Source of the DNA: Desulfuromonadaceae bacterium
GTDB lineage: Bacteria; Desulfobacterota; Desulfuromonadia; Desulfuromonadales; JAAYDE01
Assembly: GCA_012512925.1 (NCBI GenBank)
Contig: JAAZDE010000151.1
Coordinates: 1-54,777, forward strand
Reading direction: 5' to 3'
DNA: 54,777 nucleotides
In this document: positions 1 through 54,777 of the stretch, piece after piece
Layout: each line of letters starts with the position of its first letter
Position numbering within the stretch: position 1 is the first letter of the stretch
The notes under the pieces: model-generated
Seen by the model: only the letters and a program-made list of their open reading frames with translations
What the model was told of the DNA's origin: nothing
Database searches by the model: none
Made by a program: the position numbers and the translations under genes

Positions 1-10
1 ATACTGTAAC

Positions 11-160
11 ATGAAAAGAACCTATCAACCGAGTCGGATAAAAAGAAAAAGAACTCATGGATTTCGGAAAAGGATGTCGACCGCTAACGGACGAAATGTC
101 ATCAAGCGGCGCCGGCAGAAAGGCAGAAAAGTTCTGGCACCAACAATTCCGCAGAAGTGA
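11..160 (+). CDS. rpmH: 50S ribosomal protein L34
   Basis: Not in the ORF track. Manual translation [49 protein letters not shown] carries the L34 signature. The stop overlaps the rnpA GTG (GTGA). Confidence 0.98.
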
Positions 161-540
161 TTTGTGAAAAGCCCGTTCTGAAGGACTTCCTTTGTTCACA
201 GAGGTTTCCTAAAACCCATCGTCTTCTTAAACGCTTTGAGTTTCTCGAGGTTAAAAGAAGCGGTAAGAAGGTTCGGGGCCGGTACTTAACATTAGGTCTG
301 GCAAAAAGGGAAGATGGCCTTAGGAGGTTGGGGTTGGTTGTCAACCGCAAGGTAGGAAATGCGGTTGTTCGCAACCGGTTGAAACGATTGGCCAGGGAAT
401 TTTTTCGAAAGCATTATGGTCAATTGCCCCCGTGTATGGACATGGTCCTTGTTTTCCGAAAAGGGGCCGGTGAACTCCTTGATTCGTCCTTTTTTCACAA
501 AGAAATCAGTAGTATGTTAGCGGATTTTAAGTGGGTTTAA
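157..540 (+). CDS. rnpA: ribonuclease P protein component
   Basis: RNR motif '[28 protein letters not shown]'; canonical position after rpmH. Confidence 0.96.
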
Positions 541-544
541 TCCC

Positions 545-763
545 GTGAACTTGCCTAAGAAAACAGTTGTATCCCTTATCAGGTTCTATCAAATTGTAAT
601 TTCCCCCATAAAAGGCAACACCTGCCGATTTTACCCCTCCTGTTCCGAATATGCCCGTGAGGCCATTATCAGGTTTGGAGTTCTGAAAGGGCTCTGGATG
701 GCCGTTAAAAGGATACTCCGTTGTCATCCTTTTCATCACGGGGGTTATGATCCTGTTCCCTGA
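545..763 (+). CDS. yidD: membrane protein insertion efficiency factor YidD
   Basis: [10 protein letters not shown] and [17 protein letters not shown] motifs; lies between rnpA and yidC. Confidence 0.96.
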
Positions 764-811
764 TAACATAGGCAAGTTTATTAATCCTTTCGGTTGGAGT
801 ACCCAATATTG

Positions 812-2449
812 ATGGAAAACAAGAATACGCTAATAGCCTTTGGGCTGATTCTGGTCATCTATGCAGCCTATATTCTGATTTTTCCTCCTCCATCCAATGA
901 TTCCAAGGTCGTGGAGGAAAAACAGCCCGAGGTGGTTTCTCCGGTTTCTGCAGGAGAAAGTTCTGTTAAGACCAAAAGTGAGGAAAAAATTTCCCTTCTT
1001 CCTGCGAAAACCCTCCCACCTCGAATAGATAAAGAAAGTAACAATAATAAGGAAAGAAAAATATTTCTGGAAAATGAACTTTTTCGAGCGGTTCTGACCA
1101 ATGCTGGCGCCAGAATTGAAAAATTTGAATTGAAAAAGTTCAAATCCGAAGCTGGCCCGGATTCAGGAAATATTTTTCTGGTCAATGCGGAGCTTCCCCA
1201 CCTAGGCACTTTATCTTCCTCGGGAACAGGTGAGTTGGCTTTTTCCGGTGACCGGTTTTACCAGATTGCCGGAGGAGAGGATAATTATTCCGTTTCAGGG
1301 TCCAATGAGGCGACGGTTGTATTTCAATCGGTTGAAAATCAATTACTTATCGAGAAAATTTATCGGTTCAGGGGAAATGATTATTCTTTTCAAATGGATT
1401 TGCGGGTAACAAATCAAGGAGAGAATGTCCTTAGTGGCTCTCTTGAAACTATTATGCTGCAACCTTTTGATGAATCGATGAAAGGGAACCGGTTTACCTT
1501 TGTAGGAACGGCCACCCTGTTTGATGACAAATTAAAAACCGACAGTATCGAAGATCTTGAGAAAAAACCGGCCACCTATTCTGGTTCTGTTGGATGGACT
1601 GGTTTCGAGGATAAATATTTTTTGAAGGCGTTGGTTCCTTTGGGCGGGAGGAAAACTGAAATCCTTCTCCAAATGGAAAACAGCAATGTTGTCAATCGAG
1701 TCAAGGAACCTCAAGTCCAACAGCTCCGACCAGGCGAGACTTTACAACATGAATATCTGGTCTATTTCGGTCCAAGGGATCTGGATATTCTGAAGAATGT
1801 TGGTCACCGTCTCGAAGCTGTGGTGGATTTCGGCTATTTTGATATCATCGCCCGGCCGCTTCTCAGTGTTCTTAAGTTTTTTTATGGGTTTGTCGGGAAT
1901 TACGGCTGGGCCATTATTCTGCTGACAGTGGTTATCAAGATTCTTTTCTGGCCTCTTACCGACAAGAGTTATGGATCAATGAAGGCCATGCAAAAGATCC
2001 AGCCCGAAATGCAGAAACTGCGACAAAAGTACAAAGATGACAAACAGCGACTTAATGTTGAAATTATGCAACTTTATCGGACTCACAAGGTGAATCCTTT
2101 GGGGGGGTGTCTCCCCATGATAATTCAGATTCCCGTTTTTTTTGCTCTTTACAAAGTTCTTATGGATGATATCGCCTTAAGACATGCTCCCTTTATGTTC
2201 TGGATCCAGGATCTATCTGCCAAGGACCCTTATTACATCACTCCCATCATCATGGGGGTCACTATGTTTATTCAACAGAAACTCACGCCCAGCACCATGG
2301 ACTCCACCCAGGCCAAAATTCTTCTATACATGCCATTGGTGTTTACCTTTATGTTTTTGAATTTTCCTTCCGGATTGGTTATTTACTGGCTGGTTAATAA
2401 CCTTCTCACCATCCTTCAGCAGTATCTGATCAACAGAAAGCCTGCGTGA
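812..2449 (+). CDS. yidC: membrane protein insertase YidC
   Basis: N-terminal TM, large periplasmic domain, 'GNYGWAIILLT', 'NPLGGCLPMIIQIPVFFALY', 'FPSGLVIYW'. ATG812 preferred over TTG794. Confidence 0.96.
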   Translation: MENKNTLIAFGLILVIYAAYILIFPPPSNDSKVVEEKQPEVVSPVSAGESSVKTKSEEKISLLPAKTLPPRIDKESNNNKERKIFLENELFRAVLTNAGARIEKFELKKFKSEAGPDSGNIFLVNAELPHLGTLSSSGTGELAFSGDRFYQIAGGEDNYSVSGSNEATVVFQSVENQLLIEKIYRFRGNDYSFQMDLRVTNQGENVLSGSLETIMLQPFDESMKGNRFTFVGTATLFDDKLKTDSIEDLEKKPATYSGSVGWTGFEDKYFLKALVPLGGRKTEILLQMENSNVVNRVKEPQVQQLRPGETLQHEYLVYFGPRDLDILKNVGHRLEAVVDFGYFDIIARPLLSVLKFFYGFVGNYGWAIILLTVVIKILFWPLTDKSYGSMKAMQKIQPEMQKLRQKYKDDKQRLNVEIMQLYRTHKVNPLGGCLPMIIQIPVFFALYKVLMDDIALRHAPFMFWIQDLSAKDPYYITPIIMGVTMFIQQKLTPSTMDSTQAKILLYMPLVFTFMFLNFPSGLVIYWLVNNLLTILQQYLINRKPA

Positions 2450-2556
2450 TTTTTTTAAGGGCGTACAACCCCGAACAAAGAGCAACGTGTCTCCCGCTGA
2501 GAATAAAAAATTTTTCAGGAATTTTGGGTTTTGGGCTGTAAGGAGATAGCCGGGAT

Positions 2557-3927
2557 TTGGTCACAGATGATACCATAGCAGCTCCCGCCACCCCTTTGGG
2601 AGAAGGAGGTATCGGCATTGTCCGTATTTCCGGGCCCGCTTCTGAAACCCTTTTAAAGAAACGATTCCTCCCCTCCCGTCCCATCGACAGATTTCATTCT
2701 CATCGTCTTTATCATGGAACGATCCTTTCTTCCGACGGCAAACCCCTGGATGAGGTGCTGGCTGTTGTAATGCGGAAACCCCGTTCCTATACCTGCGAAG
2801 ATGTTGTTGAAGTCCAATGTCATGGGGGCCCTTTCGTTGTTCGCAAGATATTGGAAAGTTTTATCGTTGCCGGAGCTCGCCTGGCTGCTCCCGGTGAATT
2901 TACACTTAGGGCCTTTCTCAATGGGCGGATAGATCTGACCCGAGCTGAAGCGGTGATTGATCTGATTCGGTCCCGTTCCCAAAAAGCCGTCACCGTTGCG
3001 TTGCAGCAGTTGGAGGGGCGACTGGGAAACCATTTGGCCGAAATTCGCCAGGAAATTATTGAACTTCTTGTAATTATAGAGGCTTATGTCGACTTTCCGG
3101 AAGAAGACATGGCTACTCTTCATATGGATCAACTTGAAAAACAGTCCCTTGGCGTATTGCAGAAAATTGACAAATTATTGGATTCTTTTAATTTTGGCAG
3201 GGTTGCCAGGGAGGGGCTTGGCATCCTCCTTGTTGGTCGTCCCAATGTTGGAAAAAGTTCCTTGTTGAATTATTTGCTGGGGGAAGACCGGGCGATCGTG
3301 ACTTCAATTCCCGGCACTACGCGGGATACCATCGAGGAGCTTTGGGCTCTGGATGGTTTTTCTCTCAGGTTAATCGACACCGCCGGGATTCACGACAGCA
3401 ATGACCCTGTGGAAGCGGAGGGAATGAGGAGGACTCTGGAAAAGATTCGCTCCGCCGATCTGATTCTATTGGTTGTTGACGGAAGCAGGGACCTTGATGC
3501 CTTTGATGAAAAATCCCTTGACGCCTGTGATGTTTCGAAGACTGTTCTGGTTGTCAACAAATCCGACCTTGGCCAAAGGGAAGTAAAGGCTCCTTTTTCA
3601 ACTCTTCCCAGGGTCAGGGTCTCCGCCTTGAGTGGCGATGGGATGGAAGATCTTAAAAAGATGATATTACACCAGGTAACCCGGAACTGTTCAGGGGGGG
3701 ACATGGGTGAGTCGGCCATTCTTTCTTCCCGGAGGCACTGGGAATCCCTGAATCGTTGTCGCGGAAACCTGACCAGTTTCGTGGATTCTTTGGGAGCAGC
3801 CGTACCTTATGAATGTCTTGCCGTCGATCTTCGGGAAGCTGTTCAATCTATTGGTGAGGTCACCGGCGAAACCCTTCCCGAAGAAGTCCTGAATCGCATA
3901 TTCAGCCGATTTTGCATAGGAAAATAG
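2557..3927 (+). CDS. mnmE: tRNA uridine-5-carboxymethylaminomethyl(34) synthesis GTPase MnmE
   Basis: DTIAAPATP..GGIGIVRISG, G1 GRPNVGKSS, GTTRD, DTAG, NKSD, C-terminal FCIGK. Confidence 0.97.
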   Translation: MVTDDTIAAPATPLGEGGIGIVRISGPASETLLKKRFLPSRPIDRFHSHRLYHGTILSSDGKPLDEVLAVVMRKPRSYTCEDVVEVQCHGGPFVVRKILESFIVAGARLAAPGEFTLRAFLNGRIDLTRAEAVIDLIRSRSQKAVTVALQQLEGRLGNHLAEIRQEIIELLVIIEAYVDFPEEDMATLHMDQLEKQSLGVLQKIDKLLDSFNFGRVAREGLGILLVGRPNVGKSSLLNYLLGEDRAIVTSIPGTTRDTIEELWALDGFSLRLIDTAGIHDSNDPVEAEGMRRTLEKIRSADLILLVVDGSRDLDAFDEKSLDACDVSKTVLVVNKSDLGQREVKAPFSTLPRVRVSALSGDGMEDLKKMILHQVTRNCSGGDMGESAILSSRRHWESLNRCRGNLTSFVDSLGAAVPYECLAVDLREAVQSIGEVTGETLPEEVLNRIFSRFCIGK

Positions 3928-3930
3928 AAT

Positions 3931-3946
3931 TGTTTCACGTGAAACC
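3931..3946. promoter_or_regulatory. parS centromere-like ParB binding site
   Basis: TGTTTCACGTGAAACC matches 15/16 positions of the parS palindrome TGTTTCACGTGAAACA. It is intergenic, origin-proximal and about 3 kb from parAB. Confidence 0.9.
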
Positions 3947-3990
3947 CATGTTGAAACTCGTTCCCCCTCAAAAGACTCTTCCTAACCGCC

Positions 3991-5865
3991 ATGGCAAAAA
4001 ATATATCCAAAACCTACCCTAAAAACTATGATGTGATTGTGGTCGGAGCGGGACACGCGGGGTGTGAGGCGGCGTTGGCGGCGGCCCGTCTTGGTTGCCC
4101 TACCCTTCTCCTGACTATGCACATTGATACCGTTGCCCAAATGTCGTGCAATCCGGCTATCGGGGGTCTGGCCAAAGGGCAGTTGGTCAAGGAAATTGAC
4201 GCTCTGGGTGGGGAGATGGCCCTCAATATCGATGCGGCGGGGATACAGTTCCGGATTCTGAATACCAAAAAAGGCGCGGCGGTCAGATCCTCCCGCGCCC
4301 AGGCTGATCGGCGGCTTTACCATCAGCGCATGCGCCGGGTTCTGGAAGACCAGGAAAACCTGGATTTGAAACAGGGCCATGTCATTCGCCTCGGAATCGA
4401 AGCTGACCGGGTATGCGGGGTGGAGATCGCCGAGGGGGTTTTTTTTGCAGCCAGGAAGGTGGTTGTGACAACAGGAACCTTTATGCGGGGCCTGATACAT
4501 ATCGGTTTGAATCATTTTCCCGGCGGCCGGGCGGGGGAGCCGCCTTCCGTCGGTTTGTCGGAGCAGTTGACATCCCTGGGAATGACGGTAGGCCGTTTAA
4601 AAACAGGGACCCCTCCCCGTCTTGACAGCAGATCCATTGATTTCTCCCGCTTGGAGCCACAGTACGGGGACCCTTTGCCAAGGCCATTTTCCTTCCTCCA
4701 CCAGAAGTTGGTGGTCGACCAGGTGCCCTGTTTCATTACCTACACCAACAACAAGACCCACGAAGTCATTGTCTCGAATCTGGACCGCTCTCCTCTTTAC
4801 AGCGGGGTGATAGAAGGTGTCGGTCCACGCTATTGCCCTTCCCTCGAAGACAAAGTGGTCCGTTTCCCCGAAAAAGAACATCATCAGATTTTTCTGGAAC
4901 CGGAGGGCAGGGAGAGTCGAGAGATCTATCCCAATGGGATTCCCACCTCCCTTCCGACCGATGTCCAAGTGTCTTTTTTGAGAACGATTCCGGGGCTTGA
5001 AAAGGCTGAAATCGTTCGCTTCGGATATGCCATAGAGTATGATTACGCCGATCCGATTCAATTGAAACCCACTTTGGAAACCCAGGCAGTATCGGGCTTG
5101 TACCACGCCGGTCAAATCAACGGCACCTCGGGTTATGAAGAAGCCGCCGCCCAGGGATTGGTAGCGGCAATCAACGCGGTCCTGGCAATCAGGGAAAGAG
5201 ACCCATTGATCATCACCCGGGACCAGGCCTATATCGGGGTGCTGATAGATGATTTGGTCAGTCTGGGAACCAATGAACCATACCGGATGTTTACCTCGCG
5301 GGCGGAATATCGGCTTCTTTTAAGAGAGGATAACGCCGATCACCGATTGACGGAAAGGGGTCGGGACATCGGCCTGGTCAGTGATGAGCGTTATGCGGTT
5401 TTTCAGGGAAAAATGGCCGGCTTGGCAAGGGGGGAAAACTTGATGAAAACAATCCGCCTCGGTCCCGGAGACAAAGTGGCGGCGGAATCCCTCGGACTGG
5501 GCCAAATAACCAACGGTTATTCCCTGGAGGAACTGCTGCGGCGGCCGGATGTCACCATGGAGAAGTTGCTTTTCCTGAATCAGGAACTGGCCACACTGCC
5601 TGAAGACATACGCGAACAATTGGAAATCAAAATCAAATATGAAGGGTACATCCAGCGGCAGTACCAGCAGGTGGAACGTTTCAGAAAATCGGAAAATGTA
5701 CCCATTCCCGAGGACATGAATTACGACGGCATCCTGGGCCTAACCGCTGAGGTCCGGGAAAAACTCAAACGGGTGCGGCCGGTGACCTTGGGCCAGGCTT
5801 CGCGAATCCGGGGCATGACACCGGCGGCGGTGGCCATTCTCTCCATTGTCCTGCGCAGGGGTTGA
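3991..5865 (+). CDS. mnmG: tRNA uridine-5-carboxymethylaminomethyl(34) synthesis enzyme MnmG (GidA)
   Basis: [56 protein letters not shown]. Confidence 0.98.
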
Positions 5866-5872
5866 GGTGCCT

Positions 5873-6523
5873 TTGACGAGAAAATTGCTGAAGATTCAAC
5901 TGCCATCCATCGGCATTGAACCCACCGATAATATTCTGGAACCTTTGGCAATCCTTTTAGAAGAGCTTTATCGTTGGAATTCGGCAATTAACCTTACCGC
6001 CATCAATTCACCCCAGGAAGCGGTTGAAAAACATATTATTGATTCGCTGACCCTTCTGCCGTTTTTGCCCAGGGAAATAAAACTTTTGGATGCCGGTTCT
6101 GGAGCGGGTTTTCCGGGGTTACCGTTAAAAATCTGTCGCCCGGATATAACCGTTTTTTCGGTTGAGGCATCGAAAAAAAAAGTATACTTTCAACGGGAAG
6201 TCATTCGCAGACTCAAACTTCAAAATTTTTTACCCCTCCCGGTGCGTCTGGAAAACCTGCGCTCTTCTCACCCCGAACTGCCCCTTGTCGACGTGGTGGT
6301 TTCAAGAGCCTTGGGCAGTACCACCGATTTGGCACAAACAACCTCGGGGTATCTGAAGGGTGGGGGATACCTCATTGTTATGAAAGGTGCCGCCGGGAAT
6401 CGTGAAGCGATGGATTGGCAGGAAAAAGATTCAGGCCTTTTCCTCGAGGACATTCATGAACTGAACCTTCCGGTATCGGGCGCCGCAAGAAAAATCCTGG
6501 TATTCAGAAAAAGACACTTTTAG
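5873..6523 (+). CDS. rsmG: 16S rRNA (guanine(527)-N7)-methyltransferase RsmG (GidB)
   Basis: WNSAINLTAI, HIIDSL, DAGSGAGFPG SAM motif, VSRA. TTG5873 chosen from GAGG SD; the ORF track starts at 5846. Confidence 0.93.
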   Translation: MTRKLLKIQLPSIGIEPTDNILEPLAILLEELYRWNSAINLTAINSPQEAVEKHIIDSLTLLPFLPREIKLLDAGSGAGFPGLPLKICRPDITVFSVEASKKKVYFQREVIRRLKLQNFLPLPVRLENLRSSHPELPLVDVVVSRALGSTTDLAQTTSGYLKGGGYLIVMKGAAGNREAMDWQEKDSGLFLEDIHELNLPVSGAARKILVFRKRHF

Positions 6524-6859
6524 CCTCCGCTCTCCTGTGAACTTGCCGGGGGATCAAATACCAAACATATTCACACCAGTATCGCTCCATTGGGGAATCC
6601 GGTGCCACGTATGACTGGCTTGGCAACCGCAATATCCCTAAAGATCCTGAAAAAAAAGGTTTGGAATCTCTGGCCGTTTGGGGGATTTTTAAAAGCGAGG
6701 CTAAAACAAGTGAGGATGTGCAAGTATTTGACAGGATCACGTAACGCACCCTGTGGGTCTAAATCGCTTTAATAGGCATTCTGCCAGGATATGCAACAGG
6801 TCAAATGGGGAATATGCCATGATTAAAGGTTCTCTAAAAAAGAGCAAAGGCTGGAGAGC

Positions 6860-7624
6860 ATGAATCGGATTTTCGCCATAGCCAACCAAAAGGGGGGGGT
6901 GGGGAAGACGACCACGGCCGTGAACCTGGCCGCTTCGCTGGCCGTTGCCGAAAAGAGGACCCTCCTGTTGGATCTGGACCCGCAGGCAAATGCGGGGAGT
7001 GGCTTTGGGTTGGAAAAAAAGTCAATAAAAACAAGTATATATAATTTATTGGAAGGCTCGGTGGCGGTCTCCGAGGTTATCGTCAAAACCCAATTGCAAT
7101 ACCTGGATATCCTTCCCTCCAACGATGATTTGATCGGGGCTGAAATCGAGTTGGTGGAGGTGAAAAATCGTGAACGGGTCCTGAAAAACGTCCTTTTCGG
7201 CATTTGCGAGAATTACGACTACATATTGATCGATTGTCCTCCCTCTTTGGGCCTTCTAACCGTGAATGCCCTCTCTGCAGCAAAAGCGGTTTTGATTCCG
7301 GTCCAGTGTGAATATTATGCCATGGAGGGATTGAGCAGTCTGGTCAGAACCATCGAGTTGATTCAAAACAGATACAATCCCTGCCTGACGATCGGCGGCA
7401 TCGTTCTGACCATGTATGACGGAAGGAACAATCTTTCCAAGCAGGTCAGCGACGAGTTGCACCGGTACTTTCCCAAAAAGGTGTTTGAAGCCATTATCCC
7501 ACGAAATGTTCGGCTTTCCGAAGCTCCCAGCCATGGTCTGCCGGCACTCCTCTATGATGTTTCCTCCAAAGGTGCCAGGGCTTACCTGGAGCTGGCCCAA
7601 GAGATAATCGACAAGGGGTTGTGA
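6860..7624 (+). CDS. parA: chromosome partitioning ATPase ParA/Soj
   Basis: Deviant Walker A NQKGGVGKTTT, DLDPQAN, IDCPPSLG, PRNVRLSEAPSHG. Confidence 0.97.
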   Translation: MNRIFAIANQKGGVGKTTTAVNLAASLAVAEKRTLLLDLDPQANAGSGFGLEKKSIKTSIYNLLEGSVAVSEVIVKTQLQYLDILPSNDDLIGAEIELVEVKNRERVLKNVLFGICENYDYILIDCPPSLGLLTVNALSAAKAVLIPVQCEYYAMEGLSSLVRTIELIQNRYNPCLTIGGIVLTMYDGRNNLSKQVSDELHRYFPKKVFEAIIPRNVRLSEAPSHGLPALLYDVSSKGARAYLELAQEIIDKGL

Positions 7625-7626
7625 TC

Positions 7627-8475
7627 ATGGTTAAAAAAATCGGTCTTGGCAGGGGTATGGGGGCGCTTCTCGAAACGATGGAGAATCATGAAGGCAGCAA
7701 GTATTATCTGTGCCCCATCGAAGAGATTCGCCCGAACAGCAACCAGCCCAGAAAGCATTTTGATCAACAGAAACTGGACGAACTGGTGGCTTCTATCCAG
7801 GAAAAAGGCATCATTCAGCCTCTCCTGGTAAGAAAAATGGAAGGTTTTTTTGAAATCGTGGCCGGGGAAAGGCGCTGGCGAGCGGCCCAGAAAGCGGGGC
7901 TTCTCGAGATCCCGGTCATTATCGAATCCATCGGGGAGGAAGCCTCTCTGGAGATAGCGCTGATCGAAAACCTTCAGCGGGAAGACCTCAACCCCATTGA
8001 AGAGGGAGACGCTTATCGTTTTCTGATAGAGAAATATGGGTTTTCCCAGGATGAGGTGGCGAGAAGGGTCGGCAAGGAGCGAAGCACCGTCGCCAATGCC
8101 CTGCGTTTGCTGAAGTTGCCGGAGGATGTGCGCAAAGATGTGGTATTGTCCCGTTTGTCCATGGGGCAGGCGCGCGCCCTGCTTTCACTTGATTCGGAGG
8201 AGGACATCCGCGAAGCGAGAGACACCGTTGTAAGCAAAGAACTCTCGGTGCGGGAAACGGAGAGCCTGGTCAAAAGAATCAAGAAAAAAAGTTCTTTTGG
8301 GACAAGAAGGCAGGTACCGGGCCCGCCCGCGGAAATCGAGGAGTTGTCCGGTCGTCTCAAGCAGGTACTGGGAACCAAGGTCCGAATTCAGCCCAGGGGC
8401 AGAGGGGGGAAAATAGAAATATCCTATTTTTCCGCTCAGGAATTGAATCGTCTTCTGATATTGCTGGGTATTTGA
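7627..8475 (+). CDS. parB: chromosome partitioning protein ParB/Spo0J
   Basis: GLGRG ParA-interacting peptide, QPRKHF, AGERRWRAA arginine patch, IENLQREDL, HTH. Confidence 0.97.
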   Translation: MVKKIGLGRGMGALLETMENHEGSKYYLCPIEEIRPNSNQPRKHFDQQKLDELVASIQEKGIIQPLLVRKMEGFFEIVAGERRWRAAQKAGLLEIPVIIESIGEEASLEIALIENLQREDLNPIEEGDAYRFLIEKYGFSQDEVARRVGKERSTVANALRLLKLPEDVRKDVVLSRLSMGQARALLSLDSEEDIREARDTVVSKELSVRETESLVKRIKKKSSFGTRRQVPGPPAEIEELSGRLKQVLGTKVRIQPRGRGGKIEISYFSAQELNRLLILLGI

Positions 8476-8513
8476 AATATTTGAAGAGAGGTTGATGCCA
8501 GAGAGGGGATAAA

Positions 8514-8912
8514 ATGTTCGGACGGGGGGACAAAAAAGACATCGCCAAAGAGAAGGACAAGGGCAAGGGGGAGGTAGAGGCTTTCCTGGGGGCCGGCAGC
8601 AGTTTCGAGGGAAAGCTGGTGTTTGAGGATATCGTCCGTCTGGATGGGGATTTCAGCGGAGAAATCGTTTCCCGGGGGACCTTGATTATTGGTGCGGAGG
8701 CCAATGTCAAAGCGGAACTCAAGGTGGATACCCTGATCATGAGTGGTGCCTTCCAGGGTAACATTGAGGCGATCACCAGAGTGATATTGAGAAAACCGGC
8801 CCGGATAACGGGCAATATCGTCACCCCGATGCTGTTGGTGGAGGAGGGGGTAATCATTAACGGTAGCCTGGAAATGAGAGAGAAATCGGAGATGCGGACC
8901 GAACAGGATTGA
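8514..8912 (+). CDS. bactofilin (polymer-forming cytoskeletal protein)
   Basis: Beta-helix pattern 'FLGAGSSFEGKLVFEDIVRLDGDFSGEI..LIIG..ANVKAEL..GAFQGNI..ARITGNI..LLVEEGVIINGSLEM'. Confidence 0.9.
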   Translation: MFGRGDKKDIAKEKDKGKGEVEAFLGAGSSFEGKLVFEDIVRLDGDFSGEIVSRGTLIIGAEANVKAELKVDTLIMSGAFQGNIEAITRVILRKPARITGNIVTPMLLVEEGVIINGSLEMREKSEMRTEQD

Positions 8913-8989
8913 GGGGAAAAGGACACCGATAGCCCGTGGCTTTGTTGGAGAGATTCATGCGGCGGCAATCCGTTTCCCCCCAAAAGAAG

Positions 8990-9018
8990 TTGACATCCGG
9001 CAAGGCATATGTTAGCTA
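8990..9018 (+). promoter_or_regulatory. possible sigma70 promoter of the atp operon
   Basis: Perfect TTGACA at 8990-8995. The -10 candidate at 17 bp spacing (TGtTAGCTA) is poor. Confidence 0.35.
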
Positions 9019-9121
9019 AACGATGCCTTTTCAGCTCGATTTATAAACTTCCGGACAGATTTTAAATAGAATGGCCTCCGGAGTGTTTTCCGGCGCCATT
9101 CCCCGTTCAGAGAGGTGCTCC

Positions 9122-9547
9122 TTGCTTGAGATCAATATAACCCTCCTGATTCAATTCATAAATTTTATATTCCTCATTGTTGTCCTGAATTTTATCCTTT
9201 TCCGCCCTTTGCGGGGAGTCCTTCAGAAACGCCGTGCCGAACTGAGTGAATCCCATGCCAGAGTGGCGGTTCTGGGCAAGGATGTGCAGACCAAGCTGAG
9301 CCTCTATGAGGCCAAGTTGGATGGAGCCCGGAAAAAGGGGGCGGAAATTAAAAACGGGCTGCGGCAGGAGGGCCTCGTTGAAGAACAGAGGATGGTCGAG
9401 GAAGCCGAAATGGCCGCGCAACAGAAGAAGGAATCGATTCGGGAACAAATTATAGCCGAAACTGGCGCGGCCAAAAAACAACTCAAGGCACAGGTTGATT
9501 CGCTGGCCAGGGAAATAACGGAAAAAGTCCTGGGCAGGGCGGTTTGA
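9122..9547 (+). CDS. F0F1 ATP synthase subunit b'
   Basis: 'LLIQFINFIFLIVVLNFILFRPL' TM followed by a coiled coil; first gene of the atp cluster. TTG9122 follows a GAGG SD. Confidence 0.9.
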   Translation: MLEINITLLIQFINFIFLIVVLNFILFRPLRGVLQKRRAELSESHARVAVLGKDVQTKLSLYEAKLDGARKKGAEIKNGLRQEGLVEEQRMVEEAEMAAQQKKESIREQIIAETGAAKKQLKAQVDSLAREITEKVLGRAV

Positions 9548-9579
9548 ACAGGACGCCCGTGAAGCATGGAAAGAAAGAG

Positions 9580-10170
9580 ATGTCCATGAAGAAAAAAAAT
9601 ATCCTGACCATGATCCTTGCCGCAGCCATGATTACCTTCTTTGCCTCTCTGGCCATGGCAGCCGGCGATGGTCACGGTGCCTCCAAGGAAGTTCTGCTGA
9701 AAGATTTTATCTACCGGACCATCAATTTTGCAGTTATGGCCGGCATCATCTATTATTTTGTCGCCAAGCATTTCAGGAAGGCGATGGCCGACCGGCGTCA
9801 GAAGATTGAAGCGGAGCTGCACGAGGCGCGTACCGCTCGCGCTGAGGCGGAGGCCAAATATCAGGAGGTGACCGTTAAATTGCAAAAAGCCTCCGATGAG
9901 ATTGAAAACATTCGTCTCTCCATTCAACGGGAGGGCGAGATCGAAAAGGAAAAGATCATTGCCAATGCTCAGCAGGCGGCGGGGAAGATCCGCGCCGATG
10001 CGGAAAAAGTGGCCGCCCGGGAAATCGACAGGGCGCGAAATGAGTTGCGCCAGGAGGCCTCCCATCTGGCCATTGTTCTGGCAGGGGAGCTGATCCGCAA
10101 GAACGTCACCACCGAAGACCAGGAACGTTTTGTCAGCGAATACCTTAAGAATGTAGGAGAACTCCATTGA
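9580..10170 (+). CDS. atpF: F0F1 ATP synthase subunit b
   Basis: 'YRTINFAVMAGIIYYF' TM plus coiled coil; signal-peptide-like N-terminal extension; start is 9580 or 9586. Confidence 0.9.
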   Translation: MSMKKKNILTMILAAAMITFFASLAMAAGDGHGASKEVLLKDFIYRTINFAVMAGIIYYFVAKHFRKAMADRRQKIEAELHEARTARAEAEAKYQEVTVKLQKASDEIENIRLSIQREGEIEKEKIIANAQQAAGKIRADAEKVAAREIDRARNELRQEASHLAIVLAGELIRKNVTTEDQERFVSEYLKNVGELH

Positions 10171-10709
10171 GTATCAACGCGATACCCAGGCGTTATGCAA
10201 AGGCCTTGGTCGGGTTGGCCGAGGATCCACAGAGATTGGAGCAGTTCGGCCGCGAGCTGGATATGGTGGAAAAGATTTTTTCGGACCATCGGCAACTGCG
10301 AAACATGCTGATCTCCCCAACCTATTCCCTGGCGAAGAAAAAGGGTCTCCTGGGCGATTTCCTCGGTCTTCTGGACCTTTCCGAGGAGGGGAAGCATTTT
10401 TTCGGGCTTCTTCTGGAAAAGGACAGACTCAAGTTTCTAACCCAGATCACTGTCTGCTACCACCGGCTTGCCGATGAGAAAGCGGGCATTGAGAGGGCCT
10501 ATGTTACCTCGGCCAGAAAGCTCTCCAAGGATCTGCGGGAACAAATCAAGGCGGTTCTCGAGCAGCAGACTGGCAAGAAGGTGGATCTGGAGGTCAAGGT
10601 GGACAATACCTTGATTGGTGGAATCCGCACAGAAATAGGCGGCAAAGTGGTGGACGGCAGTATCTTGACCCAACTGAAAAGGATGGAAGATACCTTAACA
10701 AAGGGGTGA
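10167..10709 (+). CDS. atpH: ATP synthase F1 subunit delta
   Basis: RRYAKAL and VDNTLIGGI..VDGSI motifs. Confidence 0.95.
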   Translation: MSINAIPRRYAKALVGLAEDPQRLEQFGRELDMVEKIFSDHRQLRNMLISPTYSLAKKKGLLGDFLGLLDLSEEGKHFFGLLLEKDRLKFLTQITVCYHRLADEKAGIERAYVTSARKLSKDLREQIKAVLEQQTGKKVDLEVKVDNTLIGGIRTEIGGKVVDGSILTQLKRMEDTLTKG

Positions 10710-12227
<1,518 letters not shown>

Positions 12228-12251
12228 TTACTTCACAGAAGGTGCGGATAA

Positions 12252-13121
12252 ATGGCCAGCCTGAAGGATATCAAGAAGCGGATCAGCTCCGTTAAAAATA
12301 CCCAGCAGATCACCAAGGCAATGAAGATGGTCTCCGCGGCCAAGCTGCGCAGGGCACAGCAGGCGGTTCTGGCAACCCGTCCCTACGCGGAAAAAATGGG
12401 TGTCATCATTGCCAACCTGGTGCCCCAGGTTAAGGAGTTCTCCCACCCCCTGCTCACGGAGCGTCCCAAAGAGCGGGCCCTCATTCTTCTGCTGACCGGG
12501 GACAGGGGCTTGTGTGGTGGCTTCAATGCCAATATTTCCAAAGCTGTGGAAATATTTGTCCGCACCAACCCGGAGAATTTTCAGCATATCGATATCGCCA
12601 TAATTGGGCGCAAAGGGAACGATTACCTCAAGCGACGCTCCGGCATGAATATCGTCAAGGTTTATGAGAATATCACCGCAGATATCAATTATCAGACTGC
12701 GGCGCTTCTTGCCGAGGAGCTTTCCACAGCCTACACAGAAGAAAAATACGACGTCATTTACCTTTATTACAACAATTTCCGGAGTGTTATCTCCCAGGTT
12801 ATCACCCGAATCCAGCTGCTTCCGGTGACGATGCCCGAGGGGGAGGATGACCTGTACACGGGTGTTGATTATATCTTCGAGCCGAATCCGGCTGAGGTTC
12901 TCTGTCAGTTGTTGGCCAAAAACGTGGAGGTTCAGATTTTCAGGGCTCTGCTGGAATCCCGGGCCTCCGAGCAGGGGGCCCGAATGACCAGTATGGACAG
13001 TGCTACCAAGAACGCTTCCGAAATGATTGGCAAGCTGACCTTGATGTATAACCGGGCGCGGCAGGCCGCCATCACCACGGAACTGATGGAGATCATTTCC
13101 GGCGCTGAGGCGATCAAGTAG
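12252..13121 (+). CDS. atpG: ATP synthase F1 subunit gamma
   Basis: ITKAMKMVSAAK, DRGLCGGFN, RQAAITTELMEIISGA. Confidence 0.99.
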   Translation: MASLKDIKKRISSVKNTQQITKAMKMVSAAKLRRAQQAVLATRPYAEKMGVIIANLVPQVKEFSHPLLTERPKERALILLLTGDRGLCGGFNANISKAVEIFVRTNPENFQHIDIAIIGRKGNDYLKRRSGMNIVKVYENITADINYQTAALLAEELSTAYTEEKYDVIYLYYNNFRSVISQVITRIQLLPVTMPEGEDDLYTGVDYIFEPNPAEVLCQLLAKNVEVQIFRALLESRASEQGARMTSMDSATKNASEMIGKLTLMYNRARQAAITTELMEIISGAEAIK

Positions 13122-13160
13122 GGGAACGGTAACGGTTGGCTTCGGTTTCCACCGATCTAG

Positions 13161-14591
<1,431 letters not shown>

Positions 14592-14637
14592 GAGTGATGC
14601 CGGGTGGATCCCTGCAATTGTTAAAGGATAATCGAGC

Positions 14638-15051
14638 ATGGCGGATAAGCTGAAGCTTGAAATGGTGACCCCCTATGGGGAGATACTCTCCGCGGAGGTG
14701 GATGATGTCGTTGCACCCGGGGTGATGGGTGAGTTCGGCGTTCTTCCGGGGCACAGGTCGATGCTGGCCCTTCTTCAGGTAGGGGAGTTTTCCTACCTTC
14801 AGAAAGGTAAGCGAAATTATGTAGCGGTCAACTGGGGTTATGTGGATGTGGATCAGGACCGGGTGACTGTGATGGTCGAAACCGCGGAACCAGCTGACAT
14901 CATCGACTTGGAGCGGGCCAAGAGGGCTCTTGGCCGTGCCGAGGAGGCACTTAAAAAACTGACGGACGAGGAAAAGGAATACAAACTCATGGAAGCCGCA
15001 CTGGCCAGGGCTCTTATCCGCATTCAGGTGGCCAGTCGCCGCGGGCGGTGA
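14638..15051 (+). CDS. atpC: ATP synthase F1 subunit epsilon
   Basis: LEMVTP, GEFGVLPGH, IDLERAKRA. Confidence 0.97.
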   Translation: MADKLKLEMVTPYGEILSAEVDDVVAPGVMGEFGVLPGHRSMLALLQVGEFSYLQKGKRNYVAVNWGYVDVDQDRVTVMVETAEPADIIDLERAKRALGRAEEALKKLTDEEKEYKLMEAALARALIRIQVASRRGR

Positions 15052-15074
15052 GGATCAATAACAATAAAAGACAG

Positions 15075-15107
15075 GAAAGGCGATCTGAAAAGGTCGCCTT
15101 TCTTTTT
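15075..15107 (+). terminator. intrinsic terminator of the atp operon (possibly bidirectional)
   Basis: Stem GAAAGGCGAT / GTCGCCTTTC followed by TTTTT; A-rich 5' flank faces the convergent CBS genes. Confidence 0.85.
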
Positions 15108-15160
15108 GGCCGGGTGGATGATTGGTTTTTGGGAACACTTGCAGTGACGGACGTGTGGGT

Positions 15161-15592
15161 TTAGTTTTCCGCCGGTTTTTCCCTCTGGTCAAAGAAGAAA
15201 CTGCGGTGCATGGCACGGATGATTTCTCTTCGCGAGATCTGTCCGACGATATGCCCTCCTTCCACCACCGGCAGATGACGATGTTTGCTGTTCAGGAACA
15301 GGCGGGCCGCTTCCACAATGGTGGTGCCGCCGGTTATCGGCATGGGGGGCTCGCACATATAGGTGGCCACCGTGTCTTCGGGATCCTGCTGGTAGTATGT
15401 CTGCTGAAGGAGAACCTTGAGACAGTCATTTTCCGACAGGAGCCCGATCGGAGCCCCCCTTTCATCAATAACGAAGGCCGCCAGCAGGCGGTGTTTCAGA
15501 AAAATATCCATGGCCTGGGTGATCGGCATATCAGGTCGAAGGGTAAGGTTTCTTTTGTCCATGTAGTTGGCGACAATCAATTGCTGATTCAT
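15161..15592 (-). CDS. stand-alone CBS-pair protein
   Basis: Two CBS repeats (VANYM..GLLSENDCL; VATYM..HLPVVEGGHIVGQISRREI). ATG15592 follows GGAGG. Confidence 0.88.
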   Translation of the reverse strand: MNQQLIVANYMDKRNLTLRPDMPITQAMDIFLKHRLLAAFVIDERGAPIGLLSENDCLKVLLQQTYYQQDPEDTVATYMCEPPMPITGGTTIVEAARLFLNSKHRHLPVVEGGHIVGQISRREIIRAMHRSFFFDQREKPAEN

Positions 15593-15623
15593 TTTAACCT
15601 CCATGGAGAAATCTCCCAAAGAT

Positions 15624-16061
15624 TTACTGCCGTTCCATCCTGAACGATTCTTTCTGGGAGTATTGCCGGATAGCCCGCATCAGATCGCGGCGGGTGATCT
15701 GCCCTACCAACACCCCGTTATCGACAACCGGCAGGCGTCGAAACTCGTTTTCCAGAAATATCTGGGCGAGATCGAAAATCCCCATGGTGCTGGGAACGGT
15801 TTTGAAACCGCTGGGGACGATATCGGCCAGGTTTTTTTCTTCCAGAAGCCGGGGATTGCCGGTCACCAGGGCCTGATGGTAAATCTTCAGGCATTCCTTC
15901 TCCGCCATGATACCAACCAGTTTCCCTTCTTTGTCGACCACGCAGGCGCCGAAAAGGCGTTTTCTCCACAGGGTTTCCACCGCCTCCTTGATGGGCGTCT
16001 CCGCGTCGAGTTTGACAAATTCAGCATCCATGATTGAGGCCACTACCGGTAATGGTTTCAT
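15624..16061 (-). CDS. stand-alone CBS-pair protein (paralogue of its neighbour)
   Basis: VASIM..GACVVD..LVGIMAEKECL; RRLPVVDNGVLVGQITRRDL. ATG16061 has GGAGG at good spacing. Confidence 0.88.
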   Translation of the reverse strand: MKPLPVVASIMDAEFVKLDAETPIKEAVETLWRKRLFGACVVDKEGKLVGIMAEKECLKIYHQALVTGNPRLLEEKNLADIVPSGFKTVPSTMGIFDLAQIFLENEFRRLPVVDNGVLVGQITRRDLMRAIRQYSQKESFRMERQ

Positions 16062-16150
16062 CTTCATCCTCCAGGCGCCTGGCTTCCTGTCCCGCTTCGA
16101 AAATTCCTTTCCATCACTCTAAAATCATTTTGAAAACGGGAATTTTTCGA

Positions 16151-16366
16151 TCATTCATCACAGCGGCAGGACTCGGCGCCGCAACTATCACTTTTTGTTT
16201 TTGGATTATCTCCGTTTTTCTTTTTCCTCCCGGAATCGGTCAGACAGGCCCCGGTTCCGCAAGTGCAGCCACCGGAGCGTTTTTTATAGCGGGCCCAGTG
16301 GAGCACCCCCCAAAAGAGGGCCAAGGCCAGCAGAAAAAAGAGCAGGGAAAATATGAATTGAGCCAT
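16151..16366 (-). CDS. small single-TM Cys-rich protein, NqrM-like
   Basis: 71 aa with an N-terminal TM, then GGCTCGTGAC...SCGAESCRC (6 Cys). GGAG SD; starts 47 nt after nqrF. Confidence 0.7.
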   Translation of the reverse strand: MAQFIFSLLFFLLALALFWGVLHWARYKKRSGGCTCGTGACLTDSGRKKKNGDNPKTKSDSCGAESCRCDE

Positions 16367-16413
16367 CTTCTCTCCGGGGTTGTCGTTTCGAGAATTGTCT
16401 CTTTGGGCGCGGC

Positions 16414-17649
16414 TCAGGAGCCGAAATCGTCGTACAGGATATTTTCGGGTTCCACCCCCAGGTCCTCCAGCATCTTGACGAGGGAACTGGTCATCATGGG
16501 GGGGCCGCACAGGTAGTATTCGCAATCCTCGGGGGCGGAGTGGTCCTTGAGGTAGTTGTCGTACAGGACCTGGTGGATGAATCCTTTGAGACCGCTCCAG
16601 TTGTCTTCCGGCGCCGGGTCCGACAAAGCCAGGTGCCAGGTAAAGTTGGGATGTTCCTTGGCCAGGGCGTCAAATTCATCATTATAGAAGGATTCACGAA
16701 GACTCCGCGCTCCATACCAGAAGCTGATTTTTCTTTTGCTTTCCAGCCTTTTGATTTGATCGAAGATGTGGGATCGCATCGGTGCCATACCCGCGCCGCC
16801 ACCGATAAAAACCATCTCGTTGTCGGTCTCGCGAGCGAAAAACTCGCCGTAGGGGCCCGAGATGGTGACCCGATCTCCTGGTTTGAGACTGAAAATGTAG
16901 GAAGACATTTTTCCAGGCGGCAGGGAACTGTCGCTCGGCGGTGGAGTGGCTACCCGCACGTTGAGCATAATGATCCCCTTTTCATCGGGATAGTTGGCCA
17001 TGGAATAGGCTCTTACCACCGGTTCATCGACCTTGGAAACATAGCGCCACATGTTGAATTTATCCCAATCCCCGCGATACTCTTCCTCGATCTCGAAATC
17101 CTTGTAATGGACGGTGTGGGGAGGCGCCTCGATCTGTATATAACCCCCGGCCCGGAAGTTCACATCTTCCCCTTCGGGCAGTTCCAGCACCAATTCCTTG
17201 ATGAAGGTGGCGACGTTCCTGTTGGAGCGAACGGTGCACTCCCATTTTCTGATCTCGAAGATCTCCGGCGGGATCTCAAGTTGCAAATCACCTTTGACCG
17301 GCACCTGGCAGGCCAGACGGTATCCTTCCTTTTGCATGCCGCGGCTGATGACGCTCTTTTCGGTGGCGAGGATGGAGCCGCCTCCCTTCAGAATCTTGAC
17401 TTTGCATTCGCCGCAGGTGCCGCCTCCCCCGCAGGCGGAGGGGAGGTATATCCCCTGGGCGGCCAGGGAGCCGAGGAGCTTGTCTCCTGTGGGGATATGC
17501 AGTTCCTTTTCCGGGTCGTCGTTGATGCTGATTCTGGCGTTACCATGGACCACCAGGTGGGACTTGGCGAAGAGGATCACCCCGACCAAGGCCAGGACGA
17601 TGAGGGTGAACATCAACGTTCCGAAGAGAATCAGACTAATTCCATCCAT
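16414..17649 (-). CDS. nqrF: Na+-translocating NADH:quinone reductase subunit F
   Basis: [12 protein letters not shown] and RLACQ 2Fe-2S ligands, [33 protein letters not shown]. Confidence 0.97.
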
Positions 17650-17685
17650 TCATTTTTCCTTTTTGACGGTTTCGTCAAAGGTCCA

Positions 17686-18297
17686 TTACAGCTGGATTCC
17701 CGAAAAGGCCATAAAGGCGATGGCCATCAGACCCGCGGTGATGAAGGTGATCCCCAACCCACGCAGCCCCTGGGGAACGTCGCTGTATTTCATCTTCTCC
17801 CGAATGCCGGCCAGGCCGATGACGGCCAGAGCGAAGCCGATCCCCGAACCAAGCCCGAAGACGACGCTTTCCGGGAAGGTGTAGTCCCTCTCGATCATGA
17901 ACAGGGAGCCCCCCAAAATGGCGCAGTTGACGGTGATCAGCGGCAGGAATATGCCCAGGGAGTTGTAGAGGGCCGGCACGTATTTATCGAGGCCCATCTC
18001 CAGAATCTGAACGATGGCGGCGATGACGCCGATGTAGGTGATCAGACCGAGGAACGACAGGTCGAGATTCGGCAGGCCGGCCCAGGCCAGCGCCCCTTCC
18101 CGAAGCACATGGTTGTAGATGAGGTTATTGACCGGCAACGTTATCGTCTGGACGACCACCACGGCGATGCCCAGGCCGGCGGCCGTTTCCACCCTTTTGG
18201 AGACGGCCAGGAAGGTACACATGCCGAGAAAGAAGGCCAGAGCCATGTTTTCGATGAAGATCGATTTGATGAACAGACTTAGATAGTGTTCCAGCAT
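17686..18297 (-). CDS. nqrE: Na+-NQR subunit E
   Basis: [22 protein letters not shown] and [10 protein letters not shown]. Confidence 0.97.
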
Positions 18298-18301
18298 CGG
18301 C

Positions 18302-18922
18302 TTAATCCTCTTGCACCGGTTTCGGTTTCCAGGTTCTGAGCAGCCAAATCAGCACGCCGATCAGCACGAAAGCGCTGGGGGCCAGCAGGAACAATCCGTT
18401 GGGAACGTACCAACCGCCCTCCGTTTCCAGCCGCAGGATCGAGTAGCCAAGCACCTTTCCCGATCCGAGCAGTTCCCTGGTGAAGCCGACGATCAGCAGC
18501 ACCAGGCTGTAGCCGATCCCGTTGCCGATCCCGTCAAGAAAGCTTTTCAGTGGCGGCTCCTTGAGGGCGAAGGCCTCGGCCCGTCCCATGAGAATGCAGT
18601 TGGTGATGATAAGGCCAACATAGACCGACAGCTGTTTGCTGACGTCGTAGGCAAAGGCTTTAATCAACTGGTCGGCGATGATGACCAGGGAAGCGATGAT
18701 GGTCATTTCAATCAGAATGCGGATGCTCCCGGGGATATGCTTTCGGATCAGGCTGATAGAGAGATTGGAGAAGGCGATGACAAAGATGACTGCCAACGAC
18801 ATAACCATGGAGGTTTCCAGCTTGGAGGTCACCGCCAGGGCGGAGCAGATCCCCAAAATCTGACCGATGATGGGATTGTTGTTGAAAACCGGTTCCCAAA
18901 AGACCTTCTTGAGTTTGTTCAT
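18302..18922 (-). CDS. nqrD: Na+-NQR subunit D
   Basis: [15 protein letters not shown] and [17 protein letters not shown]. Confidence 0.97.
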
Positions 18923-19713
18923 CCTTTCCCCTCCTGCCGCAGTTTGGCCAAATAGGGGCCGTAGCCGTCATCTCCGAGCCAGTAGCGGACCAGTTTGTCA
19001 ACACCGCGGGTGGTCAGGCTTGCGCCGGAGAGGCCGTCAATCTGATGCGCTGCCTTGGGGCTGCCGGGGTCGACCGTCCCTTTCAGCACCTCGATGACCA
19101 CATTGCCCCCTTTGTCGAAGACCTTTTTGCCGACCCACGACCGCTTCCAGCGGGGATTGTCGACCTCTCCACCCAGGCCGGGGGTTTCCCCATGGTCATA
19201 GAAGGAGAAGCCTTCCACCGTGGTAAGATCATTATTCAAGGCGATGAAGCCGTACATGGTGGACCAGACCCCTTTGCCGTAGACGGGAAGGATAATCTTC
19301 TCCACCGCGCCGTTTTGGATCACCTGGTAAACGATCATGTAGCGCGGCCGGCGTTTGATCCCGGCAATATCCTCGTCGGCCGGAATCTTCATCCCGTATC
19401 GCGGGCTGCTGGCGATTTTTTTGATGTCGAAATCATCGGTGTTCAAAACGGCGTCAAATCTTTCCCGCGGGAGGACGGCGCCCTTTTCCAGATCGACGAT
19501 GAAGGGCCGGATGTTCTCCTGAAAGACTTTTCCAATATCTGTTTTTGGTGAATAAAGACCGCCAACGACCAGAATGTTTTTCAGCCTATCCAGTTGCTTG
19601 TTCTGTTCCTGTTTGTCTTTCAGGGAAACCGCGGCGGAGGAAACCAGCACCGAGCAGACCAGACAGACACCGAGGGCGACTGCGACCGTCTTTGTTTTGG
19701 TCTCTTTAGACAT
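18919..19713 (-). CDS. nqrC: Na+-NQR subunit C
   Basis: [36 protein letters not shown], flavinylation motif DGLSGAS. Confidence 0.96.
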
Positions 19714-20905
19714 TTCTCAGCAGCCTCCTCTTGATGTTGGCATTGATGAAGAACCGGTCGATGATGGCGGCAAAGAGGTTGCCGAAGAGGATGGCCAGCA
19801 TCATCCCCTCCGGGAAGGCGGGGTTCACCACCCGGATCATTACCGCCATGGCCCCGATGAGAAAGCCGTAAAGGTATTTTCCCTGGTTGGTCAGTGCCGA
19901 GGAGACCGGGTCGGTAGCCATGTAGACGGCGCCAAAGGCGAATCCGCCGAGAACCAGATGCCACAAGGGGGACAGCGCAAAGAGGGGATTGGTGGCGCTG
20001 CCGATGGCGTTGAAGAGCAGGGCCAGGCTGGTCATTCCCACCAGGACGCTGACCATGGTCCGCCAGGAGGCGATGCCGGTACCGAGCAGGATGGCGGCTC
20101 CCAGCAGGCAGGCCAGGGTAGAGGTTTCCCCCATGGAGCCGGGGATGAGGCCGATGAAGGCATCCCACCAGGAGGCCGTCATCGCTCCCCCGGTGTCTGC
20201 CAGCCTGGCCAGAGGGGTGGCGGTGCTGACGCCGTCCACCGCAACCCAGACCTTGTCCCCAGAAATCTGACCGGGATAGGCAAAAAAGAGGAAGGCGCGG
20301 GCGACCAGGGCGGGGTTGAAGATATTCATGCCGACGCCGCCAAAGACCTCTTTCCCGAACACGACCCCGAAGCTGATTCCGAGAGCGACCTGCCACAGGG
20401 GGATGGTCGGCGGCAGAATGAGGGGGAAAAGCAGGCTGGTGACGAAAAACCCCTCATGGATTTCATGCCGGCGGACGCAGGCGAAGATCACTTCCCAAAA
20501 TCCTCCGACCGCCACCGTCACCAGGTAGACGGGAAAAAAGTAGAGAGCACCATGAACCATGTTTCCCACCAGGCTTGCCGGATCGACGCCGATCCCCAGA
20601 AGGGAGAGGACCGCGCCGCGCCAGCCTTCGGCACCTCCCTTTCCAAGTGCGGATAGGGCGCCGTTGGCCTGCAGGCCGGTGTTGTAGAGGGCCATGATCA
20701 CCGTCGGCACGAGGGCGATCACCACCCAGGTCATGGTTCTCTTCAGGTCCAGGGCATCGCGCAGATGGGTCAACCCCCGGGTGACGTTTCCGGCGGAGAA
20801 CAGCAGGGTATCTGCAGCTTCGTAAAGGGGGTAGAGTCGTTCCAGCGCACCCCCCTGGTGAAAGTGCTTTTCCTGGGAATCGAGAAACTTCCTTAAGGTT
20901 TTCAC
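19706..20905 (-). CDS. nqrB: Na+-NQR subunit B
   Basis: [37 protein letters not shown] (FMN site), [15 protein letters not shown]. Confidence 0.96.
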
Positions 20906-22248
20906 TAGCCTTCCTTTTCTATCAGGGTCAGTACGGTTCTCAGGTTCCTGCCGTGATCAATCTTGCCGGGACAGACATAGGTGCACAGGGCCAAATCCTC
21001 CTCGTCCAACTCCAGACAGCCGAGCGCTTCCGACTCTTCGATGTCTTTGACCGCCAAGGCCCGCAGCAGGTAGGTGGGGATGACATCCAGCGGCATCACC
21101 TTTTCATAGCTGCCGACGGGGACGATGGCTCTTGGGCTGCCGTTCTGGGAGGTTGTAAAGGCAATGTCGCGGTTGGAGAAACGGTTGATGAGAATGTTTT
21201 TGACCGAATGAAGCTGGCCCCATGGGGAAAACCAGCCCAGAAAACGGCGGATGCCTCCCTCGGGAAGGGCGCAGACTCCCTGATGGAACCTGCCCAGGTA
21301 AGCGTAGGTCTTCTGAGCAGTGCGTCCGCAGAGGAGCGAACCGGAGACGATCCGGTTGCCACCCTCGGTTGTTTCACCATCCATCAGTTCCGCCAGGGAG
21401 GCACCGAGACGGGTCCTGACGAGGCGCGGCCGGCGGACGGAAGGGCCGGCCACGGAGACGATCCGCTCCGTAGCCAATCTGCCGGTGGTAAACAGCTTGC
21501 CGATGGCGACAACATCCTGCGCTCCGATATACCACACCATCTTGCGCTCCCCTACGGGGTCGAGAAAATGGATGTGGGTGCCGGCGTTGCCGGCCGGATG
21601 AGGACCGGAGAATTCAACTTCCACAACCCGTTCCAGTCCCACGGAAATGGCGCTGGCGGCCGCCTTGCAGAGATAGACCTTACCTTCAGTCAGGCGGGAG
21701 ATGAGGATCAGGCCGTCGCGGAAATTTTTTTCCTTCCCCTGGAGGATCACCTCCGGATCGGGAGCCAGAGGATTGGTGTCGATGGCGGTGACGAAAATGG
21801 AGTGGGGTTCGGAATCAACAGCGGGGGCTTTGCTGAAAGGGCGGGTGCGAAAGGCGGGCCACAGGCCCGAAGCAACCAGCTGTTGCCGGATGATCGATCG
21901 CTCCAGCGACGGCAATTTGTCCGTGGCGAAGGAAGGGAAGGTAACTTCCTCGTCCCCTTCCAGAGCGATGACCATCGATTCAAAATGGCGTCTGGCGCCG
22001 CGGTTGATCTCAATCACGGTCCCGGCGCCGGGGGAGGTATACTGCACACCGGGAGTTTTTTTGTCGCTGAACAGGAGTTGGCCAAGTTTCACCTTCTCGC
22101 CGACAGCAACCTCCATGGTCGGCTTCATCCCCACAAAGTCATCGCCGACGACGGCCACCCGGGATACCGGTTTGCCCTCATGGATGACCTGTTCCGGTTC
22201 CCCGGCGACGGGAAGCCGCAATCCCTTTTTAATCCTGATTGGCTCCAT
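20905..22248 (-). CDS. nqrA: Na+-NQR subunit A
   Basis: [45 protein letters not shown]. Confidence 0.96.
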
Positions 22249-22387
22249 AATCTTCCTTGTCCCCCGCTCCTTGCCCGGTCTGATTTTTTCGCGTCCATTT
22301 CCATCCGTGAACGGATCGAAATGCGGGCAAAGTTCAGTCGTAGAGGGTTTCGATGTGTCCCTGGAAAATCATATAACACTGTTTTAA

Positions 22388-22416
22388 ATTTTATAGACCC
22401 TCTTTAAGGGTGTCAA
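22388..22416 (-). promoter_or_regulatory. sigma70 promoter of the nqr operon
   Basis: Minus strand reads TTGACA-17 nt-TAAAAT, implying a leader of about 130 nt before nqrA. Confidence 0.75.
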
Positions 22417-22688
22417 CATGATAAATTTTTCGGAATGAAACGGATTAAAAAAACCGATATCGGCCACAGATGGTCGAAGTTCTTCCTTTTCTTCGGCGAA
22501 AAAAGTTTTCCTGCGCCGGCATTTATTATGATCCTCTCTTTTATCCCATACTTGATGCCATCGCTTCGGATATAATTAGTCATGGTTGCCTCCAATCCGT
22601 TGCCGTCGCCCTGAGAGTGGGGACGATTTAAGGAATCGAGGCGGATAGTACCGGGAATTTTCCCCTTTTGGATAATCAATTTTACCTT

Positions 22689-23114
22689 ATGCTTAAAGTT
22701 TCCGCTACCTTGACTATTCCTGAAGCTGAAATACGGATCTCCTTTGTCCGTTCCGGGGGACCCGGCGGGCAGAATGTCAACAAGGTGGCCACCGCCGTTC
22801 TTCTTCAGTTCGACTTTCGTCATTCTCCCACCCTCACTGAGGAAAGCAAGGCGCTTCTGGATCAATATCCCGACAGCCGCATCGGCAGGGACGGAGTGAT
22901 CACCATCCGCGCCAGCCGCTACCGCTCTCAGGAGATGAACCGCCAGGACGCCATGAGCCGCCTGGCCGCTTTGATCGGAGCGGCACTGAGACGCCGCGTT
23001 CCCCGCCGTCCCACCCGGCCGACCACCGCCTCGCTGAAAAAGAGGCTGGAAGGTAAAAAGAGGCGCGGGTCGATAAAAAAGGGGCGGACCGCCCGTTTCG
23101 ACGATTCGGAATGA
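22689..23114 (+). CDS. arfB: alternative ribosome rescue peptidyl-tRNA hydrolase ArfB (YaeJ)
   Basis: RSGGPGGQNVNKVATAV, RSQEMNR, basic tail RRPTRPT..RLEGKKRRGSIK. Confidence 0.93.
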   Translation: MLKVSATLTIPEAEIRISFVRSGGPGGQNVNKVATAVLLQFDFRHSPTLTEESKALLDQYPDSRIGRDGVITIRASRYRSQEMNRQDAMSRLAALIGAALRRRVPRRPTRPTTASLKKRLEGKKRRGSIKKGRTARFDDSE

Positions 23115-23164
23115 GCTGGAAGTGCAGATGAAAAACTTTCCTGACATTTGCGGAGACCGTTTCC

Positions 23165-24649
23165 ATGGGCCCTCTTCATAGAGCCTGTTTGCTGTCCCCC
23201 CCAGCTTTTTTTCTTTTTACGGCGTTTATCTGCCTGTCCCTGCTTTCGGGCTGTGCCGTCGGTCCCGACTATCTTCCCCCCCAGGCACAAGTACCCGATT
23301 CCTGGCATGCCAGACCCGACCCCGCCATGGTCCGCGATTGCCAGGCCATTCACCGTTGGTGGACCCTGTTCGACGACCCTCTCCTGGAAACCCTGATCCG
23401 GGAATCTGCCGCCGGAAATCTGGATCTCAAAACCGCTTACGCGAGGGTCAGAGAAGCCCGCGCCACCCTCGGCATCGCCCGCGGGGATCTGCTGCCCGAA
23501 ATCGGCGGCGGCGGCTCCCTAAATCGCCAGCGCACCAGTGACAACACCATCAATCCGGGCTCCATCGCCACCTATTACAAAACAGCTCTGGATGCGAGCT
23601 GGGAGATCGACCTGTTCGGCCGCATCCGCCGTTCGGTGGAAGCGGCGGCCGCGGATTATCAGGCCAGCCGGGAAGATGTCAACGATATCCTGGTGACCCT
23701 TCAGGCCGAGGTGGCCGTCACTTATCTCAACATCCGCACCCTCCAGGCCCAGCTCCGCGCCAGCGAAAGGAACATCTCCTCCCAGAAGCAATCGCTGGAA
23801 CTGACCCGCGCCCGTTTCAAGCATGGTCTGGCCACCGATCTCGATGTCGCCCAGGCGGAGCGGATCCTTTACAGTTCGGAAGCGGAAATGCCTCTGCTGC
23901 GAACCAGTCTGGCCGGGGCCATCAACGCCATGGCAGTTCTGCTGGGCGGCCCGCCTGGCTATCTTTCCGACGAATTTGCCCGGGAAGAGCCGATTCCCCT
24001 GCCCCCGGAGCCGGTGATGATCGGCATTCCCGCCGATCTGGTCCGCCGCCGTCCCGATATCCGCCGTGCGGAGCGGCAGCTGGCGGCCCAGACGGCGCGG
24101 ATCGGGGTGGCCACCGCCGATCTCTACCCGAGCTTTTCCCTTTCGGGGACCTTCGGTTTCGAATCCATTTCGACGGCCGATCTTTTCGACGCCGGGAGCC
24201 GGACCTGGTCTTATGGACCCTCCCTGCGCTGGCTGCTGTTTTCCGGCAACCGCATCCGCAACCGCATTCGGGCCGAGGATGCCCGCACCGAGCAGGCCCT
24301 GCTGAATTACGAAAAGACGCTTCTCAACGCACTGCGTGAGGTGGAGGATGGGGTGGTGGCATTTTCCCAGCAGCGAACAAGGGTGGCGGCTCTGGAGCGT
24401 TCTGTGGCCGCATCCCATCGCAACCTGCGGCTGGCCTCCAACCTCTACAAGGAAGGGCTGGTCGATTTTCAGAATGTGCTGGACGCACAGCGCTCCATTA
24501 TCCTTCTCGATAATGAACTGGCGGCGGCCAAAGGGGAGAGCGCCATTATTCTGGTGCGGCTCTACAAGGCTCTGGGCGGAGGGTGGGACCAGAAGGGAGA
24601 GGGGGCCAACGCTTTCGTGAAGCCGGCCCCCGGCGACGAAAATTTCTGA
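23165..24649 (+). CDS. RND efflux outer-membrane lipoprotein (NodT/OprM family)
   Basis: Lipobox LLSGC, WWTLFDDP, SWEIDLFGRIRR, RRPDIRRAE, LYKALGGGW. Confidence 0.93.
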   Translation: MGPLHRACLLSPPAFFLFTAFICLSLLSGCAVGPDYLPPQAQVPDSWHARPDPAMVRDCQAIHRWWTLFDDPLLETLIRESAAGNLDLKTAYARVREARATLGIARGDLLPEIGGGGSLNRQRTSDNTINPGSIATYYKTALDASWEIDLFGRIRRSVEAAAADYQASREDVNDILVTLQAEVAVTYLNIRTLQAQLRASERNISSQKQSLELTRARFKHGLATDLDVAQAERILYSSEAEMPLLRTSLAGAINAMAVLLGGPPGYLSDEFAREEPIPLPPEPVMIGIPADLVRRRPDIRRAERQLAAQTARIGVATADLYPSFSLSGTFGFESISTADLFDAGSRTWSYGPSLRWLLFSGNRIRNRIRAEDARTEQALLNYEKTLLNALREVEDGVVAFSQQRTRVAALERSVAASHRNLRLASNLYKEGLVDFQNVLDAQRSIILLDNELAAAKGESAIILVRLYKALGGGWDQKGEGANAFVKPAPGDENF

Positions 24650-24696
24650 GGTGGCCACTTTTCTGGATCTGAATTCACCATAGGGGAGTCAGCATA

Positions 24697-25905
24697 ATGT
24701 TCCATTCATACCCGGTGTCACGGCTTTTCCAGTGTCTTGTGACGGTTTCTCTTTTTCTACCGGTGCCGTTTTTGGTTGGCTGCGGAAATGAGCAGAAACC
24801 GGCCGCCGCTCCACCCCCACCGATGGTAACGGTCACGGCTCCGACGGCCCAAACGGTCACCGCTTACGCCGAATTCACCGGTGTCACCGCTCCTTTTGAA
24901 GCGGTGGAAATCCGGGCACGGGTTGTCGGCTATCTGGAAAACGTTCACTTCCAGGATGGCATCCTGGTGAAGAAAGGGGATCTGCTTTTCACCATCGATC
25001 CCAAGCCGTTCCGGGCCAAACTGGAACAAGCGAAGGCCGATCTGCTGGTGCGGGAAGCTGAAATGAATCTGGCCGCGACCACTTTGCGGCGCAAGGAAGG
25101 GGCGCTCAAGGACAAGGCGATCAGCGAGGTGGAGGTAATCCAGGCCCGGGCCGAGCAAAAAAAAGCGGCGGCTGCCGCCGAAGCGGCCCGCGCCCAAGTG
25201 GAGACGGCCCGTCTCGACCTTTCCTACACCCTGGTGCGGGCGCCGATCAACGGCCGCATCGGGCGCAATCTGGTCGACATCGGCAATCTGGTCGGCTCCG
25301 ACGGGCCGACCCTGCTGACCACCATCGTCAACGACAATCCGATCTACATTTATTTCACTGTCAGTGAACGGGATATCCTCGACTATCTCCGCAGCATTCG
25401 GGAGCGGAATGAGCCGCTCGACAAGTGGCGAAATCCGAAACTGTTCCTCGGCCTGGCCAATGAAGAGGGCTATCCCCATGAAGGAAAAGTCGATTTTGCC
25501 GAGAACACCCTCGATCCCGCCACCGGGACTCTCAAGGTTCGCGGTCTTTTCGACAATCGGGAAGGAATTCTGCTGCCCGGTCTTTTCGCCAAGGTGCGCC
25601 TGCCGGTGGGGAATCCCTACCCGGCGCTGCTGGTTCCCGACCAGGCGATCGGCAAGGATCAGCGCGGCAGCTTCATCCTGATTGTCAACAAAAAAAATAT
25701 CGTCGAGTACCGTCCGGTGGTGGCAGGACAACTTTTCGGCGCCGACCGGGTGATCCGCTCCGGCGTTGCCGAGGATGATCGGGTCATCGTTTCGGGACTC
25801 CAGAAGGCGATGCCCGGCATGCCGGTAACCGCGGTGCCGGCCGGCCAGGTCGGTTCTCCCGAAACAGGACCGGCGACACGTGAAAATGGGGGAGGTCCAT
25901 CCTGA
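24697..25905 (+). CDS. RND efflux periplasmic adaptor (MFP)
   Basis: Lipobox LVGC, VEIRARVVG, VKKGDLLFTIDP, LSYTLVRAPINGRIG, DPATGT. Confidence 0.93.
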   Translation: MFHSYPVSRLFQCLVTVSLFLPVPFLVGCGNEQKPAAAPPPPMVTVTAPTAQTVTAYAEFTGVTAPFEAVEIRARVVGYLENVHFQDGILVKKGDLLFTIDPKPFRAKLEQAKADLLVREAEMNLAATTLRRKEGALKDKAISEVEVIQARAEQKKAAAAAEAARAQVETARLDLSYTLVRAPINGRIGRNLVDIGNLVGSDGPTLLTTIVNDNPIYIYFTVSERDILDYLRSIRERNEPLDKWRNPKLFLGLANEEGYPHEGKVDFAENTLDPATGTLKVRGLFDNREGILLPGLFAKVRLPVGNPYPALLVPDQAIGKDQRGSFILIVNKKNIVEYRPVVAGQLFGADRVIRSGVAEDDRVIVSGLQKAMPGMPVTAVPAGQVGSPETGPATRENGGGPS

Positions 25906-28900
25906 TGTTCAGCCGTTTTTTCATTGAACGTCCCCGCTTTGCCGCCGTTATCTCCATCGTTATCGTCATCGCCGGCCTGGTGGTTTTCAACCTCCTCCCG
26001 GTGGCCATGTACCCCGAGATCACGCCGCCGACGGTCAAGGTGGAAGCCTTCTATCCGGGTGCCAACGCCAGGGTTCTGGCCGATACGGTGGCCGTTCCCA
26101 TCGAACAGGAGGTCAACGGGGTGGAGCAGATGCTTTACATGGCGAGCACCTGCTCCAACAACGGGTCCTATTCCCTGACCGTCACTTTCAAGGTGGGGAC
26201 CGACCTTGACATGGCGGCTGTCCGTGTCCAGAACCGCGTCGCCATCGCCGAATCCTCGCTTCCCGAAGAGGTCACACGGCAAGGAGTCACGGTCAGCAAG
26301 GAGTCGACCAACATTGTTCTTATCGCCGCCCTGACCTCGACCGACAAGCGCTACGACGAGCTTTTTCTCAGCAACTACGCGACGCTTCGGGTCAAGGATG
26401 AACTCTCCCGCCTCGACGGCGTCGGCAATGTTTTCATTTTCGGGGTCGGCGACTACAGCATGCGGATCTGGCTCGACCCGGCCAAGCTGAAAGCCAGGGG
26501 ATTGACCACCACCGACGTGGTCAGCGCCATCCGTGAGCAGAACGTCCAGGTGGCGGCCGGCCAGATCGGCCAGCCGCCGGCGCCGCCGGGACAGAACTTC
26601 CAGTATTCGGTCAACACCCTGGGGCGTCTGGAAGAGGTGGCGCAGTTCGAAGAGATCATCCTCAGCTCGGAACCGGGAGAAGGGCGCCTGCTGCGGGTCA
26701 GAGACGTGGCGCGGGTGGAACTGGGGGCGCAGAATTATGACATCTCTTCTCAACTGAAAGGCACTCCCATCGTCGGCCTGGGAGTTTTCCAGCTTCCCGG
26801 CGCCAACTCTCTGGAAGTTTCCCGGAAGGTCCGCGCCAAGATGGAGGAACTCAAGCAGAGCTTTCCTCCCGGCATGGATTACCGGGTTCCCTTCGACACC
26901 ACCGGCTACATATCGGCGTCGATTCGTGAGGTGCTGATCACCATCTTCATCGCCGCCGTTCTGGTCATCCTCACCATCCTGCTGTTTCTGGAGGATTGGC
27001 GGGCCACCTTGATCCCTGCCGCCGCCATCCCCGTCTCTCTGATCGGCACTTTCGCCTTCATGGGGGTGCTTGGTTTCAGCATCAACACCCTGAGCCTGTT
27101 CGGCATCGTTCTGGCCATCGGCGTGGTGGTCGATGACGCCATCCTCGTGGTGGAGAATACGGCGCGCAACATCACCGAAAACCGGCTGCCGCCCAAGGAG
27201 GCGGCAATCCGCGCCATGGAGGAGGTCACCGGCCCGGTCATCGCCACCACTCTGGTTCTGCTGGCGGTATTTGTTCCCACCGCTTTTCTGGGCGGGATTA
27301 CCGGCCAGCTCTACCGCCAGTTTGCCCTGACCATTTCCGCCGCCACCGTTTTCAGCTCCATCAACGCCCTGACCCTGAGTCCGTCGCTGTGCGCCATCTT
27401 TCTGCGCCAGCCGCGGGAAAAGCGAAACTGGTTTGTCCGCCTTTTCAATCGGGGGTATGAACGCAGCGCCGCCGTCTATCAGAAATCCCTGGCGCTGGTA
27501 ATGAGGCGGATGGCTGTCATGGTCATCCTTTTTCTGGCTCTGGGCGCGGCCACCTTTTTCGGTTACCTGAATATCCCCACCGGCTTTGTCCCCCCGGAAG
27601 ACCAGGGGTGGGCCATCGTCTTCGCCCAGCTTCCCGATGCGGCCTCCAAACAGCGTACCGAAGCGGTGGTTGCCGAAATCAACCAGAGGTTTGCCCGGAT
27701 AGAAGGAATTGAAAGCTGGGTGTCGGTGCCCGGCTTCTCCCTGCTGGACGGCGGCGTTGCCGCCAATGCCGCCACCTTTTGGGTGGTTTTTGACCCGTGG
27801 GAAAAAAGAAGGGCTTCCCATCTCAGCCAGGAAGCTCTCATCGGAAGGATGTGGCAGGAATTTTATACTATCCAGGAGGCCGCCATCATCCCCTTCGTCC
27901 CCCCCCCCATCATGGGGCTGGGGGAGTCGGGAGGGTTTCAGATGATGCTTCAGGACCGGGGAGGTGTCGGCTTCGATGCCCTCCAGGAGATGCTTGGGAT
28001 GGTGGTTCGGGATGCCAACGCCCGCCCTGGCCTGCAGACGGTCTACAGCACCTTTCGGGCCAATGTGCCGCAAATTTTTGTCGATGTGGATCGCACCAAG
28101 GCCAAAACCCTGGGCGTTCCCCTGTCGTCGGTCTTTGAAACCCTGCAGGCCTACCTTGGTTCCGCTTATGTAAATGATTTCAATAAGTTCGGCCGTTCCT
28201 ACCAGGTCAAGGTGCAGGCCGAACCGGAATTCCGGGCTTCGCTGGAGGACATCCGCCGGCTGGAGGTGCGCAACAACCAGGGTGGGATGCTCCCCCTCGG
28301 GACCCTGGTATCGGTGAAGGACGCTTTCGGGCCCCAGGTGATCAGCCGCTACAACCTGTATCCGGCCGCCGCCGTCAATGGTTCGGCGGCGCCGGGAGTG
28401 AGTTCCGGGGAGGCTCTCAACCGGATGGAGGAGGTGGTCCGCGCCCGCCTTCCCTCCTCCATGGGCTTTGAATGGACCGGCATCTCCTACCAGGAAAAAG
28501 CCGTCGGCGGGGAGGCGGTTTTCATTTTTCTGCTGGCGGTCGTTTTCGTCTATCTGACCCTGTGCGCCCAGTACGAAAGCTGGATGATTCCAGTGGCCGT
28601 CATTCTCTCCGTGCCTCTGGCCATTTTCGGCACCATGGCGGCACTGATGATCCGCGGTCTCGACATCAACGTCTATACCCAGATCGGCATGGTGCTGTTG
28701 GTCGCCCTGGCCAGCAAGAGTTCCATTCTAATCGTGGAATTCGCCAAAGAAATTCACACTTCGGGCAAAGGGGCGGTTGAGGCGGCGCTGGAGGCAGCCC
28801 GCCTCCGCTTCCGGCCTATTTTGATGACCGCGTTCACTTTCATCCTGGGAGTGTTTCCCCTGATCGTCGCCACCGGCGCGGGAGCCGCCGCCCGCCGCGC

Positions 28901-29063
28901 CCTCGGCACGGCGGTTTTCGCCGGTATGATTTCCGCAACCCTGCTAACTATTTTTTTCGTGCCGGTTTTTTACGTTTTGGTGCAGAAAATCCGGGATTTT
29001 GGCAAATCGAAAGGGACTGGGGGAGAAAAAGGGGAGGGGCCTCACAACAGCCCGAAGGCGTGA
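25905..29063 (+). CDS. HAE1-family multidrug efflux RND permease
   Basis: FFIERPRFA, VVDDAILVVEN proton-relay Asp pair, K..ILIVEFA, RFRPILMT. Confidence 0.95.
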   Translation: MFSRFFIERPRFAAVISIVIVIAGLVVFNLLPVAMYPEITPPTVKVEAFYPGANARVLADTVAVPIEQEVNGVEQMLYMASTCSNNGSYSLTVTFKVGTDLDMAAVRVQNRVAIAESSLPEEVTRQGVTVSKESTNIVLIAALTSTDKRYDELFLSNYATLRVKDELSRLDGVGNVFIFGVGDYSMRIWLDPAKLKARGLTTTDVVSAIREQNVQVAAGQIGQPPAPPGQNFQYSVNTLGRLEEVAQFEEIILSSEPGEGRLLRVRDVARVELGAQNYDISSQLKGTPIVGLGVFQLPGANSLEVSRKVRAKMEELKQSFPPGMDYRVPFDTTGYISASIREVLITIFIAAVLVILTILLFLEDWRATLIPAAAIPVSLIGTFAFMGVLGFSINTLSLFGIVLAIGVVVDDAILVVENTARNITENRLPPKEAAIRAMEEVTGPVIATTLVLLAVFVPTAFLGGITGQLYRQFALTISAATVFSSINALTLSPSLCAIFLRQPREKRNWFVRLFNRGYERSAAVYQKSLALVMRRMAVMVILFLALGAATFFGYLNIPTGFVPPEDQGWAIVFAQLPDAASKQRTEAVVAEINQRFARIEGIESWVSVPGFSLLDGGVAANAATFWVVFDPWEKRRASHLSQEALIGRMWQEFYTIQEAAIIPFVPPPIMGLGESGGFQMMLQDRGGVGFDALQEMLGMVVRDANARPGLQTVYSTFRANVPQIFVDVDRTKAKTLGVPLSSVFETLQAYLGSAYVNDFNKFGRSYQVKVQAEPEFRASLEDIRRLEVRNNQGGMLPLGTLVSVKDAFGPQVISRYNLYPAAAVNGSAAPGVSSGEALNRMEEVVRARLPSSMGFEWTGISYQEKAVGGEAVFIFLLAVVFVYLTLCAQYESWMIPVAVILSVPLAIFGTMAALMIRGLDINVYTQIGMVLLVALASKSSILIVEFAKEIHTSGKGAVEAALEAARLRFRPILMTAFTFILGVFPLIVATGAGAAARRALGTAVFAGMISATLLTIFFVPVFYVLVQKIRDFGKSKGTGGEKGEGPHNSPKA

Positions 29064-29476
29064 TACGCCATCAGAAAGACATAGGTTGCCACCATATTCA
29101 CCGCCAACAAGACGATCTTTCTGAATTTCCGGTATTTCCAGACCAGACTGAAGAGAAGGACGGTTACGCTCATTTTAAAGAGAAACGCGGTCTCGCTTTG
29201 CGATTCGAACAGGTACTTCATGAGGGGATTCAATTCCCCACCGCCGTTTTTCAACACATTCACGGTCAGGAAAAAATCCAGCAGATTGAGAATTACAAAG
29301 CTCAACAAAATCGCCATCATGGCAAGGCGGTTTTGGCTGAGAAAATAGAGGAAGCTGGTAAAGGAACGGCTTCTTCCGACGTTCCGGCGGTCAAAACCGG
29401 AGCGGTTTTCATGCCAGCGGAAACACGGCGGATTAATGCGCCGTTCCCCAATCCGTTGATCCCGAATAATGTCCAT
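29042..29476 (-). CDS. DUF5658-like membrane protein
   Basis: 'LNLLDFFLT..LKNGGGELNPLM..F..FK' pattern with three hydrophobic segments. The 3' end overlaps the RND gene by 22 nt. Confidence 0.7.
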   Translation of the reverse strand: MDIIRDQRIGERRINPPCFRWHENRSGFDRRNVGRSRSFTSFLYFLSQNRLAMMAILLSFVILNLLDFFLTVNVLKNGGGELNPLMKYLFESQSETAFLFKMSVTVLLFSLVWKYRKFRKIVLLAVNMVATYVFLMAYHAFGLL

Positions 29477-29767
29477 AATACTTTGCCCTCAACAAACGGA
29501 AATGTTTCTCGAGGCTCTTCTTGCTTCAATAATAACCTAAAATAGTTTTGTTTTTTTCTCCGGAACCGGCCCCTGGAATTTTTGGCGGGAATATTTTTAA
29601 CCTTTTGGGCTTTCCCGGGAGCTTAAATTCTTCCGATTTCAACTGTATCTTATTATAGAAAGTTTATGCGGGAAATTCAAAATTTTTATTAATTGTGGAG
29701 ATAATAGCAGGATAAAAACCGCAGTCAGGGAATCCGCCGGGGTTGCAAAACGGAGCGGAACAATTAA

Positions 29768-29786
29768 ACTGATGATAATCATTCTC
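29768..29786. promoter_or_regulatory. Fur/PerR-like box upstream of rubredoxin
   Basis: ACTGATGATAATCATTCTC matches 15/19 positions of GATAATGATAATCATTATC and lies about 40 nt upstream of the rubredoxin ATG. Confidence 0.55.
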
Positions 29787-29824
29787 TCCAGTTTGGAAAA
29801 AACATTTAAAAGGAGGTAACAGTT

Positions 29825-29983
29825 ATGGCGGCAAAGTATCAATGCGTATGCAACTATGTGTATGACCCTGCCGAAGGGGATCCGAAGGGGAAAATTCCAC
29901 CGGGAACGGCCTTCGAAGACCTTCCCGATGACTGGGTCTGCCCGGTCTGCGGCCTCGGCAAGGACGCCTTCGTGCAGATCTGA
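29825..29983 (+). CDS. rubredoxin (CxC...CPxC variant)
   Basis: Not in the ORF track. [52 protein letters not shown]; SD AGGAGG. Confidence 0.93.
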
Positions 29984-30022
29984 TCGCGGAGATCCCCCTT
30001 CCCGATTCTGTTGCATCATCTG

Positions 30023-30064
30023 AAGCCCAGATGGAGAAATGCTGTCTGGGCTTTTTCTTTCTTT
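30023..30064 (+). terminator. intrinsic terminator after rubredoxin
   Basis: Stem AAGCCCAGATGG / CTGTCTGGGCTT followed by a T-rich tract. Confidence 0.75.
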
Positions 30065-30364
30065 AAAAAACCCTTTAATTCTGAAAACACCGCCTCCAGC
30101 CGTTACACTTGAACTGAGGCGGATTCACTCATTGTATCTCCTCGGTTCCGGCAAAAGCTGTGACGCCTGTCATGGGTAAAACGGTGGCTTGATGGTTCGT
30201 AATGGGTTTGTTTAGACCTGTTGCGGGGGCCAGGAGCCTTCCCTGCGGCTATTCCCTTGCCTGCTGTACGTCCCTCTTGGGTGCGGGGCGAGGACGGATT
30301 GAGCTGTGGTGCAATCGGTGGTTGCGGCAGAAAACTTCCTGAATGATTCGGGCTAGGAGGGGCC

Positions 30365-31303
30365 ATGTCTGCGGAAAGTTCGGGGCGGCCGGAGGTGGAG
30401 GTTGGTAGCGGAGTTGAGGGAGAGCCTTTTTTCGGAGCATCCTATCATCCCTTCCGTTATTTTTCGGTGCGGAGTGGCCAGGAGCTTGATCCTTTGATGG
30501 CGAGGTTCCTGGAACTGATGGAAACGGCCGATGAGATCAAGGCCAACCGGGAACTTTTCCGCCTGGCGGCACCCGATATAGAGCTGGCGGGGAGGGATCT
30601 CTGGGATGTGGTTCTGCGCGAGGCTCTTCTTTATTCCCGCTTCATGGTGCGGTCGCGGACGCAACAGGGGCGCCTGCTGCTGCCTCCGCGGATTATTTTT
30701 CATCTCCATCCTCACTTGGTCGGAAGATATGATTCGGGAGAATCGGCGGCGGGGGTTTCCTGCGAACAACTGAAGGAAGATTTTCCCCTCGTTTACATCC
30801 ACTTCGGCAAAGAGGCCGGGATCATTACCCCAGACGGCCGGAAGCCGATCGAGGGGGCTTATGCCCGTTCCCACTGGGATGCCGATAAGGAATCGCTGCT
30901 GATGGAGGTTCTTCTGGCCCCCGGTTCCGGTGGGGAAGAGACCTTTCTGCAGCTCTGTTCGATTCTCCGGCGCATGGCCCTGGACGGCGGCTATATCTAC
31001 TTTTGGCTCGGTTACGACAAGAAACCGTGTACCGTGGGCGAGGCCCTCGACTTGAATATGACCCTCAATGCCGAAGGACTTTCCGCCCAGGTTTTGCTGC
31101 GCAATGAGATCCAGAAGGAACAGGTTCTCGGTGCCTGCCGGGTGCTGGTTCCGTTTTTCCGGAGGATGTCGGCGATTCTGACCCTGGCGCGGCAGGAGGG
31201 GTTGGGCAGAAGGGAGGTGTGTGACGCAATCGATGTCCAAGGGGTCCGTGTGGAAAGGAGGGTCGTTCGGGGGGTGGAGGTTCTTCTGGTGGACGAAAAC
31301 TGA
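30365..31303 (+). CDS. hypothetical protein (312 aa)
   Basis: Long ORF with AGGAGG SD and protein-like composition; no motif recognised. Confidence 0.7.
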   Translation: MSAESSGRPEVEVGSGVEGEPFFGASYHPFRYFSVRSGQELDPLMARFLELMETADEIKANRELFRLAAPDIELAGRDLWDVVLREALLYSRFMVRSRTQQGRLLLPPRIIFHLHPHLVGRYDSGESAAGVSCEQLKEDFPLVYIHFGKEAGIITPDGRKPIEGAYARSHWDADKESLLMEVLLAPGSGGEETFLQLCSILRRMALDGGYIYFWLGYDKKPCTVGEALDLNMTLNAEGLSAQVLLRNEIQKEQVLGACRVLVPFFRRMSAILTLARQEGLGRREVCDAIDVQGVRVERRVVRGVEVLLVDEN

Positions 31304-31434
31304 AGATCGGCTGCCAGGTTCTACCGTGCCGCTAAAAAATGCCCTTTTGGCCCTTATGCCGTGTTGTTCTGATTAAGGGTGTAATGATATCGCGCCCCTG
31401 GTAAAGGTCCGCGCGGCTTGTCTAAAAGACCAAA

Positions 31435-31938
31435 TTATCGTTTTTCAGCAATCTGTTGCAGCTCAATGATCTGTCCTTCCACCAGTCCTTCCACCACCTT
31501 CAGCAGGCCGACGGAAACCGGCAGGTTCCACCGTTTGGGTCCGGCACTGCCGGGATTGAAGTAGAGAATCCCACCTCTTTTTTTCATTCGCGGGATGTGG
31601 CTATGGCCGCTGATGACGGCGGCCACTCCGGCCGCCACAGGGTCGATATCGAGCTGGTCGAGCTGGTGAAGGAGATAGAAATACCGGCCCCCCGCTTCGA
31701 CCAGTTCCTTTTCCGCAAGGGCTGCCGCCCAGCTGCCCCGGTCCACATTCCCCCTTACCGCCACCAACGGCGCAATAAGGCGCAGATCGTCAAGGATCTC
31801 GGGCCGGCCGACATCCCCGGCGTGGAGAATCAGGTGGCAACCCTGCAGGGCCGCGGTGGCCTGGGGACGAAGCAGGCCATGGGTGTCGGAAATGACGCCG
31901 ATAAGCAGGGGTGAATGTTGATCCGGGACATTTTTCAT
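31435..31938 (-). CDS. metallophosphoesterase, YfcE/MJ0936 family
   Basis: ISDTHG, HAGD, GNVD, GHSH, NPGS motifs. Confidence 0.9.
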   Translation of the reverse strand: MKNVPDQHSPLLIGVISDTHGLLRPQATAALQGCHLILHAGDVGRPEILDDLRLIAPLVAVRGNVDRGSWAAALAEKELVEAGGRYFYLLHQLDQLDIDPVAAGVAAVISGHSHIPRMKKRGGILYFNPGSAGPKRWNLPVSVGLLKVVEGLVEGQIIELQQIAEKR

Positions 31939-32447
31939 GGGCCATGGTCCACGGCTGGGATTTCCACAAAGAGCCCTTTTTCACGGTCTTTGCGGACTCG
32001 GCGGAAATCGAAAGAGTGGCCGTTCATTGCGATATAGGTGCCGGGGGACAGAAGTTGCACGGCGGCGGCGGCGAAGCCTATATTGAAGATGGCGTCGGTG
32101 CCGCTGAAGCGGCCGGGCAGCATCGATCCCGTCAGAACGACGGTTTTTTCTGGCAGCAGGCCGATGGCTTTGGCGGTCTCAACCATGGTGTCGGTGCCGT
32201 GAGTGATAAGAATCCTTCGGGCCGGGGAATTTTTCACCGCCGCGGTGATCAGCTCCCGATCCTCGTTGGTCAGGTCGAGACTGTCCTTGCGCAGCAGTTG
32301 GTGTATTTCATAGTGGAAGTTGAGGTTCAGGTGAGAAAGGATCTCGCGGATACTCGGCTCCCCCACCTGAAAGGCGCTCAGGGCATCGAAATAGATCTTG
32401 TCGATGGTGCCGCCGGTGGTAAAGATGGCGATTTTTGTTGGGTTCAT
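31935..32447 (-). CDS. short (single-domain) L-asparaginase-like protein
   Basis: TTGGTIDK and ITHGTDTM catalytic Thr motifs, VLTG. ATG32447 overlaps the HIT stop (TGATG). Confidence 0.85.
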   Translation of the reverse strand: MNPTKIAIFTTGGTIDKIYFDALSAFQVGEPSIREILSHLNLNFHYEIHQLLRKDSLDLTNEDRELITAAVKNSPARRILITHGTDTMVETAKAIGLLPEKTVVLTGSMLPGRFSGTDAIFNIGFAAAAVQLLSPGTYIAMNGHSFDFRRVRKDREKGLFVEIPAVDHGP

Positions 32448-32884
32448 CAATGATCCTGTCCCTGGGCTTCCGGCTTGAGGCCGCATTTTTTTTCCAGCAT
32501 GGCCGTCCATTCCTTGATCCGCTCCGCGGGGTAGGAAAGGTTTTCAAGCAGATTTCCCCAGACCGTAAGGGGCCAGCAAGGGTCTCCGGCGCGGCGTCCG
32601 ATCAGATGCAGATGGAGCTGGGGCACCAGATTGCCGATGGCGGCGAAGTTGATCCTGGGGAAAGCCAGCTCTTCGGTAATAAAACGGGCGATGGAAGCGC
32701 TTTCCTCGATGACAGCCCGACGGGGCTCCGGGGCCAGCTCGAAAAGGTTGGTCAGGTCGGTTTCGGGAACCAGAATGAACCAAGGGATGAGGGCGTTTTT
32801 GTGCAGCAGCAGATGGCTGCGGGGGAAACGTCCCAGCAGGTGGCAGTCGGCTCGTAATTGGGGATGGATCGAGAAGGGGGACAT
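32447..32884 (-). CDS. HIT-family protein
   Basis: FSIHPQL..D, PWFILVP, INFAAIGNLVPQLHLHLIGR..DPCWP..VWG. Confidence 0.87.
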   Translation of the reverse strand: MSPFSIHPQLRADCHLLGRFPRSHLLLHKNALIPWFILVPETDLTNLFELAPEPRRAVIEESASIARFITEELAFPRINFAAIGNLVPQLHLHLIGRRAGDPCWPLTVWGNLLENLSYPAERIKEWTAMLEKKCGLKPEAQGQDH

Positions 32885-33170
32885 GGCGTATCGCGTCGGC
32901 CTTTTATTTGGACAGTAAAGTTGTGGAGATCCTTTTCACCTGATAGTGAGCCATTTTATTTCTCCTGGGTTGATTGGGCAAGAAACGAAATGGCATAAAA
33001 ACTGGTTGTCCCAAAAACCGCATTCCGTCGAGATCAATCTCCGGCTCCTTCTGCAGGAAAAGGTGATCGACTTTTTCTCAAAGGAATTCAGCTTATTGTT
33101 GATCGGGAAGCGGAAAGGGGCACCCGATCGATATAAGAAGAGTATTACCTGTTGACTTGGCTAGATTAGT

Positions 33171-34085
33171 TTACCCCTCTTTCCCATATTCATATTCGAT
33201 CCGGTTGCGGCCTTTTCTCTTGGCCTGATAAAGTGCGTTATCGGCCTTTCGGATGAGTTCATCCATGGTGTCCCGGCCGTTCCATTTTGCCGCTCCAAGG
33301 CTCACCGTGATCCGTATCCGGTTTCCTTTCGCCTCGATATCCTCCGCAGCGATGGTTTCGAGGATCCTTTCCATGGCCTGAACTTCGGCGCCATTTTCCC
33401 CCTCCGGGAAAATGAGCAGAAATTCTTCCCCACCATAGCGGCCGAAACGTTCGTGTCTGCGGATTGAGCAGGATATCCGCCTGACGCACTCCTTGAGTAC
33501 CACGTCCCCCACCAGATGACCGAAGTTGTCATTGATCCGTTTGAAGTGATCGATATCAAGTACCGAGACCCAGAGGTGGTTTTTTTTACGCCTGGCTCTC
33601 GACATCTCCATCTCGAGGTGGTCGAGAATGGCCCTGCGGTTGGCGATTCCGGTCAAAGGATCGGCAAGGGCGAGCTTTTTTTGCTGCTCGATGGCCCGAT
33701 AGAGCTTGTCCTGGAGGTCAATCATCCTTTCCCCAACCCTCAGCCTGGCCCGCAGTTCCTCATTGTCGAAAGGTTTGAGGATATAGTCGTTGGCCCCCGA
33801 TTGCAGGCCCTCGACAATATCCTCCATTTTGGCGCGGGCTGTCAGCAGGATGAGGTAAGGGGGGAAAGGGTTCTTTTCGGCGCAAAGCCTGTGGCAGATG
33901 TCGACGCCGTTGAGCCCCGGCATCATCCAGTCGAGGATCGCAAGTTTGGGGGCGTTTTCCCGCCGTAGTATTTCCATGGCTTCGTTGCCGTCGCAGACGA
34001 CCACAACTTCATAGCCCCATTTCATCAATACCGCTTTCAATATCGAACGGGTGGTCAAATCATCTTCGGCAACCAGGATCCTCAT
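33171..34085 (-). CDS. response-regulator diguanylate cyclase (REC-GGDEF)
   Basis: REC (AEDD, LDWMMP, LLTA, KPF) plus DPLTG..NRR, DIDHFKRINDNFGH..GD, RYGGEEF. Confidence 0.95.
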   Translation of the reverse strand: MRILVAEDDLTTRSILKAVLMKWGYEVVVVCDGNEAMEILRRENAPKLAILDWMMPGLNGVDICHRLCAEKNPFPPYLILLTARAKMEDIVEGLQSGANDYILKPFDNEELRARLRVGERMIDLQDKLYRAIEQQKKLALADPLTGIANRRAILDHLEMEMSRARRKKNHLWVSVLDIDHFKRINDNFGHLVGDVVLKECVRRISCSIRRHERFGRYGGEEFLLIFPEGENGAEVQAMERILETIAAEDIEAKGNRIRITVSLGAAKWNGRDTMDELIRKADNALYQAKRKGRNRIEYEYGKEG

Positions 34086-34109
34086 GGTTTGTCCATTGTG
34101 TGCAATCAG

Positions 34110-38207
<4,098 letters not shown>

Positions 38208-38663
38208 CGTTTGCTTTTTCCTCATTATGAATTTTTTGTTTCTTGTTCCCTGTGGCCATCCGGAGAAGGTTCCGTTCGGTGTGGTTAAAATAGCACTCCT
38301 GGCCAAAGGTGGAGGAGATATCCTGGAATCAGGGGTCGACCTGAATTCAATGCAATTTTCTGTCTTTTGGAAAGGAACAGGGACATCAGTCATTCTTTCA
38401 AGAGGTTTTCCCTCGGGATTTTGGGAGGAAAAACCCACCATTGACAACTACGCATTCTTTGGGCGAACAAAAAATAAAATTATAATCTAAAAAAAGAAAA
38501 TCAGGGACGACAATACTTTTGGGCCATTTTTGTGTTAATTTTACATAATTTAAATGAAGCGTAGGGAAATAATCTGTACCAAGGGATGAAGTGGTTGAAA
38601 AAAGGAAAGGTCAGCGCCGTTTTTCGCCCAGCCATGGTATTGTTGATAAAGGAGGTTTGACTC

Positions 38664-38822
38664 ATGGACATGCAAGAACTGCTTATCTTTTTAGGTGTGG
38701 TGGCCCTTTATTTCATTCTCAACCGCTGGGTGTTGCCGCATTTCGGCATCCGCACCTGACTTTCCAAAAGCTGCGATCTTCCGGTGCGGAAGAACAAAGA
38801 GGAAGAGGAGAAGGAAAAATAA
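38664..38822 (+). CDS. candidate small membrane selenoprotein (in-frame UGA at 38757-38759)
   Basis: AAGGAGG SD 8 nt before ATG. MDMQELLIFLGVVALYFILNRWVLPHFGIRT-UGA-LSKSCDLPVRKNKEEEEKEK-TAA. Hairpin follows the UGA; terminator follows the TAA. Confidence 0.65.
38760..38805 (+). promoter_or_regulatory. putative bacterial SECIS element
   Basis: Perfect 7-bp stem TCTTCCG/CGGAAGA (38777-38793) with a G-containing loop (GTG) about 24 nt after the UGA. Possible lower stem TTTCC/GGAAG. Confidence 0.55.
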
Positions 38823-38824
38823 TG

Positions 38825-38857
38825 GGGGCGGCCCTTCGCGGGCTGCCTCTTTTTTTT
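38825..38857 (+). terminator. intrinsic terminator
   Basis: Stem GGGGCGGCCC / GGGCTGCCTC, loop TTCGC, then T8. Confidence 0.88.
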
Positions 38858-38992
38858 GGCTGTCTGCTGCAAACCGCGTTTTTTGCTTCTGGTCAAGGCT
38901 GCAGGTATTGGGACGCAATGATAGGGTGTCCCTGCAAATCGAATTCCGCGCGTCTCGTCTGCCTTGCCCGATTCCTGTTTTTTTGCGGCCAT

Positions 38993-40432
38993 TTAGAGAA
39001 AGGGAGAAAAGAGCTTACAAAAAGAGTCCCGGAGCCTAACGGGGAGGGGGCGCCCATCGACCTCCTCGAGAGTGACCTGGCGGGAGTTTCTGCGGGTCTG
39101 TTCGAAGTGCTCAGACAGAATTTTGACCGTTTCGGGATCGAAGACTTCCACATTGAATTCAAAATTGAGGCGCAGGCTGCGGGGGTCCAGATTGGCCGAG
39201 CCGACCAGGGCGAAGAAGGTGTCGACCAGCAGCAGCTTGTTATGGGCAAAGGGGGGTGGACGGTAGTAGATGCGGGTTCCATATTCGAGGAGCTCCCAGA
39301 GATAGGCCCGGGTCGCCCAGTGGACGTAGGGAAGATTGCTGCGTCCGGGCAGAATGATCTCCACCTTGACGCCGCGCAAGGCGGCGCTGTTGATGGAGGA
39401 GATCAGATCGCGGTCGGGGATGAAGTAGGGGGTCATGATCCGCACCCGCTGGCGGGCGCAATCAAGGGCACCCACCATCAGCCAGCGGAGTTTCTCGAAA
39501 TCCTCGTTGGGACCGGCGCTGATCCCCCGGCAGTAGGCGGTGCAGTCTTCCAGCGGTGGTGAATGAGGGCGGGTGCTGACCTCCTCGCCGGTGGCGAAAT
39601 GCCAGTCCTCAAGGAAGGTGTCCTCAATCTGACCGACCACCGGTCCTTCCGCCTGAAAATGGAGGTCGATCACATCCCCCCGGTCGATCTTACTGGAGAG
39701 CCAGCTGCGGCCGATGTTGATGCCGCCCGTGAAGCCGATTCTTCTGTCCACCGTAAGCAGTTTGCGGTGGTTGCGCAGATGGAGATGGAACATCCCCCAG
39801 GAGGTGAAGGGGGGGAGAAAACGAACGGTGCGCACGCCGGCCCGGTTCAACAGCGAGCGGGCTGAGGGTAAGGCATAACGCTCCCCCAGGGCGTCGACCA
39901 GGACACGGACATCGACCCCGCGCTGGGCGGCGGCCCCCAGCTCATTGATGAAGCGCCGCCCGATCCGGTCGCTGCCAAAGATGTAGGTGGACAGGAAGAT
40001 GCTCTCTTCGGCTTTGGCAATGGCCTGCAGCATGGCCGGGAAAATCTCGTTGCCGTTGATCAGGGGCCGCAGACGGTTGCCGGCGGTCAGCGGCCGCCGG
40101 GTGATGGCGTTGGAGAGATGGAGCAGGGCGGCGAGATTCTCCGCGGGGAAGGGAGGGACCGGATCGGCGGAAATGACGAAATGCCGGGACGCGGGGGTCA
40201 GCCACTGCATGCCGCGGCCGCTGGTTTGCCAACTGCGGGCGCGGGTGCGGATGCGGTTGACCCCAAGCAGCCAGTAAAGGCTGAAGCCGATGCCGGGAAT
40301 GAAAAGGCAGATGAGGATCCACACCAGGGCGGCGCGGGGATCGCGTCGGTAGAGCAGGGCGTGGCCGGCGGAGAAGAAGCCGGCCATCAGCAGTAACAGA
40401 CCAAATAGCCAGTTCAGGTGATGAAGGAGCAT
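38993..40432 (-). CDS. cls: cardiolipin synthase (PLD superfamily)
   Basis: Two N-terminal TMs and two HKD motifs (NHRKLLTVD, AHNKLLLVD..GSANLD.RS..LNFE), TPYFIP. ATG40432 follows GGAGG. Confidence 0.9.
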   Translation of the reverse strand: MLLHHLNWLFGLLLLMAGFFSAGHALLYRRDPRAALVWILICLFIPGIGFSLYWLLGVNRIRTRARSWQTSGRGMQWLTPASRHFVISADPVPPFPAENLAALLHLSNAITRRPLTAGNRLRPLINGNEIFPAMLQAIAKAEESIFLSTYIFGSDRIGRRFINELGAAAQRGVDVRVLVDALGERYALPSARSLLNRAGVRTVRFLPPFTSWGMFHLHLRNHRKLLTVDRRIGFTGGINIGRSWLSSKIDRGDVIDLHFQAEGPVVGQIEDTFLEDWHFATGEEVSTRPHSPPLEDCTAYCRGISAGPNEDFEKLRWLMVGALDCARQRVRIMTPYFIPDRDLISSINSAALRGVKVEIILPGRSNLPYVHWATRAYLWELLEYGTRIYYRPPPFAHNKLLLVDTFFALVGSANLDPRSLRLNFEFNVEVFDPETVKILSEHFEQTRRNSRQVTLEEVDGRPLPVRLRDSFCKLFSPFL

Positions 40433-40463
40433 CTCATTATGGCCTCCCGAAGCCGAAACTCCA

Positions 40464-41405
40464 CTACGGATTTTCCTCCAGGAACCGTTCCGCCTGAATT
40501 GCCGCCATGCATCCGGAGGCGGCGGCGGTGATTGCCTGGCGGAAATGGGGGTCCTGGACATCGCCGGCGGCGAAAACCCCGGGGATATTGGTCCTGGCCC
40601 CGGTGCCGGTCAGCAAATAGCCGCGCTCCTCCATCTCCACCTGCCCCTTAAACAGACCCGTGTTGGGGATATGGCCGATGGCGATGAAAAGACCGTCGCA
40701 GATCATTTCCTCCTCCTTGCCGGTGGCAACGTTCTTGAGGCGGATGCCGGTCAACCCTTTCTGTTTGTCGCCGAGGATGGCGCTTACCACCGAATCCCAG
40801 TGAAAGACGATCTTCTGGTTGGCGAAGGCCCGCTCCTGCAGGGGCGGCGAGGCGCGAAGGGCATCGCGGCGGTGGATGACATGGACCTTGCTGGCGAAAC
40901 GGGTCAGGAAGGTGGCCTCCTCCATGGCCGTGTCCCCTCCTCCGACCACCGCTACTTCCTTATCGCGGTAAAAGAAACCGTCGCAGGTGGCGCAGACCGA
41001 TACCCCCTTGCCGTAGAGTTCCTTTTCGTGAGGGAGGTCGAGCAGGCGGGGGGAGGCGCCGGTGGCGATGATGAGGGTGCGGCAACGATAGCTGTCGTCG
41101 CCGGCATGGATGGTGAAGGGGTAGGAATCAAGTTCTACCTTGGTCACCTCCCCGGCCAGGAAGCGGGCGCCGAAACGGCGCGCCTGTTTTTCCATCTCCT
41201 CCATCAGCACCGGTCCGTCGATCCCCTCGGCGAAACCGGGGTAATTCTCCACCAACGTGGTGGTGGTCAGCTGCCCTCCCGGCTGGCTGCCGTGAATGAC
41301 CAGCGGCTCCAGATTGGCGCGCGCCGCGTAGATGGCGGCGGTGAGCCCTGCCGGTCCCGACCCCAGGATGATGACGTTCAGTATCTCGTTATCTTTTTTC
41401 TGCAT
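40464..41405 (-). CDS. trxB: thioredoxin-disulfide reductase
   Basis: GSGPAGLTAAIY, GGQL..T..VENYPG, CATCDGFF, GGGDTAMEEA, FAAGDV..RQAITAA. ATG41405 follows AAGGAGG. Confidence 0.96.
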   Translation of the reverse strand: MQKKDNEILNVIILGSGPAGLTAAIYAARANLEPLVIHGSQPGGQLTTTTLVENYPGFAEGIDGPVLMEEMEKQARRFGARFLAGEVTKVELDSYPFTIHAGDDSYRCRTLIIATGASPRLLDLPHEKELYGKGVSVCATCDGFFYRDKEVAVVGGGDTAMEEATFLTRFASKVHVIHRRDALRASPPLQERAFANQKIVFHWDSVVSAILGDKQKGLTGIRLKNVATGKEEEMICDGLFIAIGHIPNTGLFKGQVEMEERGYLLTGTGARTNIPGVFAAGDVQDPHFRQAITAAASGCMAAIQAERFLEENP

Positions 41406-42264
41406 CGACAACCTCCTTGAACTGTTCTTCGGCATGGTAGGAAGACCTTACCAGGGGCCCGGCCTCGACATGGGCGAAGCCGATTTTCAGACCTTCCTTT
41501 TTGATTTCATCGAATTCCTCGGGGGGAACATAGCGGTGGACCGGATAGTGATTTCCGGTTGGCCGCAGGTACTGCCCAACCGTCAGCAGCCGGCAGCCGG
41601 CTTCGGCCAGATCGTTCATGGCTTCCGTCAACTCCCGGCGGCTCTCTCCCATCCCCAGCATCAGGCCGCTTTTGACCGGAATCGCCGGGTAGGTGTCGCG
41701 GACGCGGGCCAGCAGTTCGAGGGAGCGCCGATAGTCGGCCGCCGAACGGACCTGTGGGTAGAGTCGCGGCACCGTTTCCAGATTGTGCCCAAGAATATCA
41801 GGGCCGGCGGAAAGAATTCGTTGCAACGCCCGGGGATTTCCGCCCAGGTCGGGGATGAGCAACTCCACCCGGCAGGAGGGCGCGGCGCGGCGGATTTCAC
41901 CGACTACGGCGGCGAAAACGGAGGCGCCTCCGTCGGCGAGATCATCGCGGGTCACCGAGGTGATCACCGCGTGGCGCAACTCCAGTTCGGCGAGAGCGGC
42001 GGCCACCTTGGCCGGTTCTTCAGGCTCGGGGGGAAGGGGCTTGCCATGGGCGACGTTGCAGAAGGCGCAGTCGCGGGTGCAGAATTCGCCGAGGATCATG
42101 AAGGTGGCCGTTCCCCGGCTCCAGCATTCCCCCTGATTGGGGCAGGCGGCGCTGCGGCAGACCGAATGGAGGCCGTGGTCGCGGTGCCATTTTTCTATGC
42201 GGGCCGCCTTGGGGCCGCCTTGCGGGCGGACCTTTAGCCAGGCTGGTTTGCGCTCTTGCTTCAA
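41389..42264 (-). CDS. lipA: lipoyl synthase
   Basis: RKPAWLK, CRSAACPNQGECW (auxiliary cluster), CTRDCAFC (radical SAM), RSSY. Confidence 0.96.
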   Translation of the reverse strand: MKQERKPAWLKVRPQGGPKAARIEKWHRDHGLHSVCRSAACPNQGECWSRGTATFMILGEFCTRDCAFCNVAHGKPLPPEPEEPAKVAAALAELELRHAVITSVTRDDLADGGASVFAAVVGEIRRAAPSCRVELLIPDLGGNPRALQRILSAGPDILGHNLETVPRLYPQVRSAADYRRSLELLARVRDTYPAIPVKSGLMLGMGESRRELTEAMNDLAEAGCRLLTVGQYLRPTGNHYPVHRYVPPEEFDEIKKEGLKIGFAHVEAGPLVRSSYHAEEQFKEVVDAEKR

Positions 42265-42331
42265 AATAAAAGACCTTTCATCTCACCAAAAATCCTCATT
42301 CCCCGAAAGCAAAAATTATAACCCTCACCAG

Positions 42332-42982
42332 TCACCATTCACCCAGATGGATACTTTCGAAAACCTCGGCGAAGCAGTGGATCACCTGCCCCTCCACCTC
42401 CTCAATCGATGGTTCTTCTCCCAGGTGTTCAGCCATGGAGGTCATCTCCACCCCGGTGAGGCCGCATGGGACAATGGCGCCAAAAGGAGAGAGATAACCG
42501 CCGACATTGAGGGCAAAGCCGTGCCAGCTGATCCAGCGCCGTACGCCAACGCCGATGGAAGCGATTTTTCTGCCGGAAACCCAGACGCCGGTGCGGCCGG
42601 CGAGCCTCTCTGCGGAAATCCCGTAACGACGCAACAGCTTTACAAGGAGTTCCTCCAGCAGCCGCAGAAACCGGTGCAGGTCGCGATTGACGAGGTCAAG
42701 GCCGACGATCGGATAGCCGATGAGCTGACCGGGACCGTGGTAGGTCGTTTCTCCGCCGCGCCGGGCACGGATTACTTCGATGCCGCGGCTTTCAAAATAA
42801 TCGTGCGGCGCCAGAGGACGGAACTCCTTCACCTTGCTGCCGAGGGTGATTACCGGCGGATGCTCGAGGAGAATCAGGAAATCGGCTGTTCCCGCTTCCC
42901 TGTGGGCCAAGAGTTGTTGTTGCAAAGCAAGGCCCGCACGGTATGAGATCCGTCCGGGCCTCAAGGTGAAAAAACCGTTCAC
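42332..42982 (-). CDS. lipB: lipoyl(octanoyl) transferase
   Basis: EHPPVITLG, RGGETTYHGPGQL, KIASIG, HGFALNV, PCG. Confidence 0.95.
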   Translation of the reverse strand: MNGFFTLRPGRISYRAGLALQQQLLAHREAGTADFLILLEHPPVITLGSKVKEFRPLAPHDYFESRGIEVIRARRGGETTYHGPGQLIGYPIVGLDLVNRDLHRFLRLLEELLVKLLRRYGISAERLAGRTGVWVSGRKIASIGVGVRRWISWHGFALNVGGYLSPFGAIVPCGLTGVEMTSMAEHLGEEPSIEEVEGQVIHCFAEVFESIHLGEW

Positions 42983-43020
42983 ACCGAAACCTGTCCGATG
43001 CGGTTCGAGGTCATTCGGGG

Positions 43021-43212
43021 TTATTCAGACCAGTTGATACAGGAAACCGGGCAGTTTTTCATAACCTCCTCGATGCGGATTTCCGGAGCTCCGGCGGGGT
43101 TGTATACTTCGGCCAGGTCGAAGTGGTTGAAACGAAAAACCGCCGGAAGTGTATCCACGCAGAATCCGCAACGGATACATCTGTCCTGGTCAACAACCGG
43201 TTGCCGGATCAT
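43021..43212 (-). CDS. monocluster ferredoxin
   Basis: CIRCGFC...P.VF...CPVSCI, 63 aa, GAGG SD. Confidence 0.88.
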   Translation of the reverse strand: MIRQPVVDQDRCIRCGFCVDTLPAVFRFNHFDLAEVYNPAGAPEIRIEEVMKNCPVSCINWSE

Positions 43213-43220
43213 CAGCTACC

Positions 43221-43379
43221 TCATGCCGGTTCGAAATTGCTTTTGTCGGCGCCGCACAGAGGGCAGACCCAGTCATCGGGGATATCTTCGAAAGCGGTTC
43301 CCGGAGCGATGCCGCCGTCCGGGTCGCCAATTTCCGGATCATAAATGTAATTGCATACCACACAACGATATTTGGCCAT
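43221..43379 (-). CDS. rubredoxin (canonical CxxC...CPxC)
   Basis: Not in the ORF track. [52 protein letters not shown]; SD AAGGAG. Confidence 0.96.
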
Positions 43380-43516
43380 GATTTCTCCTTTAAATTGGGA
43401 TTTCCCTGTCAGGGGAAAATGGGATGATAGTGGCCTTAAATATTAATTGATCACAAAATATTTCGCAACCATGGGAAAGGGGAGATTGATTTTTTGTTGC
43501 AACAGAGTGAAACAAT

Positions 43517-46500
43517 TTATTGCACGGCATTTGTTTCCAGGCCATCGAAGACTCTTTCCAGATTGGTGTAGTTCAGCGGTTGGGTTTCTCCTCCCACGAA
43601 TTCGGCGATGCGCCGCATGCGCAACCGGATGGCCTCTTCGCTGCGATGGCGCAGATCCTCCTCGATTCCGGCGAAGCGGTCCTGAACAAAGGCTTCCTCT
43701 GTTTCCGGGGCCTCCTGGAGATCGAATTCCAGCCGCTCCTGCAGAAACTGCTGGAGCTTTTGATGATAATCGGGGCCGAAATAGAAGACCTCCCGCACCA
43801 ATCCGGAGAAGCTCCGCACGCCGCGGATGTCTTTGCTCTCGATACGATAGGCCTTGAGAAGTTCGGGTTCCAGGTCCTCATAGTTCTGCATCGGCATGTA
43901 CATGCGGGGGAGGTACTGAAGCACCTTTTCCGTTTTTCGGCGGTGTCCACCGATGATGACGGAAGCTCCCACCTCTGTTTTGTCCGCTCCCTTGATCCAC
44001 GGGGCGCCGGTGATGCCGAAATTGTTGAGCACCGGCAGGTTGATCAGCACGGAAAGGGTGTTGATGGCCAGGGCGAAGCCTGCCGAGGGGCCGCCCACCG
44101 TGTAGGAGGTGCTGAGTAACTGGTGATGGAGGGAATAGCCCTGAAGATATTGGCCGAGGACCCGTGAGACGTTCAGGTCCGGGCACAGGGACTGGAGGTA
44201 GTTTTCCACCAGGGTCAGCGCCTCCTGGGCGCTCTGCCGGGTCATCTGCACCGCCAGATCGATTTCGGCGGCGGCGGGGGAGGCGCTGGAGACCGCTCCG
44301 GTGACGACGATTTTCTCCGGGAAGATCTGGTAGACCAGGGAGGAGGCGATGGGGAGCAGGACGCCGGAGGTATCGTTGGCTCCCACCCCGACCACGAAAC
44401 CGACCTGGGGCTCTTTGGAGAGTTCCGTTTCCAGGAATTTGTCGAGCTGCTGTTTCCCCTTGCGGGTCGGGCTGTGGGCCAGTTGAATCTTGGCGTTGAC
44501 CAGATGGCGCTGAGTGATGGGATAGATCTTCTCGGCGCGGCGGTGGTCCATGTCGGCGGCGACCTCGTCGAGGCAGGAGAGCATCTCCTCTTCACTGCGG
44601 CGGGCCCTGGCGAAGAGATCGGAGCCGCTTGATACCGCCTCCATGAGGCTGAGGAGCGTCTTGGCGTTGAAGCGGACGAAACGGAGGCGCTCTTCCGGCG
44701 ATCCCTGAAGGGCGGTTTTCAGCTTGGCGAGGATTTCCACCTCGGTTTTGTGCAGACTGCGCACCTTCTCGGCGAAGGCGGTGAAATCGGCCGGGGTGTC
44801 GCACAGGCCCCGCGCCACCCGGACCATGTCCTCGTAGCCAAGTCCTTCGTCGAGGGGCATGCCGTCCAGTTCCTTGCGCAGGATGCGGATCGCGTCCTCT
44901 TCACGCAACTGCCCCGGCACGTTAAGCACCTTGAGCCGCTTGGAACGGATCAGGGCCGGGTCGAGGATGTCGAGGCGGTTGGTGGTCAGCACCGTGAAGA
45001 CGTGGTTGAGGGGGGATTCGCCGTCGATGATGGAAAGGAACTTGTTGGTCACCTTGTCGTAGGGGGAGCCTCCCTGCTGGCTGCGGCGCGGGGCGATGGC
45101 GTCCCCTTCGTCGAAGAAGACCAGACAGGGGGAGATCATTTTGGCGATGTCGTAGATCCGTTCCAGGTTCTCCACCATCGACTCATAGGGGTTGTTGGGG
45201 TCGGAGAGGTCGTTGACATGGACGGCGAGATCCTGAATCTCGGAATTTTCCCCCAGCCAGGCCTTGACCATATAGGTCTTCCCCGAACCGGGGGGGCCGG
45301 TGAGAACCACCCCCTTCTCGTCCTGGACATTGTAGTAGAGGGAGTTGTTGGCCATCTCGGAAAACTCGTCCTTGATCGCGCCGATGTAGTCCTGCCAGTG
45401 GACATCCCGTCCCATTCGTCCCGACACTCGGTTGTACAGGCCGCCGTAGACGTTCTTGGCCACCGACTTGAAGGCATCGCGGACCAGGAATTGGTCGTCC
45501 AGGTAGCCGGCCTTGAAGTCCCCCTTGAGGGTGATCACCGAATCGATCAGGCGGCGCACGTAGGCCGGGGTGATGCGCAGGCTGCGGTTGCGGAAGATGT
45601 TAGCCAGGCGGTTGACCGTTTCCTGGGCCAGGGCCTCGATGAGGGTCTTGTCTTCTTCGGAGGAAAGGTGAATAAAGAGGTTGTTGCGCCGCAGTTCGAG
45701 GCGCACCACCTCTTTGAGGTTGTTGGTGTCCTGCCAGTAGTCGCTGATGTCGATCACCTTGCCCCGTTCCACGAAGCGCCGGTAGAGCGACTGTTCGATC
45801 TGCTCCGGCTGGTCGGTGGTGGCGATCAGCAGGCAGTCTCTTTTGCCTTGAGTGATCTCGTCGAAGATAATGTTGGCGGTGTCGATCAGGGTCCCTTGCT
45901 GGCTTTTGACGGTGCTGGTCTGATCGGGGCGGCCGAAGGCGGAGTGAGCCTCTTCCAGATGACGGATGCAGGTCTGGTTGGGTTCGCCCATCGCCTTGCG
46001 CAGCCGGTTCCCCGGCTCCCCGGCAAAGGCGGTCTGGTAGTCGTTGGGGGTGATCACCGCGTAGTCGACGAAGATGCCGCTTTCTCCCAGGGAGTAGAGG
46101 GCCTCGGCCACCCGCTTGCGGTAGAGATACTTGAGGATGGGGATCCGTGACAGAAATTTGAGCTGTTCGATGCGGCGCATCCTTTCGATTTCCACCGCCA
46201 GTTCCGGGTCGACATCCTCCAGGCTTTTCCAGATCGGCTGGTTTTTGAGCACCTCCTCCTTTTTGGCCTTGAGGTCGATGGTGGGCCGCACCTCATTGGA
46301 GAAGATCGTCTCCTCCAGGGTCTGGGTTACCGTGGCGCTTTTGCCGCTGCCGGAGGGGCCGATGACCAGGATCAAAGGGGAGCGGGGGACGCTGGAATCC
46401 TGGGAATATTCCTTGAGGATGTGGGCACGGTAGATTTTTTCGAAAAAATCGTGCAGGGAAGGGGGAACGAAGATGTCGGCGGTTTCCCGCTCCAGCAGAT

Positions 46501-46846
46501 AGGTCAGGTAGTGATATTCATGCCAGTTGAGCTCGCGGGCGAGAATCTTGTTCCAGGCCGCGCCGGCGCTGGAGGAGCCGGAGATCTCGAAACGGCGATG
46601 CCAGTCGGAGAGCGCTTCCGGGTTGCGCAGCATCTGGAAGCGCCGCTCCGTGGACCACAGGAGGTTTTTGAACAGGTCGCGGAAGAAGCGCAAGGGGGTG
46701 CGTTTGGGGCGGAACTGGCGCAGCCGCTGGAGGACGAAAACGCGGCTTTCGTAGCTCCAGCTGTCCACCAGGTTCTGGATCTGGCGCAGCCGCTTCTCCG
46801 AGATGCGGACGTTGATGGGGGTTTTGGTTTTGCGCACCGTCGACAT
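43517..46846 (-). CDS. tandem AAA+ ATPase fused to a C-terminal Lon (S16) protease domain
   Basis: Walker A GPSGSGKS (res 163) and GPPGSGKT (res 517); Walker B HLEE and VFFDEGD; SRH TTNRLDILDPALIR; Lon motif GGPSAG (Ser921)...ITG...IGGHRRK (Lys971). Confidence 0.85.
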   Translation of the reverse strand: MSTVRKTKTPINVRISEKRLRQIQNLVDSWSYESRVFVLQRLRQFRPKRTPLRFFRDLFKNLLWSTERRFQMLRNPEALSDWHRRFEISGSSSAGAAWNKILARELNWHEYHYLTYLLERETADIFVPPSLHDFFEKIYRAHILKEYSQDSSVPRSPLILVIGPSGSGKSATVTQTLEETIFSNEVRPTIDLKAKKEEVLKNQPIWKSLEDVDPELAVEIERMRRIEQLKFLSRIPILKYLYRKRVAEALYSLGESGIFVDYAVITPNDYQTAFAGEPGNRLRKAMGEPNQTCIRHLEEAHSAFGRPDQTSTVKSQQGTLIDTANIIFDEITQGKRDCLLIATTDQPEQIEQSLYRRFVERGKVIDISDYWQDTNNLKEVVRLELRRNNLFIHLSSEEDKTLIEALAQETVNRLANIFRNRSLRITPAYVRRLIDSVITLKGDFKAGYLDDQFLVRDAFKSVAKNVYGGLYNRVSGRMGRDVHWQDYIGAIKDEFSEMANNSLYYNVQDEKGVVLTGPPGSGKTYMVKAWLGENSEIQDLAVHVNDLSDPNNPYESMVENLERIYDIAKMISPCLVFFDEGDAIAPRRSQQGGSPYDKVTNKFLSIIDGESPLNHVFTVLTTNRLDILDPALIRSKRLKVLNVPGQLREEDAIRILRKELDGMPLDEGLGYEDMVRVARGLCDTPADFTAFAEKVRSLHKTEVEILAKLKTALQGSPEERLRFVRFNAKTLLSLMEAVSSGSDLFARARRSEEEMLSCLDEVAADMDHRRAEKIYPITQRHLVNAKIQLAHSPTRKGKQQLDKFLETELSKEPQVGFVVGVGANDTSGVLLPIASSLVYQIFPEKIVVTGAVSSASPAAAEIDLAVQMTRQSAQEALTLVENYLQSLCPDLNVSRVLGQYLQGYSLHHQLLSTSYTVGGPSAGFALAINTLSVLINLPVLNNFGITGAPWIKGADKTEVGASVIIGGHRRKTEKVLQYLPRMYMPMQNYEDLEPELLKAYRIESKDIRGVRSFSGLVREVFYFGPDYHQKLQQFLQERLEFDLQEAPETEEAFVQDRFAGIEEDLRHRSEEAIRLRMRRIAEFVGGETQPLNYTNLERVFDGLETNAVQ

Positions 46847-46880
46847 GTTTTTCCTACGTTGGTCCTGTTTCCGCGGTTGA

Positions 46881-47918
46881 TTATCGGGGGGCAGTCTGCC
46901 AAGGGTACTGGTAGGTCCGCAGGGCTTCTCTCAGTGTCGGCTCATTCCCCTGGCCATCCATGGCGGCAACCCCGTTTTTTTGCGGCCGGGGTGGTCCCGG
47001 CGACGGCGAGGTCGGCAGAACCACGGGCGGGCTGCCTCCGGAATTGTTGAGGACGACGGTGTTCTGGCCGTGGACATTCTTTTCATAAGCCATGGCCCAT
47101 TTCTGCTGGTTGAGGAATTCGAAGAGCACCTGGTCGCTGCGCGAGTCGAGATTCAGCGCCTCGCGGAATTCGCGGATGGAATCACTGTAGGCGGCGTAGA
47201 GCTTGCGGGTCCGGCTCGCCTCCTGGTCGGCGGCGTAGTTTTCCGCCTCGGCGATCATCTCGCGGCGTTTCTTCTCTTCGCTGGCTTCGACCAACTTGTC
47301 GCCGAAGCGGGTATCCCGCAGGACGAAGGAGACGATCTCAACCCCGTACTTCCTTTCCAGGGTGGGTCCGCCGACGTTGATCGGCTTGTCCTTGAGAGAC
47401 TCATAGATCATTTCCTTAATCCGGGCGCGGTTGGAAATCAGCTCATCCACCGTCTTTCCCTGCATCACGTCCTTGACCATGCCGTCGAAATCAGCCTGCA
47501 GAAGTTCCTTGGGGGCGCGGTTTTCAATCCCCCATTTCTCCAGATCGAGGATGCGGTAGGTCATCATGGCACTGACATAGAGGGCCACATTGCCGCTGGA
47601 AATGATGCGCTGAACATCCGGTTCTCCCCCCAGGTAGAGTTCCTGGTTCATCAACGGCACCTCCAATTCCAGGCGGGAGAAGAAGGGGGGTCGGGCATGC
47701 CAGCCGACATCATCCACCACCCGCCGGTTGCCAGCCAGATCCTCCAGGATCACCGCGTAGTTGCGGCGCACCTTGTAGATGGTCTTGGTGGCGTAGACCA
47801 GAGCGATGGCGTAATAGAAAAGAATGCCGACGATCAGGAAGATACTGCCTTTTTTCAGGATGCTTTTTATCCTGCCTCGCTGCAGAAGCTGAAAACGCTG
47901 TTTGTCTTGCTGCTCCAC
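46881..47918 (-). CDS. SPFH/band-7 domain membrane protein
   Basis: One N-terminal TM, GWHARPPF, MTYRI.D, VDELISNR, KYGVEIVSFVLRD, then a coiled coil EEKKRREMIAEAE. GTG start after AAGGAGG. Confidence 0.82.
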   Translation of the reverse strand: MEQQDKQRFQLLQRGRIKSILKKGSIFLIVGILFYYAIALVYATKTIYKVRRNYAVILEDLAGNRRVVDDVGWHARPPFFSRLELEVPLMNQELYLGGEPDVQRIISSGNVALYVSAMMTYRILDLEKWGIENRAPKELLQADFDGMVKDVMQGKTVDELISNRARIKEMIYESLKDKPINVGGPTLERKYGVEIVSFVLRDTRFGDKLVEASEEKKRREMIAEAENYAADQEASRTRKLYAAYSDSIREFREALNLDSRSDQVLFEFLNQQKWAMAYEKNVHGQNTVVLNNSGGSPPVVLPTSPSPGPPRPQKNGVAAMDGQGNEPTLREALRTYQYPWQTAPR

Positions 47919-47949
47919 GCCATCCTCCTTTTTAAAAAGTTCCTAGAAT

Positions 47950-47958
47950 ATGATAGCA
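47950..47958 (-). promoter_or_regulatory. possible extended -10 promoter for the SPFH-AAA/Lon operon
   Basis: Minus strand TGCTATCAT (TGn-TATCAT), about 30 nt upstream of the SPFH start. Confidence 0.4.
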
Positions 47959-48040
47959 TCTTTCCATCGATTTCCTATAGCCAGGAGAAGGTTCGATTTG
48001 GTTGAAACAGGAAGAAAGACCGGGAAAGGATTGAATTGAC

Positions 48041-49144
48041 ATGAGCGGAAAGGTCTATTTTGCCGATACCCGCACCAGTTCCGAGGAAAACCTCCACGAC
48101 AAGGTGTTGCGATTGATGGAGGCGGCGGGGATCGAAAACGTTATCCACAGCGGCGATCTGACGGCAGTCAAAACCCACTTCGGGGAGAAGGGAGGGCATG
48201 CCTATGTGCGTCCCACTTTTCTGCGCCGGGTCATTGATCGCCTCAGGAGGGGCGGGGCTCTTCCATTTATCACCGACAGCTGCACTCTTTATCCGGGGGA
48301 GCGCAAGGAGGCGGTTTCGGCGCTGCGCTGCGGCATCGAGAACGGACTGGCCTTTGCCGTGGTTGGGGCGCCGTTGATCCTCTGCGACGGCTTGCGCGGT
48401 CATTCGGCGCGGCGTGTACCCATCGACGGGGGAATCCTCGCCAGCGTCGATATCGGGGAAGTGATACTCGAGGCCGACTCCATGGTGGTCGTCTCCCATT
48501 TCAAAGGGCATGAACTGACCGGCTTCGGCGGCGCGATTAAGAATCTCGGCATGGGCTGCAGCAGCCGTCAGGGAAAGATGGAGCAGCATTCCAGTATCGC
48601 GCCGCGGGTCAGTGAAGAGGCCTGCACCGCCTGCCGCGTCTGCCTCAAGGCCTGTGCTCACGATGCCATCGTCATGAAGGGGAAGGCTTTCATCGTTCCC
48701 GGGAAATGCGTTGGCTGTGCCCGTTGCATCGGCGTCTGCCCGGAGAGGGCGATCCGTATCCAGTGGAACGAAAGCGCCGACATGGCGATGAAAAAAATGG
48801 CCGAGTATGCCCTGGGAGCCCTGCATGGCAAGAAAGGAAAGGCGCTGTTTATCAATTTCATCGTGCAAGTCTCCCCCGACTGTGACTGTTACCCCCATTC
48901 CGACGCTCCCATCGTTCCCGATATCGGTATCCTTGCCGGGACCGACCCGGTGGCCCTCGACCAAGCCTCGGCCGATCTGGTCAACCAAAGTGCGGGACTG
49001 CCCAACACCGCCCTGAAGAGCGGCCATGAACCGGGGGGGGACAAATTCCGCGGCGTTCATCCCGCCATCGACTGGGAAACGACCCTGGAGCATGGTGAGA
49101 AGATCGGCCTCGGCGGCCGAAAGTATGAACTGGTTCGATTTTAA
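48041..49144 (+). CDS. DUF362 domain protein with 2x[4Fe-4S] ferredoxin insert
   Basis: VKTHFGE.G, SHFKGH..TGFGGAIKNLGMGC, CTACRVCLKAC / CVGCARCIGVCP, PDCDC, DPVALDQAS. Confidence 0.9.
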   Translation: MSGKVYFADTRTSSEENLHDKVLRLMEAAGIENVIHSGDLTAVKTHFGEKGGHAYVRPTFLRRVIDRLRRGGALPFITDSCTLYPGERKEAVSALRCGIENGLAFAVVGAPLILCDGLRGHSARRVPIDGGILASVDIGEVILEADSMVVVSHFKGHELTGFGGAIKNLGMGCSSRQGKMEQHSSIAPRVSEEACTACRVCLKACAHDAIVMKGKAFIVPGKCVGCARCIGVCPERAIRIQWNESADMAMKKMAEYALGALHGKKGKALFINFIVQVSPDCDCYPHSDAPIVPDIGILAGTDPVALDQASADLVNQSAGLPNTALKSGHEPGGDKFRGVHPAIDWETTLEHGEKIGLGGRKYELVRF

Positions 49145-49178
49145 TAGACAAGGCGGATAAAAATCCCGACATCAAATT

Positions 49179-49226
49179 CCAGGAGCACCCCAGGGGCGGC
49201 GGGTCTGGGCCGTTCCTGCATCCTGG
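49179..49226. other. GC-rich inverted repeat between convergent genes
   Basis: CAGGGGCGGC/GCCGTTCCTG inner stem and CCAGGA/TCCTGG outer stem; no clear U-tract. Confidence 0.35.
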
Positions 49227-49278
49227 CCGGATCAGTTTTGAAAAGGGGCAAGAGGCGGTACAATGAAGATAGCAGGGG

Positions 49279-49524
49279 TTACAGCGGCTGGTAATCCTCG
49301 GGAGGGGGAATTTCCGTCAGCCCCGTTTCCTTCTCCAGGGCCAGGATCAGTGCCTCGGCGTCGCGGCGCCGGGTCGGCGAGTAACCGATTTCCACCACCG
49401 CCCTGCTGGGGTCGAGGGTGCGCATGAAGGCCAGACCGTCGTAGCTCTCCAGGATGAATCGGAGGTAGGCAATCTGGTTTCTGGAAACCAGGAAACAACG
49501 GCTCAAAAAATGGTGGTAAAGCAT
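49279..49524 (-). CDS. DUF4911-like protein
   Basis: 'IAYLRFILESYDGLAFMRTLDP..AVVE' pattern. Confidence 0.78.
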   Translation of the reverse strand: MLYHHFLSRCFLVSRNQIAYLRFILESYDGLAFMRTLDPSRAVVEIGYSPTRRRDAEALILALEKETGLTEIPPPEDYQPL

Positions 49525-49598
49525 GGTGCTCCCTTTTGAGGGCTGCTTGCAATGGACAGTTTTTCGGCTGCCGGCCGTCTCCGGGAAAGGATCAAACC

Positions 49599-50702
49599 AT
49601 GGTTATCGGGGTGCCCAGGGAAATCAAGGTCAGGGAATATCGGGTCGGAATGACCCCGGCGGGGGTCCATGCCCTGGTCGAGGACGGCCATACGGTGCTC
49701 CTCGAGAAGGGGGCCGGTGAGGCCAGCGGCATCGGCGACCAGGATTACCTCCACGCCGGAGCGGGGATCATCGATTCGGCGGCGCAGCTCTATGCCGAAA
49801 GCGAGCTGATCGCCAAGGTCAAGGAGCCCCTGCCGCAGGAGTATCCTTTCTTCCGTGAGGGGCAGATGCTTTTCGCCTACCTCCATCTGGCTCCCAACCC
49901 CGACCTGACCCGTTTTTTGCTGGAGCGGCGCATCACCGGCATCGCTTACGAAACCGTGCAGCTCGACGATGGTTCGCTGCCGCTCCTGTTCCCCATGAGT
50001 CTCATCGCCGGGCGGATGGCGGTGCAGGTCGGCGCCCATTTTCTGGAGAAGGAAAATGGCGGCAAGGGGTTGCTCCTCTCCGGTGCTCCGGGGGTGCCGC
50101 CGGGCAAGGTGGTTGTCCTCGGCGGCGGCGCCGTGGGGGAAAACGCCGCGCGGCTGGCCGTCGGCGCCAAAGCCGATGTGACCCTGGTCGACATCAATCT
50201 CAAGAAACTGACCCTTCTCGACGAGCAGTACGAAGGGCGGCTCAAAACCCTCTTCTCCACTCCGTTCAATGTTCGGGAAGCGGTGGCCGCCGCCGATCTG
50301 GTGATTGGCGCCGTTCTCATTCCGGGCGGGAAAACTCCCCATCTGGTGACCAAAGAGATGGTCGCCGAAATGACGCCGGGAAGCGTCATCGTCGACGTCT
50401 CCATCGATCAGGGGGGGTGCGTGGAAACCATCCATCCCACCACCCATGAGCATCCGGTTTACGAGGTCAACGGGGTGCTTCATTACGGCGTGACCAACAT
50501 TCCAGGGGCGGTTTGCCGCACCAGTACCTTCGCCCTGACCAACACCACCCTGCCCTATCTCCGCAAATTGGCCGCCGGAGGTTTCGACGCCCTGCTCGGG
50601 GACCGGGCCTTTCTTCTTGGCCTCAACACCCATGCCGGCAAGGTGCGCCACACGGCGGTCGCGGAGGCGCTCGATCTGCCTTGCGAACCGTTGGCCGGGT
50701 GA
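49599..50702 (+). CDS. ald: alanine dehydrogenase
   Basis: IGVPREIK..EYRVG, KVKEP, YLHLA, LPLL.PMS.IAGR, GGGAVG, DVSIDQGGC.ET, NIPGAV.RTST.AL. Confidence 0.95.
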   Translation: MVIGVPREIKVREYRVGMTPAGVHALVEDGHTVLLEKGAGEASGIGDQDYLHAGAGIIDSAAQLYAESELIAKVKEPLPQEYPFFREGQMLFAYLHLAPNPDLTRFLLERRITGIAYETVQLDDGSLPLLFPMSLIAGRMAVQVGAHFLEKENGGKGLLLSGAPGVPPGKVVVLGGGAVGENAARLAVGAKADVTLVDINLKKLTLLDEQYEGRLKTLFSTPFNVREAVAAADLVIGAVLIPGGKTPHLVTKEMVAEMTPGSVIVDVSIDQGGCVETIHPTTHEHPVYEVNGVLHYGVTNIPGAVCRTSTFALTNTTLPYLRKLAAGGFDALLGDRAFLLGLNTHAGKVRHTAVAEALDLPCEPLAG

Positions 50703-50711
50703 CGTCTTATC

Positions 50712-51233
50712 TTACCCATTGCCGCAGTGGTGCGTATGGAGAAGGAGCGCCATTACGGTCTTGGCGTCGGTGATTTCCCCCCGCTCCAGCAGGGCCAGGG
50801 CTTCCTGCAAGGGGAGCCTGAGCACCTCGATGAATTCATCCTCTTCCAGTGCCTGCTCCCCTTCTTCCGTCACCTCCGCCGCAAAAAGGTGCAGGTAGAT
50901 GTCGGAGAAACCGACGGCGGTGTAAAAGTTGCCCAAAGGGCTGAGTCGCTCCACCCGGCAGCCGATCTCTTCCTCGATTTCCCGCCGGGCGCACTGTTCC
51001 GGGGTTTCTCCTTCCTCCAGCCGTCCGGCCGGGATTTCCAGAATCATGCCGTCGATAGAGGGACGGTACTGGCGGATCAAAATTATCCGGTCGTCTTTCA
51101 GCAGCGGCAACACCGCGGCGGCGCCGGGATGGCGAACAATTTCGAAATGGGAAAGGCGGCCGTCGGGCATGCGGTGCTCCTCGATACCCACCGAAAAGAC
51201 CCGTCCCCGGAAGATTTCCTTTTTGTCGGACAT
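50712..51233 (-). CDS. NUDIX hydrolase (ADP-ribose pyrophosphatase-like)
   Basis: HPGAAAVLP, RQYR, EIPAGRLEEGETPEQCARREIEEEIG Nudix box, DAKT. Confidence 0.9.
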   Translation of the reverse strand: MSDKKEIFRGRVFSVGIEEHRMPDGRLSHFEIVRHPGAAAVLPLLKDDRIILIRQYRPSIDGMILEIPAGRLEEGETPEQCARREIEEEIGCRVERLSPLGNFYTAVGFSDIYLHLFAAEVTEEGEQALEEDEFIEVLRLPLQEALALLERGEITDAKTVMALLLHTHHCGNG

Positions 51234-51249
51234 AAGGCGTTTCCTTGCG

Positions 51250-52293
51250 TCAGGGGGCGGAGCCGTCAAAGGTGTTGAGACGGCGGATAAAGGCGTGGAG
51301 CAGGCCGTAGTAACGGCGGTCGAAATCGAAGATCAGCCGGGGCAGTTCGGCCAGGTCGGGCTCGTCGCTCTCGATCGGCATCGCCTCTCCGATGCGGAGG
51401 TGTCCGCCGGGAATGATGATGTCGCGGAATTCATCTTCCAGGGTTTGCACCTGTTCCGGGTTGAGTGGTTTGTTGAGGCGCACGATCAGGGTTTTGCCGC
51501 TGAAACGGATGGAGTGGTAGACACGGTAGAAGTCTTCGATGATCCGCACCGCCTCGTTGATGTCTCGAGTGATTGAAAAAAGGCTGAAATCCTGCCCTGA
51601 GATGAGCCCTTTGGTGAGCAGGGTGGTTTTCATGAAGAGGTGGACGCTCTCCCAGTAGTCGCTGTCGTCGTCCTCGATGAAAATAAGCGGGATAGGGGGG
51701 TTTTTGCCGGTCTGAACCAGGGTGAGGGTCTCCATGGCCTCGTCGAGGGTGCCGAAACCGCCGGGGAACAGGGCCACGGCGTGGGCCTCCTTGAGAAAGG
51801 CCAGTTTGCGGCTGAAAAAGTATTTGTAGGTGAGGGAATGCTGGCTTTCCCTCATGACCGGGTTGGTTTCCTGCTCAAAGGGGAGGCGGATATTGACGGC
51901 GAAGGAGTTGTCCGCTCCCGCCCCTTCGTTGCCGGCCTGCATGATGCCGCCGCCGCCGCCGGTAATGACCATGTAGCCATTTTCTACCAGGGAGTGGGCG
52001 AAATCGCGGCATTTTTGGTAGATCGGCTGATCGGGGGTGGTACGCGCCGAGCCGAAGATGGTTACCTTTTTCCTGTTTCGGTAAGGGCCGAAGATTTTGT
52101 TGGTGTAGCGCAGTTCCTTCATGGTGGTGCGCATCAGTTTGAGATCGGCCGGGTAGTCGTTTTCCCTTCCCGCCTTGAGGGCGGTGACAATCATTTCCCG
52201 GATGATGGAGGGATGATGCACCTCGGCATGTTCGTTCAGTTCGTCGATGAGGCGGTCAATGACATTGTCAGTGCGTTCAAAAGAAAGTTCCAT
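51250..52293 (-). CDS. LOG-family nucleotide phosphoribohydrolase (long type)
   Basis: VTIFGSAR, TGGGGGIMQAGNEGA, NIRLPFEQ, FFSRK, PGGFGTLDE. Confidence 0.9.
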   Translation of the reverse strand: MELSFERTDNVIDRLIDELNEHAEVHHPSIIREMIVTALKAGRENDYPADLKLMRTTMKELRYTNKIFGPYRNRKKVTIFGSARTTPDQPIYQKCRDFAHSLVENGYMVITGGGGGIMQAGNEGAGADNSFAVNIRLPFEQETNPVMRESQHSLTYKYFFSRKLAFLKEAHAVALFPGGFGTLDEAMETLTLVQTGKNPPIPLIFIEDDDSDYWESVHLFMKTTLLTKGLISGQDFSLFSITRDINEAVRIIEDFYRVYHSIRFSGKTLIVRLNKPLNPEQVQTLEDEFRDIIIPGGHLRIGEAMPIESDEPDLAELPRLIFDFDRRYYGLLHAFIRRLNTFDGSAP

Positions 52294-52474
52294 GAAATAT
52301 CCTGATGTTAATGAGTTGGCCTTCCGGAAAGATTACGGAAGAAAGGTATTGGAAGATTGTTGGGATACGGTTTGCATGGCTTAGGGGCAAGGGCCGAAGT
52401 CCCTTTTTTCAGTGCCCGCCGCCGGGCGGGCATGATATGATAGATCAACAATATTTTTGGAGGAACGAAAAAAG

Positions 52475-52669
52475 ATGGCTGACAGCACGGTGCTTCCCAA
52501 AGGGGAAGATCTGCGGCGCGCGGTTCTCTGGCTTGCGGAATGTGGCAAGGAGGTCGGGTGGAGCTTCTCCCTCGTCGAGGAGGCCAGTCGCCGTTTTAAT
52601 CTTTCACCCAAAGACGAGGAATTCCTCATCCATTTTCTGCATGAACGGAAAAGGGGCGAAACTTCCTGA
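52475..52669 (+). CDS. small helical hypothetical protein
   Basis: GGAGG SD; LPKGEDLRRAVLWL...VEEASRRFNLSPKDEEFL. It resembles a small deltaproteobacterial conserved family (recollection, unverified). Confidence 0.7.
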   Translation: MADSTVLPKGEDLRRAVLWLAECGKEVGWSFSLVEEASRRFNLSPKDEEFLIHFLHERKRGETS

Positions 52670-52726
52670 GCGCCCAGTGTTCCTCGCAGCAACCCGGTTT
52701 GAGGGTGTATTTCATCGCCTCACTGG

Positions 52727-53251
52727 TCATAGCCTGTTTTTTTCGCACCAAACGAAGAAAGCCATGACCACAAAGAAGAACCCCCCGATGACTACCCAGT
52801 GGTTGACCTGCAGCAGCTCCGGCAGGGTGACCTTGCCGACCACCCCCCATTTCAGCAGCGTCTCGCTCAATTCCGGATAGGCTTCGGCATAGAGGGCGGC
52901 GCCGACGAGCATGCCGAAAATCCCCCACAGGGCGTGAATGCGCCCTTCCCCCAGCGCCCCCACGGCGGTGCCTGGACAATAGCCGAAAATCGCCCAGCCG
53001 ACGCCGAACATCAGACCGCCGATGATCTGAGCTCCCAACACGGTGCTCTTGACATTGAGTTGGATCATGCCCAGATCCAGGAAGAGGTAGATCCCCACCA
53101 TGCCGACCAGAATGGCGGAAAGCATGAACTTGATGATGGTCATGTCGATGAGGCGCAGAAAACCGATCTGTTTTTCAAAACGCAGCACCCGTCCCTTCTG
53201 GAGAAGGAACCCGAAGAAAACCCCGGTTATCAATCCCAGTACTAGGTCCAT
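52727..53251 (-). CDS. YeeE/YedE-family (sulfur-compound transporter) membrane protein, second half
   Basis: GVFFGFLLQKG, GGLMFGVGWAIFGYCPGT. ATG53251 overlaps the stop of the upstream partner. Confidence 0.87.
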   Translation of the reverse strand: MDLVLGLITGVFFGFLLQKGRVLRFEKQIGFLRLIDMTIIKFMLSAILVGMVGIYLFLDLGMIQLNVKSTVLGAQIIGGLMFGVGWAIFGYCPGTAVGALGEGRIHALWGIFGMLVGAALYAEAYPELSETLLKWGVVGKVTLPELLQVNHWVVIGGFFFVVMAFFVWCEKNRL

Positions 53252-53784
53252 GGATACTCCCTCCCCCCGTAAATGGCGCGGGCGATGACGATACCTCCCA
53301 CCATAAAGCCGGCCATGGCGACAAGGCCGCTCAGGGAGAGCTGCATCACGCCGCTCAGGCCGTGGCCGCTGGGGCACCCCCCCGCCAGGCGGGCACCGAA
53401 GATGGCGATGACCCCGCCGCCGAAGGCGGCGACGGCACGGCACCAGACACCATAAGGAAACCGCTCCCGCCACATGGGTGGAATCTTCTCCTTGCGGAAA
53501 CTGCCGTCGCTCAGAGAAGCCAGCAGGGCGCCGCAGAAGATGCCGATCACGAACATCATCTGCCAGTCCACCTTGATCTTCGTCCTCACGAAGTAGTCGT
53601 TCTGGGTGACATTCTCCGGCATTATCTGTTTTTCGATCAGGCCGGCGCCGCGGACAAAAGTGGTGGAGGCGCCCAGGTAGCTCCCTTTTCCCAGAATTTG
53701 GGTCGTCACCACCACCGACATCACCGCCAGGATTCCCACCAGCGCCCCGGCGAGATAGGGGTTCCATCCTCCGTTGGATGACAT
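53242..53784 (-). CDS. YeeE/YedE-family (sulfur-compound transporter) membrane protein, first half
   Basis: WNPYLAGALVG, LGAST, FGARLAGGCPSGHGLSG; SD AAGGAGG. Confidence 0.88.
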   Translation of the reverse strand: MSSNGGWNPYLAGALVGILAVMSVVVTTQILGKGSYLGASTTFVRGAGLIEKQIMPENVTQNDYFVRTKIKVDWQMMFVIGIFCGALLASLSDGSFRKEKIPPMWRERFPYGVWCRAVAAFGGGVIAIFGARLAGGCPSGHGLSGVMQLSLSGLVAMAGFMVGGIVIARAIYGGREYPWT

Positions 53785-53870
53785 GTCATAACCTCCTTGG
53801 TTGAATATTGAAGCTTTCGTAAATTTGAGCTGTCCGGCCCGGTAGATACTGTCCGGTATTCATCTTTTTC

Positions 53871-54777
53871 CTACTGGCCCGCCGCCAGAACATTCAGGGT
53901 CATGGCCACCAGGAAATGGATTCCACGCTCCAGGGCCTGATCATTGAAGTTGAAATAGGGGCTGTGCAGGGAAGGAGATGATTCCCCCATCCCGAGGCGG
54001 AACATGGCCCCCGGAGCCTGTTGCAGGAAATAGGAAAAATCCTCGCTGCCCATGGAAGGGGAAGGAATGTCCAGCCAGCTGTTTTCGCCGAAGGTTTCCG
54101 TCGTCAGCTTTCTGGCCTGGGCTACCAGGGCGGCGTCATTGTGGGTGGCGGGGTAGTCGCGGCTGTACTCCAGTTGGTAGCCGGCCCCCATCGCCAGGCA
54201 GGTCCCCTTGACCAGATTCTCCAGATGTTCCGCCGCCCGCTCCCCGATCTCAGGCTTCAGGTAGCGGACCGTTCCTTCCACCGTCGCTGTCTCGGGAATG
54301 ACATTGACCTCACTGCCACCGCGAAAGCGTCCCACTGAGACAACCACCGGTTCCACGGCGGCGATGCGGTGGCCCGGGATGCACTGCAGGGCCTCCACGA
54401 TGCGGGCGCCGATGAGGATCGGATCGATCGATTTCTCAGGCATCGAACCATGCGCCCCCTTCCCCTTGACGGTGATGCGGAACATGTCGGCGGCGGCCAT
54501 CATGGGGCCGGGCCGCGAGCCCACCACGCCGGCGCCGATGCCCGGCCAACCGTGGATGGCCAGGACCGCTTTGGGGCAAGGATCGGCGAGGATCCCTTTG
54601 GCGACCAGGTCACGGGCGCCGGCGACGATTTCTTCGCCAGGCTGAAAAACAAAACGCACCGTGCCCTCAATGGAATCGCGCAACCGGGAAAGCACCGCAG
54701 CGGCGCCGATCAACATGGCGCTGTGGCCGTCGTGGCCACAGGCATGGCTGACCCCTTCCACACGGGAGCGGTAGGGA
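53871..54777 (-). CDS. M20D family amidohydrolase (5' end outside window)
   Basis: HACGHDGH, FQPGEE, GKGAHGSMP, SMGSEDFSYF, LHSPYF. The frame stays open to the window edge (PYRSRVEG...). Confidence 0.9.
   Translation of the reverse strand, partial: PYRSRVEGVSHACGHDGHSAMLIGAAAVLSRLRDSIEGTVRFVFQPGEEIVAGARDLVAKGILADPCPKAVLAIHGWPGIGAGVVGSRPGPMMAAADMFRITVKGKGAHGSMPEKSIDPILIGARIVEALQCIPGHRIAAVEPVVVSVGRFRGGSEVNVIPETATVEGTVRYLKPEIGERAAEHLENLVKGTCLAMGAGYQLEYSRDYPATHNDAALVAQARKLTTETFGENSWLDIPSPSMGSEDFSYFLQQAPGAMFRLGMGESSPSLHSPYFNFNDQALERGIHFLVAMTLNVLAAGQ

Follow-up and report, generated by a model that had tools for sequence, protein, structure and literature searches.

Two eukaryotic selenoproteins, SELENOK and SELENOS, carry selenocysteine (Sec) in a short cytosolic tail, disordered and charged, that is anchored by a single membrane helix, and the Sec–Cys selenenylsulfide of SELENOS is reducible by thioredoxin. 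An N-terminal membrane helix followed by a Cys-bearing cytoplasmic tail, within about 50–60 residues, characterizes the FeoB-associated Cys-rich membrane protein of NCBIfam, and the metal motif of HMA proteins reads G-M-T-C-x-x-C. The bacterial selenoprotein TsoA (NF045695) is named for its LULAXC motif, of the U-x-x-x-C type with Leu past Sec (PMC13188914). KCU-star/DUF466 proteins (NF033934) are very small bacterial selenoproteins, cut short at the Sec codon by annotation pipelines; their own Sec belongs to a C-terminal C-U pair, and no membrane helix is mentioned in the inventory table (PMC13188914) or in the passages on them in the 2022 Haft preprint.

Here, we describe a small gene in a Desulfuromonadaceae window (the whole stretch of DNA analyzed, 54,777 nucleotides) whose features are collected in the Table. 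The frame reads M-D-M-Q…G-I-R-T-UGA-L-S-K-S-C…K-TAA, with 31 sense codons from the ATG (MDMQELLIFLGVVALYFILNRWVLPHFGIRT) before the TGA and another 20 sense codons (LSKSCDLPVRKNKEEEEKEK) between the TGA and the TAA at 38820–38822. Direct reading and translation thus agree with the preliminary description, in which the open reading frame met TGA at codon 32 and continued for 20 codons to TAA. That description also expected gene callers to miss the gene or to truncate it at ...FGIRT; a 31-residue product, 100% identical, is already in the protein collection (P0002), and callers therefore do cut the gene there. On the strength of sequence comparisons, we give a probability of roughly 0.93 that 38664–38822 is a genuine selenoprotein gene, and we hold as very probable the fuller account of a selenoprotein with a SECIS-decoded UGA, a membrane helix and a tail with putative redox steps.

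Table. Features of the small gene and its surroundings (positions in the window)
Feature	Position	Strand	Basis or remark
Proposed extended -10, TGgTATTGT	38635..38643	+	Sequence present; unsupported as promoter
Shine-Dalgarno sequence AAGGAGG, 8 nt before ATG	38649..38655	+	Direct reading
Predicted full selenoprotein coding sequence, 52 residues, Sec as residue 32, TAA included	38664..38822	+	Translation; homologues on both sides of the TGA
Predicted single membrane helix, residues 3–26, ending in conserved N-R-W-x-L-P	38670..38741	+	AlphaFold2 model
TGA, predicted Sec codon, residue 32	38757..38759	+	Aligned TGA and Cys codons in homologues
TGC, invariant Cys37, five residues past Sec (U-x4-C)	38772..38774	+	Invariant in alignments A1 and A6
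SECIS-type hairpin UCUUCCG-GUG-CGGAAGA, 7 bp, within codons D-L-P-V-R-K	38777..38793	+	Folding and comparison
Intrinsic terminator, 11-pair stem (38824–38850) and T-run	38824..38858	+	Begins 2 nt past TAA
Cardiolipin synthase gene, convergent with the small gene	38993..40561	-	TIGR04265, 302 bits, over cut-off
Thioredoxin-disulfide reductase gene (trxB), 1.6 kb downstream	40464..41435	-	TIGR01292, 409.6 bits, over cut-off

The small protein resembles SELENOK and SELENOS in architecture only, its model being one helix and a disordered tail. It differs from them in being bacterial and about half their size or less, in carrying Sec 5–6 residues past the motif that closes the helix and not at the very C-terminus, and in having its SECIS element within the coding sequence, the common arrangement in bacteria. 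A Pfam scan of the window protein at E <= 10 gave 0 families and thus no sign of relatedness by sequence. With TsoA it shares the Leu past Sec (T-U-L-S-x-x-C), whereas the spacing is U-x4-C, sometimes U-x5-C, instead of U-x3-C, and neither the window protein (0 NCBIfam families at E <= 10) nor ten Cys forms of the family matched NF045695 in the NCBIfam scan. The KCU-star/DUF466 HMM did not match the window protein either. The Cys-rich tails of Planctomycetota Cys forms resemble those of the FeoB-associated protein; however, no NCBIfam model matched the 11 family members scanned, and the core N-R-W-x-L-P-x-x-G-x-x-T-[U/C] is peculiar to the family of the small protein. Separately, an identity as an HMA protein was rejected, given a spacing of x4 or x5, no HMA match and a tail predicted to be disordered. 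For the ten Cys forms, Pfam and NCBIfam likewise held no family for the small protein; the only match was the thioredoxin half of P0107, a single database protein that fuses the peptide to a thioredoxin domain.

We then looked at the family as a whole. A first word-based protein search returned nothing but the truncated product itself, and it was profile searches that brought out the family, with 778 representative proteins matching at E <= 1e-3. Matches with one in-frame TGA came from 54 of 61 related genomes, spanning about residues 3–51 of the query, and the family profile was matched by 185 of the 401 genomes sampled from the phylum, that is, in about half. At the phylum places listed, the TGA was in frame at the same position, with just one place lacking it and aligning over the helix alone. 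A start codon, ATG in 29 loci and GTG in 1, was found 28–31 codons ahead of the Sec codon in all 30 order-level loci. Stop codons TAA or TAG at the Sec position had been named as something that would speak against selenocysteine; the fetched loci had TGA in 129 cases, a Cys codon in 13 and TAA or TAG in 0. Cys-aligned homologues, also sought from the outset, were numerous: besides the 13 Cys-codon loci, 109 of 159 stored proteins had Cys at the Sec position, and a further 26 ended just before it. Many database homologues with Cys there read T-C-M-S-G-A-C at the motif, and in alignment A6 the invariant columns were T31, C32 (U) and C37. Each of five Cys-form genomes had one copy and no Sec paralogue. 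Single-copy Sec and Cys forms substitute for each other across Desulfobacterota, Planctomycetota, Methylomirabilota and other phyla.

The codons on both sides of the UGA were compared among 124 distinct Sec-form genes. For Thr at -1, all four ACN codons were in use; Ser at +2 (112 of 124) was encoded by TCC 43, AGC 28, TCG 20, TCT 13, TCA 4 and AGT 4, and Cys at +5 (114 of 124) by TGC 85 and TGT 29. The dN/dS over the five codons past the UGA was 0.59, a value resting on very few sites. The coding-type conservation 3' of the UGA that the preliminary description had called for is therefore present, with Ser held through six codons of two codon families and Cys through two; judged by this codon usage, the frame is protein-coding beyond the UGA. 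This bears on the reading in which the UGA is an ordinary stop closing a 31-residue membrane peptide, and the downstream conservation belongs to some other feature, such as an RNA element, and not to protein. Such a reading would agree with the 31-residue form given by gene callers, with the 26 truncated forms among the stored matches and with the RNA-driven LPVRK part of the downstream conservation (see below). We nevertheless consider it very improbable, because Ser and Cys persist while their codons change, even from one codon family to another, because 129 of 129 loci with a stop here have TGA, Cys-codon homologues continue through the same motif, the true stop and the terminator come after the extended frame, and Sec machinery was present in every carrier tested for it.

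The selenocysteine reading also predicts an RNA signal near the UGA. Bacterial SECIS elements have a loop about 16–37 nt from the UGA, with G as one of its first two bases. The perfect hairpin TCTTCCG-GTG-CGGAAGA claimed 3' of the UGA was confirmed; its stem begins 17 nt and its loop (GUG) 24 nt past the A of the UGA, consistent with these features, and alone it folds at -8.4 kcal/mol. The minimum free energy fold of 38750–38870 (z = -1.8) favors another pairing, of 38750–56 with 38783–89, and the upstream arm of this alternative (38750–56) was not conserved in relatives. We scored hairpins one sequence at a time in 118 distinct Sec-form genes: a stem of at least 5 bp at the corresponding place was found in 113 of them, whereas shuffled sequences had one in 346 of 1180 cases and Cys forms in 5 of 13; 5 of the 118 had no contiguous 5-bp stem under this simple rule, and G was among the first two loop bases in 112. 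Stem sequences were wholly different from clade to clade. Base pairs were counted on 53 sequences sharing one register, among which the compensatory pair 24–34 was UA in 27, CG in 25 and unpaired in 1; the observed covariation was matched by 0 of 500 shuffles. The hairpin thus recurs at the same place in relatives with compensatory changes; a hairpin that is not conserved had been named beforehand as something that would speak against selenocysteine. Hairpin energies differed weakly between Sec and Cys forms (Mann–Whitney U test, p = 0.045, n = 13 Cys forms). RNAalifold gave no consensus on the mixed alignment of 118 Sec-form sequences, since clades differ in the register of the hairpin, and an Rfam scan of 38600–38900 at E <= 10 returned chance-level terminator-like matches and no SECIS model. 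The selD gene of the same genome has a similar 7-bp stem with the loop GUU.

The hairpin also changes how the tail is to be read. Of the U-x4-C motif region as originally presented, the Cys proved conserved; the conserved LPVRK stretch after it, however, is best explained as reflecting the encoded RNA hairpin and not protein function, which departs from the original account. If so, the locus would be a clean case of a SECIS RNA structure dictating the amino-acid sequence of the tail that encloses it.

We investigated whether Sec could be made in this genome. Since the window holds no selABCD, the preliminary description had left Sec capacity to the rest of the genome, where selA (607.4 bits), selB (375.7 bits), selD (364.7 bits) and tRNA-Sec (72.4 bits) were all found above their cut-offs; selD itself contains one in-frame TGA. 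SelA, SelB, SelD and tRNA-Sec of this genome would then decode UGA codon 32 as selenocysteine, aided by the SECIS-type hairpin that begins 17 nt further on, within the coding sequence. Co-occurrence with selA says little here, as 371 of the 401 phylum genomes have it. Among the 20 listed of the 30 selA-negative genomes, eight carried the peptide: five of these, at least 93% complete, all had selB and tRNA-Sec, and the other three, 61–79% complete, had TGA forms. Outside the phylum, selA was found in 5 of 5 Sec-form genomes. The idea that Cys forms live in Sec-less genomes was rejected for those tested, as selA was present in 5 of 5 Cys-form genomes; Sec capacity thus does not separate the Sec and Cys forms.

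These results also weigh on the reading in which the UGA is translated as Trp or another standard residue, through recoding or an alternative code, or in which a Cys form has decayed into a pseudogene. Trp stood at the Sec position in 7 of the 159 stored proteins by a strict pattern and in 5 more by eye, and a few stored entries had R, G or L. The Trp entries arise because pipelines translated under a code with TGA as Trp. Conversely, this genome uses TGA as a stop elsewhere, family members have TGA as their real stop in 10 of 30 order-level loci, and the Sec system of the genome is complete. In a pseudogene, one precise TGA, an open frame downstream of it and a covarying hairpin would not have persisted in 54 of 61 related genomes and in loci from six or more phylum-level groups according to record titles. 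We regard both versions of this reading as extremely improbable.

The signals around the gene gave a mixed picture. The Shine-Dalgarno sequence is present as claimed, and the terminator scan bore out a strong terminator placed after the TAA rather than after the TGA, the site at 38824 being the sole terminator-like site in 38300–39100. The claim of an extended -10 was not supported: its letters are there, but a promoter scan found no promoter on the + strand in 38300–39100, and a -10 ending at 38643 implies a transcript start at or inside the Shine-Dalgarno sequence. A look for RNA sequencing runs covering 38450–38950 returned no entry.

The membrane-coding frame proposed earlier agrees with the AlphaFold2 model, which predicts a single N-terminal helix (residues 3–26; mean pLDDT 88–91 over residues 1–20) and a disordered tail. 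W22, L24 and P25 were conserved in the family alignments. The count of Lys and Arg was higher after the helix than before it in 49 of 57 family members, and we infer that the tail faces the cytoplasm. Its invariant core is G-x-x-T-U-x-S-x-x-C, with Sec and Cys spaced by x4 or sometimes x5 in the family; the remainder consists of the RNA-constrained stretch and then a charged stretch.

Regarding function, we counted neighbors in 135 distinct loci. Rubrerythrin was near the small gene in 21 loci, cardiolipin synthase in 19, desulfoferrodoxin in 11 and thioredoxin in 10, the last including 7 of the 13 Cys forms. The trxB gene was nearby in the window and in locus L055, and an ECF sigma factor with a zf-HC2 anti-sigma factor was also among the neighbors. 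The fusion protein P0107 may be a frameshift artifact, judging by a C-terminal end that seems to be out of frame. In the redox mechanism that we propose, Sec32 and Cys37 would form a reversible selenenylsulfide, re-reduced by the thioredoxin system, and this membrane-surface redox center would serve in oxidative or thiol/sulfur stress. A thioredoxin-coupled role of this kind is suggested tentatively, at somewhat less than even odds. Counting against the mechanism, no partner gene was universal among the loci, and U-x4-C is not a classical redox spacing. In the order to which the window belongs, the stress genes are convergent or divergent and not co-transcribed with the small gene, and the synteny may be inherited. 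It is somewhat unlikely, though conceivable, that the protein is a minimal membrane-anchored selenol/thiol catalyst, matching SELENOK and SELENOS in architecture, with its Sec at the cytoplasmic surface of the membrane; cycled by the thioredoxin system, it would detoxify membrane-proximal oxidants in anaerobes, for example oxidized quinones, lipid hydroperoxides or reactive sulfur species. The family would then rank with the most widespread selenoprotein families of bacteria, its length of about 50 residues having kept it from notice.

The same neighborhoods can be read another way, with the same selenoprotein using its Sec/Cys pair at the inner membrane face to bind a soft metal, metalloid or chalcogen (Hg, Cu, Cd, As, sulfane sulfur or selenium) and to pass the ligand to efflux or detoxification. 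The gene directly follows an MBL-fold/rhodanese fusion in 12 of the 135 loci, all Planctomycetota-labeled, directly precedes a CusB/HlyD-type membrane-fusion protein in an 11-locus cluster and has ArsR-family regulators close by in a 15-locus cluster; Cys-form tails often contain extra Cys, CC or CxxC. Binding of metal or sulfur would fit these neighbors and Cys-rich tails equally well. The motif T-C-x-x-x-x-C resembles the HMA motif G-M-T-C-x-x-C, but its spacing is unlike it, and no HMA or other metal-domain model matched. Selenoproteins predicted to handle metals have MerT-like, CopZ-like, SaoX and HgcA entries in Table 1 of PMC13188914. On the other hand, metal-type neighbors are limited to some Planctomycetota loci, thioredoxin adjacency (10 loci) and oxidative-stress neighbors are at least as frequent, and no metal gene adjoins the small gene in the window. 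We find metal or chalcogen delivery somewhat unlikely, although it is the chief rival of the redox mechanism.

Whichever ligand or oxidant the Sec/Cys pair would meet, this small selenoprotein is, on present sequence records, one of a large unnamed family that occurs in many anaerobic bacteria and whose members are cut off by gene callers at the Sec codon. Databases name its members only "hypothetical protein". The family is absent from Table 1 of the 2026 inventory of 119 prokaryotic selenoprotein families (PMC13188914) and is not described in the passages compared from the 2022 Haft preprint, PMC1242214, PMC1914089, BSepDB (PMC13326102) or deep-Sep (PMC12013277), all of which may list it in supplementary material. 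It would accordingly add a membrane-anchored mini-selenoprotein unlike any entry in that inventory table, and the selenoproteome counts of Desulfobacterota, Planctomycetota, Methylomirabilota and other phyla would each be short by one gene. Pipelines now systematically yield a truncated peptide of 28–31 residues or nothing, which a profile built from the family alignments would fix. Natural single-copy Sec and Cys orthologues suit a Sec-versus-Cys comparison, and a protein of about 50 residues whose Sec/Cys loop comprises 6 is within reach of chemical synthesis, so that this question is directly testable. With a natural Cys form as query, the nearest cluster in the ESM Atlas (0.88) was a 56-residue "hypothetical protein", mostly from Planctomycetota, which we take as a lead only.

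Our results support a widespread and new selenoprotein family whose members are very small, putatively membrane-anchored and have natural Cys orthologues. The preliminary description had read the window's gene as a candidate for a hidden 52-residue membrane selenoprotein; that observation is real and its interpretation is supported. The Shine-Dalgarno sequence, 31-codon ORF, TGA, 20-codon extension and TAA were as described, the perfect hairpin (TCTTCCG-GTG-CGGAAGA in the DNA) is present, and the terminator placed directly after the TAA was borne out. Conversely, the proposed extended -10 box is unsupported, because a promoter scan of 38300-39100 found no plus-strand promoter and, were the -10 to end at 38643, transcription would begin on the Shine-Dalgarno sequence itself. 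The gene stands alone between a sensor-kinase-like ORF (minus strand) and a convergent cardiolipin synthase gene, beyond which the minus strand carries trxB, lipA and lipB. The stretch 38460-38560, between the start of the sensor-kinase-like ORF and the small gene, is strikingly A+T-rich and contains two promoter-like sites, both on the minus strand.

Features of the small selenoprotein gene and its upstream neighbor (window coordinates)
Feature	Position	Strand	Remarks
Shine-Dalgarno AAGGAGG	38649-38655	+	8 nt upstream of ATG at 38664
N-terminal part, 31 codons, MDMQELLIFLGVVALYFILNRWVLPHFGIRT	from ATG 38664	+	translation
In-frame TGA (Sec codon 32)	38757-38759	+	read in sequence
C-terminal part, 20 sense codons after TGA, LSKSCDLPVRKNKEEEEKEK	up to TAA 38820-38822	+	translation
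Hairpin UCUUCCG-GUG-CGGAAGA, perfect 7 bp	38777-38793	+	stem begins 17 nt past UGA
Terminator, stem and T-run	stem 38824-38850	+	2 nt past TAA; sole terminator-like site in 38300-39100 (terminator scan)
Sensor-kinase-like ORF, large	34110-38447	-	putative assignment from the ORF

When 61 genomes (the window's genome, and 60 relatives from 27 families of the same order) were searched in six frames with read-through of stops, 54 had a match that covers query residues about 3-51 and contains exactly one in-frame TGA. All 30 order-level loci fetched shared a common design: a start codon (ATG in 29, GTG in 1) 28-31 codons upstream of the TGA, a hydrophobic stretch ending L-N-R-W-[VI]-L-P-x-x-G-[VI]-x-T, next U-[LMI]-S-x-x-C-x-L-P-V-R-[KE] followed by a charged tail and, 15-26 codons past the Sec codon, a true stop (TAA, TAG or TGA). 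Columns W22, P25, G28, T31, U32, C37, L39 and P40 were invariant in a 27-sequence alignment, whose profile had matches in 185 genomes of a phylum-wide sample of 401; among the matches listed (51 of the 185 fall outside the listing), a single place lacked the TGA, and it aligned over the helix only. Across all fetched loci, the aligned Sec position was TGA in 129 and a Cys codon in 13, and never TAA or TAG. Six further pattern matches in these loci were rejected as chance matches in unrelated frames.

The coding-type conservation anticipated 3' of the UGA was also found. Among 124 distinct Sec-form genes, Ser +2 was retained through both codon families (TCC 43, AGC 28, TCG 20, TCT 13, TCA 4, AGT 4) and Cys +5 through TGC (85) and TGT (29), the remaining ten being mostly U-x5-C variants, while all four ACN codons were used for the Thr before Sec. 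dN/dS was 0.59, below one, over five post-UGA codons (very few sites) versus 0.21 upstream. Judged from codon use, the coding signature after the UGA in Sec-form genes is clear.

The hairpin is conserved in place rather than in sequence. When 118 distinct Sec-form sequences were aligned ungapped from the UGA, a stem-loop lay at a common place with clade-specific sequence: CUUCCG/CGGAAG or CUCCCG/CGGGAG in the window's order, ACGCGG-GUU-CCGCGU or GCGCGG-…-CCGCGC in Planctomycetota, GGGAUC-GGA-GAUCCC in Syntrophobacterales, and UGCUCC-CGUGA-GGAGCA in the Methylomirabilota type. Under a simple rule that allows contiguous stems with loops of 3-8, a stem of at least 5 bp occurred in 113 of 118 Sec forms, versus 346 of 1180 shuffles and 5 of 13 Cys forms, and 112 of the 118 had a G within the first two loop bases. 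In the 53 sequences sharing the window's register (hairpin alignment A5), pair 24-34 was U-A in 27, C-G in 25 and unpaired in 1, and pair 21-37 was C-G in 30, U-A in 7, U-G in 2 and A-U in 1. None of 500 shuffles reached the observed covariation score or double-change count, and pairing was 78% in the true register versus 43-63% in slid registers, all lower. Since changes in column 24 are synonymous within a Leu codon and those in column 34 switch Lys to Glu (residue 43; window 38775-38795), an amino-acid change is coupled to a silent one on the opposite side of the stem. This covariation shows that 'LPVRK' owes its conservation to the RNA hairpin; together with the clade-specific hairpin that residues past the second Cys spell in every clade, it indicates that RNA structure dictates the peptide tail. 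The protein core proper is the helix plus G-x-x-T-U-x-S-x-x-C. No SECIS model in Rfam matched the hairpin, and RNAalifold gave no consensus on a mixed-register alignment. By comparison with general bSECIS criteria, the tail contains a standard bacterial SECIS that serves decoding, an ordinary mechanism. In the minimum-energy fold, CCGCACC, whose last base immediately precedes the UGA, pairs within 38750-38789 with GGUGCGG; the latter shares bases with the loop and 3' arm of the SECIS, so that this pairing competes with the hairpin. Its upstream arm is not conserved among relatives, the majority having CAG-ACN at that place.

The organism is able to make selenoproteins: its genome encodes selB (375.7 bits), selA (607.4 bits), selD (364.7 bits) and tRNA-Sec (72.4 bits), all exceeding curated cut-offs. 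Its selD is itself a selenoprotein gene with one in-frame TGA (locus L010:1531, contig C17), followed by two hairpins, of which the second (GGCGCAG-GUU-CUGCGCC, 27 nt downstream; 7-bp stem, loop GUU) is comparable to that of the small gene. selA was present in 5/5 Sec-form genomes tested from outside the phylum, and also in 5/5 Cys-form genomes tested. Another genome of the same phylum, G199, has a canonical selB and tRNA-Sec plus a second selB-like ORF (G199:C19:91158-92403; N-terminal 353/581 model positions, 268.7 bits) directly adjoining a second tRNA-Sec-like gene (52.9 bits).

Searching 1.84 billion representative proteins with a profile gave 778 homologues at E <= 1e-3. We classified 159 proteins (150 listed matches, the query, its truncated self and seven cluster members), and 109 had Cys exactly at the TGA position (consensus W-V-L-P-x-F-G-[VI]-x-T-C-M-S-G-A-C). 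Another 26 stopped at the residue preceding it and are Sec forms cut by gene callers; as foreseen, annotation truncates family members systematically. Seven had Trp, from translation with a TGA=Trp code, five had other residues (R in two, L, G or E), and 12 fell outside the strict pattern (by eye, 5 Cys, 5 Trp, 1 truncated, 1 Gly). Leu, Arg or Gly occupied the Sec position in proteins P0014, P0030, P0040, P0044 and P0114; their codons TTA, CGA and GGA would be one step from TGA, and these forms could reflect genuine replacement, errors in sequencing or decay of the gene copy.

A one-genome-per-species scan confirmed 192 places. According to record titles, the best 80 of these comprised 13 Cys forms, all from Planctomycetota, one locus without a motif match, and 66 Sec forms from Planctomycetota, Desulfuromonadales/Geobacteraceae, Syntrophobacterales, Desulfarculales, Myxococcota, Methylomirabilota/Rokubacteria, Acidobacteriota, Zixibacteria and Deferrimicrobiaceae. 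Five Cys-form genomes tested each had one Cys copy and no Sec paralogue, so the two forms behave as orthologous replacements.

No Pfam or NCBIfam model (release 20, June 2026) matched the Sec form or ten Cys forms; the 120 homologues listed had no precomputed Pfam domain, every source name given among them was 'hypothetical protein', and the nearest cluster in an Atlas search was unnamed. Table 1 of a May 2026 review (PMC13188914) gives 119 families and no small membrane U-x4-C protein; its nearest name, TsoA (LULAxC, NF045695), has other spacing, and its model did not match the window protein. In the deep-Sep evaluation table (PMC12013277), one Geobacter sulfurreducens genome and one Desulfuromonas genome are credited with 13 selenoprotein genes apiece, neither organism being among those named for new families in the sections covered. 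BSepDB (PMC13326102) draws 111 families from earlier reports, and the family is absent from the covered text of two older read-through surveys (PMC1242214, PMC1914089). The family was not found in the article text covered, and an earlier listing elsewhere is possible. What is new is the protein family, its small size and its membrane anchoring, not the decoding mechanism.

AlphaFold2 (57-sequence alignment) predicted a single helix spanning residues 3-26, with pLDDT about 90, followed by a tail without structure (mean pLDDT 73.6). Because the N-terminal flank is merely 1-4 residues, Lys and Arg are more numerous after the helix than before it in 49/57 members, and the tail is long and highly charged, we infer an N-out, C-in topology in which Sec32 and Cys37 would lie close to the membrane surface on the cytoplasmic side.

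No universal partner gene was found among 135 distinct loci, and the small gene mostly looked monocistronic. Thioredoxin was nearby in 10 loci, including 7 of the 13 Cys forms, where it was mostly immediately downstream on the same strand, and one Zixibacteria and one Desulfobacterota Sec locus. Rubrerythrin (21 loci), divergent desulfoferrodoxin (11) and convergent cardiolipin synthase (19) were also nearby; other recurrent neighbors were an ECF sigma paired with a zf-HC2 anti-sigma and a universal stress protein, and trxB was nearby in the window and in locus L055. One database protein, P0107, joins the small peptide to a thioredoxin domain, and its odd C-terminus suggests a frameshift. These neighbors point to thiol and oxidative-stress chemistry, although the stress genes in the window's order are not co-transcribed with the small gene and may reflect inherited synteny. 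At a probability of about 0.4, the most likely mechanism is that Sec32 and Cys37 would form a selenenylsulfide at the membrane surface, recycled by thioredoxin. A role in binding metal, metalloid or sulfane sulfur seems less likely but is a serious rival, given that some Planctomycetota loci have an MBL-fold/rhodanese fusion on one side of the small gene (12 loci) and a CusB/HlyD-type adaptor on the other (11 loci), with ArsR regulators nearby (15 loci), and given the additional cysteines frequent in Cys forms. In the Planctomycetota-labelled loci L086-L100, the small gene lies downstream of an MBL-fold/rhodanese fusion gene of like orientation and, in three or four loci, immediately precedes a CusB/HlyD-type membrane-fusion gene, a context very unlike that in the window's order.

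What the first reader, a model, noticed from the sequence alone, without database searches (positions are those of the whole stretch)
43517..47918. SPFH scaffold co-encoded with the AAA-AAA-Lon protein: candidate new HflKC/FtsH-like membrane proteolysis system
Seen: a single-TM SPFH protein with a coiled coil ends 34 nt upstream of the protease gene on the same strand, behind its own SD and extended -10. The protease shows no obvious TM helix. Established: SPFH proteins form membrane cages that partner proteases (HflK/C-FtsH, prohibitin with m-AAA, stomatin-NfeD). Inference: the SPFH oligomer recruits or cages this soluble protease at the membrane, giving a two-gene quality-control or stress/defence module. 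Topology is unresolved: basic residues precede the TM, which could place the SPFH domain in the periplasm as in HflK/C.
Basis: partly seen in the sequence, partly recalled or inferred. Interest (0 to 1): 0.82.

Follow-up and report, generated by a model that had tools for sequence, protein, structure and literature searches.

The report
SPFH scaffold paired with Cdc48-Lon protease
A membrane-anchored SPFH scaffold gene and a gene for an unusual soluble protease (two Cdc48-type ATPase rings fused to a Lon protease domain) form a tightly conserved two-gene operon in sulfate- and metal-reducing bacteria, which points to a third, undescribed kind of SPFH-plus-ATP-dependent-protease partnership whose function is still untested.

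Summary
Window 46881-47918(-) encodes a 345-aa single-anchor SPFH/Band-7 protein. It is followed after 34 nt by 43517-46846(-), a 1109-aa protein with an N-domain, two Cdc48/VAT-like AAA modules and a Lon S16 domain whose Ser-Lys dyad is invariant.

- 79 of 80 genome loci (51-92% identity) have the SPFH gene directly upstream on the same strand. The one miss has only 23 nt of upstream sequence.
- 9 of 9 loci from a phylum sample and 3 of 3 metagenome loci show the same arrangement.
- In 401 genomes of the phylum, both genes occur in exactly the same 10.
- The two ORFs overlap in 63 of 78 loci, while the flanking genes differ.

The pair is therefore a real functional unit. Physical binding, caging and topology remain untested; the one complex prediction gave no verdict. 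The flanks are housekeeping genes, Hsp20 follows the pair in 10 of 80 loci, and no defence or mobile-element signal was found.

Best reading (0.55): a membrane-associated ATP-dependent proteolysis module that is analogous to, but not a member of, HflK/C-FtsH. I found no description of it in five literature searches. It is a new variant of a known kind.

The parts
47950..47958 (-). Candidate extended -10 (TGcTATCAT), 31 nt before the GTG start
   Evidence: Read by eye. The consensus scan did not call it.
47924..47929 (-). Shine-Dalgarno AGGAGG, 5 nt before the GTG
46881..47918 (-). SPFH/Band-7 gene (P0002, 345 aa)
   Evidence: Foldseek matches HflK/C, stomatin, prohibitin, QmcA and flotillin at E 3e-8 to 4e-6.
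47847..47894 (-). Conserved basic N-tail (residues 9-24; R14 invariant, K18 in at least 90% of sequences)
   Evidence: Alignment A4. The 15 residues before the hydrophobic segment carry 4-7 K/R in 77 homologs.
47790..47846 (-). Hydrophobic membrane segment (residues 25-43; Y35 and Y42 invariant)
   Evidence: AF2 draws a straight helix over residues 2-53.
47217..47771 (-). SPFH (Band_7) domain, residues 50-234
47088..47300 (-). Coiled-coil helices (residues 207-277) with a nearly invariant acidic/basic stretch
46847..46880 (-). 34-nt spacer with a weak GGA before the ATG and no terminator-like hairpin on the - strand
43517..46846 (-). AAA-AAA-Lon gene (P0001, 1109 aa)
46397..46846 (-). Family-specific N-region (residues 1-150): beta-alpha-alpha start at 3-44, then a helical bundle; no Pfam match
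46649..46705 (-). Amphipathic basic/aromatic helix (about residues 48-66), a candidate in-plane membrane anchor
   Evidence: Its hydrophobic moment is at the 99.9th percentile of the protein's own 14-mers. The equivalent segment is strongly hydrophobic in Desulfobacterales-type homologs.
45407..46396 (-). AAA module D1 (residues 151-480): Walker A G163/G168/K169/T172, E299, pore-loop-like F/W-x-G-E at 274-277, and an insertion at about 185-265
44747..45349 (-). AAA module D2 (residues 500-700): Walker A 517-524, E580, N623, R634 and R637 invariant
43787..44446 (-). Lon S16 protease domain (residues 801-1020)
44084..44086 (-). Codon of Ser921 in the GGPSAG motif, the catalytic Ser candidate, invariant
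   Evidence: Invariant in A1, A2 and A3.
43934..43936 (-). Codon of Lys971, the catalytic Lys candidate, invariant

Best explanation
The two genes are a co-translated operon that encodes one machine. P0002 is a membrane-anchored SPFH protein with all the parts of the ring/cage-forming SPFH proteins: an anchor, an SPFH domain, two coiled-coil helices and a conserved C-terminal strand. P0001 is a cytoplasmic hexameric type-II AAA+ unfoldase of the Cdc48/VAT kind whose exit is fused to a Lon-type Ser-Lys protease chamber. Substrates would enter at the N-domain/D1 face and be degraded in the same polypeptide ring. The SPFH oligomer marks a membrane patch and positions or gates the protease there. 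P0001 reaches the membrane through its N-terminal face: the amphipathic helix at about residues 48-66 plus contacts with the SPFH protein. That contact would be with the conserved basic N-tail if the SPFH domain is periplasmic, or with the SPFH/coiled-coil surface if it is cytoplasmic. The module would then extract and degrade membrane or membrane-proximal proteins, adding a quality-control or stress layer to the genome's ordinary Lon, FtsH and HflK/C. Shown here: gene linkage, co-occurrence, ORF overlap, domain identities and conserved catalytic residues. Inferred: oligomeric states, binding, membrane association of P0001, and the substrates.
For: Linkage:
- The SPFH gene lies directly upstream on the same strand in 79 of 80 genome loci, 9 of 9 loci from the phylum sample and 3 of 3 metagenome loci with upstream room.
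- The same 10 of 401 genomes carry both genes.
- The ORFs overlap in 63 of 78 loci, and the gap is 40 nt or less in 73 of 78.
- Flanks are not conserved: DUF362 in 17/80 loci and lipB in 3/80.
- Pairwise identities of the two proteins correlate at r = 0.95 over 76 loci with no outlier pairs. This is expected for co-inherited neighbours and shows no partner swapping.

Enzyme:
- PDB sequence hits to VAT/p97/Cdc48 reach E 4e-44 in 2 stretches, and Foldseek hits to Cdc48/p97 reach E 5e-21.
- The Walker A/B residues, sensor, Arg fingers, and Lon S921 and K971 are invariant down to 33% identity.

Scaffold:
- Band_7 match; fold matches to HflK/C, stomatin, prohibitin, QmcA and flotillin cages; conserved coiled coil and C-terminal strand.

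Membrane proximity of P0001:
- Residues 48-66 are amphipathic or hydrophobic.

Proteostasis context:
- Hsp20 lies on the same strand downstream in 10 of 80 loci, within about 111 nt in 8 of them.

Added layer:
- The genome also has four Lon-length frames, one FtsH and an HflK/C-like pair.
Against: There is no direct evidence of binding, and no RNA evidence worth weight. One 229-nt contig of an RNA library reaches from the SPFH 3' end across the spacer, but only 29 nt into the protease gene, and DNA carry-over is not excluded.

Topology is ambiguous. Both flanks of the hydrophobic segment are basic, with a mean of 5.17 K/R before it and 3.45 after it. If the SPFH domain is periplasmic, only about 24 residues of P0002 are available to a cytoplasmic partner.

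The D2 pore loop lacks the usual aromatic-hydrophobic-Gly motif (read by eye).

Hsp20 accompanies the pair in only a minority of loci. Linkage was shown only down to 48% identity, because no context could be obtained for the eight full-length representatives at 33-52% identity (P0123, P0125-P0130, P0132).
Confidence: 0.55

Rival explanations
1. The SPFH protein is the client rather than the scaffold. The AAA-Lon enzyme assembles, trims, extracts or dismantles the SPFH oligomer, as the NfeD/STOPP serine protease acts on its operon-partner stomatin. The module would then control turnover of an SPFH microdomain.
For: The operon logic is the same as the solved QmcA-YbbJ SPFH-NfeD pair (8z5g, title seen). 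Co-occurrence is strict at 1:1. The conserved basic N-tail and the variable, proline-rich C-tail of P0002 are exposed, disordered ends of the kind an unfoldase could grip. A Cdc48-type segregase is suited to pulling subunits out of assemblies (established knowledge of the family).
Against: A 1109-aa double-ring unfoldase-protease is a heavy investment for one client. No conserved cleavage motif was found in the tail. The C-tail motif in some homologs coincides with the ORF overlap. Hsp20 linkage in 10/80 loci suggests broader proteostasis.
Confidence: 0.2
2. The pair is a stress- or phage-triggered defence/abortive module. The SPFH protein senses membrane perturbation and unleashes the ATP-dependent protease on cellular or invader proteins.
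For: Distribution is patchy: 10 of 401 genomes of the phylum, and 0 of 8 in two sister families of the same class. The D2 module gives weak hits to the defence ATPase IetA (E 1.3e-11, residues 505-653). ATPase-plus-protease pairs exist among defence systems (IetAS, listed in PADLOC).
Against: The IetA and TRIP13 hits cover only the generic AAA core, and P0002 hits no PADLOC model. The flanks are housekeeping genes: lipB, a radical-SAM (lipA-like) gene, DUF362, alanine dehydrogenase, tRNA methyltransferase and CinA. The Lon-like part has no match in 72,556 plasmids or 50,697 phage records. Only 7 weak AAA-only matches turned up in viral contigs. Identities track the host lineages.
Confidence: 0.1
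3. The genes are co-expressed but act independently, with no physical contact. For example, both may be induced by the same envelope or heat stress.
For: No binding evidence exists. Operons can group stress genes that do not bind each other.
Against: One-to-one co-occurrence without a single exception in either direction, ORF overlap in 63 of 78 loci, and retention of only this pair while flanks change are typical of subunits of one complex.
Confidence: 0.1

Closest known systems
HflK/C-FtsH (E. coli); PDB 7wi3, 9cz2 and 7vhq seen
   Same: An SPFH oligomer with an N-terminal anchor, SPFH domain, coiled coil and C-terminal cap partners an ATP-dependent hexameric protease at the inner membrane. 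P0002's basic N-flank resembles that of the genome's own HflK-like protein.
   Different: Here there is one SPFH gene, not a K/C pair. The protease is a Ser-Lys S16 enzyme, not an M41 zinc protease. It has two AAA rings instead of one and no transmembrane helices. The genes are adjacent and overlapping. The hflK NCBIfam model scores 17.2 against a cut-off of 159.4. The genome has its own HflK/C-like pair and FtsH elsewhere.
Stomatin/QmcA-NfeD operons (QmcA-YbbJ, PDB 8z5g; P. horikoshii stomatin)
   Same: The SPFH gene and a serine-protease-related gene sit side by side in one operon. By sequence profile, the nearest solved SPFH proteins are stomatin (E 8e-4) and QmcA (E 1.2e-3).
   Different: The partner has no NfeD domain. 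It is ATP-dependent, about ten times larger and soluble.
Prohibitin with m-AAA protease, and erlin1/2 with p97 in ER-associated degradation (the partnerships are recalled, not from a call; prohibitin cage structures 9o9z and 8rrh were seen)
   Same: An SPFH ring is coupled to an AAA+ unfoldase or protease that removes membrane proteins. Erlin-p97 pairs an SPFH protein with the same Cdc48-type ATPase family as P0001.
   Different: Those are eukaryotic organelle systems with separate protease or proteasome and ubiquitin signals. Here the unfoldase and protease are one polypeptide in a bacterium.
Lon proteases (LonA, LonB, LonC)
   Same: An S16 fold with a GGPSAG-type catalytic Ser and an invariant Lys, C-terminal to an ATPase in one chain.
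   Different: The ATPase part is two classical Cdc48-like AAA modules, not the single Lon-type module. There is no LonA N-domain and no LonB membrane insertion. The lon and LonB NCBIfam models score 29-35 bits against cut-offs of 517-723.
Cdc48/p97/VAT (with the 20S proteasome in archaea; Cpa in actinobacteria, PMC6017811, abstract seen)
   Same: A tandem D1-D2 classical AAA architecture, with best PDB matches at E 4e-44 and Foldseek E 5e-21.
   Different: The N-domain is unrelated, with no CDC48_N hit. The protease is fused rather than docked. The aromatic pore-loop motif is in D1, not D2 (read by eye). TIGR01243 scores 101 bits against a cut-off of 802.

Membership tests
SPFH / Band 7 superfamily (P0002) | Match to the Band_7 profile above the curated cut-off | tested here: met
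   PF01145 at 65.1 bits against 23.6, E 1.1e-17.
SPFH / Band 7 superfamily (P0002) | SPFH alpha/beta fold followed by a long coiled-coil helix, as in the solved cages | tested here: met
   Foldseek matches to HflK/C at 3.4e-8, stomatin at 4.4e-8 and prohibitin at 2.5e-7. The AF2 model is of modest quality (pLDDT 64.1; SPFH1 region 45-89 below 50).
SPFH / Band 7 superfamily (P0002) | Assembly into a membrane-attached ring or cage | not testable with these tools
   Inferred only, from the conserved coiled coil and C-terminal strand.
HflK/HflC | Equivalog-level sequence match | tested here: not met
   TIGR01933 hflK scores 17.2 bits against a cut-off of 159.4.
HflK/HflC | Two paralogous SPFH genes side by side forming a hetero-oligomer | tested here: not met
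   There is a single SPFH gene in the pair. The genome's adjacent HflK/C-like pair lies on contig C171.
HflK/HflC | The partner is FtsH (M41 zinc protease with transmembrane helices) | tested here: not met
   The partner has Lon_C and no transmembrane helix. Peptidase_M41 occurs once elsewhere, on C34.
HflK/HflC | SPFH domain facing the periplasm | tested here: inconclusive
   The N-flank is basic like HflK, but the C-flank is also basic.
Stomatin-NfeD operon | An adjacent NfeD-domain partner | tested here: not met
   No NfeD family appears among the Pfam hits of P0001 or of the neighbours scanned.
Lon protease (MEROPS S16) | Lon_C profile match and a Ser-Lys dyad | tested here: met
   Lon_C scores 22.1 bits (26.4 for the domain alone) against a cut-off of 21.1, which is marginal. 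S921 and K971 are invariant in 38 sequences down to 32% identity. Assigning them to the dyad rests on motif position, which is recalled.
Lon protease (LonA/LonB equivalogs) | A single Lon-type AAA+ module and family-level sequence match | tested here: not met
   TIGR00763 scores 29.7 against 608, TIGR02902 35.2 against 723 and TIGR00764 29.1 against 517. The protein has two Cdc48-like modules.
Cdc48/p97/VAT | Tandem classical AAA D1-D2 | tested here: met
   PDB hits with 2 matched stretches, best E 4e-44; Foldseek E 5e-21.
Cdc48/p97/VAT | Subfamily-level match and a CDC48-type N-domain | tested here: not met
   TIGR01243 scores 101 bits against 802.65. No Pfam family reaches its curated cut-off on residues 1-150; at a limit of E 10 the only hit is Propep_M14 at E 0.017 and 15.7 bits against a cut-off of 22.1.
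IetAS defence system | An IetA ATPase with a subtilase-type IetS partner | tested here: not met
   IetA models match only residues 505-653, at E 1.3e-11. No IetS-like hit was found, and P0002 matches 0 PADLOC families.

The most novel reading that the evidence does not exclude
This is a bacterial counterpart of SPFH-guided, Cdc48-driven membrane protein extraction. A ring of SPFH subunits corrals a membrane patch. A peripheral Cdc48-like double-ring segregase, fused directly to its own Lon protease chamber, docks on the cytoplasmic face through an in-plane helix and the SPFH N-tails. It pulls out and destroys the corralled membrane proteins. This would be a third, independently evolved SPFH-AAA protease machine and the first with a non-membrane-integral protease.
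Probability: 0.3. Interest if true: 0.8.

Novelty: new variant of a known kind. Interest (0 to 1): 0.62.

Why it matters
SPFH proteins are universal, yet their mechanism is understood mainly through two protease partnerships: HflK/C with FtsH, and prohibitin with m-AAA. A third partnership with a differently built protease would test whether scaffolding ATP-dependent proteolysis is a general SPFH function. This protease is soluble and has a Cdc48-type double ring fused to Lon. The system is also compact: two genes that cultured carriers already possess. The AAA-AAA-Lon architecture itself, a segregase with a built-in protease, appears undescribed. It would interest the AAA+ field as a natural fusion of a Cdc48-type unfoldase with a protease.

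Tried and rejected
- Complex prediction on P0001 residues 1-480 with full-length P0002, using alignments A3 and A4: score 0.01, no verdict, controls not run. This is evidence neither for nor against binding.
- RNA evidence: 4 runs were laid. Only short contigs of RNA-labelled libraries touch 46818-47226, and none bridges the protease start by 31 nt or more on both sides. This is not usable as proof of co-transcription.
- Context of the distant clades (33-38% identity; P0125-P0132):
  - The viral-contig scan gave 7 AAA-only matches.
  - The genome scan kept only the best 80 of 340 relatives.
  - Loci L116, L118, L122, L126 and L128 hold frames of 773-785 aa that look like ordinary Lon genes, by length and neighbours only; no family scan was made. 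I set them aside.
- N-domain identity: no Pfam family reached its cut-off for residues 1-150 or 1-45. The beta-alpha-alpha start resembles a ribbon-helix-helix only by order of secondary structure, so I dropped that idea.
- The conserved C-terminal tail motif seen in some SPFH homologs was rejected as a docking signal, because it coincides with the 71-nt overlap with the protease gene.
- The sigma-70 scan found no promoter on the - strand upstream of the SPFH gene.
- Five literature searches and passages of PMC2636767, PMC11188069 and PMC7159879 gave no description of this pair. Supplementary files were not consulted and might hold neighbourhood tables.

Full report
**Observation.** The coordinates are exact. 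ORF 46881..47918(-) is 345 aa with a GTG start, and ORF 43517..46846(-) is 1109 aa with an ATG start. They lie on the same strand, 34 nt apart. An AGGAGG sits 5 nt before the GTG. A TGcTATCAT that could serve as an extended -10 lies 31 nt upstream, but it is seen only by eye, and the consensus scan called no promoter on the - strand there. That scan also found no terminator-like hairpin on the - strand in the spacer. The gene upstream is divergent (DUF362 with a 4Fe-4S dicluster). The next gene downstream on the - strand is a lipoyl(octanoyl) transferase, 534 nt away.

**The two proteins.**

P0002 is an SPFH protein.
- Band_7 matches at E 1.1e-17 over residues 50-234.
- There is one hydrophobic segment, at 26-44.
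- The AF2 model has pLDDT 64.1. It is good for residues 90-205 and poor for 45-89. It shows a straight N-terminal helix (2-53), the SPFH fold, and helices 207-255 and 259-277.
- Foldseek matches the cage-forming SPFH proteins about equally: HflK/C 3.4e-8, stomatin 4.4e-8, prohibitin 2.5e-7, flotillin 2.7e-6 and QmcA 3.9e-6.
- By sequence it is remote from all solved ones. phmmer found none at E 0.01 or better. A family profile reaches stomatin at 8e-4 and QmcA at 1.2e-3.

P0001 is a tandem classical AAA protein.
- PDB hits to VAT and p97/Cdc48 reach E 4e-44 in two stretches, and Foldseek hits to Cdc48/p97 reach E 5e-21.
- A C-terminal Lon S16 domain scores marginally: 22.1 bits in the whole protein and 26.4 alone, against a cut-off of 21.1.
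- In alignments reaching 32-33% identity, these residues are invariant: the D1 P-loop (G163, G168, K169, T172) and E299; the D2 P-loop (517-524), E580, N623, R634 and R637; and the Lon GGPSAG Ser921 and Lys971.
- The enzyme therefore looks fully active in both rings and in the protease. Assigning these residues to Walker motifs, sensor, Arg fingers and the Ser-Lys dyad rests on established motif knowledge, not on an assay.
- By eye, an aromatic-x-Gly-Glu pore-loop motif sits in D1 (274-277), while the D2 loop is atypical.
- The AF2 model (pLDDT 81.9, pTM 0.63) adds an N-region of about 150 residues without any Pfam match, a long insertion in D1, and C-terminal helices after the Lon domain.
- No transmembrane helix is present. 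The most hydrophobic 19-mer lies inside the Lon domain, directly after Ser921.

- In a sample of 401 genomes of the phylum, full-length homologues of P0001 occur in 10. The other 12 matches at E 1e-20 or better cover only the AAA core.
- P0002-type SPFH genes at E 1e-15 or better occur in exactly the same 10 genomes.
- In all 9 genomes other than the window's own, the SPFH gene lies directly upstream on the same strand.
- A scan of one genome per species found 340 stretches encoding relatives, and the best 80 (51-92% identity) were kept. Of these, 79 have the SPFH gene directly upstream. The one exception, L062, has only 23 nt of upstream sequence.
- Three metagenome loci with upstream room, one at 48% identity, also have it.
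- Taking the nearest in-frame ATG at or before the alignment start as the protease start, the two ORFs overlap in 63 of 78 loci, and the gap is 40 nt or less in 73 of 78.
- The surroundings are not kept. The window's DUF362 neighbour recurs in 17 of 80 loci and lipB in 3 of 80. No third gene is universal.
- Pairwise identities of the two proteins over 76 loci correlate at r = 0.95 with no outlier pair. For co-inherited neighbours this is expected, and it only shows that partners were not swapped.
- Together these results establish a two-gene functional unit. The loci are related genomes, so the counts overstate independence. The changing flanks across several orders named in the records are the stronger argument. 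Those records name Desulfuromonadales, Desulfobacterales-type and Deferrisomatales MAGs.

**What travels with the pair.**
- Hsp20 follows on the same strand in 10 of 80 loci, within about 111 nt in 8 of them.
- An alpha/beta-hydrolase of the S33/S9 kind precedes the pair in 17 of 80 loci.
- A second SPFH protein (Band_7_1 with zinc ribbons) plus an unassigned protein precede it in 7-8 Desulfosarcina-type loci.
- In the window the neighbours are lipoate synthesis genes, an oxidoreductase, a PLD-type gene, alanine dehydrogenase, an RND efflux system and signalling proteins.
- PADLOC gives only generic AAA hits for P0001 (IetA, TRIP13) and nothing for P0002.
- The Lon-like part has no match in the plasmid or phage collections. 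Viral contigs gave 7 AAA-only matches.
- The genome also has four Lon-length frames, one FtsH and an HflK/C-like pair, so the module is an addition, not a replacement.

**Topology and membrane contact.**
- In 77 homologues, the 15 residues before the hydrophobic segment carry 4-7 Lys/Arg (mean 5.17) and no acidic residue. The 15 residues after it carry 2-4 (mean 3.45) and almost no acidic residue.
- In the same genome, the HflK/C-like proteins have acidic or neutral C-flanks. The two short stomatin/QmcA-like paralogues have uncharged N-flanks and basic C-flanks.
- By the positive-inside rule (established knowledge), P0002 is most simply N-in with a periplasmic SPFH domain, as in HflK/C. The basic C-flank, an invariant Tyr35 followed by small or polar residues in mid-segment, and the slightly closer sequence kinship to stomatin/QmcA leave open a monotopic insertion with both ends cytoplasmic.
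- I put this at roughly 55:35, with the rest for N-out. That QmcA faces the cytoplasm and HflK/C the periplasm is recalled, not taken from a call.
- The N-tail is itself conserved (R14 invariant, K18 in at least 90% of sequences). That is more than a topology signal needs.
- P0001 has a helix at about residues 48-66 that is poorly conserved in sequence. In Desulfuromonadales-type proteins it is basic, aromatic and amphipathic, at the 99.9th percentile of hydrophobic moment within P0001. In Desulfobacterales-type proteins it is among the most hydrophobic 14-mers of the protein, at the 98-99.9th percentile in most rows.
- This is the signature of an in-plane membrane anchor, but that reading is an inference.

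**Mechanism.** I commit to a membrane-associated ATP-dependent proteolysis module at 0.55.
- The SPFH oligomer defines a membrane patch.
- The Cdc48-like/Lon hexamer docks with its N-domain/D1 entry face toward that patch, through its own helix and the SPFH protein.
- It unfolds or extracts membrane or membrane-proximal proteins and degrades them in the fused Lon chamber.
- The SPFH ring acts as scaffold or gate, as HflK/C does for FtsH.
- True caging of the protease is unlikely by inference. Its three tiers would stand taller than a cage built on a first coiled coil of about 50 residues.

The rivals are:
- The SPFH protein is the client, with stomatin-NfeD logic (0.2).
- The pair is a stress or defence trigger (0.1).
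- The genes are co-expressed without contact (0.1).

**Comparison with known systems and novelty.** The pair works like HflK/C-FtsH and prohibitin-m-AAA. By recall, it also resembles erlin-p97. It fails the membership tests of each:
- The hflK, lon, LonB and CDC48 models all score far below their cut-offs.
- There is a single SPFH gene.
- The protease is a Ser-Lys enzyme without transmembrane helices.
- There is no NfeD domain.

Public records name the proteins only 'AAA family ATPase' and 'SPFH domain-containing protein', with some evident misnomers.

Five full-text searches found no description of the pair or of a Cdc48-Lon fusion. Nor did passages of the SPFH classification paper PMC2636767, of PMC11188069 or of PMC7159879. 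Other papers were seen only as listings or abstract starts, and supplements were not seen. I class the pair as a new variant of a known kind.

**Limits.**
- No binding, localisation, activity or expression was measured.
- The complex prediction gave no verdict.
- RNA-library contigs were too short to prove co-transcription.
- Context for the most distant relatives, including one record named as a Woesearchaeota MAG, and for the archaeal AAA + Lon_C clusters of about 910 aa could not be fetched.

Noticed in passing
L019:6479-6925 (+); also L021, L024-L028, L032 (close), L023, L031 (1.2-1.4 kb away): An Hsp20/alpha-crystallin gene lies on the same strand after the AAA-Lon gene in 10 of 80 loci. 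This hints at a three-gene proteostasis operon in part of the Desulfuromonadales-type clade. It is absent from the window.
   Followed up: partly
L068:2126-3646 (+) and L068:3522-4868 (+); likewise L072, L074, L077, L086, L088, L095: In Desulfosarcina-type loci, a second SPFH protein (Band_7_1 with several zinc ribbons) and a protein of about 410-510 aa without a Pfam match lie upstream on the same strand. The cluster may therefore have four genes there.
   Followed up: partly
L058:1577-2338 (+) and 16 further loci: An alpha/beta-hydrolase (S33/S9 peptidase-like) gene precedes the SPFH gene on the same strand in 17 of 80 loci, 20-390 nt away.
   Followed up: partly
not in the window (ESM Atlas clusters): Archaeal clusters (Thermoproteota, Bathyarchaeota; about 909-919 aa; 118 and 110 members) carry AAA plus Lon_C and score 0.97-0.98 by language-model features against P0001. 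They may be a shorter archaeal form of the same fusion. Their gene context is unknown.
   Followed up: no
window 42998-43381 (+): A 127-aa ORF without a Pfam match sits between the protease gene and lipB, convergent with the pair. It is retained in only the three closest loci (L016, L017, L050).
   Followed up: partly
window 38993-42982 (-): Downstream on the same strand are lipB, a radical-SAM (lipA-like) gene, a pyridine nucleotide-disulphide oxidoreductase and a PLD-type (cardiolipin-synthase-like) gene. This block is shared with only the three closest loci.
   Followed up: partly
window 34110-38447 (-) and 33171-34085 (-): A 1445-aa hybrid sensor kinase (PAS, GAF, HisKA, HATPase, two receiver domains, Hpt) lies next to a receiver-GGDEF protein.
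   Followed up: no
L018-L030 and others: In 13 loci the SPFH ORF overlaps the protease ORF by 71 nt. The apparently conserved C-terminal tail of those SPFH proteins is encoded by the conserved 5' end of the protease gene in another frame.
   Followed up: partly
G000 contigs C102, C16, C171, C37 (L001-L006): The genome carries five further Band_7 matches: two short stomatin/QmcA-like proteins, an adjacent HflK/C-like pair, and one longer protein on C37.
   Followed up: partly
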